Below are positions 1 to 64,000 of a stretch of DNA of 64,000 bases, piece by piece (position 1 is the first letter of the stretch; each line of letters starts with the position of its first letter). The position numbers were made by a program, and so were the translations under genes. The notes beneath the pieces are model-generated. The model ran no database searches, was not told where the DNA came from, and saw only the letters and a list, made by a program, of their open reading frames with translations. This stretch comes from Antedon mediterranea (Eukaryota > Animalia > Echinodermata), in the NCBI RefSeq assembly GCF_964355755.1, contig NC_092680.1:1488001-1552000 (forward strand), in the 5' to 3' direction.

Positions 1-1851
1 ATTTAGATAACCTGATCGAAACTTCTATCCGTAATTTATAAGTGCATCAATTTAAATGTGCATAATAGCAGAAGGAATACAGAGAAAGAACATATTTAAA
101 ATCTATGAACAGGTATCTTCTATGACCCTTCTGTGACCCAAATGTATGACGTGTAAAGATGGACCAGAACGTGCTTTTAAAAATTGATAGACGTGCTCCA
201 TGGATAATCAGCCAACACTTCTGGAGTATGGAATGGACAGATTTTAAAACATGTAATGTGTAAAGATTAGGCAAGAATTGTTTTGGCTATGGCACTTCAA
301 ATTAGAAATTAATTGGTATCAGAATCAGAAAATATACTAGTAAAATAAGGCTTAACAATTTCTAGAACCACTGTAAAAGGTTGCTCCAATAAATGAACCT
401 GCAAAAAGTAGTAAGTCAGACTTTTTTGGAAAAAATTGCCAGAAAGAAATTGGCAAACTTTCAGGAAGTGGGAGTACTCGGAGATAAGTAAGAATACAGG
501 TACACATTTTAATCTATGTCACATCACAATTTTTTAAATATGAAGTCTGTGATATCGTAAACCAGACTTTTTTAGAAAACATTTGACTACAACATCCTGA
601 AAGAAACTTCAGAGCGTTCAGGTACCCTTCCTCAGTACAATTCAGAGTCCTGTATACTTTGAAAGGAGTAAGAATAAAGGCACACATTAGAATCTTATGT
701 CACTTCATTTTTTAAATATAAATTCTGTGATATCTCAATCTCAAAATGGCTACAAACTATAAATTCAATGAATATTTTTGTTAGTTGATAAATTTGAGAC
801 ATTGAAGGATATAGTAATATATTTATGAATGTTTTTTCCAATTGATCTTAAGTTTCTGATTTGTCTGTTTTTAAAGTAAAATCATTTGTTATAATATACG
901 ATATTAAATTATAACATGCAAAAGTAAAACATCACCAGAAACCTGACTTAAACCTTGTTGCCCATGATATTTTAGATTCCACTACCACTACAAACTTGAC
1001 CTGAACAAATTGCAGATTTTTGTGAGAACTTTAATACTACAGTACACAATCCAAACACGAGCATTAGGATTAGGATTAGGAATAGGTTTAAACTAAAAAC
1101 GTTAAATATTATATTAAAGATATTAGATAAAAGATATAATCAAATGCCATGAATAATTTTGCCAATTAATTAAAATTAAAAATAAATCAAAATGCATTGG
1201 ATATCAAATACTATAAACCAAGTAATATATATCCAATGCCCTCTAGGCCTACATTAATGAAACGTTGGAAATAAAATATTAATGTACGTATAATATGAAG
1301 GTTCTAAATATCTTGTGAATATATATCATATATAAGTAGGGCAGATATTTAATGCGGGTCATGATATAAAATATTTATAGATATTACATTCATAATTTGT
1401 TGGTCTACCTTGCGAATGTTGTCAGATCACCTTTGGTCATGATAGAATTGAAGAGTTTCAATATGTTATAAAATTAAAAATCTAATCTATAATAAACGAT
1501 AAGAGAGATTTTTTTTTTTCTTTATTCTGATATAAAATCAATAGGATAAATACACAAAAAAGTACCGAGACGGCAAACTTGTTTCCATTGTGGTCCTAAA
1601 ACAATGTTTTGTCAATATGGAGTGTATTGTATCTGTATGCTCTTACTTTACAAAGTACTGTCAAACAACAGGTCTTGTAAGTAAAAAGTATAACTGTATA
1701 GTCTGTCCATTTAGTTGGTCAATTTTTGATTGGAAACAAGCTTTGCTTCTAGAGAAGGTTTAATTTTTTAACTGAAGAAATGTGGAATGTATTGATATAT
1801 CAATTGAACTAAATAACTGGTTATTTTATCACCTTTGCCTCACACCTAACC

Positions 1852-1981
1852 TATCCTCTTGCCTTTTCCGCATGCCTCTTACATCTACAGTACCTCTCCT
1901 ATCCTCTTACTCCTGCCTTTTCCGCATGCCTCTCACACCTACAGTACCTTTCCTATTCTCTTACTCCCGTCTTTTCCGCAT
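1852..1981. repeat. 57-bp pyrimidine-rich tandem repeat, about 2.3 copies
   Basis: gccttttccgcatgcctc.cac..ctacagtacct repeated. Confidence 0.75.
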
Positions 1982-4217
1982 AAGTATGCCTGTCAAACCT
2001 TCCTATTGCCTTCCCCCACCTTCTACCCCCATGGACATGTTTCCTCCCTTCTTTCATATTCCTTTTCTACTTAATCTTTAATATTTTAAACAAAATGGTA
2101 TTGAAAATTGGCAATAAATGAGGTTCGTTTAAATATTTAGATAGAAATAATTGGAGAAGTACAATAATACTGTACAATAGGATCCTCTATAAAATATGCC
2201 ATCTTTTCTTTTATAGAGTCTATCTATGCCTGTGAATTTATATTACATCATTAAAATGGAAAATGATCACACACATTGACAACAAATTGATACGGACAAT
2301 TAGAGTAGACATCTTTGTCAACACTGACAACATTTACATAAAGAAAAATGGAGAAACAATATTATTATTAAAAAGTGTTATGCATGAGTGCTATTGTATT
2401 AGTTTATCTACTTTTCGCAATTAACGATCGACAAGGATTTAAGTGCTTATAATTGAGGTGAATATAAAATCATCATTAATGTTTCACCTCTATAAGATAA
2501 TCGAGGTTACATCCCTTGAAATTTGTTTACCTTCCTTTTTACAGGATCATTTTCTCCCACGAGAAAAACGCTGCATTAACTCCCTACGTCACATGAACAC
2601 TAAATGATCAAACCGCATGGATTTGAGATTATAAAACTATTGGGACACATTGAGAACTAAAAGCTAGTTAGACCGCTATCAATACTCTTTATTTAGTTCA
2701 TATCCTGAGCAGTTGTGGTTCATGCTACTTGACCCGTAGGTCATAAGGTCAAACTCAGACTAACTAGAGTGTGTCTTTAAGTGAGACATTTTATCATTTT
2801 TTTTCTTTAATGATACTTGTGTGCAAGATGTAATCGTTCCTGATTCGGACAAGTTAAAAGTGTCAGTGTTAATGCTACTAGAATATGATATGGTAATTGT
2901 GATACACTTGTAGAGTACATAGTGTATCCTATAGGTATACTAAAACCACAGCATTAAGTGCATCAAGTTGATAAGATGTTTTTAAAGATGTGAGTCATCT
3001 GCTCCACTGATATACATCAGCTTTCACCAAAGTGGATGACTTACTGTAGGCCCGGCCCAGCTGCTCTCACCAGTTGTTACTCCTGCTCATTTGTACCATC
3101 AAGCACAAAACTTTATAATTCTAATTTTAAACGTTGAACATTTTTAAATTTTGAATTTTTCTATATTTTATTGTATTTATTGTATTTATATTATATATTA
3201 TATATTTATATCTTAAATTGCGAGGTGGTCATAAGAAATAAACAGATTCTATATTTTGGTTTTCCGCTTGTTTAGCGCTTGTCTAAATTGGCCATTATAC
3301 TGTATGATAGGCCTACCTTACAGTGCTATTAAACAGGAACAATCAAAGGCTATACTTTACCAGTGACATTTTTTTGTACATAGGTTAGATACATCTTTTA
3401 TTATTGCCTACAATAGGATCTGGTAAAACTTGCATAATTGTCCAGAAATTATTTCTAAATTGGAAAAACACTGCAAAATATTCATTACTAAAGCTTTTAC
3501 AAAACAGTAAAAACATATATGTATCCTTTGTTTAAGCAGTTACTGTAAATAACCTACTACTACAGAATAACCTTTCGGACAATAAGTGAAGTATGATAGT
3601 ACTAAATGCACTTGAAAAATCAATCAAACAATATTTGACAAATGCCTATGGTGTTTGTAGGTGCTTAAATTGTGAAGAAATACAAAGTCTATTCCAGATC
3701 ATGGCTTCCGTTTACCGTTATGAGTCGATTAGTGTCAGGATACTGCCGTTAGCTTCTGACACTCGAATCATCATATATTCTCACTTAGAAAAGCTGTTAT
3801 TTTAAAGATTTTATTGTATTTGGGAACGATATAAATTATTCAAACATCTTCGTATTTTGTCTAGCGGCAAGGAAATAGAAGGTGTTTTATCACCAGTGTA
3901 TGAATATTCCACCTTAACACAAAAGAATGACTATAACCTAGAAGATAAAACATCTTTCATGTTTCGTCGTCGTCATGGCGATGGAAGATGATGAATCAGT
4001 ATAGCCTCACAATTTGATAAAGGAAATACAGTAGAATGTATCTATCACCAGTATTCCAATATCGACATGAACGAATCACTAACAACACATAAAACATGAT
4101 TAATTCATCCTAAAAATATTATAGTCATCTTGCCAGATTTTTGCAAAAACTTTTTTCATAGTTTGCAGTGAACATCATCAGCGTTGGCGCAAATTAATAA
4201 TGTAAAAAGGGAATAGT

Positions 4218-4280
4218 TTGTATAGCGCAAAATACAAAGTCTCTATGCGCTGTTTAACAACAGTGTAGTGTAAAAAGAAA
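4218..4280 (-). mobile_element. LINE/SINE 3'-tail remnant (L2/CR1-type stem-loop); second copy at 58895-58950
   Basis: tatagcgcaaaatacaaa..gtctctatgcgctgttt repeated at two distant sites. Confidence 0.45.
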
Positions 4281-6251
4281 GAAAATATTATATATATACA
4301 TATTGCCATTAAGAAAACAGGACTTTCAATTTTTTCAATTTGATTTTAGACAGTTTATGAACTGAATTAGAATTTTTATGAAAATTAAATAAAATTTCAA
4401 AATAAATCAAATTGAAAACAATCAGCAGCATGCAACATTAATATCATTTTCAATATATAATATTCAGCAACACATTTCAGTAATATTTAAAAAAGATAAC
4501 ATCACATTATATATTATTTCCATTTATAAAATACATTACTAACATTCACCTGACCTGAAAACATTAACAACCAAATTAAATTCATCCGTTTACAACGATG
4601 ATAGATGTATGTCTGTTACCACACTTGTCATACTTGCTTGAATATTTCAAATAAGGTTAAAGAAAACCGAAACAACGACAGAACTTTCTTACAAAACTTG
4701 AGATACAAAATTTTATTTTTTCTAAATTTTTGACAGAAGTTCACTGACAAAAACCCTACATTATACAACCTTTTAAGAATCACTCCAATCATACGTGCTC
4801 TGCCTCATAAACGCAGTATTTATTAACGACAGTAATATCCATTAAAAATGTGTTTATAAGCCACTACCCCATTCAAATAGGCATCCCCTAAAGAACCCTA
4901 AAAATGTTGTAAGCACTGTGCCGCTTTTTGAACTGGTAACAAAAAACGAAGGATACCACGTTTCTTGCATTAATGAACTTAGCTTGAACTTAAATCTTAA
5001 AGATAATTGAAGGTTGAAATGATTGAAAATCAATTAGCTACTAATGAATAATTTAGAATGTATAATACAATCAGCATCCAGATTGAATTGAATTACTAAT
5101 TAAAATAATATAAGATACATATTAGTAATAGCGAAAGAGTTATTGTATTGTTCCCCTGAAAAATAATTTAAAACATTTTTGTTGTTGAATATGCTATTTT
5201 AATGTCACATAATAGTTATTCACTTTGACGAAAAACTGGACCAAAAAAAAAAAAAATATTTATCTGAAAAAAATGTAATTTAAAGCAAAAATTATTAAAT
5301 TGTCTGCCAGACAATGGTTTTTGGTTAAAATAAAAAAAAAAGTTTTTTTTGTATACAGAAGTGAATAACTTATCTAAAGTTTTAATCTTAATTTTTCATG
5401 TTTTTGGAGGACAATATATGAATGTACTGAATGTATTTATTCGTAATTGAAGAACGTTATTGAGATTAAGGTAGAGTACACTCCACTGAAGGCTGAGACT
5501 TTCAAAATAGTAACGATACTAAATTAATAAGCAATAATATATGGCAAACACATTGAAATATAAGAACTTAAACTATGTGGGTATTCAGATATGTTTTTCC
5601 TTTATGGGTAGTGGGCGAGACGTGGGTGGGGGTTCGCTAGAGTAAACTCACCCCCTGGCTATGGACCTGCAAGTAATCTATTATTGTTATGCTTTAGAGT
5701 TTTACAATAAACGTTATTCATCATAAACCAACAGACAAAATAAGTTCTACTACAGAAAGGTTTTGAAATTTAAATTTGTATTTCACCCAGAGTGATAATC
5801 GATTCTGTACATTTTTCAGAATAACTGACATTGATTATTGTATTAAGGATGTATGAAGTAAAATGGAGGTTTGTCATTTTAAAAATCGTTTTTTAACTGA
5901 AAAAAAATATCAACTAATGGAAATCAAATATCATACATAGTTAAAAAAGGTTAGGGTATTTATAAACACAAATGTTTAGAAGCAAAAATAATTATAAAGG
6001 ACAATATTTACATAATTTGAATATGTTGTTTAGTAATGTCTCTGTTCAATAAAAAAACATACCATAGCAACTAAATATAAAAATGTGTTTTTTCAGTCCA
6101 GATTTTTGAAATTATGTTTTATATCTGACATCCTAATAGGCCTCCAATGAATCATGAAGTTTTGTTATCACCTAAAGACTGATAAAAATGCAATGCCGCC
6201 GACAACAATCACATAACATTTTTAATGCAACTGAAGTGTTTGATTGAGTGT

Positions 6252-6491
6252 TGGCGAGTCCTGCTTCAGAGGCAAGAGAATAGGGGAGGGAGGGACATTG
6301 AGGACTTCAAAGAAAAAGAGGGCACCCCTTGTGGCGAGTCCTGCTTCATAGGCAAGAGAATAGGGGAGGGAGGGACATTAAGGACTTCAAAGAAAAAGAG
6401 GGCACCCCTTGTGGCAAGTCCTGCTTCATAGGCAAGAGAATAGGGGAGGGAGGGACATTGAGGACTTCAAAGAAAAAGAGGGCACCCCTTG
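6252..6491. repeat. 80-bp tandem repeat, 3 copies
   Basis: ggcgagtcctgcttc.. starts at 6253, 6333 and 6413. Confidence 0.95.
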
Positions 6492-7205
6492 AAAAGTTAC
6501 TTAATGCTTTGTGTCTTTCAAAAGGTATTTATTTGATCAAGCACAACAGTACTACCAACCAGAGCATCTTACAATAAGTTTGATTATGATAATATAAAAA
6601 AACTCCAAAAAAAGTGTAGGCAAGTATTAAAGTAAATTATAAATAACAAAGTGAATAGAAAAGGTGATAAATGTATTCCTCTACATAATCTAAATCAGCC
6701 ACAGATACAGACACTAATTTTTCCATATTAAGATTTTGGTCAGAAAATATCTATTTTTTATTTTTATTTGGGTTATTACATAAACTAAATGTATTTTCGT
6801 TTCATGTTTTTAGAAAAAATTATAATCTAGATCAATTTAAAATTTTCTTTCAAAGCAGGAAATATGAATTATTTATAACATTGCCAGATGATAATACTAT
6901 TAGATACTATTGTATACAGTTTTTAATATGTATGCTATTAAAACAACAATAGGCTGTAAATATAATCCATCTGTTGTTTCTGATAAATTTTCCACTAATC
7001 TAATAATAATCATAGAGACAATCAAAATGGTAAATTACAAAAGTGCATTATCATTAATAAAAAAAGGATTGAAAACATGAGTAGTGATGAAAGAGTATTG
7101 GGAGAATAAACAACAATGTTTATGTCATTAAAAACTATGTTTAATTTAGGAATTATAAAATAGTGAGGTGTTTAGGATGTGAAACAGAATCACTTGTAGT
7201 AGTAG

Positions 7206-7790
7206 TTGGTGACGGTGTGTTGGTTGACGGTGCGTTGGTTGACGGTGCGTTGGTTGACGGTGCGTCGGTTGACGGTGCGTCGGTTGACGGTGCGTCGGTT
7301 GACGGTGCGTCGGTTGACGGTGCGTTGGTTGACAATGCGTTGGTTGACGGTGTGTTTGCTGACGGTGTGTTTGCTGACGGTGCGTTGGTGGATGGTGTGT
7401 TTGTTGACGGTGTTGGTTGACGGTGCGTTGGTTGACGGTGCATTGGTTGACAATGCGTTGGTTGACGGTGTGTTTGCTGACGGTGCGTTGGTGGATGGTG
7501 TGTTGGTTGACGGTGTTGGTTGACAGTGCGTTGGTTGACAGAAAGTTGGTTGACGGTGTGTTGATTGACGGCGTGTTTGCTGACGGTGCGTTGGTGGATG
7601 GTGTGTTGGTTGACGGTGCGTTGGTGGATGGTGTGTTGGTTGACGGTGTGTTTGCTGATGGTGCGTTGGTGGATGGTGTGTTGGTTGATGGTGTGTTGGT
7701 TGACGGTGCGTTGGTTGACGGTGTGGTGGTGGGTGGTGTGGTGGTGGATGGTGTGTCGGTTGATGGTATGTTGGTTGACGGTGGGTGGTA
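7206..7790. repeat. 15-bp minisatellite (GGTTGACGGTGCGTT-like) with some 13-bp units
   Basis: Direct inspection; produces STNAP/VDGAL repeat ORFs. Confidence 0.9.
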
Positions 7791-8719
7791 GATTAGTTGG
7801 CAGTGGATTGTTTGATGGTATGGATTGGGAGTTGTTGGTTTTGGTTGTGGAACATGGTGGTTTTGGTTGTGGAAAATGGTGGTGTTGGTAGTGGAACAGA
7901 CATCTTAATATATATTACAGAATAAGATTATAAATTATGTCACTTGAGACAAGAGAAAATGTCATTATGGCGATTTGACAAACTTAATAGAAACAAGAAG
8001 ATCTTGCTATAGTAATTCAATTCCATGATGATTGATGAATCAAACTAGTTTAGAATGTGTTAACAAGCAAATAATGCATCTGATCACTATTTTGTATCAC
8101 TCTGCAGTTTCTTCTGCTCGTAAAACTTATGCCATTCTCGCAGTTCTGGTGTAATCTAATATATCATTCATACCGTATGATGGTTGTTGGTCTTATCTGT
8201 TTAATTTACTGTTGAAGGTCTAGTTCTATCATCGTTACTGACTGCGTTTATACTGAATCACTAAAAATGAATGCTATATCTTAATTTTTATTTCAATACT
8301 TTGTGTTACAATGTTATACGGCCCGTGGAAGAACACCTTTCTGGTAGAAAAAAAATAAAGACTTTATTGCAAAAATAAAGACTTTATTATTATTATATTA
8401 ATATGGTTCAATATTTAGTCACTAATTTGTATCTTTTACTGACTATACATGTACAGTACATTCAACATGATATATCATGATATAGTCACTTTATAATTGA
8501 ATATCATAACTATTAAATCATGACAAAGATACTCAAAAATGTTAATGAAGAAAGATTTAAATTCTATTTATAGATGTGGAAAAAGTTGAGATTTGATACC
8601 AAGGGATGTTTGGTTATGGTGTATGTGGAAAGTGTTAAGAATAAAGTGTTCAGTGCCATAGAGCACTCATTGGCTAAACCCAGGGGCTAGAAAACAAAAA
8701 TAATAAGCCTCCTCTTCTT

Positions 8720-8810
8720 TGCCAGAACTATGGCTGAGGAGAGGCTTGAACCTGTGCTATTGTTATGACTTTGGTTTGGAGTGCCCCGTCTTAACCGCCT
8801 GGCCACTCAT
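8720..8810 (-). mobile_element. decayed tRNA-like SINE head
   Basis: Minus strand gagtggccaggcggttaagac...ggttcaagcctc...catagttctgg resembles the head of the 58003 SINE. Confidence 0.5.
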
Positions 8811-9379
8811 CAGTTTGAACAAGATGACGCAGAACGTAACATTTGGTGTAAAATGTTTTCTGTCAGGTTACAATATAATGAGCAACATTAAATAATTCTA
8901 CAATTCTAATGAATACTTTGAAAAGTATCCATTCAAAAACATACATAATACAGATTCAACACTAAGAATATATAAGTTCATTGGTTCTATGTTTAGTTAT
9001 ATCCAAAGATGCTAATTATGCATCCAAACCCATTTCAATTGGTGAGATTTAATTTTAAAATTAGTTAAATCCCTGTAGAATTTCATCAACTAACAGTATT
9101 AACTTTTGAATATTTAAACAGGTTAAAAGTAATTTCATATTTATAATTATTATTATTATGCATTTTGGTACACAAATGTTTGACTGGAAAGAGTAATGTT
9201 CATGCATAAAGTATAGTTTTGGAATATAGACTTTTACAGGATTAAGAACACTATATGAACATACATGAATATTAAGGTGATAATCCCAAGAATACAATGT
9301 AAAACCAATTTTTGTTCTCAGTATCTAATATTAAGAATATTAAGAATATAGAACACAGGCAGTTATCAAACTCATCATG

Positions 9380-9533
9380 AGGGGCGGATCCAGCATAATA
9401 GATTGGGGGGGGGGGGGGTGGGTGGGGGCTAAATATTTCATAAATAAAATAAAAAAAGTCATTATTTTATTTTAAAAAGATAAATTTTAGGGGGGGCTAA
9501 AGCCTGTCTAGCTCCCGCCTAAATCCGCCCCTG
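9380..9533. mobile_element. small MITE with AGGGGCGGAT/ATCCGCCCCT terminal inverted repeats and G-runs
   Basis: TIRs visible; ATCATGA present at both junctions. Confidence 0.65.
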
Positions 9534-9624
9534 ATCATGAGGGCCCTGATTGTCAAGTTTAAGGTGAACCTCTATAAATAAGGTTAAATAAAAAAATAAA
9601 TCCTCTAATTTAAAAACCACTTAC

Positions 9625-10050
9625 CACTGTCCACCAAAATTTCTTCTTTTCTTTTGATGGTGGAATGTCCACTTGTTCTTGTTTATCATCCAAGTCAAAA
9701 CTATCTGAATCTTTTTTAGAAGATTTAGTACTATGCAAACTAGTATCCGACTTATCTCTTGATAAAACATTATCCCTTGCCTTTTTGTTGGCAATCATTA
9801 CCTTACACGTCTCAAACAGTATTGAACTTTTTTCTAACTCTGGTGAATTGTTTGAAGATTGATGGGCGGCATCCGAGTTTGAACGACCTTTGTGAAGGGA
9901 CCTTCGATGCCGAGTTCTAAAATTCAACTCTGATCCCTCCTTTTTGTCGCCACCAACACCACCACCACCGCTGCTGCTGCCATGGTGTAAAAACCTTTTA
10001 ATGGCCTCTTCCACATCTGGTGAGTTAGATGGGTGTTTTGCAGGCTTCAT
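9625..10050 (-). CDS. unc-13: probable alternative first coding exon of unc-13 (142 aa, MKPAKHPSNS...KEKKKFWWTV), C2A-less isoform
   Basis: AAAATG start with an upstream in-frame TGA at 10087-10089; coding-like composition; ends at GTG|gtaagt in phase 0, the same phase as exon 9. Confidence 0.7.
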
Positions 10051-11114
10051 TTTGTAAAATATTCCAGCTTCCCTTAGCAATAATTTTCAAAAATTAATTT
10101 CCTTATATAAAGTTGTCAATTAAAACAGCAATAATTTCCTTTGTTTCATCTTTGCCCGTGGTCATATATAAATATTTCAGATGTACATCCTTCCTACGTC
10201 TTTTCCGTAATAATTACAACACTCCACATATTACGTAACCATTCAGTTACCTCATGATTTAATGATTATGACTCCAATATCTGGCCGCTAAAACGTTTGA
10301 TCAATGGTGAGTATAACATCCCTGGGAGTAGTAATAATATTCTACAATGTAGCAATGATCAATTCAGACTATATGGCCGCTTATAGACGAGTGTTTATGG
10401 TTCCAGTTGAGCGAACATCCAACTAGCTCCACTGGTTGGAATATAGGCAGTGCCTTTCAACACAGTTTCTCATCTCATTTACCTCTTGCCATCATCATAT
10501 CAATATTCATACTCGTTTTAGTACAATGTGCTTGACAGATACTGTGGCTGCGAGTGTTGACTTACATTATCATGCGTACCAGTTTCCCAATACATGATTG
10601 AACCAAATAATTTAAACATAAAACCAGTCTTTCATCAAGAGACAGTACTGTCAGATCGATCAGTTTAACATTTATTTGATTCATCAATTAATGCCGTGTA
10701 CGTTATATTTCTCTCTCTTCAATACAATGATCTTGCTTACAGCAGAAAAATGTCTGTGTATACTTTTTATTCACATCAATACGTTACTATATAGTTTTAC
10801 ATGGATTCAAGGTTCTTATATCTATCAACAATATTAAATATCAATACATTCACTTTTACATTAATTGATTAAAATCATTAAAATTCAGATGGCTAAAGGA
10901 AGATGACATTATATCCCCTTGGAAAGATGACTTGCTGGAAAACTTCACTTATAAAATGTGCAAATTGTCAAAAGCAATCACATCAAAACGATTATAGAAT
11001 GGCCAAGAGACTTTGACAAGATATACTAACATTTACGTCAGGTATATAAGCAACTAAGCGTAAGATCTGCAATAAATCTATAAAGAGAGCGATACTCCTG
11101 GCCTTTCCATTTGG

Positions 11115-11794
11115 CATACGTTATTTTCGGTGGTTTTTCCTTTCTCATACGTTATTTTCGGTGGTTGTTCCTTTCTCATACGTTATTTTCGGTGGTTGTT
11201 CCTTTCTCATACGTTATTTTCGGTGGTTGTTCCTTTCTCATACGTTATTTTCAGTGGTTGTTCCTTTCTCATACGTTATTTTTGGTGGTTGTTCCTTTCT
11301 CATACGTTATTTTCAGTGGTTGTTCCTTTCTCATACGTTATTTTCAGTGGTTGTTCCTTTCTCATACGTTATTTTCAGTGGTTGTTCCTTTCTCATACGT
11401 TATTTTCAGTGGTTGTTCCTTTCTCATACGTTATTTTCGGTGGTTGTTCCTTTCTCATACGTTATTTTCAGTGGTTGTTCCTTTCTCATACGTTATTTTC
11501 AGTGGTTGTTCCTTTCTCATACGTTATTTTCAGTGGTTGTTCCTTTCTCATACGTTATTTTCAGTGGCTGTTCCTTTCTCATAGGTTATTTTCAGTGGTT
11601 GTTCCTTTCTCATACGTTATTTTCGGTGGTTGTTCCTTTCTCATACGTTATTTTCGGTGGTTGTTCCTTTCTCATACGTTATTTTCAGTGGTTGTTCCTT
11701 TCTCATACGTTATTTTCAGTGGTTGTTCCTTTCTCATACGTTATTTTCAGTGGTTGTTCCTTTCTCATACGTTATTTTCAGTGGTTGTTCCTTT
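11115..11794. repeat. 31-bp minisatellite, about 22 copies (CATACGTTATTTTCRGTGGTTGTTCCTTTCT)
   Basis: Direct inspection; highly homogeneous. Confidence 0.97.
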
Positions 11795-14700
11795 ATATTT
11801 TAATTCACTTCAACGCTTTCAAAATAACAATTAACACAGTAATATTGGAAGATTTTTAATCACTAAAATCAGTTCTAATGTTTCTAAAATAGACACATTA
11901 AAACATAATAGCAAAATGGCATTACTACATTAGTGTACAACCTTAAATTTGAAACTGGCTTACAACTGTCTTGTTATACCAACCATCTTTCAATATCTTG
12001 ATAACAAATATGATAAATATATGGAATTATATACTGTCAGTCATCAAAGAGTAAATCAATAAAATGCTTGGAGCAATGTGTAGTCATAATGAAGTGCTCC
12101 AGCGTCAGCTTCTATCTTCTACCCATTGTTGTTGTATATGTCAGTTCTATTTAACAGTATGGTAAGTCCGTCTGAAGTATGTTCCAAAATTGTCGGTACG
12201 CCAACCATGACCGTAATATAATCTTAAATCAGGCAGTTTAGAGTTCGCTGTTTATGGATCATCGAGCACGCCCTTCCATTCCATCATCAACCTGTAAATT
12301 GCGTTTTCTTTTTATACAACAACTGCCACCCTATCAGCCAGTGTGCTGCTTTGTTTGTATTAGTGATGTCATTGAGTAATATTACTAAACCATTACTTCA
12401 ACATGGTTAAATATGAACAGTAAGTATAATGAAGTATTCAACATAATTTCATTGAGTAAAACGATTTCTATAAATTTATCATTTTGTTAATAAACCGTTC
12501 TCACTTGCTACAGATAATTGACAGCCATTTTTAATAGTTTGATTTTACGCTATTAAATTGAAACAAGGAAGAAATAATATGGTTTAAAATAAAAAAACTA
12601 TATCAATTTGTTATTTCATTTTTTTTTATGACGAAATTATTTAACCTCTCATAGACTCACCCAAACTATGAAAAATATGTCAACGTATTTCTAACATTTA
12701 TTAAAAGTGACGTAAAACTTAATCAGAAATGTATAGATTTTTTTTATAGGATTTTTGTTTAAAATAAATTATACAAAATTACAACTTGTATATATAATGT
12801 TTAAATGTAAACCTATACTCTAATATGTTATGTATTGCCAAACAACTTCCAGGTCTTAAACATATGATACCTTAATATTTTATTATGTTATAATTCTTTT
12901 TCTTTTTTTTCTTTGACTTTTTTTTATTCACACATGTGTAAAGATTAAGTGTCAGTTATTATGCTACAACCATCTTCTGGAGTAATGAAAAAACAAAAAA
13001 GCAAACTAGTAGAAAAAACTTGTTTCATGTGACAAGGTGTTTTAGACCAATCAGGTGAAATATAAAACATGATTTAATATACCTAAGTAGCAGAATATAT
13101 GCAAATAATAGACTGGATACATTCTCAAACGACGAAATGTAACAACAAGATTGCCCAAAACGACGCATCTAATTATGGCTATACTGAGGCAATATATATA
13201 TTGTCATATTAATATGCATTAATTTTTCCGTATATGCTAATATTAAGTGCTTTGTAATCTCTCATCGTTATTATGTATAAAAATTGGTAAAGTCATAAAT
13301 GCGATTGAACAATTGTTGTTCAAACGCAAGTACAATCATATGAGTATTATAATCATTAAAAATCATTAAAAAACAGAATGTATTATACCAAAATATTGTA
13401 ATGGAAAAAATTGTAAAGTCTACTACTGATAATGATATTTGAAATATCCTTTGATACGATAGTATTGTCTGAGTACAGAGATCGACAAATTAATGTAAAC
13501 AATCATACAAAAACTACTGTAAAATCAATACAATAAAAATACCAAATTATTAGTAATTGAAAAAATAAAACATTGTAGGCCTAATATTTACAATTGGTAT
13601 GATAATGATATTTTGAGGATAATAATATTGCTCAGTAAGACCGACAAATTTAATGAAAATCTTTAATTAATGTAAACAATGAAATGATGTCGAGTGGAGT
13701 ATTTGTATTATTGATGATTACACTTAGTCAGTTTGATAATTAACCACAGGATGCTGTGAACTAAGAAGGCGAGAGGTTATTATTTGCAGTCATTTGTCTT
13801 ACAAATTAAAATGTTAGGTTGAACTGGACTAACAGAAAAAACCAACTTAATTTAAAAATCTAGCAGAGGGCAGTGTTATACTCTATAGAACTGTTCCTTG
13901 CTCATTTGTCTTCACCAAACGCATTTCTATTTTGGGAACCATCACAAAATAGAATCCTTCTTAGTTTATATACAATATCGCAACTAAATATAATTAAAAA
14001 TAATGACGTTTATGCAAATTGTGTTTATATACGTCCATATTAGGAATATTATGCAAATTTAATTATATTAGAATATGAACAAATTATTTGTATATAAACA
14101 TGACATCTTTTTAATTGTTAAATCTTTAAATTTTATAATTTAAAATAATGGCGTTTGTATGCAAATTGTGTTTACATATCATACTATTATGCAAATTTAA
14201 ATATAATTATAATAGATGTACAGGTGGTAAAAGATCTTTGTAAAATCTTTAAAACATTTATTTTGACAAATTGCCTATTTTTGCTGTGCTACATTGTTAT
14301 TGATTACAACAGGTTCCACTCATTACCTTTAGTATCAGCCATTAACATCATCATAGCATTTAGTTTTAAAATATTGGTTATAGCCTAATGGCATATGCAC
14401 AACAAGAGGTACACAAAAGGACATTCTAAAAGTTTCAAGTAAACAACTTTATGACAATACATTATAATTTTAAAGATGATTTTCATGTTGTTGAAAACGT
14501 TTGATGTAGTTTTATGTTTAAAAAACTCTCAACTCTAAAAAATAAATATTCCAAAATTATTATGATCATAACTCTGAATTAGAATGTAGGAAACTGTCCC
14601 ACAACACACTCACAAAACCTTTCTAACTTTAATGAGCAAATTCAGAATATTTAAAATGTACTTTTCTACCATCAATGGGGAAAACCTTAGGTAAAATATT

Positions 14701-15012
14701 TGTCAATAAGAAATTAAGTAAATATTTTGTTTTTCTTTTGTAAAGCATTGTATGCCTAGGGATAATTATTTTACCATCCTGTACGCAATTATATTGCATA
14801 CTTGTTCATTTTGTTCAATATACCAACATCAATACATTCTGTTGGACTGACACATTGATCAATAATAATAATAATTTAATATCATTATATAGTATACGGC
14901 CGCAGTAAAATTAAATTGCGTTTGGAACTGTACCAGGTGTGAAATTAGCTGTACAGATAATAATGAATTTCTCTCAGAAGCTATGTATTATACTACATGC
15001 AACAATATGCGT

Positions 15013-16240
15013 ACTATATATAAATTTAAGTAAGGGCAAAATTTGGTAAATCGCGCGTTATTTCTAGAATGTTTACTCGATGGTATATAAAGTTGGTTAT
15101 AATCTCGGTACTGATTTTAACCACCTGATGTAACCCTGTTTACTAATTAAATTTAATTAGATAATTAGTTATTGACAATTAAAACGAATTTAGGTTCAAC
15201 CATTTGCCCCAAATAGGGGTGTTTTCCGATCGTGGTATACACTGTCTAATGGATGTCCTCATGAAAAATACCTGTACACAATAATACGAGGATACTTCGC
15301 ATTTTTCTATCTCCTCCTACGATAATTGTTTTTAATAGCTGAAAACCGGTTGAACAGCTCGAGTACAGTATCATAATGTTGAAGACAGGCCGATTTTCTT
15401 TAAAAAATACTATTTTGATAGATTTAATATACGTTTATACAAATGTATTGATTTGCGATGAATGGAACATTCCAAATTATTTGGTTTAACCATGCTTGCA
15501 TACCTCCATGATTTAACACAAGTAGGTCAATTTATGGGCCCTTTGAGAATAAACATAAATAGTATTGTAAAGCTATACAATACTGTAAATAGGTATTAAC
15601 CACTTTTGATAGCCATTTGAATCGCAAATTTCTTATTGTGTGTGTTGGTAGGCCTACTGTTTATTATAATATAAACAAATATACTAATAAACTTTATTAC
15701 TGTGAGTGTGGGTAGCCCCTTCTTTTAGATTATAAACACATAATAATATAATACTTTATTACTGGCAGTTGCTTCTCAACGTTTGTATTAATTAATAATT
15801 ACAAAAAAATATAAACGTCGTGGTGGTGTATCGTTACATGTACTTTACTATTTCAATCGACTATGACAGTGACAATTTTAACAGTTATTAAATCGGAAAT
15901 GTTTTACTCTTTTTAGGGTTATATTGTTTATAGGCCTATTAAAAAAAAAACCCCAACCCTCAATAATGTTTGATACAAAATACAAATTGGGTTTGTTTAA
16001 ATGAGTCCAAATCGAACATTTGGACTCATTTTGTGAGAAGTTTCTCTTTTGGAAGTAATTCGCACGGTGCTAATTTTGGTTGACTACATAAATACATAAA
16101 TAAATGTTTTATAGTCATGCGGTACGTAGGCCTACGATTTGAAATCGCCAGTTTTTTTACGCTGAAATTACTATGTATTCGAGAACCATATGTGGGCACG
16201 ACCTAGATGGTACGCGAGCGAAGCGAGCGTACCATCTAGT
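15013..16240 (+). mobile_element. probable non-autonomous Helitron-like element
   Basis: 3' end is a GC-rich hairpin finishing in CTAG followed by T (16203-16240); possible 5' end ACTATATATAAA near 15013; interior richer in CpG than flanks; 5' boundary uncertain. Confidence 0.45.
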
Positions 16241-16484
16241 ACATGTAATTAATCCAAGTAAATTAAACTATAATATTATTATTGTTTAATAAAGTAAAAG
16301 ATTATTTCATTGAATTGTGCTTTTTTTATATTAAATATTATAAATGATTTGTTTATCAATGTATTAAACAAACTCTGAATTAAAACAATTCCGATTTTTA
16401 ATATTTATTTTTCAAAGTTTAAAATATTGAATCACAGTGATTTTAATCAGAATTTATTTGCATATTATATGAACATATATGGTT

Positions 16485-16590
16485 TGAGAGAGGCAACTGC
16501 AAGTAAAGTGTCTTGCTTAAGGACACATTGCGACAAGCATTGAACTTGAACTCACAATCAGCAGCCCAACGTCCAACACACTGCACCATA
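16485..16590 (-). mobile_element. decayed SINE fragment of a second family
   Basis: Minus strand gtgtccttaagcaagacacttt motif typical of tRNA-SINE cores; related remnant near 60545-60600. Confidence 0.4.
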
Positions 16591-16591
16591 T

Positions 16592-16751
16592 GCTCTCTGA
16601 ATCAAACAATTTTTGACAAAAAAATGTGATGTGCCCAAATATAGCAGTGATATGCCAAATATGGTAGTGATATGACATCATCATGTTTAAGTTTGACAAA
16701 AAAAATCACATTTTTTTTTCTATATCAAGTTTGATAGTGTAGACAGAGCTT
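16592..16751 (+). mobile_element. MITE family A copy (5' end degraded)
   Basis: gtgatgtgcccaaatat...aagtttgatagtgtagacagagctt. Confidence 0.75.
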
Positions 16752-17171
16752 CAATTCAAGTTTGATTCAGATAATGCTCAAGATGATCAGGTATATTTAC
16801 TGCATTAAATGTCTCTATATTGAATTCATAAATGAATACAACTTGCAACATCAGTCGGTTTCATGTTAACTCCTAGTAGACTATTGATAATGTGTTGAAC
16901 AACTTAAAAGATAACATTTCAAAATGTTGTATGGCAGAGTTTGAAATTAAGATCACATAGTAGTAACCAAGAAGATACATGTTACATTCATGTTCAGTTT
17001 ATGTAGGTTGTTACATAGTATTATTTTTATTAACATCTAGATACTAGGCTACTGTATAAAAACGCTGTATTAGTAGCCTATGATGCAATGAAAAATTAAA
17101 TTACTTGTAATGTGGCATGAAATTGTATACCGGTAATGCGCAATATCATACTGTATGTATATGTAATGCAC

Positions 17172-17426
17172 TGTTTCTATTGTTATATTTCTTTTATTCC
17201 TGTCCACCCAGGCAGCACTTGCCAACTCTTATGCTATGACTTTATCCAAATTCCCTCACTTGCACTGATGAAGGGCTAGTGTTGCCCGAAAGCTCTGCTA
17301 ACTTTTCTGGCTGTTTACTTTATCGTTTTGATTTAGCTTTTGCGCTTTTTTTTTGTATCTCCGTTAAGATCCAGCCACTGATACCCACAGCATTGTCATT
17401 TTTTGTCAGTAATTTGCCTTTGGATT
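17172..17426 (+). mobile_element. Penelope-like retroelement pLTR / retrozyme-like fragment containing a hammerhead ribozyme
   Basis: Contains a hammerhead core; 3' part recurs at 57896-58438; flanked by imperfect direct repeat TATATRTAATGCAC (17158-17171 and 17427-17440). Confidence 0.65.
17260..17300 (+). ncRNA. minimal type I hammerhead ribozyme
   Basis: gca-CTGATGA-a-GGGC(tagtgtt)GCCC-GAA-AGCT-C^tgc: catalytic boxes, 4-bp stem II, palindromic AGCT stem III, 3-bp stem I; architecture of Penelope-associated minimal hammerheads. Confidence 0.75.
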
Positions 17427-20257
17427 TATATATAATGCACATGTATATGTAATATACATGTTTATTTCTTGATCATGTAATAATAGAACAAAATACAATA
17501 CATCAACATTTATCACTACATACTAAATAAACTAAGAGAAGAATATGAAAAAATAATACAAGGACAAAGGACGGGAAGACAAGGACAAAGGACGGGAAGA
17601 AAAGGACACAAGATAAAGGAGAGAAACCTGCAGATTTGTATCTTGAAGTGTCCAGAAAGAAGAAGAAAAATAGTAAGATAATTATTTTAAAAAGTTCTCA
17701 AATTGTGTGCTCTAAAGGTTATTAACCAAATGGAATCAAACAGTTTATACATATTTTTTCAGGCAGTTTTGCCAGGCTCTATACAGTTTGAATTCGTCAT
17801 CTTCGAGCAATATACCCATGCCCATGTATATCACTACCGTATGTTATAGAAATTCCAACTTACAGAATGACCTAGTCTCAGGCTCGAATGTCAAACCCCT
17901 ATTATATCACATCTTACTCAAATGTAGTAAAACCTTTCACAACCAAATATACTAAATTCAAATGTTATTGAAAAAAAAAATCTAGCATATACCCATATGA
18001 ATAACAACACTATGTGCTGTCGTTAACTGCGAAAACCATTTTGTAATCGTTATTTATGCAGTATATAAAAGCTCTCAGGACTAGTGTTCTTTTTCTTTAC
18101 GTTATCCTATAAGATTTCAATCCTAAGAGAATTGATTGAACCTTTTACGGATTTAGTTTTCACAGAATATCTACAATTAGAGTGAATAAAGGTGTTTATG
18201 TGTACTAGTTGGCTGATGTACCTAATGATGTATGTCAATATATGACAACAACCGAATGTCAAAAAATCACTCACAAATATTTTGTGTCAAATCATCGTGA
18301 TGTGACATTACAAAAACTACTAATTACTCTTCATTAAAGTTTTAAGTGTTATAATAATTGTATAGCATTATTAGAAAAATTACGTTCTGTTGGTAAATAC
18401 CTTTATTGACAAAATATGTAAATTTTGTCAACCTATATTGATTTTCTTCCCAGGAGGCACGGATACGTCAGAGTAACAGTTACAAGACTCAGAAGTACTG
18501 AGCTTAATGTTGATCTTTTACATCGTAGGCCATAATTTTATTGTAATTTTCAAAATAAGGTCATTATCATTAGACCTGCCCATGGCAGATTTTTGGAAAC
18601 TGTTTTTATTGAATATTGTGAGCGATAGGAAACAGGAGCAGATTCATTCAAACTTGGTTTCTATTGCCTTTCAGAATCTTAGTAAAAATCTGTTTCTGCG
18701 ACTTGAAATACCTCGTAGAAGAGGCCTAAAATACATCACTAAAAACAAGATACACCTGTGCTAATATTTGTGTATTAGATGAGAATACGACAACAATTAC
18801 CTGCACTAGATTAGACAAACCGCCACAGTTGTGCAAATTGTAATGACACACGATTTAATATGGGTTAAGTGATCAGCTAATATATGGTATACAAATTATG
18901 AAAGTTTAGGAGATAAACGGGGAGAATTTTAAAAAAGACAGTCAGGCTTTTAACGAATGAAAATATTCTCTACATTTAACCAATGCAAAAATATTTGTTA
19001 TTTGTTTTATATAATACTTTTCTAAAATAAACTTTTATTATAGATCAATATGAATAACAAGTTTGAGGCTAGGCGATTCAAAACAGTGGATCTTGAGTTG
19101 AGCAGTTACAGTACCGACTACAGATTAATTTTCAAACATGTATCATTCAACAGCCTAGTGCATCACACACAATTCTTAGAAGAAAAAACAGCCAATCAAA
19201 TGGCAACAATACACTTTGTGTGTTCCAATATAAAACATCACATACTATATTTTAGGATCTATTCAGATATCTAATTTCCTATATAATTTTAATGCAAACA
19301 TGAAGTTACTGTATTCATAACTTATTTTTTAGTTTGTTTACACAATGCATTTTCAATTATTTTTTTCTATTGATCACATGTTAAAAAAATTGTTTAAATA
19401 TACAGTACAAATTTATAATGCATTCAATATACTCTACCTGAATCTGTAGAGGGCAGTATTCAAAAAACTTATATGCTCAGGTTAGTTTTTGTATTCACAT
19501 GTCAATGATAAATGTTAATATAGATAATTAAATTAAACAACGTTTCTGTTATCGGGTAATTCTAAAATTAGATTAGTACTATTGGAACAATCACTAGTCA
19601 CTAGGCCTAGGCATGAACAGGCTCTCAAAATATTAAATCAAAAGCACAAGACATTAAATTGTAAAATGTGTCATAATTATAGGCCTAGTAATAATTGTTT
19701 GGTGTAACCTTTTTGTTTTCCATTTCAATCAAGACGGTTCTATAGGTCAAAAGCTATAATAGTATAAGGCACTACTGTATATTCAAATCATGATTTAATT
19801 TCAAACGATGACGTCAAACTATTTTATTGATTATGACAAAGTTTCTAATTATAGAATGAATTCTAGAGCAATAACAAATAATTAACATAGATCTTCAATA
19901 TTTTACATGAAAATTCAAAAATAAAAGCTGAATGGGTTAATTTTACAAGGAAGTAGCCTTCTTTCAGGTCAGAAATGGATCAAACAATATGTACAAGTTC
20001 CAACCATCTTGACTAACCAGTTTTCACCTTTAGCAAATGCAAATGACCAGTCCACAATTAGAATTGATCAAAACCAGGAAAGAAAAGGTAAACAAGACAA
20101 GAATCACCGCATCATCTGTCAGAGATGTAGAGTGCCCCCACACACACGTTCATCAATAATCAATTTCAGGATACTTTGCAGTTTTTTATACCAATTAAGA
20201 CAAGACAACATATAGAAAATTGAGAAAGAATTAAGAACAAAATATTACTGTACTTAC

Positions 20258-20438
20258 ATTGGGTTGCATTTTGCGAATATTATGCATGCCTTTACTCCAT
20301 TGACTCTTAATAGCCTCACTTTTAGGCACAAATTCATCCTCATCTGGTTCCAGTGGCTCCTGCAGTCCTAGGCAGTCCTCTTGGCTGTGCAGCTCTGAGC
20401 GGCTAGCCCTAGGAGAAGACATTCGGCTACTTCTTGGG
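20258..20438 (-). CDS. unc-13: unc-13 exon 9 (181 nt): SPRSSRMSSPRASRSELHSQEDCLGLQEPLEPDEDEFVPKSEAIKSQWSKGMHNIRKMQPN
   Basis: cttttag acceptor and gtaagt donor; phase 2 to phase 0; ends in a W-x3-M-x2-I basic helix resembling the Munc13-1 calmodulin-binding segment AKANWLRAFNKVR. Confidence 0.85.
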
Positions 20439-20540
20439 CTAAAAGTTTTTAAAAATACATTAGAAAACTATGGTTTGTCAACTACTCTTTTAAGTGTACT
20501 AAACATAACTTGTGTGAAACAGAACGCAAGCATACTGTAC

Positions 20541-21454
20541 CTATCTGTGGCAAGAGAGTGTTTGCTTCCAATTCCACTGTAACTTTCATTGACGGGAACA
20601 ATACCCTTTTCGTATCTATTTTTACTGAAGCTTCCATCGGATTCAACATCACTACGGGTTGGTTCTTCAATACTACCAAGGCTGTCTGAAAACGGCTGAA
20701 GCTGCTTGTCAATCCCAGGATCATGGTTCCTTTTGGGATACATATCCGATACGTACGAATCCTGGACGTAGCTTTCAGTGTGGTAATTTCGGTGAATGTC
20801 CTGCGTCGACCGACCGTAATCATTGTAATAGTCAACGTGCGAGGGAGCATCATTTTCCTGGTGGTGCATATGCGGGTTGATATCATCTTTCCAATCATAC
20901 CGCGTTATCGTTCTATTATAATCGTTCTGGCTATCGTAACCTCGATGATCATCATGCTGCCTACTTATCGGGTAATCGTCCTCGCGATAATAGTCTTTAA
21001 CATGCATATCTTCGCGTGAGTAATACGGATACATTTGTAAACCGTCTACGTAATCATCGTTGTACTGTTGAAGTTCATGACGCGATGAGTAAGCGTCTTC
21101 TTGATAGCCTTTTGAATACGCATCCTCTGGGTACGAATCCTCATAATTATCAGGTTCATACTGCTGTTCGCGATATCGTATGCTGTCAAATTTCTCCTGA
21201 CTGGCATACACATCCGCAACGTCCTCTGGATAGCTGGGATAGTCTCTGCAGATGTCACTGTTACGTCTTGGATCGTCATCTACATAAGAACTAGATTTGT
21301 AGCTTCCCTGGTAATGAGGTATATCGTACGAATGAGGATAGTCATTCTCATAGTAATCGTTCCTACCATGTTCGGGAGAATTGCTTTTGCGAGAATAAGC
21401 GTGCGGATCTGCTGAACTTCTTCTACTCGTGTCGTGGTATCTTGAATCGTAGTG
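20541..21454 (-). CDS. unc-13: unc-13 exon 8 (914 nt), Tyr/Asp/His/Ser-rich low-complexity linker (HYDSRYHDTS...KHSLATD)
   Basis: actttag acceptor, one open frame (extends ORF 20468..21211 upstream), AG|gtacag donor; phase 0 to phase 2 fits both neighbours; GC clearly higher than the introns. Confidence 0.85.
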
Positions 21455-22079
21455 CTAAAGTTTAAAAACAAATTGAAAGAAAATGTTATGAAAATTGGTA
21501 ACAACAATTTTCACCAGGTTCCAAACAAGTAGAACAACATTGGAAATTGAGAAAGTTCCTCATAGCATCCATTCACACAAAAGCAGACAATGTAAGCTTG
21601 CAAAATACAGAAAGTAAAATGATTTCAATGTGAAAAGGAACCATTACTCAGTGAAACACAAATCAACAACAAAGGCAGAAATACTGCTATACTGTATATT
21701 CTACAAATACTTTAAAATTTGAATCTGCTGCCCTCTTCAGATGTCATATCTAGTATGTATCACTAATATCCATGTTTATTTATAACAGTACCTGATCATT
21801 GAGCATATAATTTCAAAATTATAGAGGACACAAAATATTATATTTCACAGAAATGATAACTGTATACTCGAAGCTTATTCTGGATTTACAATTCATCTCC
21901 CTACTGGAATCTCTCCCATAAAGCCTTGACTTTCCTTTGCTTTCTCTTTTTTTGTTTAGTAAGAAACAAATTATTATCTTAGGATCATATATCCAGTGCC
22001 TAGAAAATTGATAGCCAATCTTTTTTGTTTAAAATTACTAATTTCATTCCTACTTAGAAAGACATGAAAGATATAGTTA

Positions 22080-23365
22080 GGAGTTAGAATCAGTCAGTAT
22101 TCTTAAACACCACTAATAAGGAACAACACTTACGACATATCACTCACTCTTCCCTGGTGTGAGGAGTGAGAACCAGTCAGTATTCTTAAACACCCTTACT
22201 AAGGAACAATACTTACCACATCTCACTCACTCTTCCCTGGTGTGAGGAGTGAGAATCGGTCAGTATTCTAAACACCTTTACTAAGGAACAATACTTACCA
22301 TATCTCACTCACTCTTCCCTGGTGTGAGGAGTGAGAATCGGTCAGTATTCTAAACACCCCTACTAAAGAACAATACTTACCATATCTCACTCACTCTTCC
22401 CTGGTGTGAGGAGTGAGAATCGGTCAGTATTCTTAAACACCACTACTAAGGAACAATACTTACAACATCTCACTCACTCTTCCCTGGTGTGAGGAGTGAG
22501 AATCGGTCAGTATTCTAAACACCCCTACTAAGGAACAACACTTACCACATCTCACTCACTCTTCCCTGGTGTGATGAGTGAGAACCAGTTAGTATTCTAA
22601 ACACCCCTACTAAGAAACAATACTTACCACATCTCACTCACTCTTCCCTGGTGTGAGGAGTGAGAATCGGTCAGTATTCTTAAACACCCCTACTAAGGAA
22701 CAACACTTACGACATATCACTCACTCTTCCCTGGTGTGAGGAGTGAGAATCAGTCAGTATTCTTAAACACCCCTACTAAGGAACAATACTTACCATATCT
22801 CACTCACTCTTCCCTGGTGTGATGAGTGAGAACCAGTTAGTATTCTTAAACACCCCTACTAAGAAACAATACTTACCATATCTCACTCACTCTTCCCTGG
22901 TGTGATGAGTGAGAATCAGTCAGTATTCTTAAACACCCCTACTAAGGAACAACACTTACCACATCTCACTCACTCTTCCCTGGTGTGAGGAATGAGAACC
23001 AGTCAGTATTCTTAAACACCCCTACTAAAGAACAATACTTACCACATCTCACTCACTCTTCCCTGGTGTGAGGAATGAGAACCAGTCAGTATTCTTAAAC
23101 ACCCCTACTAAGGAACAACACTTACCACATCTCACTCACTCTTCCCTGGTGTGAGGAGTGAGAATCAGTCAGTATTCTTAAACACCCCTACTAAGCAACA
23201 ACACTTACCACATCTCACTCACTCTTCCCTGGTATGAGGAGTGAGAATCCGTCAGTATTCTTAAACACCCCTACTAAGCAACAACACTTACCACATCTCA
23301 CTCACTCTTCCCTGGTATGAGGAGTGAGAATCAGTTAGTATTCTTAAACAAGAACCAATACTTAC
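22080..23365. repeat. 82-83-bp minisatellite, about 15 copies, beginning at the exon 7 donor
   Basis: actcttccctggt recurs at 23138, 23221 and 23304 (period 83), first copy at 22146. Confidence 0.97.
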
Positions 23366-23493
23366 CATATTCCTTTCATAACTATAGCTTCCAGGACCTG
23401 CAGTGTAGTCATCAACGTATCGTCCTAAGTGTCTGTGATGATGATGGTGTGATGGACTTGAGTTTACATCACTTGTATAATCACTGTCTTCTG
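23366..23493 (-). CDS. unc-13: unc-13 exon 7 (128 nt): AEDSDYTSDVNSSPSHHHHHRHLGRYVDDYTAGPGSYSYERNM
   Basis: tttatag acceptor and ATG|gtaagt donor; phase 1 to phase 0; EDSDYTSD resembles the DSDY(R/T)S(D/E) motif of the Unc13 N-terminal region. Confidence 0.9.
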
Positions 23494-23908
23494 CTATAAA
23501 AAAAACATCAATTAACAAGTTTGACACTGAATAAACATCTACCATGAACAAGATATCTAATCTATATTTGTAAAGTAAAAATGGGTTTTAATTTTGTTTG
23601 TTATCAATCTTAATATAGATATATACCGTAGGCTATTGTTGCAAGCATTTAGTAAATTTTATCTTTTTCTGTTCCCATTTAGACAATATTGCAGACTAGT
23701 CCATTATGGATTAGAAGTGTAACTGTTCGTATCTGGAGAGCATGGGCTATTGTCGGTTTTTCCAGGTAAGCTAGGCACGAAATATACTGTGCTCAATATG
23801 AAATATTAAAGGGTTTTAAAGGTATTTTTTCACATTATCTGGTAACGCACCAGACTTTTTCCCCCACATTTTTTGGACATTTGTTTTTTATAAATGTATA
23901 GCACATAC

Positions 23909-24022
23909 CCTCTGAAAACTCCCTGTTGCCTGTCTTATAGGGCTGTTCCTTTATTATTTCTTGCTCCATAATATCATTTATTACTTTATACTTAATGCTT
24001 TCTGTTTCTTGAGCTTCAAAAT
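23909..24022 (-). CDS. unc-13: unc-13 exon 6 (114 nt): DFEAQETESIKYKVINDIMEQEIIKEQPYKTGNREFSE
   Basis: ttttttcag acceptor and gtatgt donor; phase 1 to phase 1; positionally the helix following C2A; lies within ORF 23835..24083. Confidence 0.88.
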
Positions 24023-24570
24023 CTGAAAAAAAAACATTTAAGTTTTTATGATATAATTTATGAATGTATATCATAAAATTCATAAATCACATATAGCTGT
24101 ATTCCGTTGTGATGGATTTCAAATGACAAAAGCTATGTAAACATTTTTGTTATTTTTCAATGACAAACAATCTCTGAAATGTAAATAACTATAACTAACT
24201 GTCTTGACAATCTTGAGAATAGAATCATATCATATAAATTCTTTCTTAAACTTTTTTTAACTTTCTTTGAACATTTTACTTTTAAGTACAAGCTGCAATA
24301 AGCTTTTTATTTTAGAATGTTGTACAAGTAGTTTTATTTTATTTTATTTAATCTTATCTTTTAAGTATTTATAGAATACCATTAAAGACAAATGTATTTG
24401 TAACTTTATTTTATTACAAAATAATAATTTATCTCGAATCAAGTAAAAGAAAAATAACACAAATACATATAAAATATGGCATAATTATATCTATTGCTAT
24501 TACAAAAACAAAACCAAGAACATTTTTTTTAAAGTAAATGTTTAACAGATTTACTACTGTAAAAACAAAG

Positions 24571-24685
24571 AATAATTATTAATAAACAGTAAAATATAAG
24601 GATTAAAAATAATTATTAATAAACAGTAAAATATAAGGATTTAAAATAATTATTAATAAACAGTACAAAATAAGGATTTAAAATA
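24571..24685. repeat. about 38-bp AT-rich tandem repeat, 3 copies
   Basis: aataattattaataaacagtaaaatataaggatt repeated. Confidence 0.85.
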
Positions 24686-25400
24686 AACAAGGTACATAAA
24701 AGGTACAAAATATCAAGTCACATCAAACTAAGCAGACATCATAATTTGTACAAGATGGAAATTCAAATTTACTACTACTACCAATACTATTGCTTGAATG
24801 CCCCGTTTACAATTTCACTACCTTTCAAGCATTATCCCGCATGTCCCGCAACTTCCCATGCATGGCCATGTAGGACCAACATTTGTGCAGGTGTCAACAG
24901 GGCTTAACTCTTGTAAATTCTATATTTATTTTAATTAAAATTGGTATTCATAAATACTGTACATCATTATCTTCTAATAATAATATTTTTTAGCTGTTTT
25001 GTTTGTGAGTGATTGAATGATATATCGCAATAGTAAATTTGCGCATTGCCCTAAACTATTATAAGGTTGGGATAACAAAAAACCATAGTATGCTTATAGC
25101 GTAAAACGACAATATACGTTTTAAAACAATCTATTAGACCTCCGCTTAAATGCGACAATGGTATATAAAACAAGTAATACGGATATAACTAATAAAAAAA
25201 TTAATTGCTATACAAGAATAAACATAGAAAACAAGGTACAAAATTAAGTATTACATAGATATACAGTGAGATAATAAAATGGTAAAATATTTGTCTTAAT
25301 TAGTTTTAATATAAAACACTGCAGAAAAATAGTGACAGGTAAGGATCTATAGTATTTAAAAGTATATAAATAATTAGGTTAAACCATAAATAGCTTGTAC

Positions 25401-25424
25401 CTTTAGTAGTGTCTGTGGCTTTAC
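25401..25424 (-). CDS. unc-13: candidate 24-nt alternative microexon (GKATDTTK) between exons 5 and 6
   Basis: ttttttattttgccatgctttag|GTAAAGCCACAGACACTACTAAAG|gtacaag; symmetric phase 1, no stop codon, UGC motifs in the pyrimidine tract. Confidence 0.6.
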
Positions 25425-27029
25425 CTAAAGCATGGCAAAATAAAAAATATATACTTAAAATAAAGCAGCATGTTACATAAAATAAATTATAATTTTGCTA
25501 AGTAAAACCAGTAACAAAATGTCAGTGAATTGTGGACACATATCAGGATCTGTAACGAAGTGTTTTCGTAATGATGTGTCCATTGAATAGGGCTGGATTG
25601 TAGAAAAAGTGCCCACTTAATAGTAGATCTACAGTATACTAACTATTAATGGTACAAACTGAAAAACTTTTACATCAACCATAAAAAATATACTATGAGT
25701 CACTGACTATAGTTATAGCTATAGTTATCCAAATCTCACTTTGTACTATGAGATATTACCCAAGATAAGTGCAATAAAGTTTTCAAAAGTTCCACATACA
25801 GGACAATTTAAGTACCGTACTATTCAAATATTAAACATTGTTTAATTGCCAATAGATAGCAAATGTAAAATAAGTTTTTTTATGGTAAATATTAAAGTTA
25901 CAACAAAATAACACCTAATTAGCTGGGCAGATCTGGGATGCGCTAATATAGTCAAAATATCATCCTTTATTCAAAATACATTACAAAATTACAGGTGTGA
26001 TCATACAGAAAAATAAAATATCTCAATAAATGAATACTAGGTTACAATTTAAAAGAGAATTAAACTATACAATAGGGGCAGAGCCGCAGAGGACAAACAA
26101 AATGGGATCCCTTAGCACTACTGCATGGAGCCTCCCCTGTAAAAACAGTATGGATACTAGTTTTACAAGGATTCGACAGAGTTTTCATATTAGTTTGAAA
26201 CGTAACTTTGGTCAACTTGAAAATGAATAATCTTTTACCAAGTCCATTTATCATATGTATTTAAAAACTCAAATAAAAAAATCAATAACATAAACATTGC
26301 AAATTTCATCCGAGGTCAATATAACGACCTTTTATATATGTGACGGATGAACACTTAAAGATATCATAATTTTGGAGACATACAACCTGACTGAAAATGC
26401 AGTGATGGAAAGGGTATAAAGTATGTACATTGCTGAGAAGAAAACACTTTATTTATGTTTGAGTGTTAATTAACTGCCATGTTTTAACGAACCTAGCTAA
26501 ATTAACTATATTACTTTCTTGCACAAACAATATTGAACTTGAGCCAAGCAAAAACTAGGTCATCTATTATGACAGAATTAATCACCAATATAAAATATGC
26601 TTAAATTTGTAGTTGTTATAGTATAAGACTATCTATATTTTTATATATCGTATTCAGGTTGTGTAATTTGTTTTATTGATTTTCAAATGTTTTGTTGAAA
26701 CAATTTTCTCAATGTAAATTTCTTTCCCTTTTTTTCGTTTATTGATTACACATTGACTAAATGAATGCTTGTAAAAATATAACAATAACACTACTTTGCT
26801 ATAATATCTATTTTTCACTAAACAATCTATTCAACAACACGTTTTGTATAATGTTGCCCTTGAAGAAACTAGGACGACTAATACTCAACGTAAAAACATA
26901 AAAAAAAAAAAACTGACTTTCTTGAATAAAACTCAATTTATCACATTTTATACCATACATAAAAAAATGAATCACACATTTCCAATATATTCAATATTAT
27001 ATCATTTAACTGTATAAAGTATACCGTAC

Positions 27030-27153
27030 CTGTTGGCAGTTCAAAACGGGCATCAATTAAAACAGTGTGACCGGTTGGATTACTTGTTCCTGTAATGTGA
27101 CCATTTTTCATTTCCACCTCTCGATCTAAAGATAACCATTCTCCATCACCTTC
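27030..27153 (-). CDS. unc-13: unc-13 exon 5 (124 nt): EGDGEWLSLDREVEMKNGHITGTSNPTGHTVLIDARFELPT
   Basis: ctatag acceptor and gtacgg donor; phase 0 to phase 1; matches Munc13 EGPGEWLTLD...[21 protein letters not shown]. Confidence 0.96.
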
Positions 27154-28982
27154 CTATAGAACGGTAAAAGAAAAACCATTAGAAGTTACAACACAGACTA
27201 ACCTATTAGAGATTTGAAATGAGTGACTACCATAAAGGATTGCCATGTCAGGGTTTACAGCACTGTGTCTATATTGGTAGTTACATAGTGCACCATAGAC
27301 TGATAGATCACATATAGGGACTAAATGTGAAGAAAAGAAAATAAAGTTAAGACATGTCTTGATGTTTGGGTTTCATACTGTATGTTAGGAGAAATGGAAA
27401 TAGAAAATTTATGCATTACAAATTTATGATAAATTTAGCTATTTTTATATTCTTTCACTTTACTTTGGATCCTCAATATCCATACAAAACAAAAAGAAAA
27501 AAAAAAGAATCTTAAAATATTCTAAAATATCAATTAAAAAAAAAACACTTATAGCCAATGAAACCAGTATGATGCCTAATGTGTACTTTGAGATATAATA
27601 CAACTATACAATTATTGACATCTACAATCTGTGTTTGCTATAGGCTATAGTGTTGTCTACTGCCAAGCTTAACATAGATATCAATTTAAAAAAAATGTAT
27701 GAATTTAATTATTAACTTGTAGCCAATGAATGCGAATGAAAAACCAGCATGGTGCCAGATATACTTATAACTATACTATTATTGACATCTACAATTTTTG
27801 TATGATATAGGCTATGTAATTGTCTGTCAAGCTTAACATAGAGGGCCCACTGCAATGTTCCACAAATATCTGCATTTAGAACAATTAATGTGTTTTTAAA
27901 AGTTACAATCGATAATTCACAATAAAGGATAGTCACCATAATATCAAACTGTTTTTGTAAATTGCCAACTACAAGAGGAAAACACGGCCTAGCTTAGTGT
28001 CAGGTCAAGGAATAATAAGACCTACTTATTATAAAGGTTAATCACAAGAAAAACGAAACGAAAAATAAAACATTTTGGTACTTTTGGACCTGGTTTAAAA
28101 AAATCTAAATATGTTTTTTTCCATAAACAAAACCGTTTTATAATTATACTCGTGCTCTAATGACCTAAAATCTGTTTATTCTTAAGGGGTCAGTAGGTCA
28201 TGGCATTCATAGCATGTAGTAATGATGGTCAACATGGCTGTTTGCGAAACGGATGTTTATCAGCAACATTGTGCAAGGCCAGTAGAGTTGATGGAAACAA
28301 CAAGATGGCTGCTAGTTATTCTAACCTTCCAAATGACAAATGTTAGTAAGGTTGGTGTTACGTTTTGTTTTCCAAAAAAAAAAAGTTTCTAAATTCGCTC
28401 TATTAACTTTACTTGTTTGTTTGTTTTGTTTATGTTTTTATTTTTAAAATACTTTATTTTTGTCTTTTCTATTCCTCGCCAACTAACAATAATAAAAAAA
28501 GTGGAATATGTTCATGAAGTAGCTTTTATTTCTGGATGATCAAAATAAGATATTTTGTAGTCAGGCTTGCTCTATGTGTGTATGACAGAGAGGGAAACAC
28601 AAAATATGAAAATGGTTTGGACAAATAATTTCAGCAAGTAAGTCCAGTGAGCACGGATCACAGCAAAAATAGAAAAATATACCTATTGGGTTAATAAGGG
28701 ATAAGTGATTAAGTAGAAAACCACCAATCGGACAATTGTGTGTGTAATATAAGCATCAAGGAAAACAAATTTCATGTTCGCCTTGTTGTGATCATGACAA
28801 TAAAGTTTTATCTTATCTTATCTTATTTTTTTCTATATAAATTGAATTGTGTATATTTAAATGCTATGCCTTCAGTATCAATTACCTTAATGTTAAATAT
28901 TAATCCTTGATCAAATGCTATTAATCAGTGGTGCTAATGTAATTAGCAAAATATCAGAGTCTTTACAAAGTCAAGATCTTAC

Positions 28983-29100
28983 CTTATTGGATTGACGTAT
29001 ATTAATTAACGGAACCCACGCTGTACCAAGTAACGTATCCCAAATTAATCCTTTCGTCCAAAGTTCAATAATTAGTCCGTGATCCAATTGGTTGGTTTCA
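28983..29100 (-). CDS. unc-13: unc-13 exon 4 (118 nt), C2A: [39 protein letters not shown]
   Basis: ttctag acceptor and gtaag donor; phase 2 to phase 0; matches Munc13 [31 protein letters not shown]; absent from the ORF track. Confidence 0.96.
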
Positions 29101-29342
29101 CTAGAAAGATTTTAAAGAAATTTGTCATTACATAACAGTCATTTCAAAATATCGTTTTTTTCCAGAAACTGTCAGTTGACAATCATTAAGTCAATTTCAT
29201 AAAGGTTATTTACCAACATTTACCATATTGACCGTAAATCACCCTTTAAAGGGGAGATCTATGTATAACATTTCTATTGATAGCCAAAGAGTTATCTACT
29301 ATTTTATTAGTATTACTATACCAACCTTCAATCTTACTTTTC

Positions 29343-29497
29343 TAAAGCTCTGTTTACACTATCAAACTAGCTTGTGATGTGCCCAAATATGGTAGTGATA
29401 TACCCAAATATGGTAGTGATATGACATCATCATGTCCCTGTATGGGCACTTCACATTTTGTTGTCACATAAAGTTTGATAGTGTAGACAGAGCTTTA
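29343..29497 (+). mobile_element. palindromic MITE, family A (TIR TAAAGCTCTGTCTACACTATCAAAC; internal CCCAAATATGGTAGTGATAT repeats)
   Basis: Long terminal inverted repeats ending in TA; eight related copies in the window. Confidence 0.85.
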
Positions 29498-29848
29498 ATC
29501 ATAAAAATGCTTCTTTTTTTTAGATTCTGTTAATGTGGATTTTACTACTGTTTATTGTTTCTTCTTTTTTTCATTTATTATTCCGATAAATAGCAGTAAT
29601 TAAAATTATTGTTAATTTGCACAAATCATGGACTAATTAGGATATTCATAGGAAATGTTGAAATATATTAATATGTTATACTGCAAACACACACACACAC
29701 AATATAAACCAGAAAATCAATAGTATTTCATAACTACACTGAACTAATATTACATGGGAGACTATACATTTTTTAATGGTCAGATAGATACAGTAATATT
29801 AATATCCTTAGATACGGTATTTTGTTCCTGACTATGTTTTTACTGAAC

Positions 29849-29990
29849 TAAAACTCTGTCTATACTTACAAATTAGTTTGACAAAAAATGTGTGATGTGT
29901 CCAAATGGTATTGACATGACATCATCATGTCTGTTATATGGGCACATCACATTTGTGTTGTCACATTAAGTTTGTGTAGACAAGGCTTTA
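29849..29990 (+). mobile_element. MITE family A copy (diverged)
   Basis: aaaactctgtctatac...gtgatgtgtccaaatgg...gtgtagacaaggcttta. Confidence 0.7.
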
Positions 29991-30099
29991 TTTGAGAGTA
30001 TGACCAACAGAACAAATTTCTACAAAATGTTTTAGAGATATGGGAGGGAGGAGGGGAATTATTATGTGTGGGATTAAGGTTGAAAATCATTATAAAGAT

Positions 30100-30460
30100 G
30101 TTTAACCATAGCCATAACATTCCCTGTAATGGTTTGAGGATCACTCACTCTCCATGGTTCTGTGGTAGAACAATTCTTCTCACAACAGTAGCTCATGTGC
30201 ACTTTAAAGAACCTAGTACATCTTTCAAGATGAGTAGGGGGTTACCCCGGTGTATTAGTAGGGGGTTACCCTGGTGTATTAGTAGGGGGTTACCCCGGTG
30301 TATTAGTAGGGGGTTACCCCGGTGTATTAGTAGGGGGTTACCCCGGTGTATTAGTAGGGGGTTACCCCGGTGTATTAGTAGGGGGTTACACACAGCCATT
30401 GAGTGGTACTCTGAGACAACAGTCTTTGATTGGAGAGGCTGCCCAGTATAAAGAAATAAA
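30100..30460 (+). mobile_element. diverged copy of the Deu-like SINE with an internal 24-bp tandem expansion (30233-30389)
   Basis: Shares catggttctg..gtagaac, gtgcactttaaagaacctagtacatc and cccagtataaaga with 58003-58320. Confidence 0.8.
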
Positions 30461-32060
30461 AGCCAACAACTTTAACTCATGGTCTGGTCAGACAAATGAT
30501 GCTAATTTTTGTGATTGTGGTACTAAAAAAAAGGGATCACAAACACCAGTGTTTCAATACGTAATCATTTTGGGTATTTGAACAGTTTGTGGAATGCATC
30601 ATCAAATGTATTCACTTCTTTAAATTGCCTTACCTGCAATGTTGTAATAAACACAATAACTTGAACTTGACATTGAACAAAGACATTCTTAACTTTTAGT
30701 AAAATGTTTTATAAACTTGAAAACTAAAACTATATATAAGAAAGTAAATTCCAACTGTTGCATGTTAAATTGAATGTTAAAGTGATTAATTTAGCTTAAA
30801 GTTAAAATAATTAAAAAAGACATTACAATCTCAAACATTCCATTGCTTTAAGTACTAATTCCAGAAACAAATTAAAATAATTTCATTTAAAACAATTTTA
30901 CAAATTTGCAAAGGTCATAGAATTGTTTAAAAAATTAATGTTGCCTTTGCTATGAATAAAGTTATATTGTTGAAAACAAATTTAAAATATTACATTAAAT
31001 TTACCACTACAATTTCATAACATATTTGCTAACCAAAATTTTTAAATAATATGACTTTTAAATTGTCTCTTTGCAATAACTTTGCATTTGTATATATATA
31101 CTATTTTTTTAATATGTAAATTATGATTTGAAGGCCAATGTATTGATTTTCATAGATTAATGAAAGTATTTTTAAAATCCCCCTAAAATATATTAAAGAT
31201 TATGGAATAAATTAAATGGATTTGGTTTTGTGTTTATTTCTTTCTCTGTCAAGATATAAAATAAATAATATTAAAATTAAAAATATGCTAAAAATTGTTT
31301 GTGTTAAGTTTTACTATAGTATAGATATAATATTCAAGTAGATTGTAAATAGATATACCTGTACTGAAAAGTGAAAACCAAAATGGGAACACAATATAAT
31401 TTATTATCTAAAGAGTACAACTTTTGCTTTACAATTATTAAGTACTGTACAATCTTTACAAATTTGTGTGAATAAGATTTCTGTTTTATAAGTTAAATGA
31501 GAAAATAATCAGTAAGAAATAAGACTTGAATCACAAATTGCAAAAAATTACAGAGATTAACTTAATAACCTAGATATTACACTTGTTCATAGTGAATCAT
31601 AGTTTGCACTTATTGGCATAATCAGTTCATTTTTTTAATTTATGTTTATCAAATCAATTTTAATCAAGGTTGTCAGTGACTTTGGATTTAGCAACGATGA
31701 CCAAAAAAGTGGTATAACATGATTTGTGTTTTACAAATGGGGTATTTTATCAACTTTTCCACAGTAATAAACTTCACAAACTATAGAGCAATAATTGTGT
31801 TTGAAATTCTCCAAACACTAGCGATAGTATTGTATTTAAACTACAGGGCTACAGCACCTTTTCATTCTCATAGATGACACTACCATTTAAACAATGCCTA
31901 GGCAAAGCATGACATATGCATTATGGGAAATGTGTCATAAATGAGCCTTGTAGTACATTTATGAACAATAGTGATGTTACAAACAAGGGATAAAATGTGA
32001 GATCATTCAAAAAGGTTGTGAGGACACCATTAACCTCAACAAACAAAAAGTATTAAATCT

Positions 32061-32204
32061 ATCTACAGTATCAAACTAGTTAGACAAAAAAAAGTGATGT
32101 GTCCAAGATAGTGATATACCCAAATATGGGAGTGATATGACATCATCATTGGGCACATCAAATTTATTTTGTCACATAAAGTTTGATAGTGTAGACAGAG
32201 CTTA
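32061..32204 (+). mobile_element. MITE family A copy
   Basis: tctacagtatcaaactag...gtcacataaagtttgatagtgtagacagagctta. Confidence 0.75.
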
Positions 32205-35200
32205 AAAAGAAATGGTAACGATGTTGAAGATATATTGTTTGAAGGTTTGGATGTTGAAGATAAAAATGGATATATTTGTAAAAGTGGAATAATTCCATAA
32301 TTATGATTTATTACTATGACTAATATTTTCAAGAACTATTAGTATGGATGACTAGTACTTATTACTATGCATGATTGAAAAGATCACACTCATAATTATT
32401 ACCTATCAATAACATTTAGACTATATAATATAAGTAAGAGCAGTCTCTGTGTGAATCACGTTAACATCAATTTTCAACATCAACAAAAGCAAAATAATTA
32501 CACAAAAATGAAGATTAATAAAATCAGACTTTGAATAGGCCATTTTGTAGTTTTAGGAAAGTTAATCACTTTAGCTTATAAATGACAAAATAAATGGTTA
32601 AATTCAACCAAAATGCTTGCTTAAATTTACAGTTTTTTTTCAAGTAAATCATTTTTTTCCCATCCAATTTTTGGTCACAATGAATAACTATTATGTGACA
32701 TTAAAATGACATACATCTTAAAAAAAAAAAAAAAAACCTGCTGAAGTAGTAAAGAATATTAAAAAAAGGCAATAACAAAAAACCCCTAAAATAAGTATAC
32801 ATTCGGATTATAAATGAAAAACTATTGTGTTTTAAGAATGTGCTAGATTATTCCAACTGTAAACTGAAGAAAATTATTATGAATGTTCACAGAATCAGTT
32901 TCGTGGATAATCAATAGAGCATGACTGTGAAAGTCACGTCGAAAAGCGGATTGAAGAACGATCGGCTGCATACGCTTGCCACTGCAAAGCGAGCCTGATA
33001 CGTGCATTTGCCATTATAATAGCATGCATGACCGGTTTATTACATGTTTAGAATGACGAGTAGCCTGGCTGAATTACAGTCAGTGCATTAGCTGCTTCAT
33101 AGAGTCAAGTTTGTATCAGAAAACTAGAATATTTAACAGATCAAATTTCTGATGGATCAGGTTCCCTATGCATTGTGTTTTGTTTAACAAAAATTAATGC
33201 AGTTATCTTTTGAATAATTCTTGTAATTAGTTTCTTTGAGGCACGGATCATTTTTCTAATGTTATCAATGGCTCAGAATATAAAGCATAATATGTTGATT
33301 GTACGCAATGACCAACAAACATTGTTCTGTGAATAAAATAATATTATATGTCATAATTACTATAAATTAAATCGTTACAATTAATTAGTTAATATTAATT
33401 AATATTTGAAATAATTTATTTATTACTTGATTTTATATTCATTTAATTCTAAATTTGTTATTTAAACGTTACATTTTCATTAAAAATTTAAATAGGATGG
33501 AAAATGGGCAGGGCATAACAATGTGAAATTGAGTGTAATTTTCAAACTTATTGCTGGTTTTAGCATCAAATATTATCTGTTCTTATATTATATTATTATG
33601 TTATTATCTGTCTGTTGTCTGTCTGTTCTAATTTATTAACATCAGTCATACAACAATTTTTATATTTATCTAAAGTTATCATTTTCAATAAAAAAAAATT
33701 ATATTTAACTTGAAAAGAAAAATCATTTTAAAAGATTGGAAGAATAATCAAAAATATTTTTTTTTAGAAAATGCACACAAGAAAAATTTTAAATTATCAA
33801 AATAATTCTGGCATGAATAGGACTACATTTTGACTAGCAGACAGTAGCATGTTTTACATTTGTACTTACCTTTTGACAACTGAAGTAAAAATGTCTCATT
33901 TAAGTAAAGGTAATTTAAAGTTAGGAATACAGTAATAACAAATTTGCTTCCTAGAATAATTATTTTGTAACAATACGTGGTGAATATTAAATAAATACAT
34001 GTAATTAAACTAGGTGGAGGAGGTGTACGAGGACATTCGCCTCCATCAGTCATTCATCCAGGTTAAAGGTCATTTAAGGTCTTCCACCAACCTAGAGGTA
34101 CATCCCTATAATAATATAATTACCATTTTCTGACGCATTCTCATACTAATTATTTTTCAATATAAAACAAAGAAAAAGAATATAACTTAATGGAATGCTT
34201 TATTATAATAATTTGCTTTCTTCAAGGTAATTTTCTGTTCAATCAATATCATCCTTAGATGTTTTCTTGATTGTACTTTAAATCAATTTTACACTCACAA
34301 ATAATTGATTCTGCGGTGAAACCACTAATGAATAGACAAGTAAATACATTGCTGATAAAACACCAAGATTCTTTTGGCAATTACAGTGTTTTATCTGGAC
34401 AATTGCTCGATAAACCTCATGTGTACACAACTATTAAGAGACCAATAATAATATAAATAATATTATAGTATTATTATAGCAGGGGATGCCTAAGGTGCTC
34501 TAGATGCCTTGTTTTGTTCAACATAATTTGGCTTCTTGGTAGATAAATAAAAGTGGAAAAGTGAATTGTAGTCAAATCACCTTTCTATTATGACACATCA
34601 TGAGATAGTGTACCATTTAAAATTGGTATCTTAGTTGTATGTAAAGCATATACTACTTTAGACATACATCATCACTGTCATAGGGCCAGAACCTCCTTAT
34701 CATCAGAGGGAAAATATGAATGAGCCGTTATCTAAATTAAAAGAAATTCAGTAAAAGCTAAATTTGTTATTCAATTCGACTGAAAGTTTCATCAAGGAAG
34801 TATGAACATTTTGAGCGAGATAAAAAACATCTTACTCGAGAATCAAACCTGGAATCTTCTGTTTCAAATAGCTTACATACATTCATAAAATGCACATGAA
34901 AAAAATTATAGTAGTCAAAATTTGGAACTTTAAACGAAGCATTTAAGCTCCAAATCTGAGCCCACGCACTGCGAAATGGAGTGAAATCCGGGATAGAGGC
35001 ATGATAAATATTCTCTAATGTAAACATACAGATTGTAATGTTAATTGAGTGGTCTGTTTAAGACTCTATTAAAATGACTAATACATCGGGGAATCAACTT
35101 GCTATCCACATAATTGATATTTAATTGCTGGAAATCCATATCCTTTACATGAAACTACCTATCCTTTTTATATCCTCCTTCACAAAATAGTAGGACAGAA

Positions 35201-36345
35201 AGACTAACAGATGGATTTGACAATGTTCTTTGAACAGTAAATCCCTCATAAACCACGCACAAATTACAAACTAACATTGATTTGAATACTATTCTAGAAT
35301 GGCTTCATTCTAACGTCTACTATGTGGTATTTCTTTGCATCCGGGTTTAGTACTAAATCAGTTTATTAGCAGAGATACCGGGACCCTAGAGCAAGTAACT
35401 CTCATCACTCCGCATGGTTTTCTAACCTTTCCAGTTACAATTCTGGTCGTTTTGGTACACTCTACACCACCAAACCCCCTCCCCCCTCCTCCATGGCACT
35501 CTACACCACCAAACCTCCCTCCTCCATGGCACTCTACACCACAAAATCCCCCTTCTCCATGGCGGTTCTAAAAATGTGAATAAAACTTACAAAACTTAAA
35601 AATATTCTTTAAAATAAAACTTTGGTGTGCGATAGAAAAAGTAAATTTAGTTCCATCTTTTAAATGCATAAATATAAAGACTTATATTCAAAGAGACAAA
35701 ACAATTAAACATATGTTAGCCTACAATATGATTTAAAGTACAGTTTACACACCAAAAAGTTCAAGTAACAAGGACAAAAATATCAGATGATAAAATATCA
35801 ACAACTACATAAAGTTGAAAACAAGCCGATATAATAAAAAACTAGCCAATTATTACCTTTATATTTTCGTAAAAGATCCTGCGATTATACAAGACAACTG
35901 CTTTTTTTCTACAACCATTAACATCTATTTGTTTTAAAACTAGAAATTGCTAAAACTCACATAATAATACATAATATCACACATTGAACATACAACTTAA
36001 TCATGGCATAATCCATATATGGTGATTGGAAGTCATGTTGAAACATTATAAACAGATACAAATGGCATGAATCATTACATACACACTATCATGGCATCGT
36101 TTTATAAATGGGTGTTGGAGGTTTGTTTTTTTTTGGTGCCTGAATCCCATGATGACGAAACCCATTTGTTATGTTTAAAAAGCCATCAGACTGGATATTA
36201 TTAGGTTTATTTTTAACCTTTCTTCTTTCCTGCTCAATATTTGATACAAACAAAATATTTTAATAATTAAAAAAAGGTTACTAAAAGGTTTAAAGAATTA
36301 TAGGTTTTAAAAAATATTTACCATGGTTTCATTATTTTCATAAAC

Positions 36346-36517
36346 TAAAGCTCGGTTTACACTATCAAACTGACAAAAAAATATGATGTGCCCATATATG
36401 GACATAATGACTAACATACTTTGGCATATCACTACCATATTTGGGCATATCACTACCATATTTGGAAAGATCATACTTTTTTTGTCAAACTAGTTTGATA
36501 GTGTAGACAGAGCTTTA
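36346..36517 (-). mobile_element. MITE family A copy (reverse orientation)
   Basis: Both TIRs present; internal gcatatcactaccatatttgg repeats. Confidence 0.8.
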
Positions 36518-37504
36518 AAAAAATGTTTAATACTTGTCCAACATTAAAAATTAATGGAAAACCAATGTTGGATCAGTTTTGGCCACCAAGAGAGGGTAAT
36601 CTTTGACACTAGTTGCTCTCAGGGCAACAAAAACATCTACAATCTTCAACATCTACATCTCAGGATTAGATCATCCACTAGTTTGTCCACACATCATAAT
36701 ATGCTTTATGATGTAGTACATAGGTATTTGACAAAATTGTACAAATGTACACATAATTGTCATAATTTTTTCTTTTATATAATTATTCTTCGAACTATAA
36801 CAACTTTCACTTGCAGTTTTACACAATATTCTGATTAATACCCATATCTCAAGAGTTGGTTCACAATCAATCACTCTTTTCAACAGTGTCTATGTTTCTT
36901 AGGCAATTCTAACACATTACAATAATTATTTTGAGATGAAGCTTTCAGTAATTCAAGCAATTCAAATATATCATTGTTTCTGTAGAAGCAACGACAATAT
37001 GAGTCCCAAGTGTGACCCATTAATGATGTAAATGTGTTAGATTCTACAAGTACAAACCCCAAAATTTACTTACAGGAAAGACAAGAATATGCTAAAGTAA
37101 ATTCAATAACCATAACGAGTCTCTGTAATGAATGACAAATAATGTAAAGCCCTTTTGGAAAATGAAAACGCAGAAACCAAGTGTCTGTAAACGGTGTCTT
37201 TGTTAATAATTCTTTGTTGAAGGTCAGCTAACAGTGAGAAATTCTACTGAACTCACTCCTGTTGGACCTTTGCAAAGACTCTATTATCGCAAATAAACAC
37301 AAATTTTACATCTTTCAATTTAAAAAGAAACTTATTTCAAAAGGCTTTTGTTCTGCTTCACTGTAAAAATATAGTTGGGGTTATTATGAATGTTTTATAA
37401 TAAACAATAGACATTTTAAAGTTGAATTACTACCCTTTAAGCATTTTAATTTAATACAGTAATATTGTATAATATTCAAACCAAATGAGTACTCTCCTAG
37501 CTAG

Positions 37505-37642
37505 CTATAAAGTGTGCACATGCAATGCAAGCGAGTTGACCAATGACAAGCCACTGTTCAATAATCCATTGCTTGTGATTGGTCAAATCACTTGCATAGC
37601 GTTACATCCTTGCATTGCGTCACTAGTGGGAATCAAGCTTTA
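37505..37642. mobile_element. decayed palindromic MITE
   Basis: gcaagcgagttgaccaatgacaagc...gcttgtgattggtcaaatcacttgc inverted arms; ends ctagtgggaatcaagcttta. Confidence 0.5.
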
Positions 37643-37801
37643 GGAATATTTCTTTTAAACTGTCCTTGCTCGTCACATTGAAACCTGTTTGGTTTGTTGG
37701 TTTCCAGATCCAGAAGACGACCAACATCGACTTACATGACCTAGGTTGGTCATCGGTTTTCGCAAATCAAAACCTCACTATTTAAAATGGTCAATACTTA
37801 C

Positions 37802-37901
37802 AACATAAAATCTTGATCCCATGACGGGTTGTTTCCTCGGAAAGTAACGGTGGTAGATTTGACATTTTCTAACTTAAGTGTTACGTAGGAATGGAATTTA
37901 T
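37802..37901 (-). CDS. unc-13: unc-13 exon 3 (100 nt), C2A: [33 protein letters not shown](F)
   Basis: ttttcag acceptor and gtaagt donor; closely matches Munc13 [34 protein letters not shown]; the homodimer residue equivalent to Munc13-1 K32 is conserved. Confidence 0.96.
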
Positions 37902-39488
37902 CTGAAAAAATAAACAGAAATAATGATACTGATTTAAAATTACATTTATACAAATAATGTGCCAAAGGAGAGAAAACAAAAATAGAAATGCAAAAAATAA
38001 GTTTTAGAAACATTGCTTTACACTGGTGGGTAAGATAAGACAGGCAGTTCAAATGAGAATATGTTCAGTGGTAAAGTATACTTTTGAATCAAACTACTTT
38101 AAGACTCCTACTTTTAAAAAAAGGAAATGATGAAAAAGCCTGTGAAAAAGAACCTTTATTCCAAAAGAAAATAAAAAGAATGCCAGAAAAGGTAAATTAA
38201 AGTAATAGTTAGAAATTGTAATCAAGCATTTTAATAACTAAAATATGAAAAAATAAAGAACAAACTCATTATTTGTATACCTTCACTAAAACCAAACCCA
38301 CTCAAAAAATCTATAAAACAAAAAAGCAACATAAAAAGTGAAGATAGCAAAACTGTAAACATGTCACATAACATTCTAATTTACATTCAAATATATTGTT
38401 TCTTTATGTTTTTATAACCATAAAGAAAAGAATAAACATTAAAGATGTGTTCAATAACATGTTCATTAATTAGTGTAGGTTTACAGCAAAGGGTTCAATT
38501 CAATTAAATAAAACTGTAATTTATTCCACACTGAAAACATGTGCTTTACTGTATAATATGTTGAAATACTGAACATTGGGGAAAAACAAATACAAATAAA
38601 AATTCTTTAAAAATTACTTCAAAAATGTTTATCTGGCTTTGATTGCCAAAACCATCAATATTAACTACACAAGCGCAGTCTGAAATTATCTTTGCATTGC
38701 ACATGGTTTCAATACAAACAGACCATGAATATGAAGATATTGGACAAAGATAGCATTAAAAACAGTCTTGAAATAATTTAAAAATTACTTTTACAAATAA
38801 AGTATTTAAATTCAAATTGTAACGATTTTAATGAGAGGTAGGTAGCACAAACACACAGTTAATGACTCTGAAAAGTGGCTATTATCAGAATATCCTGCAA
38901 GTCTAATCAATATCTATTATTTGTAATAACCTTTTCTTGTCCTACTTTTATCCTAAGATTTTCTTTCATGAATTAAAACATAATATACATTAATAAAAAA
39001 TGTTTTAATCTATAAAAAGGTTTACTTGTCGAATTTGAACTAAGATGTAAATACCTATGTATAGAAATGACATTTACAGTAACCAATTAAATATTTAATT
39101 TTAGTATGCAGATTTTACTTTAATGAATACATATTTTAGTAATCTGTTGGTGATTAGTTTCAGAAGTGATCATCAATAATAATCGATTATTCACTATCAA
39201 AAAATTATTTTTATCACTAGACTTAGACTGGCAACGAGGCGGTCAAAATGACGTCTGTTTGTAACAAAGCAAATTAAAGAGAAAACAAATTCAAATGTGC
39301 AAGCTAACAAACATTTGTTAAGATTGATTCACTATGCTATGGCACTGAGTCTAATGTAAAATGGATTGAACTGAATAAGAAATACCATTTAAAACATTTT
39401 AACATGACAAGAATAACTTGAAAAAGGTTTTATCATAACTAAATAGTCAGTTTATAAAGTGTTAAAAATCCATAACACTGTAGAACCC

Positions 39489-39924
39489 TCCAAGATTAAT
39501 AATCCAGAAGATAAGGCTACTCCAAGTAAAGACTAATGTAGATCCAAGATTAATAATCAAGAAGATAAGGCTACTCCAAGTAAAGACTAATGTAGATCCA
39601 AGATTAATAATACAGAAGATAAGGCTACTCCAAGTAAAGACTAATGTAGATCCAAGATTAATAATCCAGAAGATAAGGCTACTCCAAGTAAAGACTAATG
39701 TAGATCCAAGATTAATAATACAGAAGATAAGGCTACTCCAAGTAAAGACTAATGTAGATCCAAGATTAATAATCCAGAAGATAAGGCTACTCCAAGTAAA
39801 GACTAATGTAGATCCAAGATTAATAATACAGAAGATAAGGCTACTCCAAGTAAAGACTAATGTAAATCCAAGATTAATAATCCAGAAGATAAGGCTACTC
39901 CAAGTAAAGACTAATGTAGATCCA
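39489..39924. repeat. 54-bp minisatellite, about 8 copies
   Basis: ccaagattaataatccagaagataaggctactccaagtaaagactaatgtagat repeated. Confidence 0.95.
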
Positions 39925-42831
39925 GAAACATTGAAAGAAGCACGTTTAGACAATTTACTTATAAAACTATGTTTCCACATTTGAACTTGATTGGTCGAAA
40001 GGGGCTTATGTTGTTTGAAAAATTCCAAATAAAACAAGGATAGTTGTCAGAGAACTACCAGATGGAACAAAAGATATCACTTGATGAAAAACATTAGAAA
40101 ATTGACTTTAACTACTTTTTCCACAGTTTTATTGGTTGACAAGGATTGTTGTTAGAAAGCTACAGATGAAACACAAAGATATGTGAAAGAAACATATGAT
40201 TTTAGTCAAACCAAAACAAGTTTAGAAGATAGAGGTACTGCTGTTGCTAAACTAAAATGAGTGTTCATCAACTAAAGAAGATCATCAACAAATAAAAGGC
40301 TATGTCGCTAAAAGATACTTTCACATTCCAATCTTGCTTGTTGTACCAGTTGATGGCACCACTAATAAGAAGCAGAAGATCACAATAAGTTAATGGTGTG
40401 GAAACTGATTGTGTTTATAAGAAAGCACATCTGCCTGGTGATACATGGATGAATGCAACAGGAACGTGAAAGGAATAAGTACGATACATGGCACTTCAAA
40501 TTACACAAACGAAAACTTTAAAATGATAATAAAAAAGAAAATAATAAACAAATTTGTGGAAGGTAGGCCCCATTTACCGAGTTTTCACCAACCTGAAATA
40601 CTCAATACAAAATAATTATAGATATTGTCAAACATTTTCTACTCTAAATAAGAATGTTTTGCAAGTTCATAAAATAATTCAGAAACTTAAAGATGTCATA
40701 ATTCATATCGTACAGTAAATAAGAGATTTAGTTGTAAATTATTGATATGTGACCATTTGTATAGCTGTTAAACATTTATGGAAGATCTACAATTTCTATC
40801 TGATATATCAATATGAAACAGGTGATACAGAAACATTAAACTATTACAAGATGCAAAGCAAGCTTAAACTCAATTTAAAAGCATCATGTCTTGATGACAC
40901 AGATTTTATCAAATCTATTTTAGCATAACTCAACAAGAAATTAGCGCCATTAAACTTGAAATGATACAAAAAGTTAACTTTTTAACTTAACACCTATGAA
41001 ACTAAATCCAATTCCAATCTATAGTAACATAGGCTTTTGTTTTGAATTATGAAAAGCGATATCTTTGGTAAAACGTAAAGATGGAAACTTTGCCAGGCAT
41101 GAAGAAACTCTAGAACAGATGTTGGGAAACATTAGAGCAGGCATTAGGCTTAAGCTTGTTTAAGTTGTATCATTAAGGTTACAGATAGTAAGTAAGCTGG
41201 CAAAAGACAATAGAGAATAGTATTGATCAAGTTCTCACATTTAAACTTGATTCTTACTACGTTCTCTAAAAACCAAAACTCATTAATCAAATGGAAAATA
41301 TAGGTAGAGTTTACTAGAAAATTAAAGAGCCAATGTCACTTATCTTGGAAAGCATTTATAAGAAATAAACTGAGGAAGGATTTTATATAAGATTTTGAAA
41401 AAATGATGGAAAAGAAACTTTATTATTAATAGCACGATATGGTAGTACTGGCAATATTTAAATATTTTCAATCTTCTATCAACTAAAAGTCGTGGTTAGT
41501 CATGTCTCTCTCTGGTCGCTGTACAGATAGGCTGCTACATCAGTACTTCTATGAATGGATGGCTAGTTGGTCATACCAATAGTACTGTTTTGATTTTACG
41601 ATCATTCGGGAAACAACCTCACGATATTAAAATTTTAAAAAAAGAGTCTGAAACTGGTAAAAACCTTTGCAGACTCTTAAAACATCCTGATTGATCTACT
41701 ATCTATATCATACAGGGAGTTTGTACAATCATCATGACATTGTTCTATTACAGGCATCCATACACATGGGGTGTCAACATGACAGGAATTACTAAAAAGG
41801 TTATAAACCCCATTTCGACCCTCCTCCGGGTGGGTATTTACACTTGTGATTGGATAGAACCTTGTAAAAAACCAAAACAATAACATTTGAATTAATTGTA
41901 TTGTAATTGTATTATATACTACTTTAAAACATGCATTTTTCAATCGCATATCATTCATGTAAAACTGCATAATATTTTCTGAAATTGGTATTAAAATTTA
42001 AAATTAGGATAAAAATTGGCTAAAATTAAAGTAATCATTGAACCAGTTAAGTATGGCATTAGAATCACCTGTTTATATGTACTATTTAATCTTTGAGATT
42101 AAGTAAAGATAAAGATATGTAATATCCAGTTAAAAAAAAGAGTATCATAATATGATCATTTCAAAGGGTTTCTCTTTTTTAAACAGACTGCTATTCTACT
42201 GACTTGACTTGGCTGTCATGGTAGGAATTTAAGAAATAAAAAACAAAATTACCCAACTAGTCAATAAAACAACTACAGTAGAACAGTCCTATACCATTTT
42301 TCATCAATTTATTAAATTTTGATCCATTTTTACCTTCCCTGCTGACTTTGCAACTGCTCTTGCCTTTTTTTGACATTTGATGGTTTTTTTTTCTTTTGTT
42401 TTTTAACTTTTTATAAAATTTTAACATTTTTAATGCTGTCATAATTCTTACACATTTTTATGCGATATTTTTGACATGTTTTTTACATGCAAATTGGCCA
42501 CGAGATGTAAAGTTGGTCAGTATTTGTTGGAAATAAACAGAATATATATGTATAAATGTTTCTATATTTATTAGTACAAGAAGAAGAAACATACTTCAGA
42601 ATATATCTGAAAATATTTTTTATAAAGAATGTACAACAAAAGTAAGGATATAACAGTACTTAGCTTACCAGTAATTATGGTGTGTAAATGGTACAAGTAT
42701 GGCTGAAGTGCCATTTTCTAGAGTCTTGAATCAGAAGTGATGGTAAACATGCAATGAAACAAGATTATGGAGATTGATTCCCCTTTTAGGGCTACCGGCT
42801 TGTGGTAGGTCGTATACAGGGTGGTATACGC

Positions 42832-43607
42832 TTAGGGTATGTTCACATGTACGGCATAAGGCAGGCTACAGGCTTATGATAGAACACTTTAGGGTATGTT
42901 CACATGTACGGCATAAGGCAGGCTACAGGCTTATGATAGAACACTTTAGGGTATGTTCACATGTACGGCATAAGGCAGGCTACAGGCTCATGATAGAACA
43001 CTTTAGGGTATGTTCACATGTACGGCATAAGGCAGGCTACAGGCTCATGATAGAACACTTTAGGGTATGTTCACATGTACAGCATAAGGCAGGCTACAGG
43101 CTCATGATAGAACACTTTAGGGTATGTTCACATGTACGGCATAAGGCAGGCTACAGACTTATGATAGAACACTTTAGGGTATGTTCACATGTACGGCATA
43201 AGGCAGGCTACAGGCTTATGATAGAACACTTTAGGGTATGTTCACATGTACGGCATAAGGCAGGCTACAGGCTTATGATAGAACACTTTAGGGTATGTTC
43301 ACATGTACGGCATAAGGCAGGCTACAGGCTTATGATGGAACACTTTAGGGTATGTTCCCATGTACGGCATAAGGCAGGCTACAGGCTTATGATGGAACAC
43401 TTTAGGGTATGTTCACAGGTACTGTATAAGGCAGGCTACGGGCTTATGATAGAACACTTTAGGGTATGTTCACATGTACGGCATAAGGCAGGCTACAGGC
43501 TTATGATGGAACACTTTAGGGTATGTTCACAGGTACTGTATAAGGCAGGCTACGGGCTTATGATGGAACACTTTAGGGTATGTTCACAGGTACTGTATAA
43601 GGCAGGC
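42832..43607. repeat. 57-bp minisatellite, about 13.5 copies
   Basis: ttagggtatgttcacatgtacggcataaggcaggctacaggcttatgatagaacact repeated. Confidence 0.97.
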
Positions 43608-46313
43608 GTAAGGCTTTATGCTGTACGTGTATTGTTTTCTAATGATTATAACTGATATTACGTTTAAATAGTGCTTCTTTTTGTAGCAGAATCAGGCCCT
43701 AAACTCAGGAGTATGTACATCCCAATGGAATCATACCATTTGATTTGACCTTTTAAAAGAAACACATTTGATATTCGCCTTATCGCTGGTTGCATTAGAA
43801 ATATTCATAGACGTTTACTGTAACGTTTATGGCAAAATCTGGCCAGCAAGCAAATGGTAATCACTAATAATATTAAAATCATACTGTGAAACCTCGGGAT
43901 TGTTTTCAAGAGGGTAAGTATGGGCTTCTTTTCGAGATACTGAATTCAAAGAAAGAAAGAAATAAAAAAATACATGGTTAAGAGTTAGTTGGGTGATTTT
44001 AAATGCCAGATATTTGTAATAAAGACTGATAGACGTATGATCGTGTTTATCATTTTTATTTTTCTAAATAGTACTTTGATTGTATCCCGTATTATCTTAC
44101 CAGGGATATACAGTAGGGACCTCTACACAGTATTTTATGTAGATGGGCCATGTTTCTTAAATTTAGTTTTATTATTTTTCAGTTAAAACAGTTATTTAGA
44201 TAAAAATTTTAATCAATTATCAATCATGAAGAAGTGCTATACAAATAGTGAATAATACTATTATAATAGTATATAACACAGGGCCGTAGTCACCAGTACG
44301 GTTGGTAAGGTTTCAACTTGACCACTTTTTTCACAGAGGCTTTTGACATCCCAGTGGCTTGAACAGAGATTGTTCCATTTTCTTGCGAAAACCGGACCCC
44401 TTTATTTTTTATTGACTACATCACTGTAATACTACGAATCTACTACTACTACTAAAACGACAATAATAATAGGAAATTATGTTTATATACAATGTTTATT
44501 ATTTACAATTTGCATGATATTAGATGTACAATATTAAATTTCAATAATACTGAAACAAATACGTGACCGTTCACCTCTTAATGAAAAATATTAGCAATGC
44601 TAATAGAATAACAAAATATGATATGCAAAATATATATGAGAAGTTAAATGGGATTTAGTATAATCTGCTACATATTCTGCTTGTTAACTTCAAATCCTCC
44701 ATGATTTATAGGCCTAAATCCTAATTAATAAATCCTAAATAACATTGGGATATAGGGATTATCATTGCATTATAAAATAACAATATACATCATTTACTTA
44801 TGTACATAGGTATATTATCATAACATAATAATGAAAACAGTTTATATAACATTGATGGTAAACATACCTTAACATAACTTCTTCTAATATCAAACTATTG
44901 GTCAAGAATTTAACTACATTTGTAAAATTCCGTTATTGTTTATAATCCAGAGTATTGACCAAACCCCAAGTAGCACAAACAGAAATGCGAATACAACTTT
45001 ATTTCGACATCAGATGACCAAGATAAGAAATTATTGATATTTCAGCATGGCATGTTGATTATGTATGCACGGCGTATTTCAGTACATTATTTATAGTCCA
45101 ATCATACCTATCTCACAAACCTAATTATACACGCATGGTGGAACGGCTATACCGGTAGCCCTACTGCTTCCATTACGGCCTGTTCATCAATTATGCAATA
45201 TTCAATATTAAGACTTTAGGTAAATTTATTTACTAAAGTGTTAAGTACATACATATTATCAAGCGATCTATATGGTATTGTTATTATTTAGCACCATCAC
45301 AGTTTTAATATACTAATATAATATATTAATATGTTTTATGAGACCATAATTAGAAAAAACATTTTACAAAGTAACCATAATGCAACATACATACACTATA
45401 CCCTGTTTATACTAAATAAACTATTAATGATTAGCTTCTATTGTTGACAATTTCATTCAATCTTTATTGTTCCTTCAAAAACTATATTGTACTAATTTCT
45501 TATATTATGTTTCATTGCATTTGTTGTTGTTTTGGAAAAACAATGACGCTACATGATTGAGACCTCAGTATTAAAGCTGCTTATTATTAGTACCGTAGAT
45601 CATTTTCAGGCAGGCTTATGTGGACTGAAAGCAACAACATTCAGCTGAAGGAACTTGCTCAAGAACACTTGAGTTGACTTTCAAGCAACTGAACAGAACT
45701 GAAAGATCTAGTGTTCTAGCGCTTAAAAATGACATTTGGCATATAACGCTAAAGATACTTAGATATATCCATTGGTCCATTGGAAATACTATAATAAATA
45801 ATAAATACAATACTAAATCCTGTGTATCCTCATTTTACAGAGGTTTTCCATATTTGTCTCTAGGACTGATCCAATGACAATTTGCTTCAGTTAGAACACA
45901 TTTATATAGCACACTCTAGTGTTTGGGGTTTTGCCATTTCTAAGAAATTACCATGTTCAGTTTAAAGAACACTGTTGTTCTAGTAATGGACAGTTGTAAA
46001 TATTTATAGCACACTCTAGTGTTTGAGGTTTGTTTAAGAAAAATGTTTTTTGCAATTTCTAAGAAATTACCATGGCAATATAAACAAAACAGAAGAAATT
46101 AGAAGCCTGAGGATTGACACAAGTGTGCAGTTATTATTTAAGTTTCAAACACTTACTGGTGGCGCTAAACAAATTACCTATCAAACTAGGTAATTCCAGC
46201 TCGAGTAGTTATATGAAAAGATTTTTGTTTTATGAATATCAAGATGAAATTCCATCTAAAATATCTCATCTGGTTCCTCAGCATGAATAGAAAGGTTGGA
46301 CTACAAAGAACTC

Positions 46314-46530
46314 GGCAGTACAGTTATTATAATACAGATACAGTAGTCAGAAATATCAATCTTTTAACCTAGGTAAACCTGATGGTAAACAAACTGGGCA
46401 GTACGGTTATTATAATACAGATACAGTATCCAGAAAAGTCAATCTTTTAAAACCTAGGTAAACCTGATGGTAAACAAACTGGGCAGTACGGTTATTATAA
46501 TACGGATACAGTAGTCGGAAAAGTCAATCT
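46314..46530. repeat. about 85-bp tandem repeat, about 2.5 copies
   Basis: ggcagtacggttattataatacagatacagta..cagaaa..tcaatc repeated. Confidence 0.85.
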
Positions 46531-48632
46531 CATGACAATGGGAAAAATAATCAGGCAAGCGAGTGGCCACATGATGACAGGTCATAAACGTGACTTAAAG
46601 CATCAATATTATGATCTCATTTAATCTTATAGGCAGCGACTACAGGTGGTTTGGAGCTAAAACAGGAAGGTGTTCTTAATGAGTTTGTTTTATATTTCAC
46701 ATCCAACGGCAAACATGAATGAGGGATAGTTAGACGAAGGTATATTTATAATGCTCTGAAAAACAGCATTACCCATTACTTCTCGGATAGATAACGATAA
46801 TCAACGATAAACAGTTTTTTATTTTACAAAGTTTTGGAAGTGTTTACACCTCAATAAACAATACATTTTTTAAAGCAACAATTCAACAAAAATGTTTTTA
46901 ATTTTTATATCCATTTAAAGATACATTGTCTACCTTAAAAATAATTTTAACAAAAATATTTGTCGAACAGACCATTTTAATGGCACGTACATATTCTTTT
47001 GGACTAAAATTCAGATAAAAACAGATTTTCCAAAATAATAAATAGTAATTTAAAGATTAATAATTTATCATTATTCTGTATTTTTTTTTTTTTTTATAGA
47101 TTAGATCGAAACACAACCTTGTACTGATTACTAGCTGCATTACGGGAGTATGTTTCCGTACGTGTTTGAGCCAAAATGACTGGGGTAATAATGTTTAGTG
47201 CTTAGAGGTTCACAACATTAGGTGCTATATCAATCCAGAATATCATTATTATTATTTTAAACTACAAATTAACATATTTTTACAACATTTTATTTTATTT
47301 TTTTTTCAGTTTTAAAGGACAATTACATCTTAAGGATTGCAGACCTGATTCCTTGATGGTGCAAAACAGATTCTAGAGAGAAAATTCTATATTTATACAG
47401 AATAATTATACAGAATTAATTACATTTTAATTAATTTATTTAAACACAAGCAAGCCTGTGAGCTACAGCGATTTCAATTGGTTTGCTTCCTTGCCTCTTG
47501 TTTTTGTTTTCTATGTTTTAAATGTATTTCGATTTTAAAGGCTAAATAAAGAATGAATGAATGAAAAGCTTTTTACAAGTAAGTATTGTTCTGTCTGTAA
47601 GATTATTTTGTTTTTTTACTATTACATTTTACTTGTATAATTTGTTTCTTATTTAAGATTTAAATGTTATTTTTTATACTTTTCTTTTTGATTTTATATT
47701 GCCTTTTAAATAAACGTGTGCTGCTGGTAAAAAAGCGTTTGTTCAATATTTATCGTTCATCGTTTACAACTTTGTACAGTATTCAGGTATACCAAGGACA
47801 AATACAAGTAGGTATACTATAGAGGGCCTACTTGTTTCCTTGTCTGATGGTCCTGTGCATTGTTTGGATGGCACTCCTATATCCTTCCTAAATACCAGTT
47901 AATAATCATGATTTGTCAATTACTTTTCCATCTCAACATTCTTATTACTTATATCACATAATACTCTTTATTTCTGAACTTTGAACAAATTTAAACAATG
48001 TTCAAATATTAATTAATGATAAGACTTACTGTACACCGATTAAAAAAATTTTTTTATTAATTATCATGAAACTTATAGTTGATGAAATAAAATTGTTACG
48101 CCTAGACAATTAAGAAACCCACTGCATTAACGCCATAGAATATTACGAATAGTCACGCTAGAAAGTGCGGTCATCTACTGTCAGATATCAACAGACACAT
48201 TCTCAAGGTAGTCATACTTTACACAAGGTTTTCATTTGAATTTTTTTTAAAGATTTTAAAAAATAAATCAGTGTACTACAGTGGCTGTCTCATTTGTTCC
48301 CATTATAAATTTAATAATGGAAGAAAATAATAATATTTTGAAGGAAAAACACCTGTCTGTTGCGACATAGCCAGAGGATAAATTAAATAAATGAGCTGCA
48401 ACTCTACGACTAGAAAGTAAATATCACATTTTACGCTATCATCAGAAGGATATTACTAAAAAGAACATATTTACATGTATTAAATGAATTAACTACCTGA
48501 AAACGTCAATAAAAAAAAGTAAATTCAATGCATTGTGTTATTGTTTAAGGTAATCAATAGCATGATGTTTTTTAACGATTACTTAATTAAAATCGGAAGA
48601 GAAAATCGGGTACCTGACCTTACCACCTGAGG

Positions 48633-48896
48633 TCATACTGTGCATTTGGATCCATGTTCAGGTGGTACATAAAATGTTCAGGTTTTTAAACATTTTTAGA
48701 ATTTTGTACAAATTTGATGGACGGGTCCATTAAAAAAAATGGAACAGCCCATCTTTAAGGCTGATTACGTATCACATACTGTGCATTTGGATCCATGTTC
48801 AGGTGTTACATTCAACGGTCAGGTTTTTTAACATTTAAAAAAATGTGTAGAAATGTTATGGACGGGTCCATTTAAAAAAAATACAACAGCCCATTT
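48633..48896. repeat. about 140-bp tandem duplication
   Basis: catactgtgcatttggatccatgttcaggtg...gatggacgggtccatt...aacagcccat occurs twice. Confidence 0.85.
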
Positions 48897-50073
48897 TCAA
48901 TTCTCCACATCCAAATCACACTGTAAACATTCATTATTTTCATACTCAACGAGGACTAGTCAAGCCATGCTTGGCACATTCGCATTTAAAAAAAAATGAG
49001 TCAATCCCTAAACATTTAAAATAAGATTGACTAAATCATTTTCCTGCGACCTAGTAACTATAAGTCTTACAGAGGAATTTTAGTATTGAGTCTTTTCTAC
49101 AGTAATACGAGATAAGGACATACAATAAAATTATGCAAGCTGTAAAGCAATATTCTAGTAAACCACATTTAGTAATGGTATAGATGTTGTTGACCATAAT
49201 ACAAAATAAATATTTGCTAAACTTCTGTATCTCAAGTCACTAATGATATGCACATCGTGTAAAGATAAAATGCCCCATTATAACATAGATAAGATAGGAG
49301 AATGAAAATAATGAATAACGCTATATTTGTTGAACTGTATTATACTCAGTCAGTTGCTTTATTGATTTTATTTTCTTGCCAATATGAAAATAATTCCATT
49401 CATAATTAAATTAGATGTTTCTTTCTTTTCACAGAAAATCAACAGCTGAATAACTATACATGCAGTTTAATAAATACAGAAATCCTGCTTGTTGTTACGA
49501 TGTCCTAAACAATTGGTAAATGTAATTTATCATGTGAGCAGTTTAATGTTAACACGATTGTCCGATATTGCTTGCTGCTATAAGGATCGATACACAATTT
49601 AATATTGCTAATATTTGAATGTAAAATGAGAATGCAAATTTGTTTAATATCATTAATAAGAGTTTAACCAAATAATTAATAGTTTAGCGTAGAAATTAAC
49701 AAATGGATTTATTTGAACTGGTAATTCTCGAATTATATTTTACATAATTTAAATATTGAGGTTAAATTTGAATATTTTACACAGAGAATAGTGGAATAAG
49801 ATTCTTTAGTACAGTATAGTAATGAAATACAAGTATTTATATAAATAATATAAATAATTTAGATAATGATCTAAAAAATCAACATTGCATCAACCATTTC
49901 TAGTGTTTGTTTTAATGTTTGAATCAAGGCTCATAGTAACATTCGCAGTCAAACAATTTGATTGTTTTAAAACATCAAGACGACAATTAGTTGAGACATT
50001 AATTAGTCGAGAAATGAGACATTGTCAATGACGGCTTGGCAAAGAGATCTGGATTGTTATATAATAAACATAA

Positions 50074-50292
50074 AGTCTTCTCGGATAAGGACTATAAACC
50101 GTAGGTCCAGTGTACACATCTGGTTCATGTGCACTTTAAAGAACCTAGTACATCTTTTAAGACAAGTAGGGGGTCACACCGGTGTACTTTTCACACACAG
50201 CCATCAAACTCATCATAGTACTACTGTATACTATACACTGGGCTCTCTGGGAGAACAGTTTTTGACTGAAGAGGCTACACAGTATAAAGAAT
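50074..50292 (+). mobile_element. 5'-truncated Deu-like SINE copy
   Basis: gtcttctcggataaggactataaaccgtaggtccagtgtacac...gactgaagagg...cagtataaaga, near-identical to the 58-kb copy. Confidence 0.85.
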
Positions 50293-50419
50293 AGACTGAT
50301 TATCAATAGAGGTTCTAACAGTGTGATATAGTCATTGCATACCTACTATTACTTAAATGATGACCATGTGATAAGATTTAAATAATTACTCAAAATATAC
50401 ATGTTGAAGAATCCTAATA

Positions 50420-50730
50420 GGCCCTTACTACTAACTTACTTTAGTCTGGGACATACCCAAACTTATATGACTAGATTCCTTCATAACTTTTTATCTGCCA
50501 TTGTGACAGCTAGTTCCTTACTCTACTCTACTCATTGCTATGTACAGTATAAACATGGCAACACTACAACATTAAAAAAAGGCCCTTACTTACTAACTTA
50601 CTTATTCCATGAGATACCAAATTTCCTCCATAACTTTCTATCTGCCATTTTGAAAGCTAGTCCCTTATTCTACTCTACTCATTGCTGTACAGTATAAATA
50701 ATCATGGCAACACTACAACATTAAAAAAAG
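50420..50730. repeat. about 160-bp tandem duplication
   Basis: ggcccttact.actaacttactt...catggcaacactacaacattaaaaaaa occurs twice. Confidence 0.8.
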
Positions 50731-51842
50731 TTCCCAGTTCAAAGTCACAGACTCATTAAGGTTTGAACAACAAATTAACAATTAATCTTTATCGTTAAAA
50801 TGAATTAAATTTCAATTTCCACTTGCTATAAGCCATTAAAGGCCTAATATGCACATTAAAATTTAATTGAAATGGTTCGCTATCATAAATTTTCAAATAC
50901 AATTTGACACTAGATTTATGCTTTATCATAAGAAATAAATATGATACAGATATTACACCAGTGATAATTATATTTGAGAGACCTGTACTTTTAATTAAAT
51001 TCTAAGACTGATAGTTGAGCACACCGCCACTGTTTGATCTGTTAAATTACGAATATATTACATGGTGCGTTTCAACGAAGCACATGATGAAAACTCATTT
51101 AAAAAGATAACGATGATCTATATAAATCTATCATGCTGCTAATTTTAGATCAGAATATAACTATGCGTAAACACAGCCATAAAAAACCTTGAAAATCGTT
51201 ACATACGTTTAGATTGGACATGTTGTATCACATGCTATGCCATAGTCATGAATGAAGAATTTTTTATCAGTGAAAGTTAACAGAGTAGATGTTAGGGATC
51301 ATCTTCAATTATTCAAAAAACCATTAAAATTACAAATTTAATACTTTAAATAATAAAAAGTAAGTTTACGTTAAAAATTAGGTAACAAACATTTTATTTT
51401 TTACAACACGTTTGATTTCCGACATGACCAGTCAACAACGTCGCGTGACAAACATTTTTAAAATGTTTACAGAAAGCTGCGTTAATTATCACCATTAGAT
51501 ATCACTTTTTCGTTAGTTGCCACGTGATTAGTAATCAAATTACATGAATACAACCAAGTGTGTTAATATAAATTTATATTAGTATTAGTATTTACTCAGC
51601 AAAAATGTGTTAGTTGTTTATTAATGATTTTTATAATGCTATACTTGTAGTGCATTATTAATCTTTTATATAAAGCTAGCTTGGTTTTTTATCAACACCC
51701 TAAAAAAATAGATACTAATGTTGAGCAATGTGCTTTAAGCATACCCTTACAAAATACTATACCATGGTCACTAGATATTAATAGAAACATTTAAATTTTA
51801 TGTGATCACTATTAATGATATTTAATCTATATTATGTCTTAC

Positions 51843-51872
51843 CTGGTGGGCCTTGGAGTCGAGCTCTTTTTA
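51843..51872 (-). CDS. unc-13: unc-13/Munc13 coding exon 2 (30 nt), start of C2A domain: (V)KRARLQGPP(D)
   Basis: Minus strand tttttcag|TAAAAAGAGCTCGACTCCAAGGCCCACCAG|gtaag; phase 1 to phase 1; resembles Munc13 VKKAKFDGAQE; joins in frame to the exon at 37802-37901. Confidence 0.85.
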
Positions 51873-51968
51873 CTGAAAAAAAAAAATAATGAAATTAATA
51901 ATTATATTCTTATAAATTGATAAAAAAAGTAATCATGTAATATTATGTGACAATAAATTGCATTTGAA

Positions 51969-52148
51969 TAAAGCTCTACCTACACTATCAAACTTTATGT
52001 GACAAAACAATGTGATGTGCCCATATATGGATATGATGTCATATCATTACTATATTTGGGCATATCACTACCATATTTGGGCATATCACTACCATATTTG
52101 GCCACACTTTTTTTGTAAAACTAGTTTGATAGTGTAGACAGAGCTTTA
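51969..52148 (-). mobile_element. MITE family A copy, about 95 bp into the intron upstream of the exon 2 acceptor
   Basis: taaagctctacctacactatcaaac...gtttgatagtgtagacagagcttta. Confidence 0.85.
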
Positions 52149-52310
52149 GATTGTTTTATTGATTGTGATATATGATTTATATACGGTACTGCACTTTTCA
52201 ATTCACAACATCTGATTGGTAATAGCCTAGTACAATACTTTAAACTATCCCCTATAACTGAGGTATACAGTAACTATAGTGTTTTTTGTCTGAATTCAAT
52301 CGATCTACTG

Positions 52311-53040
52311 TAGGACTATGTTGCTCGATCTAGGACTATGTTGCTCGATCTAGGACTATGTTGCTCGATCTAGGACTATGTTGCTCGATCTAGGACTATG
52401 TTGCTCGATCTAGGACTATGTTGCTCGATCTAGGACTATGTTGCTCGATCTAGGACTATGTTGCTCAATCTAGGACTATGTTGCTCGATCTAGGACTATG
52501 TTGCTCGATCTAGGACCATGTTGCTCGATCTAGGACCATGTTGCTCGATCTAGGACCATGTTGCTCGATCTAGGACCATGTTGCTCGATCTAGGACCATG
52601 TTGCCCGATCTAGGACCATGTTGCCCGATCTAGGACTATGTTGCTCGATCTAGGACTATGTTGCCCGATCTAGGACTATGTTGCTCGATCTAGGACTATG
52701 TTGCTCGATCTAGGACTATGTTGCTCGATCTAGGACTATGTTGCTCGATCTAGGACTATGTTGCCCGATCTAGGACTATGTTGCCCGATCTAGGACTATG
52801 TTGCTCGATCTAGGACTATGTTGCTCGATCTAGGACTATGTTGCTCGATCTAGGACTATGTTGCTCGATCTAGGACTATGATGCTCGATCTAGGACTATG
52901 TTGCCCGATCTAGGACTATGTTGCCCGATCTAGGACTATGTTGCTCGATCTAGGACTATGTTGCTCGATCTAGGACTATGTTGCTCGATCTAGGACTATG
53001 TTGCTCGATCTAGGACTATGTTGCTCGATCTAGGACTATG
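52311..53040. repeat. 20-bp minisatellite, about 36 copies (TAGGACTATGTTGCTCGATC)
   Basis: Direct inspection; variant blocks (gaccat, gcccga) cluster. Confidence 0.98.
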
Positions 53041-54744
53041 TGGTAATGTGTAATTTTGTTAGCCTCTACTTTGTTACGGCTAACTCTACGGCAGTGAAAG
53101 GCCGACAGAATGGGATAAAGGAACGAAAAAAATTAAATTAAAGTAGTAAAAGGTGCAGAGGACAGGTGATACATTTATCACTAGTGCTGCACTCATTATC
53201 TGCCACTAAAGACAAGCTTAAAAGTTAATCAAAAGGATATCAAAGGTTTGCCTTCAATAATGTATTCTTAATGCATATATTAGCAATGGTGGATAAACTT
53301 TAAAATCTGAATATAGATTAGAGAGAAAGTAGGTAAGAATGGTCACATGACACGCAATTAACATAACATTGAATAACACATGAAATCAGCATAGGCAAAC
53401 GCAATGAATTCTTAATTACAATCAAACTAAAAAATTCATGAAGATTTTAAATGTGCTGTAGTTTGACGTCTGTCTGAAAGTATGGCAGCAATTTCTTTAT
53501 GAATAAATGTTGCGTTAAGCGTTTACTAACTGTAATAGAGCTATCAAAGAATATTCTTAGGTAGGGTGTAATTTCAAATAGCGCCACTAAGAGTGTATTA
53601 ATATAATATGTATGAGAAAGTTAATGAAAGGCTAGATCTTTAACTCTGAGTGAATAATAACATTGTTTTGTAAAAAAATGTTTAAATGCATGACATCAAT
53701 ATTCAAAGTTATTCTATTAAATTCAGTGTATAATTATACTTAATAGTTTCCAAAGGCAAAATATATTACAAATAATTCATGAGCAGATTCTTAGTTTTGA
53801 CCAAATCCAGTGGAAATGTAATTTCTTATTGTGTTGGATGGAAGAATGGAAGAAAATGTATGAGAATTATGATGGTGGGTCCAGAGTGGAAGCTATTTAC
53901 AGATGAAGAGAAGCGCTGAAGATGGCAGAAAGATGCCATGAAAGACAAGCAGACTACCTGATTGTAGGTTTATAGTTTGGTTGCGGCAATTGTTAAACTA
54001 TTCAAGGCACATTTTAATTATTCCATATGCAAACATTAAGAATTGGCTAGACTGAACCAGTTAGTCGGGCAACATTGAAGACTGGACCTGGACACATCAC
54101 CATCCTATGCAATGCATTGTTACCTAGCAATAAACATCGAAATTAAAAAACAGACTGGATTGATACTGTAGGCCAGGATTATACAGCAAGAACAACAATA
54201 TTTGAATGTTTATGATGTAAGAGACTACGAGCTGGGATTACTTTGAAGATACACTACAATATGACAAGGACTTGTAACACAGGTGTTGTACAAAATATGG
54301 TTAATTAAGCCAGAAAACCACCATATTTTTGTTCACAGTCAACTATTAATCTGCACACTCATGTTTTTTTTATTAGCAATTAAACTAAAATGATACCAAG
54401 TATAAACAATTACTTTACCTCATACTAAAAACAGCTTGTATGTGGAAACAATAGCAACAAATATCCCCGAAGGACGTACAAGTCTCCTGAGAGAGAAGTT
54501 GTTATAATGGATATTTCAAAGTGCTCTAGCGTTTTATGTTCATCATGGTATACTGTATAATACTCTATATATATTGGAGCAATCCTTTTTTTTTATCTAG
54601 ATACAGACGGCCATGATGAGGATGGAAAGATATTGCCTTTCACTTCCTGGTTTTATTTATTTATTTATTCAACTTCTCACTAAAGATCTTTGATTGGACC
54701 AAAAGGTGGTAAAGACCTCTAAAATGGTCCAGTCCCAATCGCAT

Positions 54745-54935
54745 AATGAGCCCAGTTATGAACAGTGGCTGTGTGTGTGTACTACTTAGTTCTTTAAAGT
54801 GCACATGAGCTAGATTTGTACACTGGACCTACGGTTTATAGTCCTTATACGAGAAGACTTGTTCTACCACCAGAACCATGGAGCGATCATGAGCATCGAA
54901 CCCTTGCTAATGTTATGGCTAAATAATTACGGCTC
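54745..54935 (-). mobile_element. Deu-like SINE copy, reverse orientation
   Basis: Reverse complement of the SINE core (ttctttaaagtgcac...tggacctacggtttatagtccttat...ttctaccaccagaaccatggag). Confidence 0.8.
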
Positions 54936-54997
54936 TCAATTTTACCTCAAAGATTTTGTTTGATCAAAAAAATATTAGCTTACGTGCAAATACAACT

Positions 54998-55419
54998 CAT
55001 GTCTAATGCTACACCATCATATTCTCATCATGCTACATGCTACATGCTACATGTCTAATGCTACACCATCATATCCTCATCATGCTACATGCTACATGTC
55101 TATAAATGCTACACCATCATATCCTCATCATGCTACATGCTACATGTCTAATGCTATATCATCATATCCTCATCATGCTACATGCTACATGCTACATGCT
55201 ACATGTCTAATGCTACACCATCATATCCTCATCATGCTACATGCTACACGCTACATGTCTAATGCTATATCATCATATCCTCATCATGCTACATGCTACA
55301 TGCTACATGTCTAATGCTACACCATCATATCCTCATCATGCTACATGCTACATGTCTAATGCTACACCATCATATCCTCATCATGCTACATGTCTAATGC
55401 TACACCATCATATCCTCAT
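54998..55419. repeat. compound minisatellite with variable numbers of 7-bp CATGCTA subunits
   Basis: tgtctaatgctacaccatcatatcctcat(catgcta)n. Confidence 0.93.
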
Positions 55420-55701
55420 TTTTAGAATACATGACTAGAATAATTAGAATTTTACAGATTTAGTTTTTGTCAGAATTGTAGCTGATCAATAAATTGTAAT
55501 TACAGAATACACACAATAACATTATTTTTACAAACCTTTTAAATATGAACCATTGTTAAACAGAACGGCCTAGTTTATAAAAATATATCAAGAAATTAAA
55601 ATAAATCTATACTGAGCTGAATATACCTGTTTGATTATTTAAAGCGATATACAATAAATAGCAACTACTGTGGAGTATCTTTGCGTCAGGGTGTTGAGTA
55701 A

Positions 55702-55874
55702 TTGGTCAGATGTTTTGCCCTACTCTGACGTAATTTGTACTAAGTATATTGAGGCTACTTGCTAAAAAATAGTGATCCGGAGGTCGTGGGTTCGAGTCCC
55801 ACTTAAGAATTAAGTATTCTCAATGTACTTGGTATATAGTACAATATATCAGAGTAGGGCATACATCTGACCAA
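55702..55874. mobile_element. inverted-repeat element with a tRNA T-arm/B-box fragment in its centre
   Basis: TTGGTCAGATGT..GCCCTACTCTGA arms; central GTGGG-TTCGAGT-CCCAC at 55786-55802. Confidence 0.65.
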
Positions 55875-56649
55875 AAATGTTTATACAATATCATACACGG
55901 ACACAACCTTTTTTTGACAATTTTCAATACTTTGGTAAAACCAATAAAAAAGATTTAACTGGCGGACAAAATTGTTTAATTGTCTACACATGATATTCTG
56001 CGAACAAGTTTAATACAAAACACTTCCCTCCGGCATTTGACGTGGGAACATAAAAATCCTAAATTATATTATAAATATTGCGCTGTACATATTGAAAAAT
56101 TAATTGGAAAGTTTGCTTTAAAATAAAGTTGCCAAAAAAAACCTTTCGAAGACAAAAAGGAATTTTTTTTTTAACCTTTTAATTAAATTTCAAACAATGT
56201 TTTGTAATTTCAAAGAAGAAAATTGATTTAAAAATACTTTTGTCGAAATACAAATATTGATAGGCCCTTGCACTGTGCATGCCCTGTGTCGATAGAGGGC
56301 CTAATCTGAAACCAATACAATAAACATAAAATATTCAGTCATTAGATGTGGTATAAAATATCATTAATGATCCATCATCATCATATTAAAGTTTATCACG
56401 ATAAAAAGAAATCGTTCAAGTAGAAAGCATATCATGATTTATGCTAATGAGGTGTTTTGTGTGCATGATGCTGGGCCAATAGGTAGTGTGTGCAATGACT
56501 TGAAATTACTTAATCAAATGCTGATTTGTGTTTGGTTCTATTTTATGAATTAATTTAGCTGTTAAACTAGAGTAAGTCATGTTTCTCCAACTTATGATCC
56601 ACGATATCACATTGAGGTAATTAAGCTGATCACGTTATGTTATCATTTT

Positions 56650-56870
56650 AGGTTCACTTGAAATGACTAGTTTGGTCATGATCAGTCAAAAGCATGATAA
56701 ATGGTAAATAGCTAGGTTCACATGTGATGACTAGTTTGGTCATGATAAGTAATCATGATAAACACTAAACAGCTAGGTTCACATGATGACTAGTTTGATC
56801 ATGATCAGTAATCATGATAAACAATAATAGCTAGGCCTAGGTTCACATGAAATGACTTGATCATGATCAG
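56650..56870. repeat. degenerate about 60-bp tandem repeat, about 4 copies
   Basis: taggttcacatg..atgactagttt..tcatgatcagt repeated. Confidence 0.75.
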
Positions 56871-57163
56871 TTTGTATGTAAACCTGCAGGAAGTAAAATC
56901 ATGTGATCTTTTTATCTCATTAATTATTGCTAACATGATCTTGGAGATCATGAATAACTTAGTTTAACATGATGAATTTATAAATAGAATCAACCAATCA
57001 GCATTCATTATTTAGTATTTCCAAGTCACTGCATGCAACCTCATTAGTTTAAATCATCATGATTTATCTTTATCGTGTTAAACATATCAGGGATAGGTAA
57101 TCATTTCTCCAGGGTGTATATAAATAAAAACATTCAATTACGCCTTGATTATTGACAACGATT

Positions 57164-57511
57164 ACTCAAATATTTCTGTCCCACCGACAACTTAACAAAA
57201 TATCTATACTATATACACAATTAACAAGTTCATTTTTATCAAATCTTAGCCTACATGTTCCAGACATCGACTCAAATATTTCTGTCCTGATAATTTTCAA
57301 CAAAATATCTGTACGACACATGATCAAGAAAACAAAAATAAGTGCATTATTATCCAATCTTAGTCTACATGTTCCAGACATCGATTCAAATATTTGCGTT
57401 CTGATAATGTTAATCCTTATGTTAATGCTACACATGATCAACAACAAAATAAATGCATTTTTATCCAATCTTAGCCTACATGTTCCAGACATCGACTCAA
57501 ATATTTCTGTC
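57164..57511. repeat. about 115-bp tandem repeat, about 3 copies
   Basis: aatcttagcctacatgttccagacatcgactcaaatatttctgtc repeated. Confidence 0.85.
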
Positions 57512-57895
57512 TGATTGGTAATTCTAAACATGTGACAATTTAACAATATGTGCACCACACGCTATCTCTCAGAGTAAACATCAGACTAATTAAATCTTAG
57601 AACTAAGTCCCGAACTAAGTGCATTATTGGTAGTTGCTAGGGAATAAGCACAGGATACAGAGATAAGCATGAAGAAATCAAACATTAGAAAATATTAAAA
57701 TAACAGGAATCATAATAAATAAAGGGATTTTGTATGAACTGTTAGTAGGGTTTGATAGAAAATGTGTAATTTGACACATTTTGTAATATGGTTTACGAGT
57801 AATTTTTATACTTACAGGTAGTAATTTTAGTACACTGGTCAAGGCGCTATAAAAATGCTGTATATTGTTTGCTGGTCTATCTAAATATTAAAGAT

Positions 57896-58438
57896 TGCTA
57901 CTTTTTCTGGCTGTTTTACTTTTATCGTTTGGTTTAGATTTTTGCTTATTTTATTTTGTATCTCCATTGAGATCAAGCCACATGTTTAGAATTACCAATC
58001 AGAGTGAGTGAGTGGCCGAGCGGTTAAGACAATGGAACCGTAATCACGTAGCCATAACATCGGCAGGGGTTCGAGGCTCACTCACTCCATGGTTCTGGTG
58101 GTAGAACGAGTCTTCTCGGATAAGGACTATAAACCGTAGGTCCAGTGTACACAACTTGCTCGTGTGCACTTTAAAGAACCTAGTACATCTTTCGAGACGA
58201 GTAGGGGGTTACCCCGGTGTAGTAGTACATCACAGCCACTGATCACCAACTGGGCCCTCTGGGAGATCAGTCTTTGACTGAAGAGGTCACCCAGTATAAA
58301 GATAAAACAAACAAACAAACACTGATACCCACAGCATTGTAATTTTTCCAGTGCTTATTTTATTTGTATCTCCATTGAGATCCATCCACTGATACCCACA
58401 GCATTGTCATTATTTTTAGTAATTTGCCTTTGGATTTA
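57896..58438 (+). mobile_element. second copy of the 17.2-kb element (lacks the ribozyme core, partial internal duplication), interrupted by a SINE
   Basis: tgcta-ctttttctggctg...ctgatacccacagcattgtc...aatttgcctttggattta matches 17296-17428; 19-bp direct repeat TAAATATTAAAGATTGCTA at 57882-57900 and 58437-58455. Confidence 0.8.
58003..58320 (+). mobile_element. apparently full-length tRNA-derived SINE with Deu/Nin-like central domain
   Basis: Pol III A-box TGGCCGAGCGG, B-box GGTTCGAGGC, core TCTCGGATAAGGACTATAAACCGTAGGTCC...TTAAAGAACC...GAGTAGGGGGTTACCCCGGTGT resembling the Deu domain, (AAAC)n tail. Confidence 0.85.
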
Positions 58439-61400
58439 AATATTAAAGATTGCTATACATGAAGGCCCCATGAAGGTCTGTCAATATTCAGACAACAGAC
58501 TGGAGCAAATACATTATAAATATCTGGACTCTCATTGAGCTTGTAAATGTACATCTTTCTTGTCATTTTTTTTTCCACCTAGATTTTGGTTTTGAATAAT
58601 AATAGAAAATGGTAAAATGTTCGCGCACAGACAAAGCTTGTGTTATAAAGCTGTTTTTATTGATCTGAACAAGTAAAGTCTGCAAAGTTCAGGCAGATCT
58701 AAAAGACTGAAAGTGTTATTAAGACAGAACAATTTGAACGTTTGCTACACATGCTGTTTGCCTAGAAAAGGTTTAACTGATATCATCAGCACACTACGGT
58801 CAATTTTAAAGGGTTATAGGACTACACGTGTCACAAACAAATGACCAGAAATAAAGTATGTTGAATGATTTGATTCTTTTTCATGGTTTTAAATTTATAT
58901 AGCGCAAAATACAAATAGTCTCTATGCGCTGTTTAGCACAAGTGTAAAATGAAAAAGTTGATGTAAAATAAACCAGGAAAAACCTAATACACCGAATAAA
59001 TTGACCAAGGCAACAGAAAAAACGGTCAGAAAACAGAATCACCACACTGTTTCACTTACTTGGCAAGACAAGCTAGCTTGTTAAATCCAGGTTTTTGATT
59101 TGGATCTATTAGTACTTAAAATAGCTGTGTAAGTGTTATGTTATGTAGGCCTATGCTAAAAAAAAAACAATAATTATATTAGTGGTAAACATGTACATAC
59201 AGTTGTTAAATCCAGGTGTTTTATTTGGACGAGCTACAGTATAGTACTTAAAATAGTATGGGCCTATGATAATAGACAATATTATATTGGTGGTCAACAG
59301 AACATCCACTTGCTGTGTTCCTAAAACAACATCATGTAAATAATCTGCACTTAAGACCTTGAAATTAACTAATTAGCAATCAAATAGAACATGCAATGGT
59401 AATCAATAACATTAAGTAAATTACAAGCAATGTGGCTTTTTGTATTGTAATCTCTACTACAACTCATTTCTAGTCTAATACGTATATTTTGTCATCATAA
59501 TGTAGAATAATAATGGTTATATGAATAAATGAATTAATATTACTAGTTACAGTATGAATAGAAAATGGTTCAGGTTGATTAATGAATATTAAATTAATAT
59601 GTAATGAAATCAATAAATGAAATGAAAAATGAAGTATTAGAGTTTTTATTGCCTATTATTGAATTATTTATTTTATTATTCATATTCATTTCAGAAAAAT
59701 GTCAAAAATTAAACATTACGCAAATACAAAATTTAATGAATCATGAATTCATTAAACGTTACAAAAAAATAAATACAAAAACAAGTTTATCCCTGTTTTA
59801 GGATGTTTTGAAATATTTAATAATATTCTAAAATAAATGTACATGATACAGAGAATATTTTAAATAAAAAAGTGAAATGTACAATGTAGAACAGTTAACT
59901 TTACAGTTTAAATTATGTACACAAACACTACATTGATCATATTTTACTTCATCTGCTAATAAACGGAATGTTGTTAATATTAATATTCCAACATATATCA
60001 ATACTTGTACACTATAAATCATTTCTTTTTGAATAATATTCAAGATTATTTGATTTTTTAAAAATATTTCATTCAATTAAGTTTAACAATTTGGTGAATG
60101 GTGATTGTAAAACTGACAAAAACTGTTTCTAATTTTAATTTGCACCAGTTTACAGGATTGTAATATAAATTGTTCTGCTTCGAGTACAATGTAAAAATGG
60201 TCTCTGAAAAAAGTGCTATATAAACCAATATATAACACATAAATATATTCCTGTCATTTGATTGGATGATTGCGGGTCACATGACATGCAATACTATGTA
60301 CTATTAACAGATTGTTTAATAGTACACTCATAAATATCCATTATTATTTGTATTATTTAATAATGTTATGAAGATATATCAAATTGACATATTAAAAACA
60401 GACACTGTAAACAGTTTTTCCTTAAAAATTTTTTTTTAAAAGTGCAGTTTTTATATAGATTTTTGTTTACAAAATGTGATCATCACTGTAAATGGGGTTT
60501 TTAGGCCAAAAGATATCTAATGTGAAAGTTGACTTCACATCCCATCTGAAGGACGAGACAATGAGAATGAAGCATCTTGCCTAAAGGATACAAGCAATAT
60601 AGACACAGACAACGTTGATGGACGACCTAGTGATGATATGTAATACAGTGCTCTTCTTATTCATTCATTCATCTTTTATTTCGGAAAAAAAATTATTCTC
60701 CAAATACAAATCAGTGTCTACATTATTATAAATACAAAGGAAAAACGTGGTTAATACAATAGCTTCATCCATCTACCATGTAGGAAGAGCACAATCATAA
60801 ATACATTTCGTGACCGTATTGTCTGTCCTCCCCAACATGCCATACACCACCTTTTATAAATTACCCCAACTAACAACACATCTTTGAATTATCAGCTATG
60901 TGTTATATTTCTACATTGTTTACTTCCACATTGTAATATTAAATGATGCCAGCCAGCAGCGAGTAATGGCCCACGGAGAGTTTTATGACTCGCATTCATG
61001 ACTAGCGCAACAAACGTGTCAAACATAAAAATGAAGAAATTCACAGTCAACTGTATTATGTGCCCAAGAACCTTTGATTGCATCGATGATTGCGGTCGAT
61101 TCGACAACAATACGCAAAGTAATCTATTTCAAGATGATGATTATGAATATTCAAACATGAATTTCATACAATAAATAGATAGCAAATATAGTATACACAT
61201 ATTTAATGTTTATGAGTGATTGGTGAGAATATAGAATATATGTAAATTTTCGTTTTATTGAATAAAAACCCTTGAATTATATATCATGAGTTGAAAAATT
61301 GAATGCTCTATTTAACGAGACTCCACTAGTCAAAAATCAGAGAAGGGAAAATTCTGGATTTTCTAGAATGTCTCTAGATAAACTGTGTATTTGAATGGCA

Positions 61401-61987
61401 TGCATAAACTATGCAGTATAGTACTTGTGTTTTCTGAACCAAGGGAGATTTTACTTTTTTTAGTAAAGTTTAATCTTAAAAAATAAGTATCTTTAAAATC
61501 TTTCTTTTATTTAAATTGCAACAAACAAATTAGCTTTTTCTCGTGTAAGGGTTGTTAAGCACATTAAGCCCACCCGTTTGTTCACCAAAGACCACAACTG
61601 TACTATGACATCATAATATAATATTAAACATCACAAACTGTTACAAACTTCTATGTTAAATCATTGGTGAATGTTGAATATTCGATAATTCTCAAGACAC
61701 TTTAGGAAATTACATTAAAGATTGAATAATCTTTAAATTAATTAAGACATTTTTTTATAATCACTTACCATAGAAATCATTGATGTAGAGAACCCATCCA
61801 TCCTATGATTGTATAATAGGATATATATTGAGATAATTGCCATGAGCAGAAGGGTATGATGACATCAGAGGAAAGGGTAATTGGGAATATGACATACATT
61901 GAGTACTATTAGTTGGAAGTATAGCTAAAATCACTGACATAAAATGTTTGTAATGATATTACACAAACAAGGCAGTTTTGTAACACT

Positions 61988-62125
61988 TAGCTCTGTCTAC
62001 ACCATCAAACTAGTTGATGTGTGTGATGTGCCCAAATATGGTAGTGATATTCCCAAATATGGTATTGATGACATCATCATTTCCATATATGGGCACATCA
62101 CTTTTCGTTTTCTGTATAAACTGGA
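61988..62125 (+). mobile_element. MITE family A copy (3' end degraded)
   Basis: agctctgtctacaccatcaaactag...cccaaatatggtagtgatat. Confidence 0.75.
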
Positions 62126-63198
62126 GTAATAATAATAATACAGTACAGTCTGCCATTAACTACAGTACACACAGATACCAAATGTTTTCTTGAAGGCATG
62201 GCATTAACAGCATGTTAATATTCAAATATTGAAATTAGTCTCATCTAAATTCTGTTTTTAAGTGTTTAGTGCAATGACCTTGGACTGTAATAAACTATGA
62301 TTGAAGTTCAATTCATTATATTACCTGGAATATCTAAGGAAAACTAGGTGGAATGGAATACATTAGAAGGTAGTGTATCCTGTAGACATCAAATTCTTAC
62401 TTCTGGGGAGTTTGCAGTATTATGGGCCTGGGGCGCATTCAATTATTATCAGAAAAGCCAAAATACATAAAACCAATACTTTAACAAAAATATATATTAT
62501 TTATTTCCATATTTTATGAGGGTGGCCTATCTAGTCCCAGAGAAGGAACTGATCATCAAGTTCCCTTGATAAAACCATAGAGAAATTAGTGAATGTCTTT
62601 ATGATAAAATATAACAACAATTAAATAAAAACATATAAAATATTAATAGAATCATTAAAAAATGGAAGATGGATAAAAAGAGAAAAAATTCTAGAAAAAG
62701 TATACTTCATTTTGAAGACCACTATCGCAACCTCTCTGGACACTGTGGGTTGGTTCTAATCAAGGCCGTAGCGAGAGATTAAAACCAGATGAGGCAAAGA
62801 TGCTTTAACTATAATTATTAATATAAATATTACAATCTGTGCAGGGAAATTGGGGTGGCCCTGCAAATGAGTGTTCTGTAACTAGTAGTATCAGTATGTT
62901 TGAATCGTATCAGTATACTGTTTTGTAGTTATTAATTAATGGTGATCATAATTTTCATTGATGGTGACTGTTGTTTCAGCAAACATCTGTGTTTATTTCT
63001 TTTTCCTTTCAAGGTCAAATTATCTTCTCCAATTTCAATTTCATTGTGTTTCGGTCATTAAACTTTCATAACTTTTTTTTACACATTCAAAATCTATCAA
63101 TTTATTATGATGGTATCCTTTGAGTGTTTTTTAACTATGATGATGTCACTTAATTAAGGATTTTAATGTAGAATGGTAAAAATAGTTTGAAAAAAAGA

Positions 63199-63312
63199 GT
63201 GCCCAAATATGGTAGTGATATGCTTAAATATGGTAGTGATATGACATCATCCATATATGGGGACATCACATTATTTTGTCACATAAAGTTTGATAGTGTT
63301 GGTAGAGCTTTA
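63199..63312 (+). mobile_element. MITE family A copy (5' truncated)
   Basis: gtgcccaaatatggtagtgatatg...cataaagtttgatagtgttggtagagcttta. Confidence 0.75.
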
Positions 63313-64000
63313 TAGAAGACTAATATAACATTGCTAACAGTAGAAAGAGTTGTTGAGAACAAGTTGTAGTGCATTTTGTTTGAGAGTTGATGAGATGCTA
63401 TAAAAAAAGAACCTTGTACTGAGCGATATTAGTTTTTAATGACAATAAAAAAAGTTTAATGACTATCAACATTAATTGTCAGGAGGCAGTTGTTAGCGAC
63501 TTTTGGTAATGAATGAAAAGAAAGTTCCTTGATCAACACACTGTGACAAACAATATTAGATTTTTATGGCAATAAAGAGTTTAATAAAGCACCTGTCATA
63601 TACACTATAGTATCTTTCAAGCTTAGTTGAAGACATAAATTCTATTAAAGAAACAATGGGGAAAAAACCTATACAACTACAATATGAAGTTTTAAAAAAG
63701 ATATGGTCAGATTCGGTATCATCACTGGTATTGTAATCACTCCGAGGAAATGACGATACTGTTAAATAAAAAAATAAAATGGTACCTGCATTGTATTTAA
63801 ATATTTGCGATGGCGTACAGTTAAACCGTTTCACGACTATCAGATTATTTTAATTTTTAACCAATATAGTACCAATAAAGAAGCCATCCTATTCAAATAT
63901 TATCAGTCGCATCGTTATCTACTCCCCCACAATTGACAAACATGTTCTGTGTTTGTTTTACAAAGATCTGTAACGATCCAATCAATTGGACTGTATTTAA

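Follow-up and report, generated by a model that had tools for sequence, protein, structure and literature searches.

The locus raises two linked questions. The first is whether a 24-nt cassette on the minus strand, proposed by a first-pass annotation as a microexon of unc-13, is a genuine alternative exon of the crinoid Antedon mediterranea. The second is whether its inclusion would switch Unc13 between a homodimer and a heterodimer with RIM, as that annotation supposed. The window, the whole 64,000-nt stretch of Antedon DNA analyzed here, encodes crinoid unc-13. Exon 5 is a 100% match to Antedon mediterranea unc-13, and residues 8-595 of RefSeq isoform X1 map to the window in ten identical blocks. 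All exons lie on the minus strand. C2A is encoded by exon 2 (51843..51872, 30 nt), exon 3 (37802..37901, with the equivalents of Munc13-1 Y23, V31, K32 and S33), exon 4 (28983..29100, with those of E63, W65 and D72) and exon 5 (27030..27153, 124 nt), which forms the C2A end and carries the E128 equivalent within RFELPT. Exon 6 (23909..24022, 114 nt, phase 1-1) encodes the post-C2A helix with the E137 equivalent and is followed by exon 7 (23366..23493), which has a tandem NAGNAG acceptor that adds or removes one Ala. Neither coding exon 1, previously assumed to be 22 nt, nor the exons past residue 595 were found within the window. The C2A fold, the homodimer residues Y23, K32, E63, W65 and D72, and E128 are all present, as in long-isoform Unc13.

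The cassette was recovered as first described. The minus strand reads ttttattttgccatgctttag/GTAAAGCCACAGACACTACTAAAG/gtacaag, the exon itself occupying 25424-25401 between exon 5 (27153-27030) and exon 6 (24022-23909). It is 24 nt long, in frame, free of stop codons and symmetric in phase (1-1), and its translation, GKATDTTK, corresponds to residues 142-149 of RefSeq isoform X1. With this length, inside the 3-27 nt range of microexons, and with canonical AG and GT sites, it classes as a microexon. Its assignment to intron 5 holds only if an optional 30-nt exon at 38310-38281 is left out of the count, and fails otherwise. The 3' splice-site region (25425..25475, minus strand) contains a T-rich tract, an AG-free zone of 27 nt upstream of the acceptor and the UGC motifs that had been noted there, at -8 and -13 with further copies at -43 and -46; all four lie in a YGCY context. 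No UCUC was found in the 250 nt upstream, the pyrimidine tract being T-rich instead. The nearest YTRAY branch point lies at -101, outside the 100 nt next to the microexon, with only weaker TNAY matches closer in. The 5' splice site, AAG/gtacaa (25395..25400, minus strand), departs from the common donor consensus at +4 to +6 and is weak there.

The RefSeq isoforms bear out the cassette as a real alternative exon. GKATDTTK is present in nine of ten Antedon isoforms, models possibly derived from the same assembly as the window, and is skipped in the tenth, X3 (XP_071964537.1), which differs from isoform X1 solely by its absence. RefSeq alternative models as a rule require transcript support. Five sequencing runs contain the stretch and none is recorded as RNA; one sample, run X1, behaves like RNA and probably is RNA. 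A 1577-nt contig from this run (depth 28.3) covers exon 5, joins 27030 to 24022 with 3007 bases skipped, and extends into exons 4 and 7, and so documents skipping together with the splice sites on either side. Contigs of the DNA-like runs X2 and X5 pass unbroken through the intron. No inclusion contig or microexon cover was seen among the contigs of run X1, the one probable RNA run; this is no proof of absence, because contigs lose rare variants.

The 29.9 kb of intron in the gene was surveyed for strings of the form YAG-(3n, 3-51 nt)-GTR, with the antisense strand as control. The sense introns yielded 481 cassettes, of which 39 had a pyrimidine-rich acceptor; 6 of these had a UGC no more than 18 nt away, and 3 of the 6 ended in G; the same filter steps on the antisense strand gave 397, 6, 1 and 0. 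Two of the three final survivors are annotated exons. The thresholds were chosen after the candidate was seen, and the filter therefore serves as supporting evidence for an unusual site, while the annotated isoforms supply the proof. A rarely used cryptic exon, taken up by a gene predictor, would fit the appearance of the skipped form only in the probable RNA run and the 48 cassette-like strings held by the host intron. It fits poorly with the independent genome of a second crinoid, Anneissia japonica, in which this junction also has an alternative exon, likewise starting with G-K and ending with K, and with inserts at this junction in other echinoderms. Annotation noise was judged very unlikely.

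Other features of the gene were recorded in passing. The optional 30-nt exon (38281..38310, minus strand; DFLSGFGFSE) lies between the first two C2A strands. It is included in seven of the eight RefSeq isoforms reaching the region, skipped in X5, and preceded by a UGC at -18; no insert of comparable size was found at the same place among the other proteins compared. Since it lies inside C2A, its influence on the homodimer could exceed that of the 24-nt exon. Intron 2 contains a further microexon candidate of 15 nt that is not annotated (40361-40347, minus strand). It would encode VVPST in phase 1, has a UGC, a 41-nt AG-free zone and a gtacaa donor identical to that of the 24-nt exon, and occurs in none of the ten RefSeq isoforms. 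At the exon 7 NAGNAG acceptor (23493-23491, minus strand) run X1 takes the downstream AG, and the same one-residue (Ala) difference separates Anneissia isoforms X1 and X2. A tandem array of ~62-nt units, each with a donor-like gtaag, starts at the exon 7 donor and lies in intron 7 (about 22100-23330). The long intron after exon 9 contains a 158-codon open frame (10086-9610, minus strand) which may serve a C2A-less isoform as its alternative first exon or be a piece of another gene; it had no significant match among the proteins compared. Very high-copy interspersed repeats at about 29370-29500, 29930-30190, 32170-32510 and 36400-36520 are joined to one another on opposite strands, as the ends of non-autonomous transposons would be.

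Conservation in relatives had been proposed as a check. Protein sequences of relatives were compared, and those of Anneissia, Acanthaster, Diadema, Mytilus, Littorina and Sinanodonta have short position-matched inserts. Anneissia japonica carries GKTSADESK, nine residues, in two of three isoforms; like the Antedon insert, it starts with G-K and ends with K. The starfish Acanthaster has ASGQDK in all five models. The sea urchin Diadema has ASASKSRAPLQ in six of eight, X3 skipping the insert alone and X6 skipping it together with the helix exon; on the protein sequence this insert may come from a single 33-nt exon, or from a shorter one together with an alternative acceptor. Among 15 Mytilus rows, two lack the C2A end and 11 of the remaining 13 have DFVA, with both forms present in M. 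trossulus. DVVA occurs in the periwinkle Littorina (2/2) and the freshwater mussel Sinanodonta (1/1). Of eight sea cucumber (Apostichopus) rows with the C2A end, six keep the helix, none of these with an insert; X6 has AKHRK without the helix and X7 has neither.

No junction insert was present in 19 oyster, five Glandiceps, two Biomphalaria, one Patiria or one Capitella rows. Among the vertebrate matches listed (168 rows), 159 have no insert, eight lack the C2A end and one has an insert; most of them are Unc13B of fish, amphibians, reptiles and birds, from the best 120 of 359 hits with at most 15 members per cluster. The single exception among the matches listed, Triplophysa rosa unc-13B X1, has DLNIFST at the C2A/helix junction, from either a microexon or an alternative acceptor. 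Metagenome loci were scanned for the same arrangement (the best five of seven). Three genomic loci of animals (L001, L002 and L005) contain both flanking exons and gave no UGC-bearing microexon candidate under the filter, L004 is a spliced skip form and L003 stops short of exon 6. Across animals the inserts are 4 to 11 residues long and resemble one another in sequence only within crinoids and within molluscs. Such variation in length and sequence is as expected for a tolerant linker. The protein-level data fit either a shared ancestry or a repeated gain of the inserts.

The position of the insert was defined against the rat Munc13-1 C2A/RIM structure (2CJS). The Anneissia skip form can be aligned with 2CJS without gaps, and the junction then falls after residue 131, between the equivalents of E128 and E137, and both RIM-binding glutamates are kept in Antedon, as the first-pass annotation had stated. 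For Antedon isoform X5, the alignment with 2CJS chain A covers residues 2-137. Antedon retains Y23, V31, K32, S33, E63, W65, D72 and E128, the homodimer residues lying upstream of the insert. The L131 position is Thr in Antedon, and the junction is 11 residues from the K144 equivalent, against 13, two residues being missing before it; exon 6 is two residues shorter than in rat, oyster and Anneissia. At the W141 position there is His in Anneissia and Leu in oyster and Mytilus. On these alignments the helix of the crinoids has diverged. X5 was modeled with AlphaFold over residues 1-188 from a four-row alignment (mean pLDDT 61.8), and the model has 2CJS as its best fold match. Its last strand ends at 128, followed by coil at 129-139 and a helix at 140-164, the helix being a low-confidence prediction with pLDDT <50 at residues 131-151 and 160-188. 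The insert sits outside the C2A fold, in the linker.

For the rat complex, the available passages of PMC1472246 describe C2A and the helix gripping opposite ends of the RIM zinc finger across an extended linker, of which only L131 packs well against RIM. According to the same passages C2A is enough for homodimerization, its extensions increasing homodimer affinity, and tight RIM binding needs the helix, a helix-less fragment (3-132) failing to co-elute with RIM. The mutational claims of the earlier annotation agree with passages of PMC5436228, in which E128K/E137K abolishes RIM binding and K32E breaks the homodimer. In C. elegans both binding modes exist, and the C2A/RIM interaction is reported to alter release probability, not priming (PMC6389284, in part).

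The effect of lengthening the linker was estimated with a worm-like-chain tether, using linkers of 5 or 7 residues, spans of 10-18 Å and persistence lengths of 3 or 5 Å, values that were assumed and not taken from coordinates. With these assumed distances the ratio of included to skipped tether was 0.23-2.3 in 13 of 16 parameter sets, a loss of at most about four-fold. It lay far above 1 in the other three, in which the assumed distances overstretch the short linker. The included form gave 18-60 mM in all 16 sets, again under assumed distances. The small change implies that length alone does not turn binding off; it could turn binding on if the short form were strained.

The favored reading, given a probability of about one half, is that the exon is an alternatively spliced microexon of crinoid unc-13 that places eight polar residues in the C2A/helix linker, is likely used mainly in neurons and likely tunes RIM binding. 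Inclusion would loosen the tether of the helix prong, the looser tether would shift RIM affinity by a few fold, and this shift would nudge the homodimer/RIM balance and release probability. An eMIC-domain Srrm234 isoform, possibly with Muscleblind, would drive inclusion through the UGC motifs. As a best reading, tuning was ranked first, little effect on RIM second and a true switch third.

The on/off switch put forward by the first-pass annotation, in which inclusion would abolish or create RIM binding and so flip Unc13 between homodimer and RIM heterodimer, was not supported in that form and is improbable. It draws on the insertion between two glutamates whose double mutation abolishes binding (PMC5436228, in part) and on the need for the helix in tight RIM binding (PMC1472246, in part). 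The three parameter sets with an overstretched Antedon linker also speak for it; there, inclusion could strongly raise binding and act as an on-switch. Against it, the passages of both sources place the glutamates on separate prongs at opposite ends of the zinc finger, so that spacing them apart breaks no single surface. Furthermore, Y23, K32, E63, W65 and D72 are intact and upstream of an insert that lies outside the C2A fold, and the tether change is at most about four-fold in 13 of 16 sets. With the prongs separate, the homodimer surface untouched and so small a loss, a tuner is likelier than a switch.

A regulated microexon of nearly neutral effect on RIM binding, lying in a tolerant linker or acting through threonine phosphorylation or another partner, is possible and was considered less probable than tuning. 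The loose packing of the linker in the rat complex (passages of PMC1472246), the wide variation of inserts between lineages, the diverged crinoid helix and the C. elegans effect on release probability and not priming (passages of PMC6389284) all point this way. What opposes near-neutrality is that two crinoids keep the insert as an optional exon at a single junction and that two bivalve groups and a gastropod have D-[VF]-V-A in common, which together suggest selection.

A better candidate for a switch than the 24-nt exon is the skipping of the whole helix exon. The entire post-C2A helix exon is skipped in Apostichopus X6 and X7, Diadema X6, Glandiceps X4 (acorn worm) and Cimex X4 (bedbug), and is replaced by another exon in Cimex X3; exon 6 skipping was seen in none of the ten Antedon isoforms. 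Poor RIM binding would be expected of the helix-less forms. Taken more broadly, and only tentatively, the post-C2A intron of Unc13 may be a point at which splicing controls the RIM clamp across invertebrates, with almost no such use in vertebrates. Neural microexons in crinoids, starfish, sea urchins and molluscs would set the tether length, and skipping or replacement of the helix exon in sea cucumber, sea urchin, acorn worm and bedbug would remove the second prong to give a homodimer-biased, RIM-poor Unc13. Such a control point would provide invertebrate neurons with a graded, splice-encoded dial on release probability. The linker-lengthened and helix-less natural isoforms are ready-made, testable variants of the clamp.

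Regulation of the 24-nt exon was assessed from its flanking motifs. UGC at -8 and -13 together with the 27-nt AG-free zone matches the pattern of eMIC targets. Within 60 nt upstream, UGC is found at both annotated short optional exons and at none of the eight other exons; its background is 11% of 15-mers in the gene span and 5 of 36 pyrimidine-rich acceptor-like sites. YGCY, the context of all four UGCs, is a Muscleblind motif. In the available text of 10.1101/2021.02.24.432780, eMIC targets are marked by AG-free zones and by a UGC lying near the acceptor, the 5' sites of fly eMIC exons are weak, and the eMIC domain is traced back to the ancestors of bilaterians. An acceptor-near UGC is found in about three quarters of SRRM3/4 microexons but is not strictly required (10.1101/2024.09.17.613571, in part). 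Neural activation of the eMIC/SRRM type is plausible on these motifs.

Inclusion might instead be set by Muscleblind, ELAV-type proteins or weak splice sites, the exon being neither eMIC-driven nor neuron-specific. The uniform YGCY context, the weak 5' site, the missing close UCUC tract and YTRAY branch point, and the occurrence of UGC at 5 of 36 pyrimidine-rich acceptor-like sites of the gene are in keeping with this, as is the control of the C. elegans unc-13 microexon by EXC-7 and MBL-1 (passages of PMC12287369). The closeness of UGC to the AG and the AG-free zone nevertheless match eMIC targets, weak 5' sites are found in fly eMIC exons as well (10.1101/2021.02.24.432780, in part), and UGC is typical of most SRRM3/4 microexons in the passages of 10.1101/2024.09.17.613571. 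Non-eMIC control was therefore kept as a possible but less probable alternative. It bears on regulation alone and would fit either of the readings at the protein level.

The exon is real and already annotated in RefSeq, and is apparently undescribed. Searches on a Munc13 C2A microexon and on echinoderm neural microexons gave no description of it in the titles and abstracts covered, which include few subscription journals; supplements or splicing databases may list the event. What is new is the pattern across phyla and the structural placement. Compared with eMIC/SRRM3/4 microexons, the 24-nt exon shares a length below 27 nt, preservation of frame, UGC near the 3' splice site, an AG-free zone and a synaptic host gene, but differs in being without a UCUC tract or a close YTRAY branch point. 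Compared with the Munc13-1 homodimer/RIM switch (2CJT, 2CJS; PMC1472246, PMC5436228), the fold, the homodimer residues, E128 and the E137 equivalent are conserved in the crinoid. The rat switch differs in being a protein-protein competition, linker splicing not being described in the passages available from these two sources, and the crinoid helix is diverged.

Two other Unc13 microexons are known. The 9-nt VLK microexon of C. elegans and Drosophila unc-13 is, like the crinoid exon, a short in-frame optional exon in an UNC-13 linker, both forms being needed in different neurons, but it sits between CaM and C1 (PMC12287369, in part). Mouse Unc13b has a 6-nt SRRM4-dependent microexon, which is placed between exon 13 and exon 14 and not at the C2A/helix junction (PMC4387716, in part). 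Identity or orthology with either was ruled out by the differing gene positions given in these passages; the known microexons being placed elsewhere, the crinoid 24-nt exon is a different exon. It marks a third Unc13 microexon position, recurrent in echinoderms and molluscs, and offers a clean case for weighing gain of microexons at a hotspot against their inheritance.
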